A stretch of 64,000 nucleotides of DNA from Prasinococcaceae sp. CCMP 1430 (GCA_013416795.1 RQSC01000014.1:225597-289596), one strand, 5' to 3'. Positions 1 through 64,000 are shown, counted from the first letter of the stretch. Program-made: numbers and translations. Notes: a model not told the origin generated them from the sequence alone.

Positions 1-275
1 CGCCGCGCGAGCGGCGTGCGCGCGCGCGGTTTGGGGTTGGGGCGCAGCTTGGGGCTGGCGCCGCTCAGCGAGGGGGCTGCGCGCGCGCGGGCCCGCCAGC
101 CCCTGCCCCGAGGAAGACCAGGGGTTTAGCCGTTTCGAGGCTAGGCGGGGCGTTGAGAAGGCGCGCCACGCAACCCCCCCACCCCCACCCACCCCACCCC
201 ACACGCCCTTTTCGCGCTCTGAGGCGGCGCTGACAACCTGCGCGGTCCACGCCCGTGCCCTGAGCGCGCGCGCAG

Positions 276-725
276 AAGTTCGAGAAGGGCATGAACAAGC
301 GCATCAAGGGCCTCAAGCGCCGCCAGAAGACCTTCGAGAAGGGCAGCGCTCCGTACGTGGCGATCGGCGACACCATCGCCAAGGCGAAGGCCCGCACGGC
401 GGCATACAAGAACAGCAACCTGCTCTGCGGCGCTGATGGCTACCCCCACCTCATCGTGGACGGCAACCTGGAGCACCTCGGCGAGTTCGTCTTCCCGGGC
501 CTGGGCTTCCTGTACATCTCCGGCTGGATCGGCTGGGTCGGCCGCAAGTACCTCATCGACGCGAAGGCTCAGGCCAAGCCCACCGACGCCGAGATCATCA
601 TCGACGTGCCCAAGGCGCTCGGCATCATGTTCGCGGGCTGGTCGTGGCCGGCGCTCGCGCTCACCGAGCTGCGCCAGGGCGAGCTGCTGGCGCCGGCGGA
701 CGAGGTGACCGTGTCGCCGCGCTAA
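276..725 (+). CDS. PSAF: Photosystem I subunit III (PsaF), 3' exon; the 5' exon with the transit peptide lies upstream of the window
   Basis: Motifs LLCGADGYPHLI, GEFVFPGLGFLYISGWIGWVGRKYL, EIIIDVP and the C-terminal VTVSPR match PsaF. A CTGAC branch point and acceptor cgcag at 271-275 open the frame at 276 (KFEKGMNKR). Confidence 0.97.
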   Translation, partial: KFEKGMNKRIKGLKRRQKTFEKGSAPYVAIGDTIAKAKARTAAYKNSNLLCGADGYPHLIVDGNLEHLGEFVFPGLGFLYISGWIGWVGRKYLIDAKAQAKPTDAEIIIDVPKALGIMFAGWSWPALALTELRQGELLAPADEVTVSPR

Positions 726-869
726 GCAGTGCCCGGCGTGCGCGCGCGATGTGTAAGTGCGAGTCGCGCCGCACGGGAAGTGCCCGCGCTTGTTTACCGT
801 GCGTGGTCCCTCCGGTGCACTTACTTACACTCACATGGGTGAGGGATCGGCCGCGCGGCCGGGCGCTTC

Positions 870-3626
870 TCACATGCACAGCAGCAGGTCGGCCACCGAG
901 ATGGGCCTGCGCACCGCGTTGGTGAAGCCCTCGTTGTACTTGAAGAGAACGGGGCGGTCCTCGGCGTTGCTCTTGCCCGTGCGCTCGCGCGCGGCGGTCC
1001 TGTGCTTCGCCTTGATCTTCTTGTACTTGTCCACCACCGCCATCGCCGCGGCCTCGCTGGCGCGCTTGGCCTCCTCCGTCGGGCGCGCGTCGCCCTGGGG
1101 GGACGCCTCGGCAGGGTCGCCATCGACGGCATCGGCGCTCGCGGCGAGCGCGCTCCTCGTGATCGCCTCCCTGTTGGCCTCGGCCTGCAGAGCGCGGCAC
1201 ACGGGGGCCGACAGCGAGCGCACGCCTCCGGGCGGCTTGCCCTCGAAGGTGCACAGCTCCCTGAGCGGCGGGCGCATCTCCATCGGGCCGGAGTCGAGCA
1301 ATTCGCCGCCGCCGGCGCGCGCGACGGGCCTGTACGACAGCCCGTAGGCGAGCATCACGCCCACGAGGTCTCCCACTGCATCGCCGTGCTCCGAGTTGCG
1401 CACGTGCCTGCCGAAGGCGTTGGGCGCCAGCTTCGGATTGGAGATGCGCAGCAGCGAGGACGCGTACTCCGTCTGCAGCGCCGTCGTGCACCCCGCGCCG
1501 ACGGCGCTCTGCAGCGCCGGCGAGATGCCCTGCCGCCACTCCGCGAGATTCGCGCCCGTCTCGGCCGCGCCGCGTCGCATCGCAGCCTGCGCCGTCGGCC
1601 AGCGCGGCCGCGCGCGATCCGAGCCGGCGATCGCCTTGTGCACGCCCAGCGTGGCGGCGGGCATGTAGCGCAGCGCCGAGTAGAAGCCACGCTTGCGCGC
1701 CGTGCCGGCGAGCTCGTCGCCATACGAGGCCCACTCAGCGGCCTGCGCCGAGCGCTTAAGGTCGGCATCTCGGAGGGGGTAGGCCTCGAGGTTCTCCATC
1801 AGCCCCGCTAGCACGAGTTCGGCGTCGGCGTCCTCGACGGCGCTGTAGATCGCGTCGAACTCGGCGCGCCTAGCGCGTTGCTTGTGCCCGGAGGTGCTGA
1901 AGCGCTGCCCAGGGCCCTCGCCCGACACTCGCCGCCGCCTGCGGAACTCGGGCGACTGCAGCAGCCTCGACCAGAGCTCGAAGAGGCTCTTCGTGCGGTC
2001 CTTGCGCCCGATGGGGAGGCTCTGGACGTCGTAGAGCTTGAGGCACTCCTTGCGCGCCTTCGCGAACTGCAGCGTGTTCAGACACGATCGCACGTCGCCT
2101 TCAGCCTTCTCGGCGAGCGCGTGCAGCGCGCGCTTGTCCGCGAGGAAGCCCTCTTGGCGGCAAATGTAGTTGAGGCGCGGCACCAGCGCCGACGCCGGCG
2201 GCGCGTCGAAGCGCAGCACCAGCGCCTGCTCGCGCAGCCGGCGGATGGACGGGGCGTACAGGTCGTTGCAGATGCAGACGATCGGGCGCATGAGCTTCTG
2301 CTCCTTCTTTCTCCTCTTTTGCCCCCCACCATCCTGGCCGTCGCCCCCCTCGCCGTCCTCCGGCGGGGGGGCGTCCTTCGCGCCCTTCTTGGCCGCGCCC
2401 GCATTGATGATCTTCAGGAGGGCGTCCACGGCGCCGCGGCCCTCCGGCCCACCGACCAGACCGTCGATCTCGTCGATGACCACGCAGTTGGGCCGCTGCC
2501 TCTCGCCCTTCTTGGCCATCACGCTCTGCATCTGCACTGCGTCGGTGACGCGCTTCTTGAGGGCCGACGCCTGGCGCTCGTCGGACGCGTTGATCTCCAC
2601 CACGCGGTAGCCGCAGTGCGAGGCCGCCACGTTGGCCAGCGTGGTCTTGCCAAGTCCGGGCGCGCCGCAGAGGAGCACCACTTTGACCTCGGGACGGTTA
2701 TCATCACCCTGCGCGCCCGCCGCGGGCGGCGGTGGGGCAGGCGCGCCGCCGTCCTGCTCACCGCCCGCGCGCGCGCCCGTGCATCGGGACCAGCTGCTCA
2801 GCCAGCGCAGCAGCTCTCGGTTGCCACGCTCGTCGCTGAGCAGCTCGGTGAAAGACTGGGGCGCGTACTTGTCTACCCACAGTCGGGCAGGCGCGTCGCT
2901 CGCCGCGCTCGAACGCTGGGCTGCCGTGCCTCCGTTCGCGCCGGCCCCCGCCTCTGCCGCCTCCAGGCGTCTGTCGACTTCCCCCTTCCGACGGCTCAAC
3001 TTCTCCGCTTGGGCCTCGTCGACCTGGAGCAGCAGCTCGCTCAGCGGAACGCCGAGCAGCGCCCTCCCCCGAGAGGCGCCCTCGGGCGCGGCTGGGGGCG
3101 GCGGCGCGGCCAGCGCAGCGTCCTGGCCGACATACGCGCGCTCGCCCGACGGTGCTGTCACTTCCATCATGCCGCCCTCGACGTGCGCGGCGATGGCGCG
3201 CACGGGCTGCAGCGCGCGCCTGAACGCGCTCGCGTCCTCCTCCTCCTCCTCTGTGTCGATCACCTGGGGCGGCTGTTCCGGCTCGTCTTCCGGTCCAGAC
3301 TGTCCCTCCTCGTCCTGATTCTCCTTCTGCGTATCCTCCGAGCGCGCGCGCTTCGCATGCCCCGCGACGAGTGCGTCCGCGCCGTTCGCCGGCCGCTTGC
3401 GCTGCGCCTCCTCCTGCCCGCCGCCGGCCGTCCCGCGACGCCCCTGCTGCCCCTGTTGCTGCTGCTGCTGCTGCTGCTGAGCGCCGCCGATCTCGCCCTC
3501 GTCGTCGTCGGGCGGCATCTGCGGCGGATCTTCCTCCTGCTGCATGGCCTCCATCTCGAGCATCGCCTCCAGCTCGTCGGGGTCGTCGCCCAGCATGTCC
3601 ATGCCGTCGAATCCGTCGCCGTCCAT
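870..3626 (-). CDS. CTF18: Chromosome transmission fidelity protein 18 (RFC-like clamp loader large subunit), about 918 aa, intronless
   Basis: WVDKYAPQSFTELL, Walker A GAPGLGKTT, EINASD, Walker B VVIDEIDG, RPIVCICNDLY, GDVRSCLNTLQF and the CTF18-specific C-terminus FKYNEGFTNAVRRP. Start taken as MDGDGF at 3626; the track's extension to 4688 is a GC-rich shadow. Confidence 0.95.
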   Translation of the reverse strand: MDGDGFDGMDMLGDDPDELEAMLEMEAMQQEEDPPQMPPDDDEGEIGGAQQQQQQQQQGQQGRRGTAGGGQEEAQRKRPANGADALVAGHAKRARSEDTQKENQDEEGQSGPEDEPEQPPQVIDTEEEEEDASAFRRALQPVRAIAAHVEGGMMEVTAPSGERAYVGQDAALAAPPPPAAPEGASRGRALLGVPLSELLLQVDEAQAEKLSRRKGEVDRRLEAAEAGAGANGGTAAQRSSAASDAPARLWVDKYAPQSFTELLSDERGNRELLRWLSSWSRCTGARAGGEQDGGAPAPPPPAAGAQGDDNRPEVKVVLLCGAPGLGKTTLANVAASHCGYRVVEINASDERQASALKKRVTDAVQMQSVMAKKGERQRPNCVVIDEIDGLVGGPEGRGAVDALLKIINAGAAKKGAKDAPPPEDGEGGDGQDGGGQKRRKKEQKLMRPIVCICNDLYAPSIRRLREQALVLRFDAPPASALVPRLNYICRQEGFLADKRALHALAEKAEGDVRSCLNTLQFAKARKECLKLYDVQSLPIGRKDRTKSLFELWSRLLQSPEFRRRRRVSGEGPGQRFSTSGHKQRARRAEFDAIYSAVEDADAELVLAGLMENLEAYPLRDADLKRSAQAAEWASYGDELAGTARKRGFYSALRYMPAATLGVHKAIAGSDRARPRWPTAQAAMRRGAAETGANLAEWRQGISPALQSAVGAGCTTALQTEYASSLLRISNPKLAPNAFGRHVRNSEHGDAVGDLVGVMLAYGLSYRPVARAGGGELLDSGPMEMRPPLRELCTFEGKPPGGVRSLSAPVCRALQAEANREAITRSALAASADAVDGDPAEASPQGDARPTEEAKRASEAAAMAVVDKYKKIKAKHRTAARERTGKSNAEDRPVLFKYNEGFTNAVRRPISVADLLLCM

Positions 3627-3990
3627 CGCGCGCCGCGCCGCCGCCGCCGCGGGCGGGCCGGGGCTCCCGGAGCGCGCCCGCGCGCGCGCGCGCGCGCATT
3701 TCGCGCGCGCGCCCCCGCCATCGCCCGCCATTGGCTCGGCGCGTCGCCATCGCCATTGCCATTGCCATCGCCGCCCTCCGATCCGCTTTTCGAACTCGGC
3801 CCGCTCCCTTTTTTCGAACCGAAACGCGCGCCTCCATGGGACGCAGCTGACTGATGCTGATTGGCGCGCGCGGAGCGGGCGCGGGCGCCAGAGGGAGCGC
3901 GAGGGCGGGAGGGCGGAAGCAGGTGCAGCCGCGGCGCCGAAGCCGGGGGGGGGGGAAGGAGGGTGTGGGGGGGGGACGCGTGGGGGAGAG
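3627..3990. promoter_or_regulatory. Bidirectional promoter of CTF18/RNASEH2C with E2F-like sites
   Basis: Head-to-head ATGs at 3626 and 3991. TTTCGCGC at 3699-3706 and ATTGGCGC at 3860-3867 fit WTTSSCSS, but chance matches are common at this GC content. Confidence 0.45.
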
Positions 3991-4452
3991 ATGGCGGGAG
4001 GGGGCGCGAGCGCGGGTGCGGGCGGGCTGCCTGCGCGCAGGGTGCAGCTGCTGCCGGCGGCGGTGGAGCACAACGGCGCGGCGGCGGTCGAGCGGTACTT
4101 CGAGCCGATCGTGCGGGAGGCGCGAGAGGGGGAGGGCGGGCGCGTGCTCGCCGGCGCGCTGCGCGGGCGGAAGCTGGAGGGCGTCGAGGCCGAGCTGCCT
4201 GACGGCTTCTCGGGCGTCGTGGTGCAGAACTTCGGCCCGCCGGGCGGAGCGCCGCGCTGGCGGCGGCGCGCGGCGTTCGAGTCGATGCGCGTGTGGCGCG
4301 TCGAGGTGGCGCCCGACGCAGAGGGCGACGGCATGCTGCGCGCGCTCGGCTCGCTCGCCGCGGCGCGAGCGATCGCCAAGCCAGTCGACAGCGCGCGGAT
4401 AGAGAGGGCCGTCGAGGACATGCGCGAGAACAAGCGCCCGCGCGCGGCGTGA
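3991..4452 (+). CDS. RNASEH2C: Ribonuclease H2 subunit C
   Basis: VQLLPAAVEHNGAAAVERYF, LRGRKLEG..LPDGFSGVV, FESMRVW and RAL..LAAARAIAKPV fit the RNase H2 subunit C pattern. ATG at 3991. Confidence 0.85.
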   Translation: MAGGGASAGAGGLPARRVQLLPAAVEHNGAAAVERYFEPIVREAREGEGGRVLAGALRGRKLEGVEAELPDGFSGVVVQNFGPPGGAPRWRRRAAFESMRVWRVEVAPDAEGDGMLRALGSLAAARAIAKPVDSARIERAVEDMRENKRPRAA

Positions 4453-4506
4453 GCGCGTGAGCGCTCGTGGCCACCGCTCCGACGAAACGAAACAATACAG
4501 GTATAA

Positions 4507-5460
4507 TTAGTACACAGCGGCTCTGGCTCTGGCAGCAGCAGCGGCCGCGGCGCGAGCGCCCGGAGTGCCGTCACCATCGCCGCGGTCATCGCCATCGCCG
4601 TCGGGGGCTGGCAGCGCGCCCGCCGGCGGCGGCAGCCCCGCCTGGGTGAGCGCAAGGTCCACGACCTTGATGAGCGCCGCGCCGCCAACCACCTGCCCGA
4701 TGTACGTCCCCCGACCCGGCCGCACCAACGTGCCCAGGCCTGCGCCCAGCGCGTAACCCGCCAGCTCGCCGGCCGCCATGATCACGTTGCGTAGCGTGCG
4801 CAGCGCGTACGCAAGCGCGCGACGGCGCGCGGGCAACGAGGAGCGCAGCAGGTCGAGCGTGTCCAGCGACTGCGCCACTGTCCAACCCGCCAGCACGCCG
4901 AGCGACTGACCCCTCGCGACGGTGGGCACCATGTCCATGGCGACGCTCAGGCGACGCCCGCCGCCAGCGCGCGCCGCCTTGCGCAAGGCTGATGCGCCGA
5001 AGTCCTGCGGGGAGACACCGTGTCAGAACAGTCTCTAGTCGCGCACGCTGGACGCACCGCGGTGCCGACGCCGACGCAGCGCACAAGAGCCCGCACCTTT
5101 GTCAGCTTCCACGCCAGCTCCGGCCTGAGGATCCTCTCCGCGACGCGCTCGAACACACGGCGCAGCGTGACCGTCGTCCACTCGCGCAGGACGACCTTGG
5201 TGACAACGGGAAGAATGGCAGTCACGTCTGGGAAGGGGGGCAGGGGCGGCGGCTCCGTGTCGTTCGCCTCGGCCTCCTCGGTCTGCCTCTGCGCGGCAGG
5301 GGCGGGGGGCAAGCGTGCAGGAGCGCGCAAGAGAGAGAGAGAGAGAGGCGAGGGCGCACGGGACGAGTGCGTGCGACGATGACAGGGCATGCCGTCGCAC
5401 CGCAACGTGCGCGAACCGTCAGCACGACAGCGAGACGCGACTGGTGTGTGCGGGGATGCG

Positions 5461-5511
<51 letters not shown>

Positions 5512-5904
5512 TGGGGGGGGGCCCCCCCCCCCCCCCCCCCCCGCGCGCGCGCTTCGACGCACTTTGACCTCGTCCGACCACTGCTGGAGCTTCGGCGAGA
5601 ACTGCAGCGCCGCCGCTCGCATGATGCTCAGGCTCATGTCGCGGCGATTCAACCATGAGACGAGGGAGTGCTGCACGATGGGATAGTGCTTGCTGCTGCC
5701 CTTCAGCGAGGTCGAAGCCGCAAAACCCACGCTCGCCTCGGCGAGCATGAGGCCGCGCCCGAAAGTGTGGGGCGTAATCGCAGTGGCGGCGGCCGCGGCG
5801 GCCGCCGCGGCGGCGGCGGTGGCAGCAGTCCCAACCATTGGCCCTGCGCGCGTGGACGCGCCCGCCAGCGAGGCCGCCGAAGAGGCCGCGGGTGCCGTCA
5901 GCAT
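4507..5904 (-). CDS. Uncharacterised probable membrane protein, 3 exons (5904-5563, 5288-5097, 5004-4507)
   Basis: Phase-0 junctions AAA|GTGCGT..cgcag|AGG and AAG|GTGCGG..ccgcag|GAC join into one frame: ...LRRVFERVAERILRPELAWKLTK DFGASALRKAAR...LGVLAGW...GAGLGTLVRPGRGTYIGQVVG. From memory this resembles a conserved uncharacterised plant family. The start could be 5904 or 5838. Confidence 0.7.
5461..5542. repeat. Homopolymer block C51-T-G9-C21 inside an intron
   Basis: Read directly from the sequence; it lies in the 5562-5289 intron of the minus-strand gene. Confidence 0.9.
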
Positions 5905-6268
5905 GCCGGCCGTGCCGCCGCGTCCGGGCGGACGGGTCGAGCACGCGTTCGCGCGCACGCGCGTGCCTGCTCGCGGCCGCTCTGAGGTCGCCTGCCGGGC
6001 GCGGTTGCGCGCGGTGGAGCGGCCGTCGGCGGCCTGCCTGCGTCCCTCGATCAGCTCGGTGGAGCGCACGCAGGAGGTGGGTGGAGGCGCGGGAGTGCCG
6101 CGCACGGGGCGGGGGGAGAGTGCGCGCACTGTGGGGTGCGCAGGCGCGGCTGCTGCGCGCCATTCGAGGCGCAGCAGCATCGATAATTTCATCAGAGTCG
6201 CCCTTTCCAGGCGCAATTCTGTCTTATTCTCGCCCGGGGAGCTCAACTCACGCGGCTACAGTTTGGAC

Positions 6269-7345
6269 CTACTCCAGGGCGTCCAGCCATTCGAGCAGCT
6301 TGGCATTCGTCTCCTCCGGCGCGTCATCGAACGGGCAGTGGTTGGCGTCCACTGTGGTGTACGTCGCCGCCGGCCTGCGCGCGGGCAGAGTCGCGAAGAA
6401 CTGGCCGACCGGCCCATCCGGCGGTGTGATGGTGTCCGAGCGGCCGTACAGGACGAGCAGCGGCAGCTCCTCGGGCATCTTAGCGACGCACGCCTGCGGC
6501 GTCGGTCCCGGCGGGCCCGTCAGGATGCTGACGAAGGCGTCCAAGGCACCCTCGTCCTCCGCGCAGCGCGTGATGATGCGCACAAGCTCTTCGTCGGCAC
6601 GGCTTGTGTTGACATAGACGGCCCCGAGAGCGCCAGCTACCGACTCGGCCGTGCGGACTTTTTCAAAGATGTAGCGCGCGAAAGGCCTGAGCTTGAGCAG
6701 GGCGTCCAGGAGGAGAAAGATTGGCGCGACGAGAGTGAGCCGCAGGTCCCTCTCCCCCGATTCGCCCTGCCTGTTGAGCACCGCCTTGTTGTTCAGGCCA
6801 CCGGCGCAGTTGAACAAAACCACCCCTGAAAACACCTCGGGGCGCTCGGCCGCCGCGCACAGCGTGCTGAGCGAGCCCAGGCTGTTGCCACACACGATGG
6901 CGCGGTCGGCGTCAACCACTTCCGACACGAAGTCTGATATTTGCTCCCCCCACAGCTCAATCTCGTACTGCACGCGCGGCTTCTCGGAGCGGCCAAGGCC
7001 GAGCAGGTCCACGGCATACACGTCTCGTCCGGTGGCAGCGATCGCGCCTATGTTGTCGCGGAAGTGGCCCACCGCGCCGCCGAAACCGTGCACGAGCACG
7101 ACAGGCGGCTTACCGCCCCCGTTCCCTCGGCGCCCGTCCAACCGCGCGTAGTTGACCCGGTGGCCGCGCCACTCCCACGACTCGTACGCGCCGTCCTCGG
7201 TGAGCTCGAAGCCTCGCGAGGGAGCCGCCGCCGCCGCCGCCGCCGCCACCCGCCGCCGCGACCGCCCCCGCCCCACGCGCAACGCGGCGCGCGGCGCGGC
7301 CAGTGCGGGGTCCAACCCCGCCGCGACCGCCGCCGCCGCCGCCAT
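6269..7345 (-). CDS. CLD1: Plastid alpha/beta hydrolase, chlorophyll dephytylase 1-like
   Basis: Ala/Arg-rich transit peptide, LVHGFGG, nucleophile elbow GNSLG, FNCAGGLNNKAV, EGALDAFVSILTGPPGP, TPPDGPVG and catalytic His in NHCPFDD. These motifs match Arabidopsis CLD1 as I recall it. Confidence 0.85.
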   Translation of the reverse strand: MAAAAAVAAGLDPALAAPRAALRVGRGRSRRRVAAAAAAAAPSRGFELTEDGAYESWEWRGHRVNYARLDGRRGNGGGKPPVVLVHGFGGAVGHFRDNIGAIAATGRDVYAVDLLGLGRSEKPRVQYEIELWGEQISDFVSEVVDADRAIVCGNSLGSLSTLCAAAERPEVFSGVVLFNCAGGLNNKAVLNRQGESGERDLRLTLVAPIFLLLDALLKLRPFARYIFEKVRTAESVAGALGAVYVNTSRADEELVRIITRCAEDEGALDAFVSILTGPPGPTPQACVAKMPEELPLLVLYGRSDTITPPDGPVGQFFATLPARRPAATYTTVDANHCPFDDAPEETNAKLLEWLDALE

Positions 7346-7637
7346 CCCCCCTTGCCTAACCCCTTCTCCCCGCCGCCGCACCAGCGCGCCGCAGTGGCGC
7401 GCCGCAGCGCGCGCACACATCTTATCCTCTTCTGAGCCCAACCAGCACCGGGACAGTCTCGGGTGCGCCGCAGTAGGTCAAAATGCATCTGGCCACTTTT
7501 GACCTTGTTTTTAGAGGCGCATGCGAAGTCGTCTCCACCCGCCAAACGGTCTGGCGGGAAGGCCGGCGCGAGCAGGCCAGCGGTGAACGCCGCGGGCGCC
7601 AGAGCGGCCGCGGGGCGCGCGCCCGGCCTCGGCGGCG

Positions 7638-8606
7638 ATGACATGGGGGGGCTCGCTTGGGGCACTGCCGCCGCGCGAGCGGCACGCCGCGCTGCTCGCG
7701 GCGCTGCCGCGACAGCCGCCCAAGCGGACGCTCACCGACGCCGACCTCGTGCGCGAGACGTACCGCTTCCTGCGCTCGGCCGGCGACGACGCGGACGCTG
7801 CCAGGCAGGGCGTGTCCGTCGCGGCGCTCGCGACCGCCTACTACGCGAGGCTCCATCGCGAGTACGTCATCGCTGACCTCTCGGCAGCGGCGGAGGGCCG
7901 CGTGGGCATGCGCTGGCGCACGGAGGGGGAGGTGCGAGAAGGCCGCGGACAGTTCACGTGTGGCGTGCGTGGATGCTACGCGCCGGGCCCGCACGCGGAC
8001 GTGCGGGGGAGCGGGCGCTCGCGCGCTGTCCTCCGCTCGTACGAGCTTCACTTTCAGTACCGCGAGGCCGACGTCGACAAGGAGGCGCTCGTCAAGCTGC
8101 GCTGCTGCGAGCGCTGCTCTACGCGTCTTGCCCAGGCACGGCGCAGGGAAGCGCGCCGAGCCTCGCGGAGAAGCAGTCGCGGGGAGAGGGAGCTGAGAGA
8201 AACGGCGGCAGCTCCCGGCGGTGACGCTAATGCAGGGGAGGGCGCGGGCAGAGGCTCGAGCGCGGGCGGCGCGAAGGCCAGCCTTGGTGAAAACCTCGTG
8301 CGCACAAATGAGACGCTAGCAATACCGGCATCCATCCCGCTGCTCGGCTCCGCGCATGCGGACGCCAGGAAGCGCCAGCGTGGAGACATCTGCGGCGGGT
8401 CGACCGGGGGCGGCCGGAAGCACGCGCGCACGGAGGGGGCCGAGGGCGACAGCTCCCAGGCACGGGCCGCTGCGCCCGCGGGGGCGGACAGCGCTCCGCC
8501 GCGACCACCAGTGCCTGCGAGCGCGCACGTCCACCGACCAGGTGGGGCCGCCGCCCGAGAGGCCGAGGAGGCCGCCGAGCAGCTGCTGCGCGAGATGTTC
8601 GAGTGA
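7638..8606 (+). CDS. FRA10AC1: FRA10AC1 homolog (folate-sensitive fragile-site protein, splicing-associated)
   Basis: TDADLVRETYRFLR, YYARLHREYVIADLS, GMRWRTEGEVREGRGQFTCG..C, LRSYELHFQY.E and EALVKLRCCERC. Confidence 0.92.
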   Translation: MTWGGSLGALPPRERHAALLAALPRQPPKRTLTDADLVRETYRFLRSAGDDADAARQGVSVAALATAYYARLHREYVIADLSAAAEGRVGMRWRTEGEVREGRGQFTCGVRGCYAPGPHADVRGSGRSRAVLRSYELHFQYREADVDKEALVKLRCCERCSTRLAQARRREARRASRRSSRGERELRETAAAPGGDANAGEGAGRGSSAGGAKASLGENLVRTNETLAIPASIPLLGSAHADARKRQRGDICGGSTGGGRKHARTEGAEGDSSQARAAAPAGADSAPPRPPVPASAHVHRPGGAAAREAEEAAEQLLREMFE

Positions 8607-8644
8607 CGCGCCCCCGAGCGCGCTGCCTGCGCTGCCGCTCGCTC

Positions 8645-8661
8645 TAAACCCTGAACCCTAA
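8645..8661. repeat. Short interstitial telomere-like/telo-box repeat (TAAACCCTGAACCCTAA)
   Basis: About 2.5 units of plant-type CCCTAAA, between the FRA10AC1 stop and the P4H promoter. Confidence 0.45.
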
Positions 8662-9040
8662 TTATCGCTTCTTCAAAACAACTGGTCGTGAACGTTCCAC
8701 CCTTCCAACCTTGGATCCCCAGACCCGGACCGCCCAGAGGCCCCGCAGAGCAGTTCGCAGGCTGCGTTCCCCGCGCAACCGCCGAACAGAGAGGGAGGGG
8801 GCGGCGAGCGGGCGAGCGCAGCGCTGGGTACCGGCCGGCGGGTGGGCAGGGGTTCGAGGCGGCGGGATGGGCGAGGGATGCCATAGGGCGCTGCTCGCAC
8901 GCGGAGCCCCGCGAGGGCGGGTGGGGCAGCGAGTTGGCGAGCGAGAGAGCGCGCGTGCGGATGCGCTCGCGGGAGCGGGCGTGGGTGCTCCGGACGACTG
9001 TGAAGGGCAGCGAGCCGGGCGGGCGGGGGGAACGCGGGGC

Positions 9041-10341
9041 ATGGCGCGGGCAGCGGCGCGAGAGTATGGAGGAGTGCGTGTGTCTGTAGCGTATGTGCTC
9101 TTCATAGCCGCGATCGCGACGGCAGCGTTCCACATGGGGGTCATCGCCGCCGGGCGGAGGGGCACGCTGGAGCCGCGCGCAGCCGCGGAGCAAGCGTTGG
9201 TGGCGCGTGCGCGCCCAGACATCGAGCGCAGGGAGCTGTCGGTGACCGGGGCAGTGCGCGGCGCACGCGCTTCACGCGGCCCCAGCAGCAGTGAGGTGGG
9301 AGAAGGGTGGGCCACGGGTGGCGGCGGGGGCGTTCGCGTGATCTCGTGGGCACCGCGCGCGTCGGTGTGGCGCGGCTTCCTCAGCGATGCGGAAGCCGAC
9401 ACCATCGTTGCGCGTGCGCGGCCACTCATGGAGCGCTCGCGCGTGGTGTCGGAAACAGGCGAGGGCGTTGAGAGCAAGGCGCGCACTAGCCGTGGGGCTT
9501 TCCTGCCCAGGCACAATGTGAGCGACATTCGCAAAGTGGAGGACCGAATCGGTGCGTGCTTGAAAGAGCGCGAGAGAGTGTGCCACACCCGCAACTTTGA
9601 CGCAAGTGCGCTGGCGGGCACCGCAGCTGACCCTGCTCCCGCGTGTCGCTTCACCACATGCTCTCCCCTTCCGCCCCGCACGAGCGCACAGCCGCGTGGA
9701 CTTCCTTGCCATGGTACAACGGCGAGGCGATGCAAGTGCTGCAGTACGAGCGCGGTGAGGAATATACCGGTCATCCCGATTGGTTCGACGACAGGACAGG
9801 CAGCGCATCCCACCTCAAGAACGGCGGCCAGCGCGTGGCCACAGTATTGATGTATCTGTCGGACGTCGACGCTGGCGGCGAGACCGTCTTCGACAAGGCT
9901 GACCCAGCCGCAGAGGTGAATGCGTACGGCAATGCCCGCCAGGCCGCCGCCGAAGTTGCGCCGCTGCACGCGAGCACGTGCGCCTCCAAGGGACTCGCCG
10001 TGGCGCCGCGCAAGGGCGACGCCCTGCTCTTCTGGAACGTGCTCCCCAATGGGACCGCCGATCCGCTGAGTGTCCATGCGGGCTGCCCTGTGGATGGAAC
10101 TAGACCTAAGTGGACCGCCACCAAGTGGATACGCGCCGGCAGGCACTCGGCGGAGGGCGATCGTCCCCCGTCGCGGTGCATCGACACAGAGTCGATGTGC
10201 TCGTCGTGGGCGCGCAGCGGCGAGTGCGAAGCCAACCCGGACTTCATGCTTGGCGTGAACGGCTTCGACGGCGCGTGTGAGCTCTCGTGCAATCCGCAGT
10301 GCGCGGGCAAGCGAGCGCGTGACCCGGCCTCGGGGCGCTGA
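9041..10341 (+). CDS. P4H: Type II membrane prolyl 4-hydroxylase with C-terminal ShKT domain, 2 exons (9041-9551, 9692-10341)
   Basis: ISWAPRA, RTS.GAFL, Fe ligands HPD...HAGCPV, RVATVLMYL, GGETVF, KGDALLFW, KWTATKWIR and a Cys-rich ShKT tail (CIDTESMCSSWARSGECEANPDFM). The intron G|GTGCGT..cacag|CC restores the frame. Confidence 0.92.
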
Positions 10342-10470
10342 TGCGCCCAATGGGCCCCATGGTATACCTGCGCCGCCCGCAGCAAGCAATAATAAAACAG
10401 TGATCCCGTCGTACGTGCATCGATCGCCGCGCGTGGTGTCCCGCCAACGAATGGCAGCAGCGTCGGCGCA

Positions 10471-12378
10471 CTACCAAGGCGCGAACTCAGGGCGCGCGCG
10501 TTGCTGGTCCGGAGGCAGCACATCAGCAGGCTCGACGGCCGCGCGCATGCGCTCCGAGCGCTCCAAAAGCCCTGGGGACGGCTCCCAGGCGCGAAGGTGT
10601 GCTCCGGCGGGAAAGCCCAGCTCAGTAGGCGGGGTATTGCCGCTGCTGCCGTGCGCAACCTCTTCGGCGTCATCCTCGTCGGCGGGCACAAACCAGCGGG
10701 GTCGCCAGCCCCGAGTGCCGATGGGGCCATCCTCACGGCGCTTGCGCTCCTCCCTTTGCCTCTCTTCGATGGCGCGCTTTTGAGCAGCCGCCTCGTCCAG
10801 CGTCGCCTCAAGGCTATCATCTGCGGCCCCGACCTTGCCCGCGTTGGAGAGCGCTGCACGATCGGGCCTTAGGCGCGAGTCCGAATTGAGAATGGCGCCA
10901 AACGCGTTGCGCCAGAGGAGCTGGCGGGCTACGCCTTCGGGTAGTGCGTACCGCTCCTTCAGCGTCTTGCGCTCGGCGTCGCCTGCGTCCTCGTCCACGC
11001 TAGCTGGGCTGACGTGCTCCCACAGATTGAGGCGGTGGGGTGCTTCTAAACCCGAGGCACACCACGCACCATCGTCGCCTTCGATGCCGTCGATGATATG
11101 TGCATTGAGATTTTCGCCAAGCACGCCGCAGAGCCGCAGCTCCGGTCGATCTGGGTAGTGCTCCGCAGCAGCCCATGCGTGGCCTCGGAGCACGCGTTGC
11201 TGCCGTTCAGGAACCTTCTCCGCTGCGTGCTGCCCCTTTCGCTCGCCATCGTCACCGCCGCTGAGCCACGCGCTGATGGTAGCGCCGAAGGCGCCGGTGG
11301 CGCCTTCGCCGTTGCCCGCCGCGCCGACGGGCGCGCCATCATCTGGTTCGAACGCGACCACTGCGCGCGCGCCAGTGGTCTCATTGATCACGCGGAGCTC
11401 ACCTAGAGTGTCCACCCACACGCTGCCATCCCTGGTGGCTGTCGAGAAGCCGTTGACGATCGCCGGCATGAAGTTGCGAATCTCGTGGTCGGGTGACTCG
11501 ATGCGAAACGTGTGCCCGGACGCCTTGAGCGTCACGCGCTCGACCGAGTTAGGCAGCAGCTTGAGCGACGTGAGCGTCGTGCTGGTCGCAGGCCGATGCG
11601 TCGCCGTGTAGCGAAATGCGTCGCTGTCAGCGTAGACGGCACTCACGGGTGGTTGATGGGATACTTGCTCGGCGAGCAAATACAGGGATGTCGTGGCCTG
11701 GGCGTCGGCGCCAGCGGCTCCCTCCCGTTCGCTTCTGGGCTGCAATACGATCTCGAAGCTTTCGCCGAGCACGGGATTGAAGGGTTTCGCAGCCCGCGAG
11801 GCCGACCGCTGCGCGGACACCGCCCACGCTGCCACCAGGGCGACGGCTCGCGCGCCCTCCCCTCTCGCGGCGGCCGCGTCTGCTTCCACCAATGGCATGA
11901 TGTCCTCGGCCGAAGCGAAGCGCTCGCTCACTCTGCTGAGATTGGTGGTTGGCTCGAACACACTGCGGAGGCATGGTGGGGCAGGCGCGGCGGCGAAGGT
12001 CCGCGTCAGCGCGTGGCATTGTGTCCAATTGCTGCATGCCAATCGATGCGCATCGGCCGATGCAGCATGCGGCATTGATGGCGAGGCGCGCGTGTGACCC
12101 CGCGTGGCGCCACCCTACCGCACTCGCCTTACGGGCAGCGAGAGAAGCGACGACGCGAACGACGGCAGGGCAAATCCGAAGAGGCCGCCTCCGCTGCCAG
12201 AGCTGGTGCGCGAGTATCGCTCCCCCTCGTCGTCGGCAGTCCGCACGGCGGCGGCGGTCGGGGAGTCGCCATCGCCGACATTGACACCGCCCTCGCTTGG
12301 TGCCGCCCCCCCCGCCGCCTGGTCCAGCCCGAGCGCCCCCGAGGCGGAGCGCGCGAGCGCAGACGCCCACCCCTCCAT
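10471..12378 (-). CDS. Short oxysterol-binding protein-related protein (ORD domain only), 2 exons (12378-12128, 11962-10471), GC-AG intron
   Basis: LSLPV|SVFEP, KPFNPVLGESF, AEQVSHQPP, DSRLRPDRAAL, KRAIEERQREERK and WRPRWF. Confidence 0.9.
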
Positions 12379-12663
12379 TGCGATGGCCGTGCTCGAGCGC
12401 ACCGGCGGCCCGAGCGCGCACTGCCGCCGCGCGTCTGCGCGTGGTGGTGGTGTGGTGGTGGTGTGGTGTTGGCGAGCCGCCGCCGCCGTAACACCCACCC
12501 ACACGATCACTTCTTGCGCGGGTGCTCTGGCGAGGTGCGAAAATCGCCCAGGAATGTTCGAATGACGGGACAGCTGCCTGCACGGGTCAAAATGAGAGGA
12601 CGCCTCGAATTCGCGCGAGTCGTGTGAATTTTGTTGGATACCAAGGAGGGCACCGAGCTAGAG

Positions 12664-12742
12664 CATGGAGCATGGAGGATGGAGATGGAGATGGAGATGG
12701 AGGATGGAGGGGGGAGCATGGAGCGTGGAGGATGGAGTGGAG
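12664..12742. repeat. Imperfect (ATGGAG)n hexamer tandem repeat, intergenic
   Basis: catggagcatggaggatggagatggagatggagatggaggatggag... read directly. Confidence 0.85.
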
Positions 12743-13018
12743 CTGGATCGGCGCCGCCGCCCGCCTCGGGCTGGACGATGCCATCGCCGCTCGCGGGGCC
12801 ACGCAGCGCGGCAGCGGCCCGCAGGCCACCGGGTGGGACGGGTGTGAGTGGGGAGAGCTTGGCGGTGGGTGACGATCCCTCTTCGTGCTGTGCTGTGCGG
12901 CGCTCGCACGCTTGGAGCTCTCGCGTGGCGCGAGGAGAACCTCGGGGTAAAAGGTAATGGTTCGCTTGTTTACACGCGCGGGGGCGCACTGTGCACCAGT
13001 GCACGCTGGTGCCCCGCC

Positions 13019-13766
13019 TTACTCTGCCGCCGGGGTGGGCGCGGTGTAGGTTCCCTTGGCGATGGCGTCCGCGATGGTGCGCGCCTCCGACTTCGTCGCC
13101 TTGACGCTGAAGACCTGCAATCGAGAAGACACGCGCTGAGTCAGCGACTTGAGCACGGTGGCGTGGGCGTGCGTGCGATGCGTTGGTGGTTGGGTGGGGT
13201 GGGGTGGGTGGGGAGGGGGACGGACGACCTGACGCGCTGCGCGGCGGGCGGGCTGGCACGCGTCTCACCTTCGTGGCGACCTTGGCGTTGATGGCGCCGC
13301 CCTTCTGCGGCCTGTACTCGGACGCCACCTTAGCCTTCAGGGCCGCCTCGCGCTCGAGGTTCTCCTCGGTGGGCTTGCCAAGCTGGACCCTGGCGATGGC
13401 GTGGGTACCCGGTCAGCGCACGCGTGCAGGCATGCGCGCGCGCGCCACCGCACACATCGGCTTCGCGCGCGCCGCCGCACTTCACACGCTACGCGCGCGC
13501 GCGCGCTGCAGATGCGCCCGCGGCGGGACGACGCTAGCGACCCGCGCGCGCGCGCCGTTGCCGTTTGCTGTCGGCGAGCAACGCGCTCAGCGCCGGGCCG
13601 CCGCGCGAGCGGAGCGTGCGAGCGCGCGAGGGCGCAAGATCGGAAGTGGCGGCCACGCGGGGGGCGGCTGCGTGCGCGACGTACTTTCCGTTGTCCTGGG
13701 CGAACGCCGGCGACGCGGTGGCGAGCACGGCCGCGGCCGCTGCGGCCGCCGCGAACTGCTGCGGGN
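13019..13766 (-). CDS. Small putative thylakoid-lumen protein of unknown function; 5' end lost at the N at 13766; exons <13766-13685, 13389-13269, 13114-13019
   Basis: Hydrophobic signal ending in A-x-A (FAAAAAAAAVLATASPAFA). Phase-compatible junctions AA|GTACGT..gccag|G and AAG|GTGAGA..ttgcag|GTC. GC3-rich codons; TGTAA poly(A) signal downstream. Confidence 0.7.
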
Positions 13767-14434
13767 CTGCGGTGCGAACGGATGGCGCGCCGCCCCGCCG
13801 CGCGGCCCTCGCGCTCCCGCGTTTCGTCGCCGTCGTGTTCCGCGAAAAGGCGCCCGCGCGCCCGCGCCGCGCTCCGGCCACCAAATCTGGGCCGCACTCC
13901 GGGCGGAAGTGCGTCGCGGGCACCCGACCGGATCGCGCAATCGGGACGCTCGCCGGTATCGAAACGCAGGCGCGCGCGCGCGACGCGGCGAACGCGCGGA
14001 ATTGCGCGGCGAGCGAGCGACGATTCGACCGGATATTTCTGCTGCTGCGCGCGTTTCCGTCGCTGCTTCGGGTTCGGGTTCGGAGCACCGCGGCGTACGC
14101 GCCGTCTTCGACCTTCTCACATCAATTGCATGATCACAGTGAGCCACAGGAGAGTAGTACAATCGGGCATGTGCACGCACGTGCCATGTGCAGGTGGGCC
14201 TGCGAGTGATGCCGCTTGTGCGGCACTTGGCACTTGAATGTGTGGCGCGGGACGTGCCCCAGGCGACCACGAGGACGCAGCATGCACACGAGAAAAGTGA
14301 ACCGCAACCTGCGCTATTAAGGTTTTGTGTACAGAAAAGATGTACAGGGTTTGTAAATATTGAATGCACACGAACCCTCCCGCCCGTCCAGCAAGCGAGC
14401 GAGCGAGGGGCCCGGGACGCCCGCCCGCCGGCCG

Positions 14435-15439
14435 TCAGCCGCCTCCGAGGGCGACGCTCGCCTGCACGAGCAGCTCCTGCGGCGTGGGGTTGGTGTTGTA
14501 CCCCTTTCCAACGGCGACGCCCGGCCGGCGCGCGCGCACGTAGTCCTCGACGAACGCCTGCACCGAGGGCGAGTCCGAGCCGTCCGCGCCATCGTGGTCG
14601 AGCAGATTGCACGCCACCTCGACGGCGCCATTGCCGTGCGGCAGGCCGGCCGCCTCGACCCTGGCCAGACCTCCTCCCCTCTCGCTGACCGCTCGCGCGC
14701 ACCGCCTGGCGAGCTCGAGGTCGTCCGTCGCCAGCGGCACGTTGTAGTTGACCACCCACTCTACCGCCCCCACGCAGCAGATGCCCTGGCTCGGGTGCGC
14801 CGCCCGAGGGCCGAAGTCGAACGAGAAGGGCTCATCGCCGTCCGTCGCAGCACCCCGCCACGTGCCACGCTTGGACCCCTTGAAGTAGCCCAGCCGTCGT
14901 CGCACGGCCGCCAGCCGCGCGCAGTTGGGCGAGAGCGCCCCGTATGCAGCGACGGGCACCCCGACCCCCGCGACCGCCTCCGCACACAGCCGCGCGGCGT
15001 CAGCAGCCTCCGCGAGCGTGCTTGCGCCAAGGGGGCTCACGTAGATGTGGTCGAGCGCCCCGAGGCGCGGGTGCGTCGCCTCGTGCGCGCGCAGGTCGAT
15101 GTGCCGCTCGCATGCCCGCGCGAGCTCGAGCGCGAGGAGCGCCAGGGCGTCGTCGCCGCCAGCGGAGCGGTCGACGCACACCGTGAAGCCCGTGCGGCTG
15201 TACGGCGCATCGACGAGCTCCGCGAGCACTGCGAGAGCCGGCGCTGCTCGAGGCGCGTGCGTGGCGGCGGCGGAGAGGGCGTCGCGTGCAGCGCGCAGCG
15301 CCGCGCCGTCCGCTGCGGACACGTACAGCGACGCGGCGAGCAGCGGCCGCGCGCCTGCGCGCTCCGCGAGCATCGCGTGCGTGGCCGCAGCGGCCGCCGC
15401 CCTCGCGGCCGCCGCTGCCGCCGCAGCCGCGCGCAGCAT
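14435..15439 (-). CDS. Glutamate formiminotransferase-like protein (plant FTCD N-terminal type) with organellar presequence
   Basis: D..YSRTGFT, IDLRAHEATHPRLGALDHI, RRRLGYFK, FDFGP, VVNYNVPL, VSERGGGLARVEA and EVACNLLD. Confidence 0.9.
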   Translation of the reverse strand: MLRAAAAAAAAARAAAAAATHAMLAERAGARPLLAASLYVSAADGAALRAARDALSAAATHAPRAAPALAVLAELVDAPYSRTGFTVCVDRSAGGDDALALLALELARACERHIDLRAHEATHPRLGALDHIYVSPLGASTLAEAADAARLCAEAVAGVGVPVAAYGALSPNCARLAAVRRRLGYFKGSKRGTWRGAATDGDEPFSFDFGPRAAHPSQGICCVGAVEWVVNYNVPLATDDLELARRCARAVSERGGGLARVEAAGLPHGNGAVEVACNLLDHDGADGSDSPSVQAFVEDYVRARRPGVAVGKGYNTNPTPQELLVQASVALGGG

Positions 15440-15924
15440 GCGCCCGCGACCCCTTCTCCCCCCCTCCTTGCTGCCTCCCTCCCCGCGGCGTGTGGCGCAA
15501 CCCACCTGCCAGCGCCTGCCTGGCCCTCCCATCGGAACTTTGGGCCTAGCGACCGAGTGGCTTTGCCATCAAAAGACATGCGAATTGTTCGACCCCCGTT
15601 GATTGACTTTTTGCGCGCAGGCGCGTGCGTTTGAGTGGTTCTTCGGTGCTTTGGGTGGTGACTGACGTCAACTAAACGACAGAGAATTCATTTCGGATCT
15701 CACTCAGGCGTTTTCTGAGCTCGGAGCGCACGCGCCGCGCCGCAATTCGTCGGCCGCTTCCTTTCAACGGCGGTGGGAATAGGAACAGGTCGAAGGGCGG
15801 TTGGTTCCCCGCAGTCGCCTGCCTGCGCGCAGCGCCGCTGCGCCGCGGCGCGCGCCGCAGCGCGCTCGCGCGCTTCCCCGCAAATCGCCGGCGCGCGAGG
15901 GCGGCGCGGGGGCGGCGCGGTGCC

Positions 15925-17344
15925 ATGCCGCGCGCGCCCGACGAGACGATCTTCGACCTGTTCCTCACGACGCGCGCCAACGTCATCTACACACGCAGGC
16001 AGCACCGCGGCACGAACACCTATTTCGCCGCGCGCGAGTGCGTTTGCTTGGCATGCTGCGAGCTCGATGAGGAAGTGCTGCCGCTAAAGGTCGCAGGAGT
16101 GGGATACAACGGCGTCGCGGCACCGCAAGGTTCGGAGTATGGCCTCATGGTCGGCAACAGGGTGGTCGTTCATGGCATGAAGAGGGACGTCACGCTCAAT
16201 GGGATGAGTGGGAGCGTGCAGGGCGTACAGGTGCGTGCGCCGCGGACGGGCAACTTGCTTATAATGCAGAGCGTCCCACCGGGTGGCATAGCGCCCACTG
16301 CTGCTGACGCCGCGGTTCCGCGGGCGCCGTTCCGCGCCGTTGTCGACCGCCGCTGCCGCCGCCGCCGCGCACGCAGGACACCGCTGTGGTGGTGCGCATG
16401 GACGCAGAGCAAGGCGGTACCAAGGCGCTGAGACCGTGCAACATCGCAAAGCTGCTCGGCGCCGAGATGATGGCCCCATTTACAGCGCCGGCGATGGCCA
16501 CCATGAACGCGCCAATCCAGGCGTTCGGCCCCGCGAGCGTGGCCACGCGCTCGACTGCACAAACGCCAAACACAGCCGGCATGTTTCCAACGGGCGCCCG
16601 CGTGGTCATGCACGGCCTGCAGAGCGAGCGCCACCGCGCGCTCAACCTCACGTGCGGCACCGTCGTTGCCGTTCAGGACGGGTCCGTTCTCGTCAAGACG
16701 GACAAGGCTCTCGCACCCGAGGGCACCAGCCAGGTCAGAAATCGCTCGCGACTGGAGCGCGTGCATGCTCGCGCGCGCGTCTTTGAGAGACCCACCCCCG
16801 CAGGTGGCCCTGCCAAAAGTGCGCCCTCGGCGCACCGTGCCAATGATGATACACTGCCTGGGGCCGTGCTAACGGCCGCGCCGCACGCACACCCGTACGT
16901 GTATGCCTACCCGCATGCGCGCACTGCAGACGCTGGCGTTCGATCCCAACAATCTCACATTGCATGAGGAGGTGCCCGTCGCCCAGGGTGCACAAGGGGC
17001 ACCGACGGCCGCATTTGCTGCACCAACGGCCGATGCAAGCGTGCTGGATCCCGAGCTCGCAAGCAGGTGAGGCATGCGAAATGCTGCGGACCGTACACGC
17101 TTGCGTGGGGCCAGAGCGCACGCACGCTTGCGAGCTCCGAGGCGCTGACGTCGCGGCTGTACCGCGCCTTCTCTCTGCCCTGGCGCGCACGCGCAGCCTC
17201 GGGTCGCACCTAGCGCAAGCGGGACCCACGCTCATTCGGCTGGGCGTGCGTGACGCGTCCGACCTAAGTCTACTGCACGAGAGCGACCTCGAGGAGCTGC
17301 CGCTCGTCACACGGCGGAAAGTGCTGAGTCTCGCCGAGCCGTGA
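15925..17344 (+). CDS. Unknown protein with two KOW/SH3-like repeats and a C-terminal SAM-like domain; exons 15925-16230, 16377-16733, 16930-17066, 17197-17344
   Basis: All three GT-AG introns are phase-compatible. Repeats are GNRVVVHGMKRDVTLNGMSGSV and GARVVMHGLQSERHRALNLTCGTV; the tail is LGSHLAQAGPTLIRLGVRDASDLSLLHESDLEELPLVTRRKVL. Confidence 0.72.
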
Positions 17345-17675
17345 TAATGGGAAGCACGCGACACACACTGGGGAGACGCGAGCGCACTGAGCTCACTCGC
17401 AGCAAGCACGCAGGTTCCACGGGCAATCGTTGCTCACGCTGTGAAAAAGGTCTGACTGCCTCCACTACTGGAGCGCTTCACATAGTATGTACAGTACAGT
17501 ACTAGTGTCTAAGAACCTGAACAGCGTGCCTCCACTCGTCATTCGTGTCTCTGAGTGCACGCGTGACCTGCACGAATCCACTCGTAGCTCAGTGGTGTGC
17601 GTGCCGTGGCGTTGGGTGCATCGTAGACGCGCGCGTCCGATGCACAAACTTCGCCCATTGGCCGTCTCCGGTCTT

Positions 17676-19151
17676 TCAGAGGTAGTCGTACAGCGAGGGC
17701 ATGCAGCGCGGGCAATCGCAATCGAAGCCGTAGAGCTTGAGCATCAGATCGCGGGAGCGGCACTTGCACACGTCGTCGCGCACGCAGTCCTCGCAGTAGA
17801 CCCCGCCCGTGTAGTCGCAGAAATGCCACTCGTGCTGGCAGCCCGCAACGTCGCTGCAAATGCTACTTCCACAGCCCATGCAGTGGTGCATCTTGATGCC
17901 TGGCCCAGAATCGTCATCGAAGCAACTCCAGCAGATCCTGCGCCGGCACTTCGAGCACGTCGTTGACTCCTCAAAAGCCTCGAAGAAGCAAGAAGCGCAT
18001 GCGCTCGCATACTCGGCGTCGATGTCGCAGTAGCTGCACAACATGTGTGCTTCGAAGGCGCCAGCAGTGCTCGTTGAAGTCGAAGCTTGAGCAGGCAGCA
18101 CAGTATGCTCCTGTGCCCTGCGTGCGAGGCAAGGCGAGCAGGTCTCGCCACCAAAACAAACCTCACAGCCTAAGTGCTCGACCTTGTCGCGGCACCCGGC
18201 TTGCGCGCACTGCCAGCGCATGCATTCGGTGCATCGACTTGCTTCATCCCAGCGCACGTCGTCGTGCCACGCTGCTCGGCACTGGCTCTGCTCAGTGCAG
18301 GGTACCAGCGCATTGCAAGTTCGACACACCGTCCGCCGGCGCACGCGCGCGCACCTGTCACACGCAGCGAGATCGAGCTTGAGCTTGCCGCGTTGCCCAG
18401 CTGGCGAACGCTCCAGCGCCCGCACGGTTCGCACATCGCCAAAGTGCAAGCCGGTCAGACCGAGCCTGACTTCCTCGGTCGATGCAGGCGGCCCCGTCGC
18501 GCAGAGGGAGCGCAGGCAGTTCAACTGCGCTTGTTGGGCTGATCGTGTGCCCGATGCAGCCACCACCGCCATGGCTGGGTGTGTCATGTCCGTCGAGAGT
18601 GTCAGGGCCTCGAGCTTGCTCTGGCGGGCAACGGACCTCCATACGAGGTCCCACTGCACGCGCAGTGTGATCTTTTGGTTGAAGGTTGGGATGGTAATCT
18701 TCCTCACCCTGCGCTCTGCTCGCAACAACAGGCTAGACATGTGCCGCGCGTCCATTTCCGTGGAGAGCTCTAGCTCGCTCGGGTAGAGCAACGCGCAGCG
18801 GTACACACAATCCCTCCACGCGCGCGACACGCACGCCATCGTGCACACGCTCTTGAGGGTGCACTGCTTGAGGATGAGGAAGCGGATGTCGAGGTCGAGC
18901 CCCTGTCTCGGACACGCCCTCAGCTGTAGCCGTGCCTGAACACACGCCGAGCGGGGCGAGCAACGCGAGGCCGCTGCGCGGGCGGTGTGGGGCCAGACCG
19001 AGCGGCAAGCCCCAGAACGGTGGCCACCTCCGCCATCACCGCATTCACCGGCAGTGCCAGCAAACGCGAGGGGCTCCCTCATGGCGAGCGGCACCTTTCC
19101 GGGCGCGGGACCCGCGGCTTTCTTGCCCTTGGACTTGCCCTTGCGCGCCAT
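17676..19151 (-). CDS. F-box protein with a long CxxC-rich C-terminal region (a 5' intron is possible)
   Basis: F-box-like LDLDIRFLILKQCTLKSVCTMACVSRAWRDCV, followed by more than 10 CxxC pairs. Start MARKGKSK at 19151. Confidence 0.75.
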   Translation of the reverse strand: MARKGKSKGKKAAGPAPGKVPLAMREPLAFAGTAGECGDGGGGHRSGACRSVWPHTARAAASRCSPRSACVQARLQLRACPRQGLDLDIRFLILKQCTLKSVCTMACVSRAWRDCVYRCALLYPSELELSTEMDARHMSSLLLRAERRVRKITIPTFNQKITLRVQWDLVWRSVARQSKLEALTLSTDMTHPAMAVVAASGTRSAQQAQLNCLRSLCATGPPASTEEVRLGLTGLHFGDVRTVRALERSPAGQRGKLKLDLAACDRCARVRRRTVCRTCNALVPCTEQSQCRAAWHDDVRWDEASRCTECMRWQCAQAGCRDKVEHLGCEVCFGGETCSPCLARRAQEHTVLPAQASTSTSTAGAFEAHMLCSYCDIDAEYASACASCFFEAFEESTTCSKCRRRICWSCFDDDSGPGIKMHHCMGCGSSICSDVAGCQHEWHFCDYTGGVYCEDCVRDDVCKCRSRDLMLKLYGFDCDCPRCMPSLYDYL

Positions 19152-19724
19152 CGCGCCGGTGCCCCCCAGGTGAGGCACCCTCCCGCTCGCGCTGCGCGCG
19201 CGGTGTGGGCAGCGTGCAGCGCTTCCGCGCTTTTTTTTCTCTTCTCCGCCGTCTCCGCGGCGCCTGCTACTTTTCGCACCCCCGCGCCGCGAAAGTCGCC
19301 ATATCAAAATGCATCTAGGGTCTGCGTGTGAGAAAACATCCAGAAAAGTGGATTACGTGTGATGATGGTGAGCGTCTTTTGTTTAGGGTCAGAGCAGCGC
19401 CGTGCGGCCGCGCCGTAACGGTTCCCCCTTTCGGCGCGGGGCGCCAGACAGCACGCGCACTGGGTGGGGGCGGCAGCGCAGCCCGTGCGGGGGGAGGAGG
19501 GTGAGGGGTGGGGGCAGTCTCGGGAAGGGAGGAGTGGCCAGGGCTGGGCGGTGCGAAGGGCCTGCTGGTGGCGCCACGCGTGGCGGCGGCGCGCGCGCGG
19601 GAGCGCGCGCGTGCTCACGGCCCGCGAGGGCGTACCGAGCGCACGTGCGAGCGCAGTGCGCGGGCGGGGCGCGGGCGGCCGCGCGCGGCCGCGCGGGCGT
19701 GCGGATAGGAAGGCAGGCGCCGCC

Positions 19725-21284
19725 ATGCTACTGCCGCCGCCGCTCTATAAGCCCAATGGCACGTTCGCGCGATCCACAGCGCCGCCGTCGTCGGCGGGTG
19801 CGGCGTCGGGTGCAACCTCCGATGGCCTTCGAGCGGAGATGTCGGCCGTCGAGGCAGAGCGTGCGCGAGTCGCCGCACAGCTCGAGGCGCTCCAGAAGAC
19901 CTACGCAGAGGACAAGAAGGAAATACTGACCTTTGGCAGGGATGCGGCGGCCACTAATGCCTCCCTCAAGCAGCGCCTCGCAGAGGCGGAAGCGAAGGTG
20001 GCCGCGGGCGCCAGCCAGAAGGCGGCACTCGACGCGCAGCTGGCAGCCGCCAAGAATTGCAAGGATGAGCTTGCTGACGCACGCCGCGCGCAAGGGGCAG
20101 CAGAGGCGGAGGCTGCCGAGTTGCGCGGACGCCAGTCGGCTGCTGAGGCTCGCGCGCGCGAGGTGGATGCCGACCGGCGCGAGGCAATCATGCGTGCGGA
20201 CGCCGCAAAGGACAAGGCAGACGAAGCGCGCGCTGAGCTCGCCAACGCCAGGGGGACCGTCAACAGGCTCGAGGATGAGCTCGCCGATGCTCGTCGCAAG
20301 CTGCGCGAGGCCGACGTCCGGCTTGCTGCGGCGACCGCGCGTGCTGATGCCGCCGAGGCAGGCGACAGCGCTGCGCGTGCAAACGCAGCCGAGGCTGCGC
20401 TTGTTGCCGCCATCAAGGACAAGGAGACACTCGAGGCGCACATCCACGAGGGGCGACACGCTGCGGCAGAGAGCGCTGAGGCCATCGAGCAACTGCAGGC
20501 GGAGGTCCGCGAGCTGAATCTCGTGTGGGCGCGCACAGATCGCGAGCGAGGCGAAGCGCTTGCACGCGCGAGCGCGGCCGAGAGCGCACGAGAGAAAGTA
20601 TCATCCCTTGAGTCTCAGCTGGCATCAAGTCAGCTTGAAGTGCGCGAGGCGTCGCGACGCCTATCAGAGCTCAAGGCGGAGGCCGCAGCCGTGCCCATGC
20701 TGCGCTCCAAGCTTGAATTGGTCACTGCAGAGCGCGAGGCACACGTACAGGCGCTTGAGAGTGCGGGCAAGGAAAAGTCCGAGCTGAGCGAGGGCCTCTC
20801 GAAGAGGCTGGCTGCGTTGCAGGAGGAGGCGCAGCGCCTGAACTCAAAGCTGAGTGTCGAGGTTGGACGCCGCGAGGAAATGGAGGGGTCGTATGCACGG
20901 CTGCTGGTAGCCGCACAGGCGGCCAAGGAGCACTTCGAGACCACCGAGGAGGAGCGCCTACGCCTCGACGACTTGCTGACACGCATGCGCGCCCGTGCGA
21001 ACGACTCCGACGCACATGCAGCGCTCACGATGGCGGGCCCGAACAACACTGCGTCCGCCGCGCCAGCGGGAATGGACGTGCTGAGTGCTATGGGCGCCGT
21101 ACGCCAGCAAATGCGCGGAGCGGTCGCGTCAGTGCTTGAGGTGGGCCCAGCGGGCGCGGCGGCGATGCCGGACCTCTACGCGTCAGCACCCACGGGCGCA
21201 CGGCTCGTTGCGTCGCCCGTGCGCGGCGGCTACATGGGCTTGCCGGTCGCGCCGCCCACACCCAAACCCTCGTGGTTCGCGTAG
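19725..21284 (+). CDS. Long coiled-coil protein of unknown function (about 519 aa)
   Basis: ATG in gccgccATG context; an A/E/L/R heptad-rich stretch runs for about 400 aa; GC3-rich codons. Confidence 0.75.
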   Translation: MLLPPPLYKPNGTFARSTAPPSSAGAASGATSDGLRAEMSAVEAERARVAAQLEALQKTYAEDKKEILTFGRDAAATNASLKQRLAEAEAKVAAGASQKAALDAQLAAAKNCKDELADARRAQGAAEAEAAELRGRQSAAEARAREVDADRREAIMRADAAKDKADEARAELANARGTVNRLEDELADARRKLREADVRLAAATARADAAEAGDSAARANAAEAALVAAIKDKETLEAHIHEGRHAAAESAEAIEQLQAEVRELNLVWARTDRERGEALARASAAESAREKVSSLESQLASSQLEVREASRRLSELKAEAAAVPMLRSKLELVTAEREAHVQALESAGKEKSELSEGLSKRLAALQEEAQRLNSKLSVEVGRREEMEGSYARLLVAAQAAKEHFETTEEERLRLDDLLTRMRARANDSDAHAALTMAGPNNTASAAPAGMDVLSAMGAVRQQMRGAVASVLEVGPAGAAAMPDLYASAPTGARLVASPVRGGYMGLPVAPPTPKPSWFA

Positions 21285-21622
21285 CGCTCGCAGCGGCAAG
21301 CGTGCTGTAAGGAACGCGCTGAGAATGCAACGAACGCACTCGCGCAACCACTGAGCTGCACACCTGGACTGAATGCACCACGAGCCGCGTACGTGCGGCG
21401 ATGGCGTACGCACTTTCGTCCTAGTTCCTGACGCCGGCCCACCTCGTGGCTCAGCTAGGTGGTCAGATGCTGCGAGCGCGCGCACGCGCGCGCGACATGC
21501 GAGCGTTTGTGATTTAGTGCTCGTGTCAGGACGTAGCATGTCGGGTGCATGAAGGAGCACGGGTAGGCGCACGCGCCATGGCGCGAACCGGAGAGCGAGG
21601 AGGCGCGTAGGTGCAGACGTTC

Positions 21623-22824
21623 TCACCCGAACCCGCCCGTCACCTCGAGCGTATGGCCCGTCACGTAGCTTGAGTGATCGCACGCGAGCATGAGCATGGC
21701 GCCGGCGGCTTCGCTGACTTCGCCTGGCCGCCGTAGCGGCGTGAGCATGAGTGCCGGCGACTCGCGTGGCGACGACTGCCCGGGAATTCCCAGCGCGATC
21801 TTCTTTCCACCCACAGTAATTGACTCGCCGCTCGACTACGCGTGTATGCGAAGACGAGCGCCAAATGACGCGGGCTGTCAGTCAGATACAATTACCCGAC
21901 TAGGTACCGGCATAGCCGCAGACTGCGCCCACGCGTGCCCGCTCGCGCCCGTCCGCGTCGCGCATATGCCCGCAGCGGAGGCGCACCAACGCGCGACTCA
22001 GAGAAAACACTTGCGTGCGCGCGCACGACCTTGTCTCCGATGAGGCGCGTCGCTATCATACCGTACGCGATGGCGTTGCAGCGCACTCCGAAAGCCCCCC
22101 ACTCCTTGGCAACCGTCTTTGTCATGCCCACGACGCCCATCTTTGCCATTGCGTAGTTCACCTGCCCCGCGTTTCCATGAATGCCAGAAGTGCTCGACAC
22201 GTTGATGATGGAGCGCGGCGTCGCTGCGCCACGCTCGCGCATCTCACGCTTGCCAGCGTCGCGCATGAGCGGCGCTGCCGCTCGAATGAGGCGGAAGGGA
22301 GCCTCACAATGGACGTCGTACATCGCTTTGAACTGCTCGTCGGTCATCTTGTGGATCACGCCGTCCCACGTGTAGCCCGCATTGTTCACCAGAATGTGGA
22401 GCTCGCCGCCAAAAGCCGCAGCCGCGGCCGCGACGCAACGCTCGGCGAAGTCATCGGCGGTCACATCGCCGGCGAAGCCCGCCGCGCTGCCCCCTGCCGA
22501 CGTGATAGTCTGAGAGGATGCATCAGCGCGGCGGTGGGGCACGCATCAGCACGACAGCGCAGCGAGGCGCGCGTCGCAGTGCGATCGATGAGCCCCCAGC
22601 GCGTGCGCATGCGCTGCAGGAAGAGCGCTTCCGGCTGGCGCCCACACCATGGTGACCTCCTGAGTGAGGCCCTCGTCTAAGTCGGACACCAGCACGTGCG
22701 CGCCCTCCTTGGCAAAGAGCTCGACGGTCGCGCGGCCGATGCCGCGCCCCGCGCCTGTGACGATGGCGACCCTCCCCGCCAGCAGCCCGCCGGAGCCCGC
22801 GCCTGCGCCCGCGCCCACGCACAT
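21623..22824 (-). CDS. Short-chain dehydrogenase/reductase, FabG/3-oxoacyl reductase-like, 3 exons
   Basis: TGAGRGIG, LVNNAGYTWDG, catalytic NVSSTSG..GNAGQVNYAMAK, AKEWG..GVRCNA, LTPLRRPG..SEAAGA and SYVTGHTLEVTGG. The donor of intron 1 is uncertain by a few codons. Confidence 0.92.
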
Positions 22825-22925
22825 CGCCGTCCAGCCCCCCTCCTCTTCGTCTCCCCTCCACCACATCCTCTGCGTCACCCTCCCCGAAAGTCGCAGGCCG
22901 CCTCGTCCGCGCGCGCCTCGCCGCC

Positions 22926-23918
22926 ATGGTGATCACGACGGACGTCTCGCGCCTCCTGGGCGTGGAGCACCCGATAATCTGCGGGGGCATGCACTACGTC
23001 GGCTACGCCGAGATGGCCGCCGCTGTGAGCAACGCCGGCGGCCTTGGCATGATCACGGCGCTCACGCAGCCCGACCCGGAGAAGCTGCGCGCGGAAATTC
23101 GCAAATGCAAGTCGCTCACGTCAAAGCCGTTCGGCGTGAACTTGACGCTGCTGCCCGCGCTCGCGCCGCCTGACTACGGCTCGTACGCCGACGTCATCAT
23201 CAGCGAGGGCATCCGCGTGGTGGAGACCGCCGGCCGCAACCCGGGAAAATGGATCAAGAAGTTCAAGGCCGCCGGCCTCGTCGTCATCCACAAGTGTGTC
23301 GCCGTGCGCCACGCCCTCACCGCAGAGCGCCTGGGCGCCGACGTCATCTCGATGGACGGCTTCGAGTGCGCCGGCCACCCGGGCGAGGAGGAGGTGGGAA
23401 ACTGGCTGCTTCTGCCGCTCGCCGCGCGCAAGCTGAGCGTGCCCTTCGTCGTGAGTGGCGGCTGCGGCGACGGTCGCCAGCTCGCCGCCGCGCTCTGCTT
23501 GGGGGCGTCGGGCATGAACATGGGCACGCGCTTCATGGCCACCGCCGAGGCGCCCATCCACCCCAACATCAAGAAGGCGCTGGTCGAGGGGACAGAGCGT
23601 GACACGACGCACGTCATGCGTTCGGTCAAAAACACGGAGCGCGTCTACAAAAACCCTGTGGCGCTCGAGGTGCAGAAAATAGAGGCCAAGCACCCGGGCG
23701 ACATCATGAAGATCCGCCATCTAGTGTCCGGCGCGAACTACAAAAAGTCGTTCCAGGAGTCGGGCGACCCCACGTCGAGCGTGTGGAGCTGCGGGCCGGT
23801 GATGGGTCTCATAGATGACGTGCCCACGTGCAAGGAGCTCGTCAGCCGCATCGTGGCCGAGGCGGAGGATGTCCTCAACAGCAAGGTCGCGCCAATGTTG
23901 CCGCGCTCGAAGCTCTGA
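22926..23918 (+). CDS. Nitronate monooxygenase/FabK-like FMN-dependent oxidoreductase with PTS1 (-SKL)
   Basis: PIICGGMHYVG, AAAVSNAGGLG, KPFGVNLTLLP, DGFECAGHPG, SGGCGDGRQLAAAL.LGA and NMGTRF; ends in SKL. Intronless. Confidence 0.93.
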   Translation: MVITTDVSRLLGVEHPIICGGMHYVGYAEMAAAVSNAGGLGMITALTQPDPEKLRAEIRKCKSLTSKPFGVNLTLLPALAPPDYGSYADVIISEGIRVVETAGRNPGKWIKKFKAAGLVVIHKCVAVRHALTAERLGADVISMDGFECAGHPGEEEVGNWLLLPLAARKLSVPFVVSGGCGDGRQLAAALCLGASGMNMGTRFMATAEAPIHPNIKKALVEGTERDTTHVMRSVKNTERVYKNPVALEVQKIEAKHPGDIMKIRHLVSGANYKKSFQESGDPTSSVWSCGPVMGLIDDVPTCKELVSRIVAEAEDVLNSKVAPMLPRSKL

Positions 23919-24148
23919 TCGGCGGGTGACCACAGCAGGCGCGGGCGCTCGGGCCGCCTTGCGTGTGACGTTCTCTCGCATGTGAAGTTCGACGACACAG
24001 TGTACACAAACAAAATTCACATTCACATACCACGCGCGCGCGGCAGGCGCGCGCGCCGAGCTACTCAGCGGCACGCCCGCCAGCTGCGCCGCCCCGCCCC
24101 GCATGCTTGGGCGAGCCCCCTATGTTCGAAGAAGGGACGGGGCGTGCG

Positions 24149-24472
24149 TCAAGACCCAACCTTGCCGGACACCATGCCGTCCACGACATCCCACAGGTCT
24201 CGCAGGATGCCGCGGCTCTTCGCGTGCTTCCAGCCCTCGGTGGTCTGATCCCACCCCAGCCTGTCCGCCTCGGCCTTGCTCTTCTGGAAACGGGCCTCCT
24301 CCCTTGCCTCGAGCCTCTCCTCGTAGCTCTGCTTCGGCGTCGCCTTTTCCTCCTCGCCCGCGACCTGGTCGTCAAGCCGGCGACCACCGCGGCCGCTCTC
24401 GTACAGGAAGGCCTCGGCGTCGTCCGTCGCCAGGCTGGCCAGCTCGTCGTCGCTCGCCTGCTCGCCGCCGCC
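24149..24472 (-). CDS. Terminal exon of a small charged orphan protein; 5' exon not fixed
   Basis: A frame missing from the ORF track: GGGEQASDDELASLATDDAEAFLYESG...LGWDQTTEGWKHAKSRGILRDLWDVVDGMVSGKVGS*. It follows a GTGAC branch-like site and the acceptor gcgcag, with strong GC3 bias. Confidence 0.55.
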   Translation of the reverse strand, partial: GGGEQASDDELASLATDDAEAFLYESGRGGRRLDDQVAGEEEKATPKQSYEERLEAREEARFQKSKAEADRLGWDQTTEGWKHAKSRGILRDLWDVVDGMVSGKVGS

Positions 24473-25206
24473 CTGCGCGCGTGCGCAGCGCCGCGCGGGT
24501 CACCGCTGCGCGTCCGTCCTTGTGCAGCAGCCGCTCCCACACTGGTGCGACGCCGCCGCGCGCGCTCGCGACCTCCGCCCGCATCGCCCGCATCCCCCAC
24601 ACCCACCCACACCCACCTCCCAGCACGCGCACTGTGGCACACCGGCTCCAACACCAACACGCGCGGATAAAAGAAGATCTCACCGGTCTCGCACACACAC
24701 GCACCCGCGCATGCTGAACACACGCATGCCACCGAATAAGGGTTACACTACCAATGAGGGTTTACATTCGAGTGCTTGGGCGCGTGCGAAGCCGGCTGCG
24801 GCCTGCGCCGATGGCGCGCCGGCGCGCGGGGCCTGGGTTGGGGTTCGGAGCGGTACGCACAATTGTACGGGTAGTCCTACTGTACCATCAAGATGTGGAG
24901 GGCGAACGAGCATGCCAAAATTACTGTAGTACTATTAGATCTCCCGTGGGTAAATGATACGACACAAGGTGTTGTATTATCGATCGTGGCAACGGGGGCT
25001 GTTTGCGCGGCGCGCTCGCTTCGGGAAGCGCCGCGGCGGGGCAGGGCGTGGCGGGCGGGCGAGCGCGGCACACAGCGCAGCGCTCGGGGCGCGACTCACC
25101 CCAACCCCACTCACACACACCCACACACACACCTCATCTCCCTTGTCCCGCGCGCGCGTCTTCTCAACCCGCTGCCCCTCCGCGCCTTGCCCAGACGGGA
25201 GGCGGG

Positions 25207-26520
25207 ATGGGCGTCGAGGGCATGTCGTGCCTGGTGACGGGCGGCTCGGGCCTCGTCGGCCAGCGGCTCGTCGAGATGCTCGCCGAGCGCGGCGCGCGGC
25301 GCGTCGTGTCGTTCGACATCGCGCCGAAGCCCAAGGGCGCGAGCGACGACGCGCGCATCCAGTACGTGCGGGGCGATCTCACCAAGCTCGAGGACGTCAA
25401 GGCGGCGTGCGAGGGCGGCATCGACTGCGTGTGGCACATCGGCGCGCTCGTGGGGCCCTACCACGAATTCAAGGCGTACCGCGCGGTCAACTACCAGGGC
25501 ACGCTCAACGTGCTCGAGGCCATGCGCGCGCTAGGCATCAAGAAGGGGGTCATGTCGAGCTCGCCGAGCACGCGCTTCGACGGCAGCGACATGGACGGGG
25601 TCAAGGATTCAGAAATCCCGATTCGGCCGCGCGGCCAATTTCTCGAGGCGTACGCGGAGACCAAGGCAAGCGATCGCCGCGCGCGCAGGCAGGCGCGCAG
25701 CCCCGTGCGCGCCCCGATCGGCGGTCTGCCCACGGCTTTCGCCGATGGGTGGGAGCGCGCGCACGCCCCCCCCCCCTGGATGTCTTGAGCTGACGGCAGC
25801 CAACAAACCCTCTTGCGCGATGCACACTGGACGCACCGCCGCGCCGCATCGCACCGCGCTACGCCGCCCCGACACCTGCGGCTGCCCGCCCCCGGCGCGC
25901 ACGCGCTGGCGCAGGCGATGGGCGAGGTGGCGTTCCGCGAGGCGAGCGACGGCGAGTCCATGCTGACCGTGGCGGTGGCCCCGCACCAGGTGTACGGACC
26001 GCGCGACAACCTCATGCTGCCCAACCTCACGGCGGCAGCACTCTCGGGTAAGCTGCGCATCTTCGGCAGCGGTAAGAACAAGGTGAGCTTCACCTTCGTG
26101 GACAACTACTGCCACGGTCTCATCATCGCCGAGGAGGCGCTCTACCCGGGATCGCCGGCGCTCGGCCAGTTCTACATCGTCACCGATGACGGCTACGAGC
26201 TCTTCTGGGAGGCGCTCGACCGCGCCTTCTGCTACCTGGGCGGCGAGAAATTCACGTCGCTGCTCAAGCGCTTTCACTACCCCACGTGGATGATGATGGG
26301 GGCGGCGCACGTGGCGACGTGTGTGGGGAAGATAATCGGCAAGAAGTTCAAGCTGAAGCCCTTCTCGGTGAAGATGCTGGTGATCGATCGCTGGTTTGAC
26401 ATCACGCGCGCAAAGGAGGATCTCGGCTACAAGCCAGTGGTCTCGCGCGAGGAGGGCTGGAGAATCACGCTCGAATGGTTTCGCGAGCACTGGCTGCCCA
26501 CCACACCCTTCGCCGCGTGA
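25207..26520 (+). CDS. 3-beta-hydroxysteroid dehydrogenase/C4-decarboxylase (NSDHL/ERG26-like), 2 exons (25207-25665, 25915-26520), GC-AG intron
   Basis: CLVTGGSGLVG, VNYQGTLNVL, SSSPS, catalytic YAETK|AMGE, PHQVYGPRD and FTFVDNYCHGLIIA. Confidence 0.92.
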
Positions 26521-26722
26521 ACCCCGTAATCCGAGGGCAGACGAATCTGCGCTTTGTACACTCGCCGCCAACAAGGCGCGGGCTCGCGCCTGCGCTCCCG
26601 GTCCACGCCGCGCACGAAGCGGTGCGCGTGCTAGCTGCATCGGCGGTGGGCGCGCCGCGGCCGTCGTCAGGGCACGCTTCTGTCGATTAGATACATTCGT
26701 TGATATACATGATGCTTGCGCC

Positions 26723-28105
26723 TCAAGGGGCGGTGGGCGCCCGGGCGATGACGCGCTCACGCCGGCCGACGCCGGCCAATGCCAGCGTGTGTCCGTCGTC
26801 GCTGCGCAGCGGTGCGGCGCCGGGCAGCGCCGGCACGAGCTCGAGCGGGGCGCGCAAGACCTCGGCAGCGCGCACCGCTGCCGCTTGCGCTTCGGTGCCA
26901 GCGCCGCTGTCGAGCGCCTCGAGTGCCGTTGCCGCTGCCCGCTGCTTCACTCGGGCAATGACTGCAGACACCTCCATCGACCGCTGCACGCGCAGCTGCA
27001 CGCGTGCGCCGGTGGCCACCACGTCGACGAGCAGCTCGCACTCCGCGTCGCCGTCGATGGCCATATCGCTGTCCGCGCTTGAGGCGATCCCCGCGAGCGC
27101 AGCTCGCGCCTCTGTCAGCGCGCGCGCAGCGCTCTCTTCCGCAGCCACTCTGGCTGCCTCATCCTCCGCCTTGCGCCGGGCCTCCTCCTCGGCTGCGCGC
27201 GCTGCACTCTCGGCCTGCTGCGCGCGCTCGAACTCGGCCCTCTCGACCGCCTGCTCGTACTCCCGGCTTGGCGCGATGTCGACCTCGACGTCCGTCTCCA
27301 CCACGCTCACGCCGTGGGAGGCGGTCTCGGGTGCCACGCTGAGTACCTCGATGCGGTACGTCTTTCCCGTTGATGCCACAGTGACGCCGAGCGTCTCGCC
27401 GCGCGTGAGTGTACTGTGTGCCGCGAGCGCACCCTCGAGCTCAGAGCGGACGTTGACGACCTCCTTGGAGAAGTCGGAGGTCAGCGGGCGCAGTGTCACG
27501 TGAGACGCCTTCGGAAGCTTGCGGAAGGCCACCTCCACGACCGCGAGCCGCGGCCGTGGCTCGTCCTCGCCGCCCGCCGCCGCCGCATCGCCGGCGTGGC
27601 CGCCACGCACGCCGGCCTCCAGGCCCAGCTGCTCCCTCACGTGCGGCGGCAGGCCGACGACGTCCTCCTTTTCCGAAAAGTCAAGCGCGGTCACGTGCGT
27701 GCGCGCGCCCGTGGCGATGACGCGCACCTCCCACGCGCTGGCTCCGCCACCCGTGGCGCGCTCCGCCTCCAGGGCGGCGCCAAGGCGCGCCGGCAGCGTC
27801 GCCTTGTCTGTGTGTCTCCGGATGCCGCGCTCTCGCGCCGCTTCGCCCGGCACCGCGTGTAGCCGCGCCTGGAGCGCGATGCCGCCGTTGTGCACGCGCG
27901 ACGTCTCAGCGGCCAGCGCCTCCTCCTCCCTCGCCGCCGCCTCCCTCAGCCGTCGCGCGCGCTGTCGCTCCTCGTGCGCCTCTCGCGCGGCCCTCGCGGC
28001 GGCCTTCCTCCTCTCGACCTCGTCGCGCCGCGCGAGCTGCGCCGCGGAACGCGTGGCCTGCTCGGAGCGCAGGCGCTCCGCCGAGCGCTTGAGCTCGAAC
28101 TCCAT
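26723..28105 (-). CDS. UFD1-family protein with N-terminal coiled coil and C-terminal UBX/ubiquitin-like region
   Basis: MEFEL start, DKATLP, THVTALDFS...VGLP.HV, LPKASHVTLRP, LEGALAAHSTLTRGE and SVVETDVEVDI match the plant long-UFD1 type. Confidence 0.85.
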   Translation of the reverse strand: MEFELKRSAERLRSEQATRSAAQLARRDEVERRKAAARAAREAHEERQRARRLREAAAREEEALAAETSRVHNGGIALQARLHAVPGEAARERGIRRHTDKATLPARLGAALEAERATGGGASAWEVRVIATGARTHVTALDFSEKEDVVGLPPHVREQLGLEAGVRGGHAGDAAAAGGEDEPRPRLAVVEVAFRKLPKASHVTLRPLTSDFSKEVVNVRSELEGALAAHSTLTRGETLGVTVASTGKTYRIEVLSVAPETASHGVSVVETDVEVDIAPSREYEQAVERAEFERAQQAESAARAAEEEARRKAEDEAARVAAEESAARALTEARAALAGIASSADSDMAIDGDAECELLVDVVATGARVQLRVQRSMEVSAVIARVKQRAAATALEALDSGAGTEAQAAAVRAAEVLRAPLELVPALPGAAPLRSDDGHTLALAGVGRRERVIARAPTAP

Positions 28106-28691
28106 GGCCGAGGAGGGCGGATGCGGCACGCCACCCCCCTCACCCACGCCCCCGGCCCCCCGCAGTCGCGCCGCGCGTCCGCCGCCGCCACCCCGTCGCC
28201 ACGCGCGCGCCGAGGGCCCGCGCGCGCAAGCCCGCGCGCGCAAGCCCGCGCCCAAATCCCAATCCGAATCAGGATCCCGCCGCGCTCCCCGCAAGACCTC
28301 GGGAGACCGAGCGCCCGCCTCGCCCAGCCGCGGATCCGGGATCTACGGGCGCGCCCCGCCGCCGGCGCCCGCCTGCCGGGATGGCTTGCGCCGCCGCACC
28401 GTACGGTGCACGGTGCATCTGCATCTGACGCACCGAAGAGCTCTCCCGTTAGTATGTATGACTTTTAATTTATTGTAGTATTATTGTCAACGAGTGTGGG
28501 AACATCAACGTCAGGTTTGAGCTTCGATTCTGTGTGTTCCCCCGCCGGGGCGCCCGAAAGCGGCGCGGCGGCGGGCGGGGGCGGGGCCGCGCGCTGGGCA
28601 GAGGCGCGCGCGTGCGCGCGCGTGCGCGCGCGCGTGGCGAGGGGGGGCGGCAGGGAGGGGGTGGGGTGGGGTAGGGGACGCCACGTCTGCG

Positions 28692-29638
28692 ATGGCGATG
28701 GACGACGACGAGGCCGAGCTGCAGGTGGACCTCGATGACGACGTCACGTCCGAGTTCGCCTCCTACGAGGACTACCTCGACAGGCAGATCACGCCGGTCG
28801 ACATGTACTACCTCGAGGACAAGGAGCTTGCGCGCCAACTGATCGAACACGGCTACCGCGGAAACGCCGAAATCCTCACGCGCGAGGAATTCGAGGCGCG
28901 CAAGCGCGCGGCGGAGAGCGCGCGCTTGGCAAAGATGTACACCGCGCCAGAGGAGCTCGCGTCGGCGAACAAGAGCTTCGACGGGCGGCCTTTGCTGGCG
29001 GCGCTCGCGCAGCGCGAGGAGGCACTGCGGTCCGGAAAACTCACAACCATCGTGTATGTCCGGCATACCAACGGGGCGGGCCAGGAGGTGAGTGGCTATA
29101 TCGACTTCGCGGACCGCCTCAAGACTGAGAACCTCGAGGCAGTGTTCGCAGGCAAGCGCCTACTGATACCCAAGGTGAGAATGGACCCGCGCCCTTGCGC
29201 GCGAGCCACAAACTGCCAGGGTTTGCGAGGCCCCGCGCTGACACCCCTTGGCACGCGCGTGCGAACGCATACGAATGCCCGCAGGCGGGTGACCTCTCAT
29301 ACTACAACTGGGATACGCAGACAAGCACGTCGACGCCCACGCCAAACTTCCAGGTGATCGCAGACAACGAGGCGGGGCTGTTGTTCAAGAACAAGGTGCG
29401 CAGGCGCGTGCTGCTGCGCGCGAGCGCGGGCGCCGACGCGCGTCTTTGCGTTCGCGCGCTGACACGTGTGCGAGTGCTCGTGTCCACCCGCACGGATTCC
29501 TCACATCAGCGCGACCGCAAGGTGATCAACGTCGACCCCGAAGCGCATCCGGGCGATAACTCGGCGCGCATTGAGATCAGCGACCCGAAGTACTTGCAAG
29601 TCGTGCTCTTCGACCACGTGACCAGAAGGAGGCCTTAG
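28692..29638 (+). CDS. CFAP299: Cilia- and flagella-associated protein 299 (DUF4464); exons 28692-29174, 29285-29395, 29510-29638
   Basis: FASYEDYLD, YYLEDKELARQLIEHGYRG, QEVSGYIDFADRLK, DLSYYNW, GLLFKNK|RDRKVINVDP, PGDNS and YLQVVLFDHVTRR. All introns are phase 0. Confidence 0.95.
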
Positions 29639-29893
29639 ACATCGGCGCGCAAGTAGAATCGTGACAAACGAAAGCCCCACAGATGCACGCGCAGTGCACA
29701 TGTGCGTGTGCCAAGGTAGGGCGGGGGCAGCCTCTGGGTCGCCATGACTCGCGGGTGCGTGTGCAGTGTCGATGAGGACGTGCCCGTGGCTGCCGACGTA
29801 GTATTAATAGTTGTATTTGTGTCGAAAGCTCATCTAGCTCTCGCGCGCGCGTAAGCACGCGCCAGCGAGCGAGCGAGCGCAGCCGACCCCGGG

Positions 29894-31445
29894 TTACTTG
29901 AGCAGTGAGTAGATGTATGCGCCGATGCCCAGCAGGATGATGATAAGCACGACGTCGACGCAGAAGTTGCGACTGGAGCGCAGCCTTGTGAGAGTCTCCT
30001 TTAGCTTGACGTTCTGGCTCTTGAGCTCTCCGCCGACGTCATCCACCTGCTCACACGCGAACACGCGCGCGGCACGTCAGAGCTCGGCCTGATATGAGCG
30101 TCGTTGCAACTGCCCGCTTACGCGGGCCAGCACGCACACACGCCCACCACAAAATGCGCAATCGGCAGTGCAACGCACCTTGTCCTCCAGGTTCTCGATC
30201 ATGGGTGCTTGCCTGTCCATCTCCGTGTTCATGTCTTCCGCAATCCCCTTGAGTGTCGTCAGCCCCTTGCTGATGGTCTCGATTTGTAGATCTGGGGGTT
30301 CGCGGTACGCGCGCGTCAGCTCGCTGGCTCGCAGGCGCATGCGTGCGCTTGCGCGCGTGCCAGTGCGCGGGGCGTCGTGCGCGCCCATGTGCGCGCCCGT
30401 CGGCGTGCTCGTACATACCTTGCCTGGCCTTGGCGTTCTCCCACTCGTGCCGGAATGCGCGGCTCTCCTCAGAGGTCTGGGCGTACTCGGGATGCGCCTC
30501 AATCTCGTCGGCGGTGAGCGTATCGATCTGCACCCGCCCGGGCCCGCCCATCGACCCGATCCCCGCGCGAAGGCCGCCAGGGGCGGCGCCGCCCACGCCG
30601 CGCCGTGCGCCAGATCCGTCGGGGATGGCCTCCAGGCGCTCCTCGAGCGCATGCGCCCGCATAACCTTGTCGTCGATGTCTTCCTGCGAGGTGCCGCGTT
30701 TCTTCTTCATGGCATACTTCTCAAGCTTCGGCCACTCGGTGCGGATACTCTGTTTGGCGCGGCGCACCTCGGCGTTCTTCGAGGCGATCGCTGCGCGGTC
30801 GGATTCATCCTTGATCTCCTCGGCGCGCGCTTCAAGCCCCTGTACCTCCTGCAGGAGTTGGACGTAGAGGTGCTCGAACGGATCCTGCCCCTTCTGCCGC
30901 GGCGCGGGCTGTTGAATCGACGGGGCGTTCGCGCGCAGGCAGGCGGCGATTCGTTCGTAGGCGTTGTGACAGAGATGCGCGGAAGCCGCGCGTCAGCTCC
31001 ATGTCGCATGAGGGGGAGGCGTGCGGGGGGAAGGCGCGCGGAGGGGGCGGAGAGCGTGCTCGGCGAGGGAGGGAAAAGGAGGAAGGAGAGAGAAGGTGAA
31101 GAGGGGGCCAGCCGGGCGGCCTGGAACGCACATTGTTCTCGTCGTCATAGTGCTCGTACTTCGTGCTGATCGCGTTCACGCGTGTGAGAATATCCGCCAC
31201 CGACACCGCCTGCAGCAGCATGGGCAAGTAAAGTGGCACGGTGGCCACGATGGGAGGCCGGCACGATAAAAGTTGGCATGGCGCAGCAGCCAGCGCGGGA
31301 GTCGATCAGCGCACGTGTCAGTAGCGCCCACGCGCTGCACCTCGCCCAGGGCCGCGCCCCGCCCGCCCCAAGTGGTTCCGTCACCCGCCCGCCGCGCTAC
31401 GCTCCGCCGCGCGGCCTGGCGCGCACGCGCGCCGCGCACCACCAT
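29894..31445 (-). CDS. SYP7: Qc-SNARE, syntaxin of plants 7 family; multi-exon, first coding exon is ATG only (31445-31443)
   Basis: V.DILTRVNAISTKYEHYD, DPFEHLY, NAEVRRAK, LEERLEAIPDG, IETISKGLTTLKGIAEDM.TEMDRQ and a C-terminal TM RSSRNFCVDVVLIIILLGIGAYIYSLLK*. Confidence 0.93.
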
Positions 31446-32135
31446 GGCTGCGGTCCTCCCTGGCCCGTCCCGGGAGCGCCTTGTGCGGGAGCGCGCGCCC
31501 GCTCCCGCGCGCTTTTTTTTTCTTTGGTCGCGTGGGAAAAAAAAGTGCCGCCGCATGGCAAGTTGCAGGCAGTGGGGACGTGCAGACGCACGACCGCGCG
31601 GTCAGCAGAGGGCACGGCCTCGGGCCGCGCGTGGCACGGGTGAAGACGCGACCGCTCCCGGGCCGCGTTCGCGTGCTTTCGCCTGCGCGGCGGGGGAGAG
31701 GGAGGGGGGGGAGGAGGGGAGGAGCGCACGAGTTCTCAGTGCCAGCACCGCCACGCTCTCCTCTGTCGCCGCGGACGCAGCGGGCTGCGCCGCGTGGGCG
31801 GACCGCCGCGCCCTGCTGGCAAGCGGGCGGGCGGGCGGCGTGTGCGCGCGTCGCAGACAGCGCCGCTATGCGCCTCGTTGTGCGCACCCGAGCCCATTGC
31901 AGCCGATGCTAACCCAGCCGCTCTCGCACGCACCCTCGCCCGTCGCGCCTGAGTAGAAGGTGCTCAAGATGCAGGCGGCGAAGTAAATAATTCATGAGCA
32001 CTTGCTGCTTGTACATCACAACATCGCCGTCGAGCGTCGACGGCGAGAGGTTCGGTCGAGGGAGCGGCGTCTTGCTGGCGCCGGTTCGCGAACGTGCTGC
32101 TGCGCGACAGGCTGACGCATGGCCGTATTGGTCGC

Positions 32136-35100
32136 ATGGGTCAAAGGGNGCGCGCGCGGCGGGTCGCCGCCGCGGCGTGCCGGCGGTGCGCGCCGCTGCT
32201 GCTGCTCGTAGTGCTGGCCGTGGCGATCGGCGGGTGGGTGCGCGATGCGGGCCATGCGCACAGCACCGCCTCCCCAGCCGCGGGACTGATTGCTCCTAAG
32301 GCTCAACGCAAGGCGCTGGAGGCTCTGGCGCCGCACCTGTCATCGTGGGAAGCCGCTGCATTCAGCGGACGCTGTCCGCGCGGCGTCTTCACGCCGATAA
32401 GGACATCGTCGTGGAAGGCAGCCGTGGCCGTGTGCATGCTGACGCCCGGCTGCGGTGCCGCCTCTCGTCACGTGCTCACGGGAGACACGCTCCTCTGCGA
32501 GGCGGTGGCGGCGACGTCGGCGGGCGCCGGCGTTCTCGGCGGGCTGCTGGGCGGCTGGCGCACGGAGGCGATGGGAGCGTGCAGCCATCACAGTTACAGG
32601 CTTGCACTCCTGCACGAAGGGACAGCCACGCATGCGGGCTGTGCGCACGCGGGCCTGCCAGGATTTGCGCTGGCGCCCATGCTAAAGCCGCTGGGCGGTA
32701 CCGGCGGCGGCGGCTGGCGCTGCGAGAAGCATGGCTCAGGCACGACGGTGGCACAGGAGGCGGCGGCGGCGTGCCTCGACGCGGGCATAGATAGATGCGA
32801 GGTCTTCGCACGACGCGGCGACGGCCTCACCATGCTATGCGTGGCGGATTCGGAGAGAAATCGCCGGACGACACCGGCCCTGCATGGAGGGGGTTGGGTG
32901 CTCGGCTGTCGGCGCTCTGGTGATGCGTGCGCGCGTGCATCGCCCTCGATGCCTCGCGGCGCTGGGGTGGTGACAGAGTGGGGGCCCGTGGTGCGAGGGC
33001 GCACGGGAGCGCCGCCTGAACCGAGCGCGCACGAGCTGAAGGCAGAGCTCGCTTCCACCGCTGGGCGGTCGGGGGTGGCCGTCGCCACGCGCATGTTGCG
33101 CCAGCGCGGTAATGCTCAATGCGCAGCCGCACAGACTCTTCTGCGCACCTTCACCGCCTCGGACACGTATGCAGAATCGATGTGCGCTGCGGAACCTCTC
33201 TGCACCGTCTGGACTCGCCTGGCCGACACGGGCAAGACCTGGCTCTGTCAAGGCTACATGAAAATCCACAACTCGCCTCGTGACAAAAGCTACGCGGTTG
33301 GATTCAAGCGCGGCTGTGAGTGGTACCGGGGCACCCGCGCAGAGGACGACAGTCGCCTTTTGCGACCTCCAACCTGCCTGGAGACGGGCGAGCTCGTGGG
33401 CAACCCGCTGCGCGAGCTGCCCTCGTGCCCGGCACCCAGCGTACCCATTCCCGTCTTCACCAAGGGGGTGCGGGCCATGCCGCTGCGGCCGGTGTGCGAC
33501 GAGTGCGAGCATGGGGGCATTTGCCCGCGACTGGAATCCACTGGGGATACGAGCGAGGAGGCTGGGCGCATGCGGTCTGCTCTGACAAAGGTGGCCAGGC
33601 AGCAGCTCGCGCCTCTGACTCACATCGCACCGAAAGCGAAAGAGCTTGCAGGCGCATTCAATCCCTCACTAGCCATACACCGCGGCGAAATGTACATCGC
33701 CTACAGGCAGGCGACGGCGACGCGCTGCTCGGGCAAGACCATTGAGGGTACGTACGAGCTCGATGATCCCAAGCTTGGTCAGTATGCGAGCAAGATTGGT
33801 ATCTGCCCGACCTATGAAGACACTATCGTGCCGCGCCAGCTCGAGTGCGTGCAGCTCAACCCGATGCAACCTCCTCCGAGGTTGGACGGGATGGTCCTCG
33901 ATGAAGGCGGCTTCGTAGGCGAGGAGGACGCTCGCCTGTTCTCCTTCCGGAACACATTGTATGTGTTGTTCAACGTGGGCGTCACGATGGCCGATGTCAG
34001 CACCGACGAACAAGTTATCTTCGCTGGCCGGATCCGAGTGAGGCGGATGCTCCTAGCGTCGGTCGACCCGCGCACCGGGAAGACTGGAAAGCCTCTCCTG
34101 ATCCGCATCCCAGGTTTGCGGGCGACGGACAATGTCAAAAATGTCATGCCGCTCGTCAAGCCATCCGAGGTGCTCCTTGTTCACAACATCTGGCCACTCG
34201 GCGTGTGCTCGCTCGATGTGGTGACCGGGGCGTGCGGAGCACCGGCGATCGCAGCACCTCCGAGGGCGCACGGCGATATCAGCGCGTACAAAGCGGTGGG
34301 GTCCCTCAGTGGTAGCACGCAGTTTGCTGCCGTTCCTGCTGGATTCATTGGGCTGGTGCATCGCAAGCAGGACATGGAGCTAGGCAGATTGTACACGCAC
34401 AAGTGGGTCCTGATCTCCAAGGAGCATCCGCATACACTCGTATGGCTCTCCGCCCCGTTCCGGCTGCCCGCAGCGCTCGCACGAAGCGAATGCGTGCTGG
34501 GTCACCCTCAGGGTTGCAGAGAGGGGCGCTTCGATCTGGAGGATGACGTGCAGTTTGCTTCTGGCGTGGTCGTCGACCTAGTCTCGAAGACCGCTCTGGT
34601 GAGCTACGGTGTGGCAGACTGCTACTCCTGGGTCGCCCGCGTGGCGCTGCCCCCCGAGGCGATGCGCCAAGAGCCTGGCTTGGACGACGCGCCGTTGGCC
34701 CTGGTGACGAGGGTGCCCACTAGCGTACCAGATGATGCGCGGCCCAGGCCCGTCGTCCGGTGGGATTCGCCCCTGACGGACATGTCTGGCTTCGCATTCG
34801 TGACACGGGCCATGGCGGAGCTTTTCCTTGCGGATGGAACCTTTACCTTCCAGATGTGGAATCGCTTCGACGGCAGCCGGGCCTTCGAGGCTGATCGCTA
34901 CGGGGAGATGTACGCCTCAGCGATACGCAGTCAGGCCGACCTGGTCCCGCAGCCAGACGTGACCGTGCGGATGTACTGGGAGCCTAACTTTCAGCCCGCA
35001 CCAGCCGGGAAGCTCGTGGTCTATCTCCCTTGGGAGTTCGGGCCGATTCCGACGGCGTGGGTAGAGTCGCTCAACGCTGTTGCGGATGAGGTGTGGGTGC

Positions 35101-35936
35101 CCGCCGACGCAGTCGTAGAGGGGATGTTGCAGAGCGGCGTCGATCGGCACAAGCTCGCCGTTGTGCCCCATGGCGTGTCAACGCAGGTTTGCAAAGACCC
35201 TGTTGTCGACGCTGCTCTCAAGAGCAAGCTGCATCGCCGCAACGGTACAGAGGGAGGGATGTCAGGAGGCCCGCCCTTCAGCATGTTATACCACGGTGGC
35301 ATGCTGTTTCGCAAGGGTGTCCCGCAACTGATCGAGGCGTATCAGTTGGCGTTCACTGGCCGCGACAACGTCGAGCTCGTCGTGCACTCTGTGTACGGCG
35401 ATGCGACCGTCGAAGCGATGCTGCAAGAGCATGTGAAAGCGGCGGTGTCCGACCCGCGCCTGCCGCGTCTGCGCAAAGACGGCCGGAGACTTCAGCCCGA
35501 CGAGCTCGCTGAGATGTACCTGGAGGCAGATGTGCTTGTGCACTCCTCTCTGAGCGAAGGCCTGGGCCTCGGGGTCGTTGAGGCCATGGCCCACGGCCTT
35601 CCGGTCATAGCGTCCGAATATGGCCCGCCTGCCGACTTCGTCACGCGCAGCAACGGCTTCCTGTTCCCGGCGAAGCAAAGCCCGTGCAAGCTCTATCCTT
35701 GCGCGAAGGACTCGCGGAGCGTGTTCAGCCAGGACTGGACCACAACGAGCGACCTCGTGTGGGGTGAGTATAGCCCCGAGGCGCTGGCGGGCGCCATGCG
35801 CGATGCCTACGACAACCGGGCGACCCTTACGGAACGCGGGATGCGTGCGAGACGAGAAATCTGTACCGACTACAGCTGGGAAACAGCACACAGCATAGCG
35901 AAGGAGCGGCTACTCGAGCTCGCTGCGAAGCCATGA
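32136..35936 (+). CDS. Multidomain type II membrane glyco-enzyme: 3 PAN/apple-like Cys repeats + GH130-like beta-propeller + GT4 glycosyltransferase (about 1266 aa, intronless)
   Basis: TM LLLLVVLAVAIGGWV. Propeller motifs AFNPSL..YIAYR, GEEDARL, VKNVMP, LSGST and VQFASG..VSYGVADC. GT4 motifs PWEF, DEVWVP, VVPHGV, RKGVPQLIEAY and SSLSEGLGLGVVEAMAHGLPVI. There is an ambiguous N at 32149. Confidence 0.88.
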   Translation: MGQRXRARRVAAAACRRCAPLLLLVVLAVAIGGWVRDAGHAHSTASPAAGLIAPKAQRKALEALAPHLSSWEAAAFSGRCPRGVFTPIRTSSWKAAVAVCMLTPGCGAASRHVLTGDTLLCEAVAATSAGAGVLGGLLGGWRTEAMGACSHHSYRLALLHEGTATHAGCAHAGLPGFALAPMLKPLGGTGGGGWRCEKHGSGTTVAQEAAAACLDAGIDRCEVFARRGDGLTMLCVADSERNRRTTPALHGGGWVLGCRRSGDACARASPSMPRGAGVVTEWGPVVRGRTGAPPEPSAHELKAELASTAGRSGVAVATRMLRQRGNAQCAAAQTLLRTFTASDTYAESMCAAEPLCTVWTRLADTGKTWLCQGYMKIHNSPRDKSYAVGFKRGCEWYRGTRAEDDSRLLRPPTCLETGELVGNPLRELPSCPAPSVPIPVFTKGVRAMPLRPVCDECEHGGICPRLESTGDTSEEAGRMRSALTKVARQQLAPLTHIAPKAKELAGAFNPSLAIHRGEMYIAYRQATATRCSGKTIEGTYELDDPKLGQYASKIGICPTYEDTIVPRQLECVQLNPMQPPPRLDGMVLDEGGFVGEEDARLFSFRNTLYVLFNVGVTMADVSTDEQVIFAGRIRVRRMLLASVDPRTGKTGKPLLIRIPGLRATDNVKNVMPLVKPSEVLLVHNIWPLGVCSLDVVTGACGAPAIAAPPRAHGDISAYKAVGSLSGSTQFAAVPAGFIGLVHRKQDMELGRLYTHKWVLISKEHPHTLVWLSAPFRLPAALARSECVLGHPQGCREGRFDLEDDVQFASGVVVDLVSKTALVSYGVADCYSWVARVALPPEAMRQEPGLDDAPLALVTRVPTSVPDDARPRPVVRWDSPLTDMSGFAFVTRAMAELFLADGTFTFQMWNRFDGSRAFEADRYGEMYASAIRSQADLVPQPDVTVRMYWEPNFQPAPAGKLVVYLPWEFGPIPTAWVESLNAVADEVWVPADAVVEGMLQSGVDRHKLAVVPHGVSTQVCKDPVVDAALKSKLHRRNGTEGGMSGGPPFSMLYHGGMLFRKGVPQLIEAYQLAFTGRDNVELVVHSVYGDATVEAMLQEHVKAAVSDPRLPRLRKDGRRLQPDELAEMYLEADVLVHSSLSEGLGLGVVEAMAHGLPVIASEYGPPADFVTRSNGFLFPAKQSPCKLYPCAKDSRSVFSQDWTTTSDLVWGEYSPEALAGAMRDAYDNRATLTERGMRARREICTDYSWETAHSIAKERLLELAAKP

Positions 35937-36003
35937 CGGACACCAACTCGTACAAACATCGACATTAATTATTGTGTAATCACATTAAGGGAATACATAC
36001 ACC

Positions 36004-38231
36004 TCAAGACGCGACGAAAGCCTCAGGGAAGCCATCGGGCACGCGAGCCAGCGATTGCGCGAAGGCCTCCATGCCCTCCCGACTGCTATCGATCTCACAC
36101 CACAAAGGTGGTGCAGAGCCTCGCGCAACGTGAGGCCATGGCTGGCCAGAGAGGCGCGCAACCAGCGCCTGTGTGTCCACCGCGTGCTCGCGTGCCCAGG
36201 CATCGACGTCTTCGGCATAGGCCAATGGGAGGTCAGGCAAAGCACCCGATGCTCCAGGCGGCACCCTGTGTCGCCATTTGGTATTGCATGCCCTGCCAGC
36301 ATGGCGCATCGAGCGAAGCCCCGCCGCCGCCAGCGTGCTCAGCGCCGAAACGACACTCGAGGTCGGCTGCGTCCCTGACACGAGCCCAGTCACACCCGTG
36401 AGGGGGAAAGGCACGTTCCCTCCGGGCGCAGATGTGTCCTTGACAGCCAACTCGAGAATTGTCCCCAAGGCTTGGAGGCCGCGTGGTCCCTCGAAATGGA
36501 TTGCGCGGAATTGCTGGTGTCGCCTCGTGGCATCGAATAGGAACGCCGCTGCAGCTGTGCCGAGGCTCCCTGGAAGAACCGCACGCGCGGTGACGCGCTC
36601 TGTCAGGCCAGAGAGCACCGCAGACGCGTTGACCCTCGCAGCGGTGCCCTCGCCGCCGGCAGACAGGAAGAGCGCATCCACTCCAGCAGCGCCCATAGCC
36701 ATTGAGCTCAGTCCCAGGTTGCCGCCGAGCTCCACGAATCGCCCGACGTCAGCAAGTGACCCGTCGCGACCACTTTTGGCCGCATGCACAGAAGCGGCGG
36801 CGGCTACGAGGCCAAGCTGCGTGTCGAGTAGCCCAGGGCGCTCCCCCGGTGGCAGCCCACCTTGCCACGCTCCCCATGCGCTCAGTGATGCCCCCGCATC
36901 AGTGCCAGTGTAGCCCTGCCGCTTTGCCATGGGATGCACTAGAAGCATGAGCGCCCGCCAATTCTCAGCACGGCCGGGGCTCGAAGCGAGCGTCTGAGGC
37001 AGCTGCACGCGCACAGTCACTGGGTGGCCGAAAGTAGTAGGGGGCGCCTCTGTGGCTGGGAGAGCCGGCGACGACACAGGCCACGCCAGGCGCGCCCAAA
37101 GATGGCGCCGCAACCACCGCTGAATGTATGTCATGCCCTCGATATCCTTCCAGCTCCCAGCAAAATGGTGCAGCATGAACACGCCCTCGGAGCGCGGGTC
37201 AATGCCGTCCTTGGCCGCCGGATGCGCTGCCGTGGCCACCCGCGGGAGCAGCCACAGGCGCTCGGCGAGAGCGAAGGGTGGCATCGACGATGCATCGGCC
37301 CCACCTGCGAGCGCAGACGCGACGGCCTCTCGGGCGTACGCAGCGACCTCGTCCGTCCACGCGCCCGGGCCGGTGCGCTCGAGCGTGGCGCGATCCGACA
37401 GTGCCGCGCCGTTCCCGACGCCGGCTCGAGCACGACGGCCACCGGCGCTTGCACCGTTCTTCCCATCCGCCGAGCGCGCTGGAGGCACGCCTCCTCCCGT
37501 GCCGTTTTCAACTTGGTGCGGAAGCCACCGCCGCTGCTCAGCGCCGACGGCAGCAACGACGCTGTCTGCCATGCGGCGGAGCATCGGGTGGCCCTTGGAG
37601 GCGCCGATAGCCCACTGCTGGAATTGGCGTACTCGCGCGTACGACCGCGCCCTCGCGGCCTCTGCCGACTCGAATTCCTGCTCGACGCCCACGATGAGCT
37701 CTGCTCGACTGCCGAGCCAGCTGTCGAGCGGCTGCATGCATTCGACGTCGGTGTCGGCGTAGAACCCGCCCTCGGCGTGCAGCACGAGGTAGCGGAAGAG
37801 GTCGGCGCGCTCGACCGGCTTCGGCAGCCCATCGTACGCGTCGATGACGTCAGGGTATCGCCGCGCGACGAGCTCCCGCGCGCGAGTGTCGCTGTAGTAG
37901 CGCACCTCCCACGTCGGGTTGAGCTCCGCCCAGGTAGCCATCGCAGCGCGCGACGCCGGTGGCACCGCCGACCAGCATCTGAACGTCTGGTGGACTATGC
38001 GCTGCACCGCGAGTGGCGAACGCTCGTGCACACGTGCAGGGAGCGACCAGAACGGCGGCTCCTCGTCGGTGCACGCTGCATGCGACGGCGACGGCGCACC
38101 CAGCGGCAGCGAGGAGAGCGCCGCGGCGACACCCAGGGCGAGCGCGACCGCGGCCACGGCGCGCACGCACCACCGCCCGGCGGCCGCTACGGCGCGTCCC
38201 CCCCCCCCCCCCCCCCCGCCCGCCTCCCCAT
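36004..38231 (-). CDS. GT32 (OCH1-like alpha-mannosyltransferase) fused to a degenerate FkbM-like methyltransferase domain; ATG at 38231 is out of frame by 1 nt in a G20 tract
   Basis: RIVHQTF, TWAELNPTW, ERADLFRYLVL..EGGFYADTDVEC (DXD), QFQQWAIG, TGPGAWTD and HHFAGSWK. The C-terminal FVELGGNLGLSSMAM resembles SAM motif I. The open frame begins at GTG 38166. Confidence 0.85.
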
Positions 38232-38697
38232 CTCAGGCGGCGCCCGCACCCACCGAGGTAGGGACCTGGAACCGTACGAAAAATTCGAAACGCGGGTAAG
38301 GGTTGTGGAAACCCGTTTTAAGGTCAATAAAATCAGGGTTTCGTATCCCCGCACCCGCCGCGCCCGCCCGCCCGAGAGCCGCGCGGAGACCGCCATCGGA
38401 ATCTGCACTTTGCCGCGCGCCGCCGCCGCCGCGCGCGCGCGCGCGGCGCGGGCGAACGGGATCGGATCCTTGGTATTCGCCGCCGAAGCGCTCCGCAGGC
38501 GAGGGGAAAAAAAAACTGCAACTCCTCCCTCTGCGGAGATGAATGCGGGGTCTCATCAGAAACCAGTCTAAAAAAAAAAAAGGATGCGTGCGTTTTGATA
38601 TGCCATCGGCGAGAGAGCGCGATCGGCGCGTGCCGCGTGTGCGCGGGCGCGGGCGGGGCAGGGCGGTGCCGCCGGAGCAGCCGGGGCTGCGGCGGCG

Positions 38698-39555
38698 ATG
38701 GCGGCGCAGGCGCGGGGCGCGGCGCGCCAGGCGGCGATGAGGGGTTCGCTGGTGGGGATAGCAGCGATGGCGGCGATGGCGACGCTGGCGCTCATGGTTG
38801 GCTTCGCGCGGCCCGCCGCGGCCGTGTCCCTCGTGCTCTCAGAGGACGCGCCCGAGTGCCTCCGCCACACGAACGAGTACGATGGCGGACGTGTGCTGAT
38901 CACGTGGGTGAGCGCCGCGCGCCTCGACCCAGCGATCGCGACCGGCCAAAAGGAGCGCCAGGACACGACCTCGTCGCTCAAACGCATTTCGGAGAAGCTC
39001 CGCGATGATGTTCCCGACGCGCCTGAGGACACCCGCGTCGGGCTGTGGCGCGTGCTGTCAGACACGAAGCGCACGAAGGTCGCGGGGTTCAGTGGTCCCG
39101 ATGGTCGTGAGGATATCGAGTCGATGCTGAAGGGCAAGTACGAGCTGTGCTTCGAGACGTCAGGCGTAGAGCACGACATCTATGATCACATGGTCACCGT
39201 TGACGTGGTGTGGAGCAACCCATACCAGCAGCCCGTGCAGGGCCCAGACGACGAGAGCCATGTGGATGAGGGCAAGCGCGCAATGCAGATGGAGGACGCG
39301 AAGCACCTCAAGCGCGCGCTAGAGGATGTCAGCGACGAGATCCTTCGCCTCCGTGCAGACGCGAAGTACCTGCTTGCCAGGCAAAAGCGGCAGCTGAAGA
39401 CGATCGAGTCCAACGGGCGGCGCGCGGTGTGGTCAAATGTGTGGGAGACGCTCGTGCTCATCGCGGCAGCGTTCGGGCAGGCCTTCTTCATCCGCTTCAT
39501 GTTCAACCGCGCCAACGGTGGCTCCTTTGCCATGGGAAAGGGGTTGAGCGTGTGA
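38698..39555 (+). CDS. p24/EMP24/GOLD-domain cargo receptor
   Basis: Signal peptide, GOLD cysteines (ECL...GKYELCF), coiled coil, then TIESNGRRAVWSNVWETLVLIAAAFGQAFFIRFMF. Start is 38698 or 38737. Confidence 0.88.
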   Translation: MAAQARGAARQAAMRGSLVGIAAMAAMATLALMVGFARPAAAVSLVLSEDAPECLRHTNEYDGGRVLITWVSAARLDPAIATGQKERQDTTSSLKRISEKLRDDVPDAPEDTRVGLWRVLSDTKRTKVAGFSGPDGREDIESMLKGKYELCFETSGVEHDIYDHMVTVDVVWSNPYQQPVQGPDDESHVDEGKRAMQMEDAKHLKRALEDVSDEILRLRADAKYLLARQKRQLKTIESNGRRAVWSNVWETLVLIAAAFGQAFFIRFMFNRANGGSFAMGKGLSV

Positions 39556-39984
39556 GCTGTGCATGAAAGCGAAGCTCCTGCGCGTGCCCACGCGCCGCTA
39601 GTGCGTTGTAATCGCATTTGCAATCGCACACGTCAGAGTCCGCGAGCGAGCGTGCGCACAGATGGACCAAAGCCACGCCCAGGTCTGCGCCGTCCGCGTC
39701 GCAGCGAGGCCACATCGCGCGACGCACCGGCGTCGCCCGTGACCGCGCCCTCTAGCCACCGTAGGTGGCGGCAGGGTGTTTCGTCAACACTGGGGATACG
39801 CGCCATCACTTGGCTTTGAGCGGCCCAAACTCCGGAGGCCCGCAGCCCGGACTGTCTGCAGAGAGCAGGAGTAGGGTAGTGGTGGCCACTCCGTGCGCAC
39901 TGCGCGCGCGCGCGCGCTGCGGCACCAGAGGCTATTATGGTCCGACCTTAGGAGGCGCATCGCGCGCGGTCTCGTGCCGCCGCC

Positions 39985-41832
39985 ATGCACACGCGCGCTC
40001 TGCGGCGACGTGAGTGCGGCGGCGTGCGCGGCACGCCTGGCCTTCGCGCATGCGACTTTGCGCGCGCATGCAGTGAGGCGCTAGAGCTCTCGAAGCGCGT
40101 GGATGTGCGCTCAGCGCACGCCCCGTCCGACGAGCGCGGCCGCGGTAGGCGCGCGCGCAGGCGTTCGCCAGTGAGTGCGCTCGCGATCGACCAAGCGCAG
40201 CAGCGGCTCCTGCTCGCTGGCGCAGCCGACGGATGCGTGAGTGCATACAACGTCACGTGCGCGAGTGAGGCTGACCGAGACGAGATCGACACGTTCGGCT
40301 TCGAGAACACTATCGGCAGCGATGGCAGTGGCGACGCGCGCTCCACCACGCACAGGCCACTTTTCGTGCTGCCCAGCGCACACGGCCGGTCTGTATGTGG
40401 CGCCACCTGGTACCCTATGGATAGCGGGCTGTTCGTCACTGGGTCAGCCGACTGCACGGTGGGTGTGTGGGACGCGAGTGTGCCGTCGGCGGGCGCGGTG
40501 GCGCGACTCGACTTTTCCGCGGAAGTGCGCTGTGTGGCGATGTCTCCCGTGGCCACCACGCATGCGCTGGTGGCGGTCGCCACTGATGAGGCCGGTAGCA
40601 GCGCAGCGCTGCGCCTCGCCGACCTCTCCTCGGGCAGCTTCGCGCACGCTTTCGCGGGCCACACGGGTGGCGTGCGCTGCGCAGCGTGGCTGCCTCGCAG
40701 CGAGCACGAGCTGGCGTCGGGTGGAGCCGACGGTGGCATACGGGTGTGGGATGTGCGCCGGCCCGGTGCCCTCGCGCTGCTCGACATGCACAACGACGCC
40801 GACGCAGCACTCGCGGGCGAAATGGGCGCCGTTGGTGGGGTGGCATTCGCTGGGCGCACCCAGGCGTGGCGCGCGCGTGCCGACCGTGCAGAGGGCGGCG
40901 AGCGTGGCGAAACGGGGTGGGCAGCAGCAGGCGCCGCCGCTGCGCCCAAGGCGCAGCTCGCGCGTGCGCACGCCCGCGCAGTCACAGCACTCTGCGCGTC
41001 GCCTGACGGGTTGTGGCTGCTCAGGTGCGCACTCGCGCGCATGCGCGCATGCGTCCTTGTAGGAGGGCGCGGGTGCGCGCGCTTGTGTGAGCATCCACGC
41101 TAACGCGCTACCTCGCGCGTGCAGCACTGGAGGCGATGCCTCCCTCCGGCTGTGGGACCTGTGGAGCGGCCGCCACGCCCACGTCCACTATGAGGGCGCG
41201 GAGGCGCATTCCTCGGCCAGCGGCTCGCTGGCGCTCTCCGCTGACGGCCGCACCGTGTATGGCTGTGGTGGGGGCTCCATCAAGTGTTGGGACGTGTTCC
41301 GCGGGCGGGCGCCCAAGGTGCGCTGTGCGAGTACTCGACGGGCGCGCGCGCGGGAGGGCTGGCGTGCCGCACTAGCCTGTGCCCACCTGCACACCCGACC
41401 CCGCGCGTGCTTCATAGTGCCTGACGCCTCCCGCGCGCGCACTCCTTATCATGCGTGTGTGCGCGTCTCCCGGGCGAAGGCGCGGCTCTGTGCGCATATA
41501 GACGGCGCGAGCGTGCTCGCTGCGCATCCCAGCATGCCAGGGCTCTACAGCGGCGGCAGTGACGGCGAGATTTGTGCATTCGAGCCAGAGCTGGAGCCGA
41601 TGCACCAGGGTGGTGCAGACGGTGCGTGCGCGCAACCGTCGCACGGCGTGCTCTCTGTATGCCCCCTTCAATGCACATTGGTTCCGAGTGCGCGCGTGTG
41701 TGCTGACCTTGTAGCTTTGCGCTGCCTCCGCGCTCTCCCTGCGCAATCGCAGGCTCAGACTGGGGCTTCGATGCCGCACTCGGCGGCGGCGAGGAGCAGC
41801 GCGATCAATGGTCGGACGAAGACCTGTACTAG
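39985..41832 (+). CDS. ERCC8: DNA excision repair protein CSA/ERCC8 (WD40), multi-exon
   Basis: WYPMDSGLFVTGSAD..VGVWD, MSPVATTHALVAVA, LSSGSFAHAFAGH, LASGGADGGIRVWDVRR, AHARAV, STGGDASLRLW and a C-terminal DQWSDED. GT-AG introns start near 41025, 41318 and 41620. Confidence 0.92.
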
Positions 41833-41994
41833 CTAGCTCTAGAGGTCTGTAGTACTAGGGTAGGCTACCACTAGGGGTACAGTGTACTCTCCAGCAAAAA
41901 ATGGAAGAATATTACAGTACGAAGGCGAGCCGCGGTACTCAGAGGATGTTGTGGAGCACACCGCGCGCGCGCTCAGCACAGGCGCCGCCGCCCC

Positions 41995-42565
41995 TTACTT
42001 GCCACCGCCAGTTGCCGCGCGCGCCGCCGCGCGCTTGATGCGCTGGCGCATGACGCTGGGGGGCGTGAAGAGCTGATCGAAGATGTGCTCGGCCTCCTTG
42101 CCCCTCTTCGGCTCCCTCGCGGCCTTGCGCGCAGCGCGGTATTCGGCGACGAGCTTGGGCATCGCGCGCATCTTGTCCTCGACGGTCTTGCGGTGCTCTG
42201 CACCCTCGACGTCCGCGCGGGAGCCCTTCAGCCAGCGGTCGTACGGATGCGCCTTGGGAGCACTGGTGTCTACAAGCGGCCACGCGATGCCCCAAGCGTC
42301 GAACTCGCGACGCACCTGGCGCGCGACGCGCGGCCTGATGGGTGGCTTGCGCCACACGCCGCGCACCTTCGTAGGCTTGAGCAGCGCTTCCGCCCCCACG
42401 CCGCCCTCCCCGCGTGCCGCTGCGAGCAGCGCCGCTGCCGCGCGCGGGTGCCTGCTGCCCGCTGCAAGCGCATCGCTCGCGACCTCCCCCTCCGCCGTCG
42501 CGGCAGCCGCTGATGCGGCCGCGCAGCGCGCTCAGCGCCTCCTGCGCCGTGCGCAGCGACCGCAT
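41995..42565 (-). CDS. Mitochondrial ribosomal protein mL59-like; 5' end needs an intron or a frameshift
   Basis: ALLKPTKVRGVWRKPPI...KG...KMRAMPKLVAEYR resembles mL59. The upstream ATG at 42565 (MRSLRTAQEALSAL) is in another frame. Confidence 0.7.
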
Positions 42566-43043
42566 CGCCCCGCCTGCTGCGTGCGCTGCGCACGCTGTGG
42601 CAGGCACCGGCGCGCGACAGCGTGCGCGTCAGTTAGGGCGCAAGAGAAACGCGCGATTCTGGTTGTTTTTTTGTTTTGTTTTTTGGTGTGTGTGTGTGTG
42701 TGCGTGAGCATGGGGCAGGGGGGGGGAGGGGGGGAGGGGTTGGGGGTGCTGCTGGGCGACGGCGAGGGAGCATGCAGCATGTGGGCGAAGAGACGGACAG
42801 CAGCAGTGGCATGCCCCACCCCTCCCCACTCGAAACCCACACACAGACGGGTGCTGAACAGCTGCACGGGCGCCGACGGCGAGCGTCTCAAAGGAATCTC
42901 GCGCGCAAGCAGACGGCCCCACGTCCTCCACGCGCGCGTGCAAGGTGTACGACGATGTGAATATTAACCAGTAGCCTTGCACTGTGGGCAGTCACTGGGG
43001 CGCGCGCCTGCTCTCTGTGCCGCGCCAGGCGGGCGCCAGCCCC

Positions 43044-43994
43044 TCAGCCGTACTTGGTCCTGAGGACCTTGAACGAGTACGACGTGTTTTCGAGGGCGTC
43101 TCGGACCTCGTCCCAGCTCTGCTCATCCGCCGTCGCAGCCATCACCCACACATCACCCCTGCGCGCGATGGCGGTGAGCAGGACGTGCCTGCCCCTCGCC
43201 AAGAATTCGTAGCGATACGCCTCGCGTCCGCTCAGCTCGTCGCTAGAGGGCGGCGCCACCAGCCTTGCGTCCGGCGGCACGAAAAGAGAGACGGTGTCCT
43301 TGTCGTCCACGGCGCCCAGGTCCGACATTTTCTTCACCGTGAGCAGCGTGAGTTTCATGTCCTGCGCGGCCTTGACCGCAACGCTCACCGCAGCAGCACC
43401 CGAGCTGTTGTTGGGAGCGACGAAGCGCGCGGCGAACGGCGAGCTCGCGGTTCTTGCCTTGGCGGTGTCTGCGCTGCCTGCCTCCTTATATGCTCGCGCC
43501 TGGTCGCTGTCCCTGACGTCCTTCTTGCCGGTCATCTCGTCCGGCGAGAGCAGCTTGGGCCCATCGCGCAGCCGCTGCGCGTAGCGATCGCGCGCGACGC
43601 GGTCGGTCTCGGCGAGCGCGGCGATGATGCGCTTGTTGTCATCCTCCCATCCCTCGGGGATGGCGAATGCGATCTCCTTGGAGACGAAATTACGCACCTC
43701 GAGCTGCACGCGCACAGCCTCATCGGTCGGCGCCTGCACGACATTGGCAGCGCTTGCGCACGGTGCGCCGGTGCTGAGCACCGCGCCAGCCATAGCGGCG
43801 GCGGCGGCGCTCGAGAGCATGTCCCTTCGCCCGCCCGCACGCGCCACGCCCGCGTCCACCTCAGCCGCTCCTGCCTTCGCCGCCGTGCACTCAGAGCGCG
43901 ACTGCTGCCGCGGTCGCTGCCGCCGGCAGCGTCTGTGACGTGTCGGGAGCGTGCCCACGCCGCCCACTACCACCGATGCCACCATCTCGGCCAT
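43044..43994 (-). CDS. PPD2: PsbP-domain thylakoid lumen protein, PPD2-like
   Basis: Transit peptide, twin-Arg GRRDML, hydrophobic segment ending CASA, FAIPEGW, KMSDLG..LFVP, YRYEF and MAATADEQSWDEVRDALENTSYSFKV. Confidence 0.75.
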   Translation of the reverse strand: MAEMVASVVVGGVGTLPTRHRRCRRQRPRQQSRSECTAAKAGAAEVDAGVARAGGRRDMLSSAAAAAMAGAVLSTGAPCASAANVVQAPTDEAVRVQLEVRNFVSKEIAFAIPEGWEDDNKRIIAALAETDRVARDRYAQRLRDGPKLLSPDEMTGKKDVRDSDQARAYKEAGSADTAKARTASSPFAARFVAPNNSSGAAAVSVAVKAAQDMKLTLLTVKKMSDLGAVDDKDTVSLFVPPDARLVAPPSSDELSGREAYRYEFLARGRHVLLTAIARRGDVWVMAATADEQSWDEVRDALENTSYSFKVLRTKYG

Positions 43995-44289
43995 GTCGCC
44001 TGCCCTCGAGCTCGCCCTCCACTCCGCCTGTGCGACAAACCCACCCGCGCCCCGCACCAGCAGGCGCCGCGCCCGCACCCACGTGGGCACTCGCACGCCC
44101 CCGCGTCCTCCACCAGCTGCGGCGCCGCGCGAGCGCGCGCGCCCGCGCGCGCAGTGGCGCCCAACCCCCCCCACACACACACACCGCTCACCCGGATCGA
44201 TCGAGGCGAGGGCCCGATCGACGCCGAGGGAGGCTCCCCCGCCCCGTGCGGAGCGCCCCGCGCCCCCAGGCCCGCGGGTCCCGCCGCCG

Positions 44290-44470
44290 NNNNNNNNNNN
44301 NNNNNNNNNNNNNNNNNNNNNNNNNNNNNNNNNNNNNNNNNNNNNNNNNNNNNNNNNNNNNNNNNNNNNNNNNNNNNNNNNNNNNNNNNNNNNNNNNNNN
44401 NNNNNNNNNNNNNNNNNNNNNNNNNNNNNNNNNNNNNNNNNNNNNNNNNNNNNNNNNNNNNNNNNNNNNN
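44290..44470. other. Assembly gap (181 N); single-N ambiguities also at 13766 and 32149
   Basis: Seen directly. Confidence 0.99.
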
Positions 44471-46044
44471 TGGAGCAGCTGCGCGAGACGGAGGCCGCGC
44501 TCGCGCGCGCGCGCGGCGCGCATGCGACGTGCGCGGCGGGCGTCGCAGCTGCGCTGCGCGAGGCCGCGGAAGCAGCTCAGGCAGCCGCGGAGGCGGCCGC
44601 GGAGGCGGCTGCGCAGGCAGATTCGGCTGGGGGCGGCGAGGCGGCGCAGGTTACGTCCGCCCAGCAAGCCGCGAAAGCAGCGGCAGTTGCGGCGGCAAAC
44701 GCTGCGAAGAAGGCGCAGAAGCAGTCGACGGCGGTGACAAAGGTGTGTGGCGTATGTGCCGCTCGCGCGAGCGGCCACGCGGCAGCGCACGGCTTCCAGT
44801 GCGCCGCTGACTCGTTGCCATGCGGCTTGCCCCACACACACACACACACCCCTGTGAATCTTTCACTGGACGGGACACAACGCAGGTGTATCAGTCTGCT
44901 CTTGCGAAGGCGTCAAAATTGTGTGACAAGGCAGCCCCCGCGCGTGTTGCCGAGCTCGCAGCTGGCGGCGGCGCGCCGCTTGACAGCGCGGCCCTCAACG
45001 CGCTCGTTGCACAACATCTGAGGCGCGACGGGAGGTGCGTGGCCGGGCGCGCCATGCTCGCGTGCCAGCTGCACCGCCGCCGCATGCTGCGAGGTTGCTG
45101 CGCGCTTGCGAGGAGACGACGCGCAGCTGACGCTCGGGTCACGCCGCGTGCGCGCCAGGGAAAAGCTCGCGGAGCAATTCGTGCAGGAGATTGGCATCGA
45201 CCCCGGTGCGTCTCTGCAAGGATCCTTCGATTCGGCGGCAGCTGGGCAGCTCGACGGGCTGCTTGCCACTCTGCGCGCGCGCGATGCACAGCCCGCGCTC
45301 GAGTGGGCGGAGGCGCCCCGCGAGGACGACGGCGGTGGGGAAGCCGGGCCCTCCAAAAAGCGCCAACGAGCATCGGAGCTCGAGGACCCGGGAGTGGCGC
45401 GGAGCACGCTCGCTGCCGCGCTGCACCGCTTGCATGTCGTGTCGCAGCTGCAGGGGGAGGCAGCGGCCAGCGACCCACAGAAGGCACGAGCGGACGCCCT
45501 GGCGTACTGCAAGAGCCGCATCGCGCCGCGTGCGGGAAGCGTGCCGCAGTACGCGGCAGCGCTGCGGACGCTCATGGGCGTCGCGCTCTGGGCTGGGCGG
45601 ATGCACAAGTCCCCGTACGTGCGAGTGCGCGACGAGCACTGGCGCGCCGCTGAGCACCAGCTCGCATCGCTGTTCTGCGCCGAGCGCGGCCTCAGCAAGG
45701 AGCTCCCTCTGCACACGGCCGTCGCCGCTGGCGCGGCAGCGCTGCCGCAGCTCCTCAAGCTCGGCGAGGTCCTTGAGGCGCGCGGTGAGCGCTGGGCAGC
45801 GCAGAACGAGTTGCCAGTCGAGATTGAGCTCCCCAGGCGCTTCCGCTATCGCTCGGTCTTCACCTGTCCGGTGAGCCGCGAGCAGTCTGGTCCGGGCAAT
45901 CCGCCGACGCTGCTGCCGTGCGGTCACGTGCTCTGCAAAGCGACTGTGCAGAGATTAGGCAGCAGGCGCAACAGCTCGCGCTTCAAGTGCCCGTACTGCC
46001 CAACCGACTGCACGAAGGACCAGTGCCTCGACCTCGTGCTGTGA
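44470..46044 (+). CDS. RMND5: RMND5/GID2 CTLH-complex RING E3 ligase subunit; exons 44470-44742, 44886-45034, 45159-46044
   Basis: LisH-like LNALVAQHLRRDGR, CTLH PALEW..LHRLH, LPVEIELP...YRSVFTCPVSREQS..NPP.LLPCGHVLC and FKCPYCP. The A of the ATG is inferred as the last N of the gap (nTGGAG). Confidence 0.93.
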
Positions 46045-46739
46045 TGGTAAAAGTCGCAATTGTGCGCGCTCGTGTCGGTGACATGCACCAGCGCTTCCCC
46101 TGTGCGCTGCGACGCCGCGCATGTTTCGCCGGTGTCACATGCGGCGCGGCTGCGTCGCAGCGCGCTGTTCGAGCACGTCTCACGCGCACCCCGCGCGCGC
46201 AGCGGACGATGACCCTCCTGAGCCCCCACGACGCGGGGCGTTCGAGCTCCGTGCCTTAAATGAAATGTAATTTCCGAGAATATTACGAATTGTGTATATC
46301 CGTGAATTATACTATTGATTACATCTACAATTACAATCGTGTTATGCCACATAATTCTGCATTTTTACCTCATCGCCCACACACTCGCGATGGGGGCGCG
46401 CGCGCACTCGCGCGCGCGTTGCCGCGCGCGCGGGGGGCGAGTGGGTTGGCGGAGGCGGTGCGCAATCGCCACACCGCACGCCTCGATAGCCGCCGAAGGA
46501 GTGGGGGGTGGGGTGGGGGGCGCCGAGGCGCCACGCACCCGAGCGCGCGCGCGCGCGTGCGCGCGCGCTGCGCGCGCGTGCGTTGCGGACGGTGCCCCGT
46601 GGGCGCCCGGCGCCGGCTGCCGTCGGTGCGCGGGCGCCGCCGGTGTCGCTTTCTATCGCGGTGGCGCTCGACGGGTGTGCCTCGCGGCTTCCCGTGCGGC
46701 CGGCGGGCCCGCTAACCGGGGCGGACACCGACGCGCCAG

Positions 46740-49700
46740 ATGGGCTGCCTGCAGTCGAAGGAGGCGCGACCGGGGCTCGGCCACCAGCACACCGGCAAGG
46801 GCCTCTCGTTGAGCCTCGTGGGCAATGGACACAGCGCCGGACAGACCCACCCCGGCGCAGGAGTCTTCCGCGTGGACTCCCCAGCCGATTTGCTGAGTTC
46901 GCCCAGCGGCAGCTTCTCGGGGCCGCTGACCAAAAAGGAGATCGTCAGCCGCATCACGGGTTCGTCTGAGACGCAGCGCTATGAGGTTCCTTCCGAGGCG
47001 GGCAGCTATTCGTTGGAGTACGCCTACATCAGCCAGCGCGGGTACTACCCCGAGTCGCTGCACAAGAAGAATCAGGACACCTATTGCGTGCAGACCGCGT
47101 TCCGCTCGCCGGACTGCTGCCTGTTCGGCGTGTTCGACGGCCACGGCGAGAACGGGACGCCGTGCGCTGCGTTTGCACGCGATCGCATCACCGAGCTGCT
47201 CAAGGCGCACCGCTCGCTGACATCGGATCCCGAGGAGGCGTACCGCGACGCCTTTCTGGAGGCCAACAAGATGCTGCACCGCGCGTACGTCGATGATTCG
47301 ATGAGCGGCACGACAGCCATCACCGTGATGGTGCAGGGGCGCTTCATCTACGTCGCCAACGTGGGCGATTCGCGTGCGGTGGTCGCTGAGCGCACGTTGG
47401 GTGGTGCGAATGGCCATCCGAACGGCGGCGGTGCTGAGGCCAACGGCGCGGCCGGGCGCTCGCCGTCCTTCAGCCGCAGCTCGGGCTCCGCTACCTGCGG
47501 CAAGATCGCCAACGGCGCTGGCCGGCTGCGTGCGCTCGATCTGAGCCACGATCAGACGCCCTTCCGCCGCGACGAGTGCGAGCGCGTCAAGAAATGCGGC
47601 GCGCGTGTGCTGACGCTCGATCAGCTTGAGGGGCTCAAGGACCCCACGGTCGAGTGCTGGGGCGAAGTGGAGGACGAGGATGACGGCGACCCGCCGCGGC
47701 TGTGGGCCACCGACGGTCTGTACCCGGGCACTGCCTTCACGCGGTCAATCGGCGACATGGTCGCTGAGAAGATCGGCGTAATCGCGGAGCCCGAGGTGCT
47801 GGTGCGCGAGCTTACTCCCGCCAATCCGTTCATCATCATCGCTTCGGACGGCGTGTGGGAGTTTTTGCCCTCGCAAATGGTAGTCGATATGGTGGCGAAG
47901 TACGATGATCCGCAGGAGGCAGCGAGGGCGGTCGTCCAGGAGTCGTACCGCCTGTGGCTGCAATACGAGACGCGCACAGACGACATCACCTGCATCGTCA
48001 TCGCGCTCAAGGGTCTAGACATGGAGGTCGGGGCCGAGGCCATGCCGAGTCCGCAGGTGCTACGCGCGCGTTCCAGGAGTCGCAAGTCCATCTTCGACGC
48101 AGACGAGGGCTTCAACTCTGACAGCGGCTCGCCCAAGGCCGTCGAGCAGCGTCGCGTGCGCCGTAGTCTGAGCCGCGCCAAGCGCAAAGCCATCGAGGCG
48201 ATCATGTCATCGGCGGGTGCCGACGATGGTGAGCCCTTCGTGCCGCCCAAGCTGCCGCCCAAGACGCAGCTTGAGCGTGTTCAGATCGACGAGGCCGTGC
48301 GTTCCAATTTCCTCTTCGCACACCTCACGGAAGAGCAGCGGAATCGCATCTTCGACTTGATGGAGAAGCGCACCGTGAGCCCTGGCGAGCTCATCATCCG
48401 GCAGGGCGAGCATGGGGAGCATTTCTACATCGCGGGAAGCGGCCGGTACGACGTGCTGCTGCACCCGGAGTCTTTGGACTCTCCCTCTAAAGGAAGCGGC
48501 GGGGGCAACAACGATTTGGGCGATACGGTTCATACGTACTTTGCTAATGACGACATGAAGCCATGCTTCGGCGAGCTGGCGCTCATGTACAACAAGCCGC
48601 GCGCGGCAAGCGTGGTGGCGCGCGAGCGTGGCGAGTTGTGGGCGCTGGACAGGCGCGCGTTCCGCACGGTGCTCATGAAGGCGTCGTCGAATCGCGAGCT
48701 GCTGAAGACGCTGCGCAATGTCGAGGTGCTGAAGGCGCTCACGGCGGGCGAGCTGCAGCGGCTGGCCGACGTGATGGCCGAGGAGTCCTACGCCGCCGGC
48801 GAGCACATCATCCGCCAGGGCGAGATCGGCGAGCGCTTCTTCATTATTAAGGAGGGCAAGGTGGTGTGCACGGTGCGCGAGGACCCCGCCGATGAGCAAG
48901 AGGAGCCGCGCGTGGTGCTGCGACTCGCGGCGACCGACTTGGACCCATACTTCGGTGAGCGCGCGCTGCTCAACGACGCGCCTCGCGCAGCCAACGTGGT
49001 CGCCTCTGGCGCGGTTAAGCTGCTGCACATCGGGCGTGGCACCTTCGAGGACGTGCTGGGGCCGCTGCAGCACATCATTGACTCGAACCGCCAACGGCGC
49101 GAGACACAGGCGCGGCGAGCGTCCGAGAGCCGCCGCGCGCTCAAGCGGCCGTCGGTGACGGGCGTCGCCAGCGTGCGCCGTGACCAGGTGAAGTGGCTGA
49201 GTCACTGCTACACCACCCGCACCACCTCGGTGGGCCTCGTTCGCGTGCCGCGCAAGAAGGACCCAATGACGCTCATCATGTCCTCAAAGAGTGCCGTGAG
49301 CGCGCTCGGCGCGCAGGAGGCACTCGTGCGCGAGGTCTCGCTCTACCGCGAGCTCAGCTCGAGCCTGGCGAGCCGCTTCGTGCCGCCCTCGGTTTCGAAC
49401 TTCTCCGACAGCCAATACTTATGCTCGTTGATCAATTGCTCGGCTGCGTGCACGCTCGACGATCTTCTCTTCGAGCCCGTCGCCGAGCACACCGCCCGCT
49501 ACTACATCGCCTCGGTGCTATGCCTACTCGAGTTCCTGCACCGCGAGGGCGTGGTGTTCCGCGGGGTGTGCGCCGACACGCTGCTGGTGGACACCGGCGG
49601 ACACTTGCAGGCGCTCGACTTTCGCTTCGCAAAGCGCCCCGGGGACGCCGCTGAGGGGCGCACGTTCACGCTATGCGGCGCGCCCGACTACTTGGCGCCG

Positions 49701-50135
49701 GAGGTCATCAATGGCGGCGGCCACGGTGCCGCAGCGGATATGTGGTCGCTTGGCGTGCTGCTTTTCTTGATGCTTAGCGGCGACCTGCCCTTCGGCGCGC
49801 ACGGCGAAGACGAGATGAAGGTGTACAACCGCATCGTCGCTCGCGACTTCCGCACGCCCACGACCTGGTCGACGGCTGTCATCGACCTCATTGACCGCCT
49901 CCTCACCACGGACGAGCGCGAGCGCATCACGCTGCACCAGGCCAAGGCGCATGCGTTCTTCAAAGGCATGGACTGGGACGCGCTGGACGGCTTCCGCTCC
50001 TCGGTGCCGGCGGAAGCTGCGGACCGCGTTGAGAGGGTGATCGAGGCCAAGCAAGCGAACGACGCCCAGAACGAGGACCTCGTGGGCGCTGATGACTACA
50101 GCGGCGACGAGGCGTGGTTTGCAGGGCTGTGGTAG
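46740..50135 (+). CDS. PP2C phosphatase + two cyclic-nucleotide-binding domains + AGC/PKG-like (pseudo)kinase; N-terminal myristoylation motif MGCxxS
   Basis: PP2C: NQD, FGVFDGHG, SGTTA, ANVGDSRAV, TRSIGD, IASDGVWEF, DDIT. cNMP: FGELALMYNKPRAASV and FGERALL..PRAANV. Kinase: FRG, DFR, TLCGAPDYLAPE. This is the architecture of the plant PP2C/CNBD/kinase protein. Confidence 0.95.
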   Translation: MGCLQSKEARPGLGHQHTGKGLSLSLVGNGHSAGQTHPGAGVFRVDSPADLLSSPSGSFSGPLTKKEIVSRITGSSETQRYEVPSEAGSYSLEYAYISQRGYYPESLHKKNQDTYCVQTAFRSPDCCLFGVFDGHGENGTPCAAFARDRITELLKAHRSLTSDPEEAYRDAFLEANKMLHRAYVDDSMSGTTAITVMVQGRFIYVANVGDSRAVVAERTLGGANGHPNGGGAEANGAAGRSPSFSRSSGSATCGKIANGAGRLRALDLSHDQTPFRRDECERVKKCGARVLTLDQLEGLKDPTVECWGEVEDEDDGDPPRLWATDGLYPGTAFTRSIGDMVAEKIGVIAEPEVLVRELTPANPFIIIASDGVWEFLPSQMVVDMVAKYDDPQEAARAVVQESYRLWLQYETRTDDITCIVIALKGLDMEVGAEAMPSPQVLRARSRSRKSIFDADEGFNSDSGSPKAVEQRRVRRSLSRAKRKAIEAIMSSAGADDGEPFVPPKLPPKTQLERVQIDEAVRSNFLFAHLTEEQRNRIFDLMEKRTVSPGELIIRQGEHGEHFYIAGSGRYDVLLHPESLDSPSKGSGGGNNDLGDTVHTYFANDDMKPCFGELALMYNKPRAASVVARERGELWALDRRAFRTVLMKASSNRELLKTLRNVEVLKALTAGELQRLADVMAEESYAAGEHIIRQGEIGERFFIIKEGKVVCTVREDPADEQEEPRVVLRLAATDLDPYFGERALLNDAPRAANVVASGAVKLLHIGRGTFEDVLGPLQHIIDSNRQRRETQARRASESRRALKRPSVTGVASVRRDQVKWLSHCYTTRTTSVGLVRVPRKKDPMTLIMSSKSAVSALGAQEALVREVSLYRELSSSLASRFVPPSVSNFSDSQYLCSLINCSAACTLDDLLFEPVAEHTARYYIASVLCLLEFLHREGVVFRGVCADTLLVDTGGHLQALDFRFAKRPGDAAEGRTFTLCGAPDYLAPEVINGGGHGAAADMWSLGVLLFLMLSGDLPFGAHGEDEMKVYNRIVARDFRTPTTWSTAVIDLIDRLLTTDERERITLHQAKAHAFFKGMDWDALDGFRSSVPAEAADRVERVIEAKQANDAQNEDLVGADDYSGDEAWFAGLW

Positions 50136-50525
50136 CGACGAATGCTGATGCTTCGCTTCTCTCCGCCGAGTCCTGTGCCCTTCCCTATACCATCAATCCC
50201 CACCACTCTATAATACGCCCCGTGCGAGGGTTGAACCCGAAGGCACGCGTGCGAACTCAATTAACATTGGACGAATCATTCATCGGTCTGACCGGGTCGG
50301 CACAGCACCTACGTCGCCGCCGTGTATGCACTCCCTCCCTCTGGCTCTAGCTAGAGCTCTCTCTCTCTCTCTAGTACTCTAGCTAGCAACGCAGCAACGT
50401 GTGGGCTGAAGAGGCCATGTCCGCACGGAACGCGCGCGAGGGCTATCAGCATGCTCAGGCGGATGGGGTGTCTGTTGCTCTGGAGCATGAAAGGCCCGAA
50501 TTTCAGAGAGACACGGGAGCGGAAG

Positions 50526-51357
50526 CTACCTGCTGTACTCGAGCTCATAGAGAGGGTCGAGTTGTTTGGGGAGGCTCTTGGCGACCACGCAATCCTCAAC
50601 CCGCGGGTCACATGGATCAGGAAGCATCCTATAGTTGCGTTTGTAGAAATTGTCCAGTCGCTGCACGGGCGAGGAGCAGGTGTGCGTGGGGATGTGCGAG
50701 GGGTGTCAGCGCGAGGTGGGATGGGGGTGGGGTGACGTGTGTTGGGTGTGGGGGGGTGATGGGAGGGAGGGGGCACATCTGTCGGTGCCGCTGGCGCAGC
50801 CGCGCGCGCCTTGTGATAGACTGTACCTTTTGGTCGTTGTAAGCCTTGGGAAAGAGGGTCGCGACGCCGAGGCATATGCATGGGTCAGGCGGTGCGCTCG
50901 GGCCGCGACGAGAAGGCGCACAGCCGCGATGCGCGATGGCAAGCGCGCGGAAGCGAACGAGCGCACACATCGTTCTCGCGCTCACCTTGTTCTGCTCCGT
51001 CCGCGTACGGAGCGACTGAACGAGTGCGCTCGCGTTGGGATCGAAGTCAGGGTCCGGAAGCAGCGCTTTGCCGCTGCTGGTGCGGGCGCCACCCTCCTGC
51101 AGTCCCGGCTGCGCGTCGGCGCGGCCAGGCGTGGTACCGAGCGCTGCGGCGGCGGCGAGCACCGCAGCTTTAGCGAGCGCGGCCCGCCGCCTGCATGCGC
51201 CGCGGCAGGGCTCAGTCGGTGTCCAGTCGCAAGACGCGAGCGCCGCGCGCCTCCTGCACACCGACGCCAGGGCGCCGCCCGCCGCCCGTGGCGCGCGCAC
51301 CAGCCGCGATGGCGGCGCACGTGCGCGAAGTCGCAGTTGAGGCTGCGCGGCGCGCAT
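50526..51357 (-). CDS. PsaN-related small thylakoid protein; exons 51357-50986, 50844-50827 (18-nt microexon), 50660-50526
   Basis: Transit peptide, RRAAL, hydrophobic segment ending ADA. The spliced core LVQSLRTRTEQNK|AYNDQK|RLDNFYKRNY recalls the plant PsaN-like 'SRENKEKNDKERLDDYYKRNY' family (from memory). All junctions are phase 0 GT-AG. Confidence 0.72.
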
Positions 51358-51599
51358 CGCGCGGGCGCCAAGGGCGGGCTCCTGGCGCGCCTGTGCACAG
51401 TGTGGCGTGTGCGGGCCACATGCTCCTTTTTGTTTTGTTTGCTTTTTTGACATGGACATGCACGGCGCGGCGTCCGCACCAGACCTCGCACACGAGGCGG
51501 TGCTGGCGGCGCGCTGCGTGAGTGGCGGGAAGGGAGGGTGGAGGGGGGGGGGCGAAGGGTCCATTGGGGTCGAGCCGGCGGGGTGCGGCTTTTGCGGCC

Positions 51600-52859
51600 A
51601 TGTGGCTGGGCGCGCGCACCGCCGCCGCGGCGTTGTCGTCAGCATCGGCGGCAGTGGCGAGCGCGGCGGCGGGTGCGGCAGTGGCGGCACGAGGGGGGCG
51701 TGTGAGCGAGAGGCGCGTCGCAGGCGTGCTTGCCGCGGCCCGAGATGCGCAGACGAGGGGATTCGCCGGAGTGGATGGTAAAGAGGGGAATGAGCGCGGC
51801 CACAGCGTCGGTGGGGCCGCCGCCGCCGCCGACACTGCCGCCGCATCTGCTAAGACCGTCGACGCCGCGGAGATCTCCAAGTTTGCAGCGATGGCAGCGC
51901 AGTGGTGGGATGCAGATGGCGCTTTCAAGCCCCTGCTCCAGATGAGCGCGCCGCGCGTAGCCTTCCTGCGTGCTGCAGCGTGCAGGCACTTCGGGCGAGG
52001 TGCGTCGACCGCGTGAGCACGTTCATGTGCGCGCGTGCGTGCCTTTGCGTACTGTGCAGATTGCGCCCAGCGCTGACGCCCAACATCCACCCCGCAACCC
52101 ACGCAGACCGCGACGCGCTGCGGCCACTCGACGGACTGCGCGTGCTCGACGTGGGATGTGGCGGCGGGCTGCTGGCAGAGCCGCTCGCGCGGCTGGGAGC
52201 GCGCATGACTGCGGTCGATGCCGCGAGCGAGAGCGTCACCGTCGCCAAGGCGCACGCGGCTGAGTCTGACTCAGAGCTCGTGAGGGGCATTGAGTACTTG
52301 GGCGTGCCGGCCGAGGAGCTGGTAGCGGAGGGGAGGAATTTTGACCTAGTCACGAGCCTGGAGGTCATCGAGCACGTCAAGGACCCACAGGAGGTGAGAG
52401 CGGGTCGTCGTTGGCGTTGGCGTGGGTGTGCTCGCGCGTGTGTGTGGTGAGTGGTGGGGTCTGGATGGGAGGGGTGATACTGCTCATGTCTAGCGAAGAA
52501 ATGCATGTGTGCGAGGGGCTGACATGGTGGCGTCTGGGTTGACCTGCGCGCAGTTTCTGCGGGTGCTCCGGCGGCTGGTGGCGCCCGGCGGCGCGATGGC
52601 TCTGTCGACCATCAATCGCACACCGCGCTCGTATGCGATGGCCATCGGCGCGGCCGAGCACGTGCTCGGCATGGTGCCGGAGGGCACGCACGAGTGGCAC
52701 AAGTTCGTCGCGCCGGAAGAGCTCGCGGCCATGCTCGCGCGAGCTGACGCGGAGATGGTCGAGCTGGCGGGCATCGAGTACAGCGTGCTGGGGGGGAGGT
52801 GGGCACTGTCGGACGACACGGGGGTCAACTACATCTGCTTCGCCACGCCAGCGAGATGA
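51600..52859 (+). CDS. COQ3: Ubiquinone biosynthesis O-methyltransferase, mitochondrial, 3 exons
   Basis: TVDAAEISKF, WWD..G.FKPL, LDVGCGGGLLAEPLARLGA, FDLVTSLEVIEHV, STINRT and PEGTHEW.KF. Confidence 0.95.
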
Positions 52860-53060
52860 TCCTGTACACTTGTCACTTGTACACATGAAACGATGAGTCA
52901 TTTGTTTGCTGTCCGTTTGTCTTTGTATTTCTAGGAGCAGGCGCGATGCCGCTTCGCCACAGCCCGCGCCACGGCGGGCGCGGGGCGGGGCGCACGGCGG
53001 TGGTGGCGGCCGGTCGCGGGTGCGGTGGAGGGATTCGGGCGCCGTCGCGGGCGGAAGGGC

Positions 53061-54140
53061 ATGCCGGTCGCCGCAGCGGCCACGCTTGTGGCGGCGGACG
53101 CGTCCCTGCGCGCTGCCCGGGCGCCGTCACGTCGTGCGGCCGCTGGTGCGGCCGCTGCGAGCGCGGCGGCGGCGTACCTGCTGCTCGTGCGCGTGCTGCG
53201 CTACCGGCGCGTCGCGCGCATCGCGCAGCTCGGCGGCACGTGACGCCGGGGAGCAAGCACTTCCGATGGCTGGCGAACGCTCCCAAAACGCTCGAGATGC
53301 CATGGCTGGACGGCAAGGCCATCGAGCTTGGCTTTTTCCGCACGTTCGCTGTGCCCACCATCGCGCGGCTGCTTTTGGCGACCGACGAGTTCAAGCGCGA
53401 CGCCGACAAGCGCGCAGAAGGCACGGACATTGTCTCGCCTGAGTCTGTGGAGCGGTCCAGCGAAAGTACGCGCGGCGAGGCCACCCTGCGCCGCCTCTTA
53501 GCCGTCCGTGGCAAGGACGAACTCTCGAAGAGCGACTACCTCTACATCCTATCCATCTTTGTCCTCGAGCCGCGCATGTGGATCGATGCGTACGAGTGGC
53601 GGCCCCTGCACAAGCATGAGCTCATCGCGCGCTGCAATTACTGGATAGAGGTGAGTCGCGCCGCGCTCGTCGCTGCCTGTCGCTGGCTGCGCACGCGCGT
53701 AGGAGTGCCATGCTGACGGAGCTCGCGCCTCCGTACCCGCGCGTGCCCTCGCCCGTACGCCTGCCTGCCCGGGCACGCGCCGGCAGGAGGGCAAGCGCAT
53801 GGGCATACCCGACATCCCCGCGACTCTCGAGGAGTTCCAGGTGTTCCAGCAGACGTACGAGGCGCAGCATATGCGCTTTCACCCGGACAGCCGCACTCTC
53901 TCTCTGGACGCCATCGATGTGTTCGCGCACGGCCTGCTGCCGCGCTGGATAGTGCGTCTCTGCCTGCCCGCGTTGCGCACCGCGGTGCTGGCACTTCTCG
54001 AGCCGCGCGTGGTGGCTGCGCTTGGGTTCAAGCAGCCGCCCGCGTCCGCGCGCGCGGCGTGCCGCGGCGCGCTGCGCCTGCGAGGGTGGCTCGTGCGCCA
54101 CTTCCTGCTGCCGCGGGCCGACGGGCGAGCCGAGACGTGA
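53061..54140 (+). pseudogene. mpaB'/rubber-oxygenase-like (DUF2236) heme protein, frameshifted near 53236-53243 and degenerate
   Basis: N-terminal TM + LRYRR ends at TGA 53241-53243. The core EMPW..FFRTFAVPTIARLL.AT.EF..KR..T, DYLYILSIFVLEP.MWIDAYEWR and MGIPDIP is in another frame. Intron 53651-53786 is intact. Confidence 0.6.
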
Positions 54141-54467
54141 ACGACACAGGCGCTTTGTACTGTAACCCGACTGTATTTTGAAATCCACTTTGCGTCTCAA
54201 GACGAATGAAATATGACGTGGATGAAACGCAGAGTCCCTCTCGAAATTGTGGTATTCTGTGATTTATATCAAACCCGATGACATGCGATCAGCACTCTGC
54301 GCCTGTGCCGCGCGCGCAGCAGCCGCCGAGGGCGGGTGGCGGGGTGGGGAGTCGCCCGCGCGCGCGGCCGCCGGCGGCTTCGCTGCGATTGAGCGGGCTG
54401 GCAGCGGCAGGCGTCGCCGGGGTGTGGGAGGAGGAGGCAGAGGGCGGGGGTGGGGGAGCGGGGGCCG

Positions 54468-57400
54468 ATGGAGCGGCAGGGATATGAGCTCGCGGCGGCA
54501 GCTCATGAGGCGTGCGCGGGGGGTGGGGGCGCCGATGCTGCGCAGCGCCGCGCGGTCGCGCTCATCCGTGCCGCTCCGGCGTGCGTTTCGCGCGAGCACG
54601 CCGCGTCGCTGGGGCGCGCGGTGCGCGCACTGTGCGCTGAGGGCGGCGAGGACGGCGAGGCCTTCCGCGCAGCGCTCCTAAAGATAGGGGCCAAGGCAGC
54701 AGCAGCGCTGCCTGCGACGTCGCCGCCGGCTGCGCGGGTCGCGCTCGTGCGCTGGGTGGCGTACGCTGCTGCCGGTGATGGCGCAGACGTTTCGGCCGCC
54801 ATAGCCACGCACACGGCCATGCTTGGCCAGATGTGGCGCACGGAGGGCGACTGCAAGTACGTGCTGCGTGTCGCCCTCGCGCCGATTTGCGCGTAGAATA
54901 GCGATCGTGCGCGATAGCGTGTGCGGGCGTGCTCATTGTCCGCGCAATAGCCGGCTGACAGCGTGCATGCGCTCGCGCTCGTGCTCCACGTCGCTTGTGC
55001 GCCATTTCGCGCGAGCAGGGCGTGGCGCGCGGCGTGCGGTGCGCTGTCTTCGTTGCTGCGCGGCCGCCCGGCGCTCGTGGATGCGTACGTCGCAGCTGCG
55101 ACTACGGGTGTCGCAAAGGGCGACCCGTCGCTCGTGGCGGCGCTCGCCGAGGCTTGGCGGCAGTGCGGCGGCACTGCGCCAGCACCCGCAGAGGCGATGG
55201 AGGCACTGCTCGCTTGCTGGTCGAAGCACGTGGCGGGAGCGGCGGCGCCCGTGGCTGAGGCAATCGATGCCTTTGCGCCACTCCTGTCGCTGGCGCCTGC
55301 CGAAGTGATGGACGCCACCGTAGCGCCCGCGCTGTGCAAGGCCATCAAAAAGAGCCCCCTGCTGGGAACCAGTGCCGCCGCGGGCGCGGTCGGCTTTGGC
55401 GGTGTGCGGGCGCGCGGCAACGTGGGCGGCTGTGTCGTCTCACTTGCGCAGGCGCTGGTGCCGGCCTGTCGTCATGCCAACGCGGAAGCGCGCGCAAGTG
55501 CGCTGCGCGCCTTGCGAGCTCTCGCCGCCGCAGCGTGTGCGTCGGGTGCAGAGGCTTCTGCGGCGTTCGCCGCCGAGGTCGTGGCCGGGCTTGAAGTCAA
55601 GCCCAAGCCCACTGACGTCAAGCAGCGTGCAGCGACATACACGTGCGCCGGTGTGGGTGCCGCGTGCTACGGGGGCGCCGCAGGCTCGCCGCCCCAAGCT
55701 GTGCTCGAAGGCGCGCTCGACGCGCTCGCAGCTCAGTGCGCAGCCGAGAAAAATGAGGACGCGCGCGTCGCTCTGGTCGAGGCCATCGAAGCGTGGCTCG
55801 GCGCTTGCGGCGAGGGTGGCGCTGGCGCGCTTTCACAGGCCCTTGTGGGCGCATTGGTGGCAGGGGCGGAAAGCAAGGGCGATTCCGGTCGACGCGCGTT
55901 TCTGCGCTGCGCGCACCGAGCGGCAGTCGCATGCGCGCCTGCTGCCGCGGGTGAGCTCGCGCCGCTCGTGCCATCGCTGGTGAAGACGGCACAGTCGGCC
56001 GCATCCAAGCCGGCATTCCGCGGCGACGGCGCGCACGCGCTCGCCGCGTTGCTCCGCGTGGGCCTGCTGACCCCCGGCGCCCTCGCTGGCAAGAACGTGT
56101 TCGCGGAGACGGTGCTTGCTAAGGATGGTGTGCTGTTGGCAGCGGCCACTGCCGCCAAGTTCGCCGACGCGGAGGCGCTGGCGCTGTTGGACGCCTGTCG
56201 CTGTACATCGCTCGCTGCGTCCAATGTCGAGCTCAAGGTCCCCGCAGCTGCGACTGCCGCTGCCCACAGGCTTCTCGCGCTATTGGCTGTGCACCCGCGC
56301 GCACGCGTGCAAGCGAGCGCGCTGGCGGCGCTCGCTGAGGCTGCTTCTGGGCGCGCCGACGTCACGGAAGCCCTTCTGATCGACCTGAAGCACTGGATGG
56401 ACGTCTATGGCGCGCGTGCACACGAAGGTGCCGCTACCGCCACCGAGGCGGTACTGTTTGCGCTCGACGATGACAGTGACGACGAGGCCGCGCCCTCGCC
56501 TCTGGCATTCGAGCGGGCGCTGTGGGCAGCTGCATGCCCGGCGAAGGGCGCAAGAACGGGCACAAGCTCCACGGCCGGCGCGGTGCCAGTTGTCGCTTCC
56601 GGCGTGGGAGCGTTCGTCGCGTTCTTGCTTGCTGCAGGCCACCCGACCGTGGCGAAGGCCAAGGTGAGCAAGCGTGTGTGGAAGCACGTCGTGCGCGCGT
56701 ATGGCCACGCATCAGACGATGCCGTCGCCCTGGTGGATGCGTCGCTCCAGGTGCTCGCAGCGGACGGCGGCCCTCTGTTTGCGGCCGATTCAACGACACG
56801 CGCAGCGGCGGGCGGGGCGCTTGGGGGGCTGGTGGCTATCGCAGGGGAAAAAGGCGGCGTGGCCGTGTCTGCACGCCTTGCCAAGGTGACGGCGTCGGCC
56901 GCCGACGCGCATGCCGCGCTAACCGAGGGTGAGATTGTCTCGTACAATACACCGCCCACCGTGCTACCTGAAGAGATGATGAGTGCCTCAGCCGTGGCAG
57001 CCATGGCCGCTGCCGACACTGGACTAGTAGCCGTGTCCAAGGGGGAAGAAAAGAAGGAAAAGAAGCCTAGCATCCTGGTACGCATGTCGCCGTGCTTTTG
57101 CGCGCATCCGCCTGCGCCCGGCCCGCCCCGCGCGTGCGAGCCTGCGCGTGCAGGGTAGGTGATCGCGTCATTGCTGACTGGGCCTCGCACTCATTCCACG
57201 TAGGCCAAGATGGACAAGGCCAAGTCTAAGAAAGACAAGAAGGACAAGCCGACCAAGTCGAGTGGACTTATGAGCAAGGACAGGAGCGCGGCGTCGGCTG
57301 CGGCAGCCTCCGCGGGCAAAAAGACCGACAAGGAGCTCCACCGCGAGGCGCGGCTCAAGGAGCAAGCCGAAAACACCAGGAAGGTTGAGGAGGTCACATT

Positions 57401-60400
57401 CGCGTTGCGATGCGCGCTGAGCGGCGCGGCACGAGTGTGCGTGCTCGCCCCGGCTGTCGTGCGCCATGGCGACACGCTAGCAAGCCTCGCAGACGCCATT
57501 GGGCCCTTCGTGGGCTCACGCGTGGTCGGTGCCGAAGGCGTGACTGCCGCAGCGGCATTGCTGGCCGCACTCCCTGGCATGCGCGCCGCCGCACACGACA
57601 TGGCCGTGGCGCTACGTCTGGCGTGCGGCGACAAGACCACCGCTACTACCCTCGCCGATGAGCCGTGCGCGCTGGCCGGCCTGCTCGCGCTCGTGCGGGC
57701 GTGTGGCCTCGCAGAGGACCCCACGTCATTCTATCCGCCACCCTCGATTGCCCAGCCAATGGCAGCTGCCGCGTTCGCCTTCATTTTCCCGGCGCTCGAC
57801 AGCGTGCTTCGCGCACCGCTGGCGAGCGCGCTCACACGCCCCTCGTTGGCAATGGTCGGGCTGCACTCGGCACCGGGCTCGCCCGTGCCACGCGCGGCGA
57901 TGCTGACCGCGTGCCTGTGCGCCCTTCACGCCTCGCCGGGACTGGCGACATCGATGCTGCCCGTGCTCTGTCGCCTGTGTGAGGGCCTCGACGAGGCGGA
58001 CCTTCTGCTTGCTCTTGAAGGTGCGCTCGACTCCGAGGTTGCGGTGCGTGCCACCGCACTGCAGGCGCTTGCGCGTGTGCCTGTTCTCGAGTCGGGTACC
58101 GCCAACTCCGACGCGCGCGTTGCGGCGCGCCTCTTTTTGGCATGCCACGACGAGGAGGATGCGAACGTGGAATACGCCGAAGTCGCCTGGAAGGCGTACG
58201 GTCACGCGCTCGATGCCGACGGCGCAAGGGAGCTGCTGGCGCTCCTGCGCCATCCCTCGGCTGCGGCGCGTTCCGCTGCTGCTGAGGCGCTCGCGACGGC
58301 GCTCGAGGACGGGGGCGTGGGCCTGCCCGTCAAGGACGCGCTGTCGACCGTCTTTGCCGATTACACACAACACGGTGGCGGGTTGGTGTCCGCGCGCCTG
58401 GGCACCGCCGAGGCGCTCACGAGCCTCGCGACGCTCATGGGCCCCGCCGAGCTTCCTGTGGTCGCGGCCTTCCTCCTGGGCCGTGGACTGAGCGACGCCG
58501 ACGAGGGGGTGCGCGCGCGTATGATCGATGCAGGTGTGGCGGTGATCGACGCGGGCGGGTCGGAGGGCGCCAACGCGTTGCTGCCCATATTCGACCGCTT
58601 CACGCAAGCAGGCCAGGCAGAGGGCATGAGCGTCGAAATGTACGACGTGGTGCGCGAGGGCGTGACGGTCTTGCTCGGCGCGCTGGCCAAGCACCTGCCA
58701 AAGGGTGACCCGCGCGTTGTCGAGATAGCGCACCTACTGCTCGACGTACTCACCACACCCTCGGAGTCCGTCCAGCGCTCGGTGGCCGCCTGCCTGCCAC
58801 CGCTCATGCCGGCGCTCACCGACAAGTCAAACGAGATTACCGCTGACCTGCTGAAGATGCTGCTGAAGAGCTCGAAATTCGCCGACCGCAAGGGGGCGGC
58901 CTTTGGCATCGCGGGTGCCGTCAAGGGCCTGGGAATCAGCGCGCTGAAGGCGCATGGCATCATGGACGCCATCAAGGCCGCAGCTGCCGACACCGACAAG
59001 AGCGCGAGCATCGGGCGCGAGGGCTCCATGTTTGCGATCCAGGCACTCTCGGAGAGCTTGGGCAGGCTGTTTGAGCCGTACGTCATGCACGTGATGCCGC
59101 TCATCCTGACGTGCCTGGGCGATGGCATGAAGTCGGTGCGCGAGGCCTCGCGCGGTGCCGCACAGGCCATCATGGCCAAGCTCAGCGCACAGGGCGTCAA
59201 GCTGGTCATGCCCTCGCTCCTGAAGGGCCTTGATGATGACGCGTGGCGCACCAAGCAAGGCTCTTGCCAGCTGCTGGGCTCGATGGCGCACCTCGCGCCC
59301 AAGCAACTTGGCGCGGCGCTTCCGAAGATCGTGCCCAAGCTCGCGGAGGCGCTGCAGGACACGCATGAGAAAGTGTCCAAGGCAGCCAAGGTTGCCCTCA
59401 AGGAAATTGGAGGCGTCATTCGCAACCCTGAGGTGGCCGCGCTGGTGTCCACGCTCATTTCGGCCATTGCGAATCCCGCTGAAAAGACTGCCAAATGCCT
59501 CGACTCGCTGTTGCGGACGGTCTTCGTCAACAGCGTAGACCCGGCATCGCTGGCGCTCATCGTTCCCGTGCTCTGCCGTGGCATGCGCGAGCGCAGGCCC
59601 GAGGACAAGCGAAAGGCCTGTCGCGTGGTGGGCAACATCACCGCGCTGGTCACCGACAGCAAGGACCTGCTGCCATACCTGGATAGCATCTCGCCCGAGC
59701 TGCGGAAGGCAGTGCTCGACCCCATTCCCGACGTGCGCGCCACCGCCGCCAAGGCGCTGGGCTCGCTGCTCGAGGGCGTGGGCCAGGACGCCTTCCCCGA
59801 CCTCTTCGAGTGGCTGCTCTCCGCGCTGTCCAGCGAGGTGTCATCCGTGGAGCGCACGGGAGCTGCGCAGGGCCTCGCTGAGGTGTGCTGCGCTCTCGGG
59901 CTTGACGCGCTGGACGGCCTGCTGCCCGAGATTGAGTCGCGTTGCGCCGACAAGAACGCCAACGTGCGTGAGGGTGCCATGGGCATGTGGATGTACCTCC
60001 CGGTGGCGCTGGGAGACCTCTTCGAGCCGTACATCGAGCGCTGCCTGCCGTTCTTGCTCGATGGTCTGGCGGACGAGGCGGAGGCCGTGCGTGAGATAGC
60101 GCTGTGCGGCGGGCGAAACATCGTCAACCTGTACGCGCACTCGAGCATGCCGCTGCTCCTGCCAACCATGACGGACGGCCTGTTCAGCGACAGCTGGCGC
60201 ATCCGCCAGGCGAGCGTTGAGCTGCTGGGCATGCTGCTGTTCCGCGTGTCGGGCATGAGCGGCAAGATCCAAACCAGTGCCGACTCTGACGACGAGGACA
60301 TCTCAGGCGCGTCCCAGGCGCAGGCGATTGCCGAGGCGCTCGGCCCCGAGGCGCGGCAGCGCGTGCTGGCCGCCATTTACATCGCACGCTCCGACGTGGC

Positions 60401-62888
60401 CATCACCGTGCGCCAGCAATCGCTGCACGTGTGGAAGACCATCGTCAGCAACACGCCGAGGACTCTCAAGGAGATCCTTCCCGAGATGATGCGAACGCTC
60501 ATCGCCAGCCTCGCGAGCGATTCGGAGGAGCGCAAGCGCATCGCTGGCCGCGCGTTGGGTGACCTCGTCAAGAAGCTCGGCGACAGCGTCCTCGCGCAGA
60601 TCCTGCCCATCCTGCAGCAGGGCCTCGAAGAGGCCGAGGACGACGACACCAAGCAAGGCGTGTGCTTTGGACTGGCGGAGGTCATGCAGGCCGCATCCCG
60701 CGACCAGCTCCAGGACCACCTGCAGAGGCTGCTGCCCGCTGTGCAGGCGGCCCTGTGCGACGAGGCGGTCGCCGTGCGCGAGGCTGCTGCGGACGCGCTC
60801 AACGAGCTGGTGGCGATGTTCGGCCCGAAGGTGGTGGCCGCGACCGTCGAGCCCATGCTGGGCGGGGCCGAGAGCGGCAGCGCGGACGCCGAGCGCTCGC
60901 TCGGCGGGCTTCGCGCGGTGGCGGAGTTGCGCCCCGCCCAGGTGGTGGAGTTCGCTCTGCCGCTCCTTCTGCAGGCCGGCGAAGATGGGGCGCTCACTGC
61001 AGGCAAGTGTGCGGCCATGGAGGCCATCGCTGAGGTGGCTGGCGATGCGGTCCTGGCGCAGAGCTCGACGATGCTCGCGCCGCTGCTCGAGGCGAGCGTT
61101 GGCGGGGGCGGCGCCGAGGATGGCGGCGGCGAGCTGGCGGAGGCCGCGTGGTCGGCCGCTGTGGCTGTGATGTCGCAGATGGCGGATGAGCAGGACGCCG
61201 AGCTTGCCGTCGGCAACCTGTTGGTGTGCGTCGACGATGCCGGTGCAGCTCCTGCCGCGCGCGCCAGGGCTTGCGACCTGGTGGCCCACGTTGCGAAGAC
61301 TTCTGCGAAGGTGGACCTGCGCAGCGTGACGGGCGACATGCTGTCGTCGCTGGTGAGCGTCGCGTCCGAGTCGGACGCTGTGCTGCTTGGCGCCGCGTGG
61401 GCTGCGATTGGCGCGGTGGTGGGCTCGGTGCCCAAGGAGACGCAGGGCGCCTTCATGCCACCCGTCCGCGCGGCGGTGTCCTCCATCAAGGAGAAGCGCC
61501 AGCGCGACGCCGAGGCGGAGGCGCGGCGCACCGGCAAGAGCGTTGCCGCCTCGCTTGACGCGCTGCAAGTGCCGGGCTTTGCGCAGGCCAAGGCCCTGCA
61601 GCCGGTGCTGCCCGTCTACCTGCAGGCGTTGCTGCTGGGTTCACCCGAGGGGCGCGAGAGGGCTGCAGACGGAATCCACGATCTGGTGTGCCTCGCGAGC
61701 GCGAGCGCACTGCGTCCGAGCGTCGTGGGCATCACCGGGCCTCTGATTCGTGTGGTTGGCGACAAGTTCAACTCGAACGTCAAGGCGGCCATCCTGCGCG
61801 CGCTGGGCGTCCTCGTGCAGCGCGGCGGCGTGGGCCTGAGGCCGTTCGTTCCGCAGCTGCAGACCACCTTCGTCAAGTGCCTCAACGACGGCTCGAGCAG
61901 CGTCCGCATGCGCGCTGCGGACGCGCTCGGTCGGCTGGCCGAGCTCTCGCCGCGCGTCGACGCGCTCGTGACCGATCTCGCGAGCGGCGTGGCGAGCGCG
62001 GAGGGGGGTGTGCTCGCGGCGACGCTCAAGGCGCTCTCTGGCGCGCTGCGCTTCGCGGGGCCCAAGCTCACCGAGGGTGCAATGGCAGGCGTGTGGCCGG
62101 CGCTCCAGGGGCCGCTGGCCAGCGACAACGAGGACGTGTGCGACGCGGCGGCCGCCACGGCAGGCGCGCTGCTCGCGCGGGCGCAGGTGGGCACGCTCGG
62201 ACCCATCTGGAGCGAGATCGCCGACGGCTGTGCCGCCGACGGTGCGGCGGCCAACGGCCCCGCGACCGCGCTGGCAGCAGCACTGCGCGAGACTGGCGGC
62301 GGTGCCAAGCGCGTGGCGACCGAGCGCGCGTTTGCCGACGCCGCCATGCGGGCCACGAAGGCGGCAGCGCGCTGCAGCGACTCGGTGGCGCGCTACGCGG
62401 CCGCGCGCGCGCTCGGCAGGCTGCTGCTCGCCGAGCGGCGGCACGGGCCCGCCGGTGCGTACGCGACGACGCTGGCGGCCTCCGAGCGTGTCTTCCAGGC
62501 GCTGCTCGCCGATACGAGCCTCGACGTGCGCAGAAGGGCGTGCACGAGCGCCAAGGTGGTGTCCAAGCTCTACCGCGGCGAGGCGGGCGTGCTGACGGAC
62601 GGCGTGGTGTGCGCCATCGCCGAGAAGCTCGGCGACCCCAGCCGATCGGTGCGGGTGGCGGCCGAGAAGGCGCTCATGTACGCGCTCGACGCGCGCGCGT
62701 CCGCCGCGGGCGTGGAGTCGGCGATTGCCGCGGCGAGCGCCGCGGGCTCGTCCAAGGCGGCCGGCCTCCTCAAAGAGCAGGCCAGGCGCCTCTGCAAGCT
62801 GCCGCAGCACTCGGAGGACGAGGAATCCGACGAGGAGGAGCTGGCGACCAACGCCAAGCAGCTGGCGCAGAGCATCGGCGCGGAGTAG
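54468..62888 (+). CDS. GCN1: GCN1/ILITYHIA (eIF2alpha kinase GCN2 activator, HEAT repeats), about 2729 aa; exons 54468-54856, 54962-57077, 57204-62888
   Basis: VLTTPSESVQRSV, RKGAAFGIAGAVKGLG, LGRLFEPYV, WRTKQGS.QLLGSMAH.AP.QL...LPKIVP, IRNPEV, DPIPDVRATAAKALG, WRIRQASVELLG, VWKTIVSNTPRTL, ITGPLIRVVGD and LRPFVPQLQTTFVKCL. The junctions are phase-compatible. Confidence 0.97.
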
Positions 62889-64000
62889 TGAGTGAGGCAC
62901 CCGGGCGCTCGCGACGGCCGAGACGCACGCATTTTGCCTAAACGATTCTGGTGTGTCACTCGATATCAAGCAGGCCCTCGCTCGCTCGTCGCGCGCCGCG
63001 AGCTGGCTCTCGCTAGCCTTGGGCCCTGCCTCAGCGCCACGCGCGAGGGCACGCGCGGGCGTCCCCACCGCGCGCTGTGCCGCCGGGCGCCGGGCCCGCG
63101 CGCTCTCGCGCGCACGCAGGCCCGAGTGCACGCACCGATGACCGCGTGCTCGCGCGCTCACGTGCGCGCGCACACAGTCAGCTTACAGCACCGTCGCCCT
63201 ACCAACCAATTGACCCGCACCCGAACCCTCCCTCGAACGCACAGTGTGAAGCACACGGGGTCGCACCCCACCCCCCAACTCGACGCGACGTGCCCGCCGT
63301 CCACTCCCTGCAGCCCCCCCTCTCCCCCGCCCCCCCCTCCCCATGCACACACGTGCACATTCCACCCCTACAAACCCTCCGGCGCGCCGTGGATTCGGGG
63401 TCTCGCGCGGCGGCCTCCCTCACCACGCAGCATCCGGCGGAATCCTCGCCCCGCGCGGCCTGGTGGCCCCCTGGGTTGGCCCCCAGGGCCATGGTTGAGG
63501 TGCGCCTGGGTTCCCACGTGGGCCTTTGGTGGCCCTGTTTGGGGCGCCAACGGGCAACGCGCGAGCGCGGGGGCGGGCGCGCGCTGGCGGAGAGGCTGAG
63601 CGTCAGGCGCTGCACGCGCGCGGCGCCAGCCTGTCGCGCGCGCGCGCGACGCGGCCCGACCCGATCCCGACGATCCCGATCCCGATCCGCGACGGAAAAA
63701 AAACACACACACACAACTCAAACGAGACGGTTACTCAGTATGCTACTAGACTAATGCACCGAATTGATGCCAACGGCCAGAATGTCACGCCGACATTCCA
63801 ACAGCCTCCGCCGCGCGCAATTCATCGGCGGGCCTTTTTTCGTGATAATCAGTCAGCATCCGGGCGATCGATCCGCTCACGGAGGGGATATTTCTGCGAC
63901 ATTGACGCGTGGGAAACAGGGTTGGCGGAATTTTCGTGTTCGGTGCGGGGTTGTTAGTGGTAGCGATGGGGTTGGCGCGATCGAGTCAGCGGGGTGACGT

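Follow-up and report, generated by a model that had tools for sequence, protein, structure and literature searches.

Do two adjacent glycosyltransferase genes in Prasinoderma form a dedicated module that builds one glycan, or are they separate genes that share a neighborhood? An earlier note on this DNA proposed the former, describing two adjacent, convergent, intronless genes in housekeeping surroundings that together encode four modules: a GH130-like propeller, GT4, GT32, and an FkbM-like module. In the window, the whole 64 kb stretch of DNA analyzed, both ORFs were found in that arrangement:

32136 to 35936, plus strand: gene 1 coding sequence, 1267 codons, intronless, with one N at 32159 (codon 8) and full-length homologs P0001-P0004.
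35937 to 36003, no strand: spacer between the convergent stop codons, 67 bp (89 bp in sister contig L001).
36004 to 38231, minus strand: gene 2 coding sequence as intended, from the ATG at 38231; the ORF present in the assembly is 36004-38166, 720 codons.

Each gene is one continuous ORF without introns, and the two lie tail to tail with their stop codons 67 bp apart. The flanking genes are indeed housekeeping genes, identified as UFD1, p24/EMP24, a WD40 protein, OSBP, GCN1, an AAA ATPase, and a PP2C-cNMP-kinase. A larger glycan cluster was considered and rejected, as the 64 kb window holds no glycan gene besides these two. Three of the four modules described earlier (propeller, GT4, and GT32) were recovered, while the FkbM-like module was not. 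As had been described, each protein starts with MGxR, followed by a basic stretch and a hydrophobic helix, except that the ATG of gene 2 is off-frame in the assembly. Purifying selection acts on all domains of both genes. These observations support genes 1 and 2 as real multidomain glycosyltransferase genes of the secretory pathway, with a predicted type II anchor.

Gene 1 encodes an anchor, a Cys-rich region, and two catalytic domains:

32190 to 32240, plus strand: hydrophobic helix serving as signal anchor, preceded by a short basic tail, read from the translation.
32373 to 33338, plus strand: three Cys-rich repeats of one type, weakly PAN/apple-like, defined with an HMM of repeat 3.
33444 to 34676, plus strand: five-bladed beta-propeller of the GH130/GT91/GT108 superfamily, from an AF2 model, Foldseek, VIA-align, and a family profile.
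34725 to 35933, plus strand: GT4 domain (GT-B, retaining) with an EX7E motif, from Pfam Glycos_transf_1 and Glyco_trans_1_4.

By the positive-inside rule, the gene 1 protein would be a type II membrane protein with its whole catalytic part in the Golgi lumen. The propeller contains eight invariant Cys residues and the N-terminal part 21, consistent with an oxidizing lumen. The repeat-3 HMM recovers repeat 1 (i-E 1.7e-5) and repeat 2 (i-E 0.052) of the window protein and also has matches in P0003 and P0004. The N-terminal part has no Pfam match at E up to 10; one member of the gene 1 family weakly matches PAN_4 (E 0.0028). The repeats probably hold an acceptor glycan or glycoprotein. At the other end of the protein, the GT4 assignment is secure: Glycos_transf_1 scores 56.8 bits (cut-off 26.4), Glyco_trans_1_4 scores 57 bits, and the EX7E motif lies in a SEGLGLGVVE stretch whose two Glu residues are invariant in a five-sequence alignment. 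PDB searches with this domain return generic GT4 matches only. It may add a second, alpha-linked sugar with retention through EX7E. Compared with the sister lineage, the gene 1 domains show dN/dS values of 0.14-0.40.

The propeller is identified through its fold and its relatives. The window domain itself has no Pfam match at E up to 10, including PF04041 (GH130) and PF12141 (BMT), and phmmer with the N-terminal 912 residues of gene 1, propeller included, found nothing in the PDB. Confidence in the AF2 model is low (pLDDT 57.5, pTM 0.67). Foldseek with this model retrieves GH43, GH130, and GT108 at E about 1e-7, and VIA-align gives Z 14-16.3 for GH130 (twenty entries), 13.8 for GH43, and 12.4-12.8 for GT108. 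A family profile run against the PDB agrees with the fold, matching GH130 chains alone (best 1e-7), and the GH130-like propeller of the earlier note stands on both. Among 50 relatives, 14 touch Pfam BMT (best E 8.8e-7) and six touch GH130 at E 0.01 or better. When ten relatives were scanned singly, only P0070 exceeded the Pfam GH130 cut-off (29.7 vs 26), and BMT scores reached at most 22.3 bits against a cut-off of 28.3. P0070, tried as a bridge for placing the middle blades in GH130 numbering, returned no PDB match.

Fold, profile, and conserved motifs together place the propeller in the GH130/GT91/GT108 beta-mannoside superfamily, as had been suggested. The family motif GlEDpR aligns by HMM to GCEDPR/GVEDPR of 4onz, 7fip, and 3r67, and hence to D104 of UhgbMP, the Asp that serves as catalytic proton donor. 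D162, K232, and N233 do not vary among 34 diverse family members, in which R88, H306, Y317, and D392 are nearly invariant. The spacing of H306 and Y317 equals that of H231 and Y242 in GH130; equivalence of K232, H306, and Y317 to GH130 residues is read from motif order and spacing, not from superposition. In GH130, where residue roles have been assigned, an E/K pair denotes beta-1,2 specificity (PMC7660257). The Glu before the Asp and the invariant Lys-Asn of the propeller would form such a pair and, judged by sequence, mark the same specificity. GDP-mannose transferase activity has been reported for beta-1,2-type GH130 enzymes and for GT108 (PMC12814180).

Whether the domain makes or breaks a linkage is a separate matter. 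Compared by spacing, no Arg is evident at the position of the GH130 phosphate-binding residue R168, and a conserved D258 lies about 26 residues past K232, near where spacing would put the GH130_3 hydrolase base; a glycosidase role therefore keeps some probability. Such a domain would be a lumenal beta-mannosidase, a trimming hydrolase of the GH130_3 type, or else an inactive lectin-like module. The top profile matches include GH130_3 hydrolase-type chains (4onz, 3r67, 3qc2, 3taw, 5a7v), and secreted or anchored GH130 members are hydrolases (PMC7660257). However, hydrolases lack an equivalent of the phosphate-binding His H231 (PMC7660257), whereas the His at this spacing is nearly invariant in the propeller family. 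Matches of the relatives to the BMT model of GT91, moreover, outnumber those to GH130 (14/50 vs 6/50), and gene 1 joins the domain to a transferase. The type II layout of gene 1 is also that of fungal GT91 enzymes, a further point against a trimming enzyme, and the glycosidase or lectin reading is quite improbable. The most likely activity of the propeller is inverting transfer of beta-mannose from GDP-mannose, with the conserved GxEDxR Asp as catalytic residue.

Among known systems, GH130, GT91, and GT108 come closest to the propeller. It shares with GH130 beta-mannoside phosphorylases and beta-1,2-mannosidases (for example 4onz, 7fip, 5b0p, 3wau) the five-bladed fold, the GxEDxR Asp, a blade-1 Arg, and a C-terminal YGxxD, but it lacks a Pfam GH130 score and an evident second phosphate-binding Arg, and it is anchored, Cys-rich, fused to GT4, and extended by extra loops. 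A type II Golgi layout is common to gene 1 and the beta-1,2-mannosyltransferases of GT91 (Bmt/Wry; Pfam BMT, PF12141), and GDP-mannose and inversion are presumed for both; GT91 enzymes, in contrast, are single-domain fungal proteins, and BMT matches are sub-threshold in the relatives and missing from the window protein. The GT108 mannogen enzymes of Leishmania (MTPs; 6q4x-6q50) adopt the same propeller fold at Z 12.4-12.8 and set a precedent for this fold as a GDP-mannose-dependent beta-1,2-mannosyltransferase (PMC12814180). They differ in being soluble and cytosolic, there is no sequence match, and their fold Z falls below those of GH130 and GH43.

Gene 2 combines a recognizable glycosyltransferase with an orphan domain, behind a start region that is disturbed in the assembly:

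38198 to 38217, minus strand: G20 homopolymer that breaks the frame just past the start codon; 21 or 18 G would be in frame.
38110 to 38160, minus strand: Ala/Leu-rich signal-anchor helix, with a counterpart kept in the sister contig.
37132 to 38004, minus strand: GT32 domain (GT-A, retaining) with a DTD motif and a low-complexity insert (Pfam Gly_transf_sug 4e-14; Och1 9n3s 2.6e-14; dN/dS 0.20).
36007 to 37044, minus strand: orphan domain at the C-terminus, about 345 residues long and constrained (dN/dS 0.29).

The GT32/Och1-type module was correctly recognized. The Gly_transf_sug match reaches 53.5 bits (cut-off 23), the DTD motif (D138-T-D140 of the ORF) is conserved in the sister lineage, and the nearest solved relative is the alpha-1,6-mannosyltransferase Och1 (9n3s). 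A DXD motif and a type II anchor are common to both proteins, but only about 85 residues align, and gene 2 adds the low-complexity insert and the 345-residue C-terminal domain. Because GT32 includes Gal and GlcNAc transferases as well, membership in it does not fix the sugar that gene 2 transfers. Its product would be a type II, Och1-like, DXD-dependent retaining enzyme that forms alpha linkages and carries a lineage-specific C-terminal domain.

In the assembly, a one-base offset separates the ATG at 38231 from the reading frame of the 720-codon ORF. Translation from this ATG would run for 14 codons to a stop at 38187-38189, and no other in-frame ATG precedes the anchor. Taken at face value, these features would make gene 2 a pseudogene in which the G20 frameshift is real and the anchored protein is not made. 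Such an outcome is very unlikely. The rest of the ORF is intact over 720 codons, dN/dS is 0.20-0.29, and the N-terminal frame past the G-run is conserved in sister contig L002. Two Tara scaffolds of the same species are 99% identical along gene 2 and stop-free; the match of both to the window ends at about 38107-38109, short of the G20 run. Long homopolymers are classic sites of assembly error. An intron spanning the G-run was rejected; the stretch is too short and offers no plausible splice sites.

The second half of gene 2 forms an orphan domain under constraint. Its dN/dS of 0.29 comes with changes biased to third positions. The orphan domain matched no Pfam or NCBIfam family at E up to 10, nor did its sister counterpart in NCBIfam, and phmmer against the PDB gave only a chance-level ketoacyl reductase line (E 0.13). 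The AF2 model is unusable (pLDDT 38), and Foldseek with it found no fold match (best E 0.33, TM below 0.2). Searches with the full-length protein and with the isolated domain, and an alignment-based scan of metagenome loci, all led only to the same species (P0168) and the sister lineage (P0005), confining the domain to the genus Prasinoderma in the searches run. As a side observation, one chance TrbM line was the sole output of the Pfam and NCBIfam scans of the gene 1 N-terminal part, the propeller, and the gene 2 C-terminal halves.

It was this half that had been taken for an FkbM-like module. On that reading, the domain would be a divergent SAM methyltransferase of the FkbM type, with O-methylation of the GT32-added sugar as its role. 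It contains G-x-N-x-G and E-G stretches with some resemblance to FkbM motifs, and the low-confidence model shows alternating strand-helix elements. Yet the family, PDB, and fold searches all came back empty or at chance level, and the acidic residues that would mark the end of strand 2 and the K-I-D-x-E-G motif are missing from their expected positions. The assignment is unsupported and unlikely, and the proposal of a methylated mannan, which depends on a methyltransferase module, loses its support with it.

With the domains in place, the linkage of the two genes can be weighed. The view that they form a dedicated module for one (methylated) mannan or wall/mucilage glycan has several points in its favor. 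Some 6 kb hold four catalytic-looking modules, mannosyltransferases occur in all three recognizable families, and the genome study of P. coloniale left the wall polymer and its synthases without assignment (PMC7455551). The convergent pair, with a spacer below 100 bp, is retained in a sister Prasinoderma lineage diverged at dS about 0.7-1.2, whose upstream flank has no homolog in the window; loss of flanking similarity while the pair stays would fit selection for linkage. Among the loci compared, however, that sister lineage is the only one to keep the adjacency, and on one of its contigs, L008, most of gene 2 is missing. At four more distant loci with gene 1 homologs (in Cymbomonas, in Pedinophyceae, and on two further environmental algal contigs; L004-L007), no gene 2 relative lies alongside. 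A second metagenome scan, with a propeller alignment, yielded one 4-kb locus with uninformative flanks.

The remaining considerations also count against a dedicated module. The gene 2 C-terminal domain is found only in Prasinoderma, and genes 1 and 2 therefore do not co-occur phylogenetically. A break within a 67-bp convergent spacer is improbable regardless of selection. The P. coloniale genome has 83 glycosyltransferases among 7,139 genes (PMC7455551), from which about 0.95 adjacent glycosyltransferase pairs per genome are expected by chance. Together with the unsupported methyltransferase, these points leave the gene-cluster reading weak and the dedicated mannan or wall-glycan module an unlikely account of the locus.

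The best explanation, and probably the correct one, is that the locus holds two separate, real secretory-pathway glycosyltransferase genes placed tail to tail by local gene order rather than by membership in a dedicated pathway. Both enzymes plausibly share a compartment and act there on surface or wall glycans that contain mannose, and the adjacency would reflect gene order retained locally within the genus. The predicted topology, donor sugars, linkages, and any shared product build here on the observed domains, fold, motifs, purifying selection, and adjacency distribution. Set against this explanation are the propeller's missing Pfam match, its model pLDDT of 57.5, the placing of K232, H306, and Y317 by spacing alone, and the out-of-frame start of gene 2 in the assembly.

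Gene 1 is more interesting than the gene pair. It belongs to an uncharacterized green-algal family of propeller-GT4 fusions, with further members in Cymbomonas and on a number of environmental algal contigs; in Picocystis and Pedinophyceae, relatives of the propeller occur with no recognizable GT4. In the published Prasinoderma coloniale genome, the usual synthases of wall polymers were not detected, and its wall chemistry has been left open (PMC7455551). Conservation across several early-branching green algae makes the gene 1 family a concrete candidate for a wall-polymer synthase. A bolder proposal, at present a long shot, is that gene 1 stands for the first enzyme family of the green lineage with a propeller of this superfamily acting as a Golgi beta-1,2-mannosyltransferase, and that the propeller and its fused GT4 form a single-polypeptide co-polymerase of an alternating beta/alpha mannose-containing polymer that GT32 decorates. 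If this were true, the polymer would be the wall or capsule material of Prasinoderma. To our knowledge, the GT91 fold has yet to be solved. The gene 1 family would link fungal GT91 to the GH130/GT108 propeller, as the Pfam models touched by its members include those of GT91 and GH130.

Gene 1 falls in an uncharacterised family of green algae in which a propeller of the GH130/GT91/GT108 type is fused to a GT4 glycosyltransferase. The C-terminal GT4 is the only domain seen by Pfam (Glycos_transf_1, 56.8 bits; Glyco_trans_1_4, 57 bits), which bears out this module of the earlier note, and an E-x7-E motif is readable in it. Full-length relatives are few: an environmental copy (99% identical), a sister-lineage protein (73%), a transcript-derived protein (39%) and Cymbomonas CYMTET_35289 (32%). 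Aligned with these, gene 1 shows three parts ahead of the GT4. An HMM of the third N-terminal repeat recovers repeats 1 and 2 in the window protein and in two full-length homologs (P0003 and P0004), and by such profile matching three Cys-rich repeats of one type are confirmed in gene 1. The PAN/apple label for these repeats comes solely from one weak PAN_4 match, in a relative.

Direct sequence searches of Pfam, NCBIfam and the PDB return nothing for the middle domain; its identity comes from other evidence.

33444-34676, + strand: middle domain of gene 1, a propeller by fold, relatives and solved structures

An AlphaFold model built from four sequences (pLDDT 57.5, pTM 0.67) is all-beta, and Foldseek with this model returns GH43, GH130 and GT108 propellers at E ~1e-7. 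VIA-align ranks twenty GH130 entries at the top (Z 14-16.3), followed by GH43 (13.8) and Leishmania GT108 (12.4-12.8). A profile search covering 1.84 billion representatives yielded 292 relatives, 50 of which were scanned with Pfam (E <=0.01): BMT (GT91) matches 14 and GH130 six, and a GT4 domain is present in 11. Among ten relatives scanned singly, four match BMT and/or GH130 models, and the sole gathering-score pass is P0070 (GH130, 29.7 bits vs 26). PDB matches of a 34-sequence family profile are GH130 chains only, led by 4onz (1e-7) and the beta-1,2-mannobiose phosphorylase 7fip (4.8e-7); the family GxEDxR aligns onto GCEDPR/GVEDPR of these chains and YGxxDC onto YYGxAD. The GH130-like propeller proposed earlier thus stands on fold, relatives and family-profile matches. 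Cymbomonas, Picocystis and Pedinophyceae YPF-701 supply the named relatives; the remainder are environmental. A recognisable GT4 fusion occurs in the nearer relatives, as well as in P0011 and P0032, and in none of the Picocystis or Pedinophyceae proteins.

Six propeller residues are invariant over the 34 sequences (D162, K232, N233, P251, G290, G389), and twelve are nearly so (N73, P74, R88, G159, R164, H306, Y317, H319, F339, G374, D392, C393). In GH130, the Asp of the GxEDxR-type motif is the proton donor, and linkage depends on the preceding residue combined with a later basic one: E/K gives beta-1,2, E/R beta-1,3 and Y/R beta-1,4 (PMC7660257). The corresponding pair in gene 1 would be E161 and K232, or E/K. 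The GH130 equivalences of K232, H306, Y317 and D392 follow motif order and spacing rather than superposition; K232 and D392 lie 160 residues apart, compared with 154-164 in two GH130 references. H306 and Y317 are separated by 11 residues, as are what we take to be their UhgbMP counterparts, H231 and Y242. The residue pattern suggests a beta-mannoside enzyme of beta-1,2 type. A GH130_3-like mannosidase or an inactive lectin-like module, taken jointly, is an unlikely reading of the propeller. A putative lumenal GDP-Man-dependent transferase, as in GT91, is favoured by three features: the membrane anchor, the abundance of conserved cysteines and the fusion to a transferase. GDP-Man use by this fold has been shown for GT108 and the beta-1,2 clades of GH130 (PMC12814180). 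Gene 1 is the notable one of the pair. The genome study of Prasinoderma coloniale recovered no wall-polymer synthase of the usual kinds (PMC7455551).

Long ORFs are present at 32094-35936 (+) and 36004-38166 (-), with 67 bp between the stop codons. Gene 1 begins at an ATG at 32136 and reads MGQR and X, then basic residues ahead of a hydrophobic helix; a lone N at window 32159 falls in codon 8, translated X. The gene 2 ATG at 38231 reads MGRRAGGGG and is directly followed by a 20-G homopolymer (38198-38217), and its frame terminates at 38187-38189. The 720-codon gene 2 ORF lies in a different frame, with no ATG ahead of the anchor helix. Two adjacent multidomain genes exist as described earlier; the gene 2 ATG is out of frame as assembled. 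A run of 21 or 18 Gs would unite the frames. The post-run frame, with its basic stretch, RWC and helix, is kept in the sister lineage, so the break most likely stems from misassembly of the homopolymer. Two same-species Tara scaffolds (L009 and L010) both cease matching the window at ~38107-38109, ~90 bp downstream of the run, indicating that the region is hard to assemble. Type II topology is plausible for both proteins.

The N-terminal part of gene 2 is a GT32, as proposed (Pfam Gly_transf_sug, 4e-14; Och1 structure 9n3s, 2.6e-14), with a DTD motif. The gene 2 copy on the sister-lineage contig L002 carries two short intron-like inserts within this domain (~304-375 and ~529-666), one containing an in-frame stop; window gene 2 has neither, and the P0005 gene model reads through the second. 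The C-terminal 345 residues match nothing in Pfam, NCBIfam or the PDB, their relatives are same-species and sister-lineage copies only, and Foldseek with their AlphaFold model (pLDDT 38) returns nothing under E 0.33. The FkbM-like methyltransferase once placed here was a motif-level impression that none of these searches supports. The domain is real coding sequence, since changes from the sister lineage concentrate at third positions (dN/dS 0.29).

dN/dS against the sister lineage for the other domains
Gene 2 GT32 domain: 0.20
Gene 1 propeller: 0.14
Gene 1 GT4: 0.16
Gene 1 repeats: 0.40

The same convergent pair occurs on two independent sister-lineage contigs (dS ~0.7-1.2). A third, Tara contig L008 (region 5803-10036), is 99.5% identical to L001 until 103 codons into gene 2, beyond which lies unrelated sequence encoding a 1075-residue protein with a weak GT4 match; either L008 is an assembly chimera or it represents a structural variant truncating gene 2. 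For the upstream gene on this contig the window contains no homolog, and the pair may therefore have survived a rearrangement close by. A break is, however, unlikely to hit a convergent spacer as short as 67-89 bp. The surroundings of gene 1 homologs in Cymbomonas (L004), in the environmental algal contigs L005 and L006 and in Pedinophyceae (L007) contain no gene 2 relative. Whereas the gene 1 family is broad, the C-terminal domain of gene 2 is confined to the genus, so genes 1 and 2 do not co-occur. Glycosyltransferases make up 83 of the 7,139 genes in Prasinoderma coloniale (PMC7455551), giving a chance expectation of 83 x 82 / 7139 = 0.95 adjacent pairs per genome. With the pair absent at those four loci, about one such adjacency expected by chance and the methyltransferase unsupported, the dedicated (methylated) mannan locus of the earlier note is weakly supported. 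Genes 1 and 2 are best read as two predicted lumenal glycosyltransferases that are neighbours. The initial observation was otherwise largely right: three of four modules, a plausible topology and the housekeeping context hold, and the gene 2 frame and methyltransferase do not. On Tara scaffold L005 (3105-6048), one sulfotransferase gene and one cytidylyltransferase-like gene adjoin a 36% identical gene 1 homolog; in that other alga these neighbours may be related to glycans.

The housekeeping surroundings are confirmed by the genes identified on either side, and no further glycan gene was seen across the 64-kb window.

Flanking genes: UFD1, p24/EMP24 cargo receptor, WD40 protein, OSBP, nitronate monooxygenase, AAA ATPase, PP2C-cNMP-kinase fusion, GCN1

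G+C along the whole window is 62-74%, in keeping with the 69.8% of the P. coloniale genome (PMC7455551). The WD40 neighbour clusters with PRCOL_00002749 of that species at at least 90% identity. The p24/EMP24 GOLD-domain cargo-receptor gene (38698-39555, +) is the divergent neighbour of the GT32 gene, and a single 1131-residue ORF (46740-50135, +) combines a PP2C phosphatase, two cyclic-nucleotide-binding domains and a protein kinase domain.
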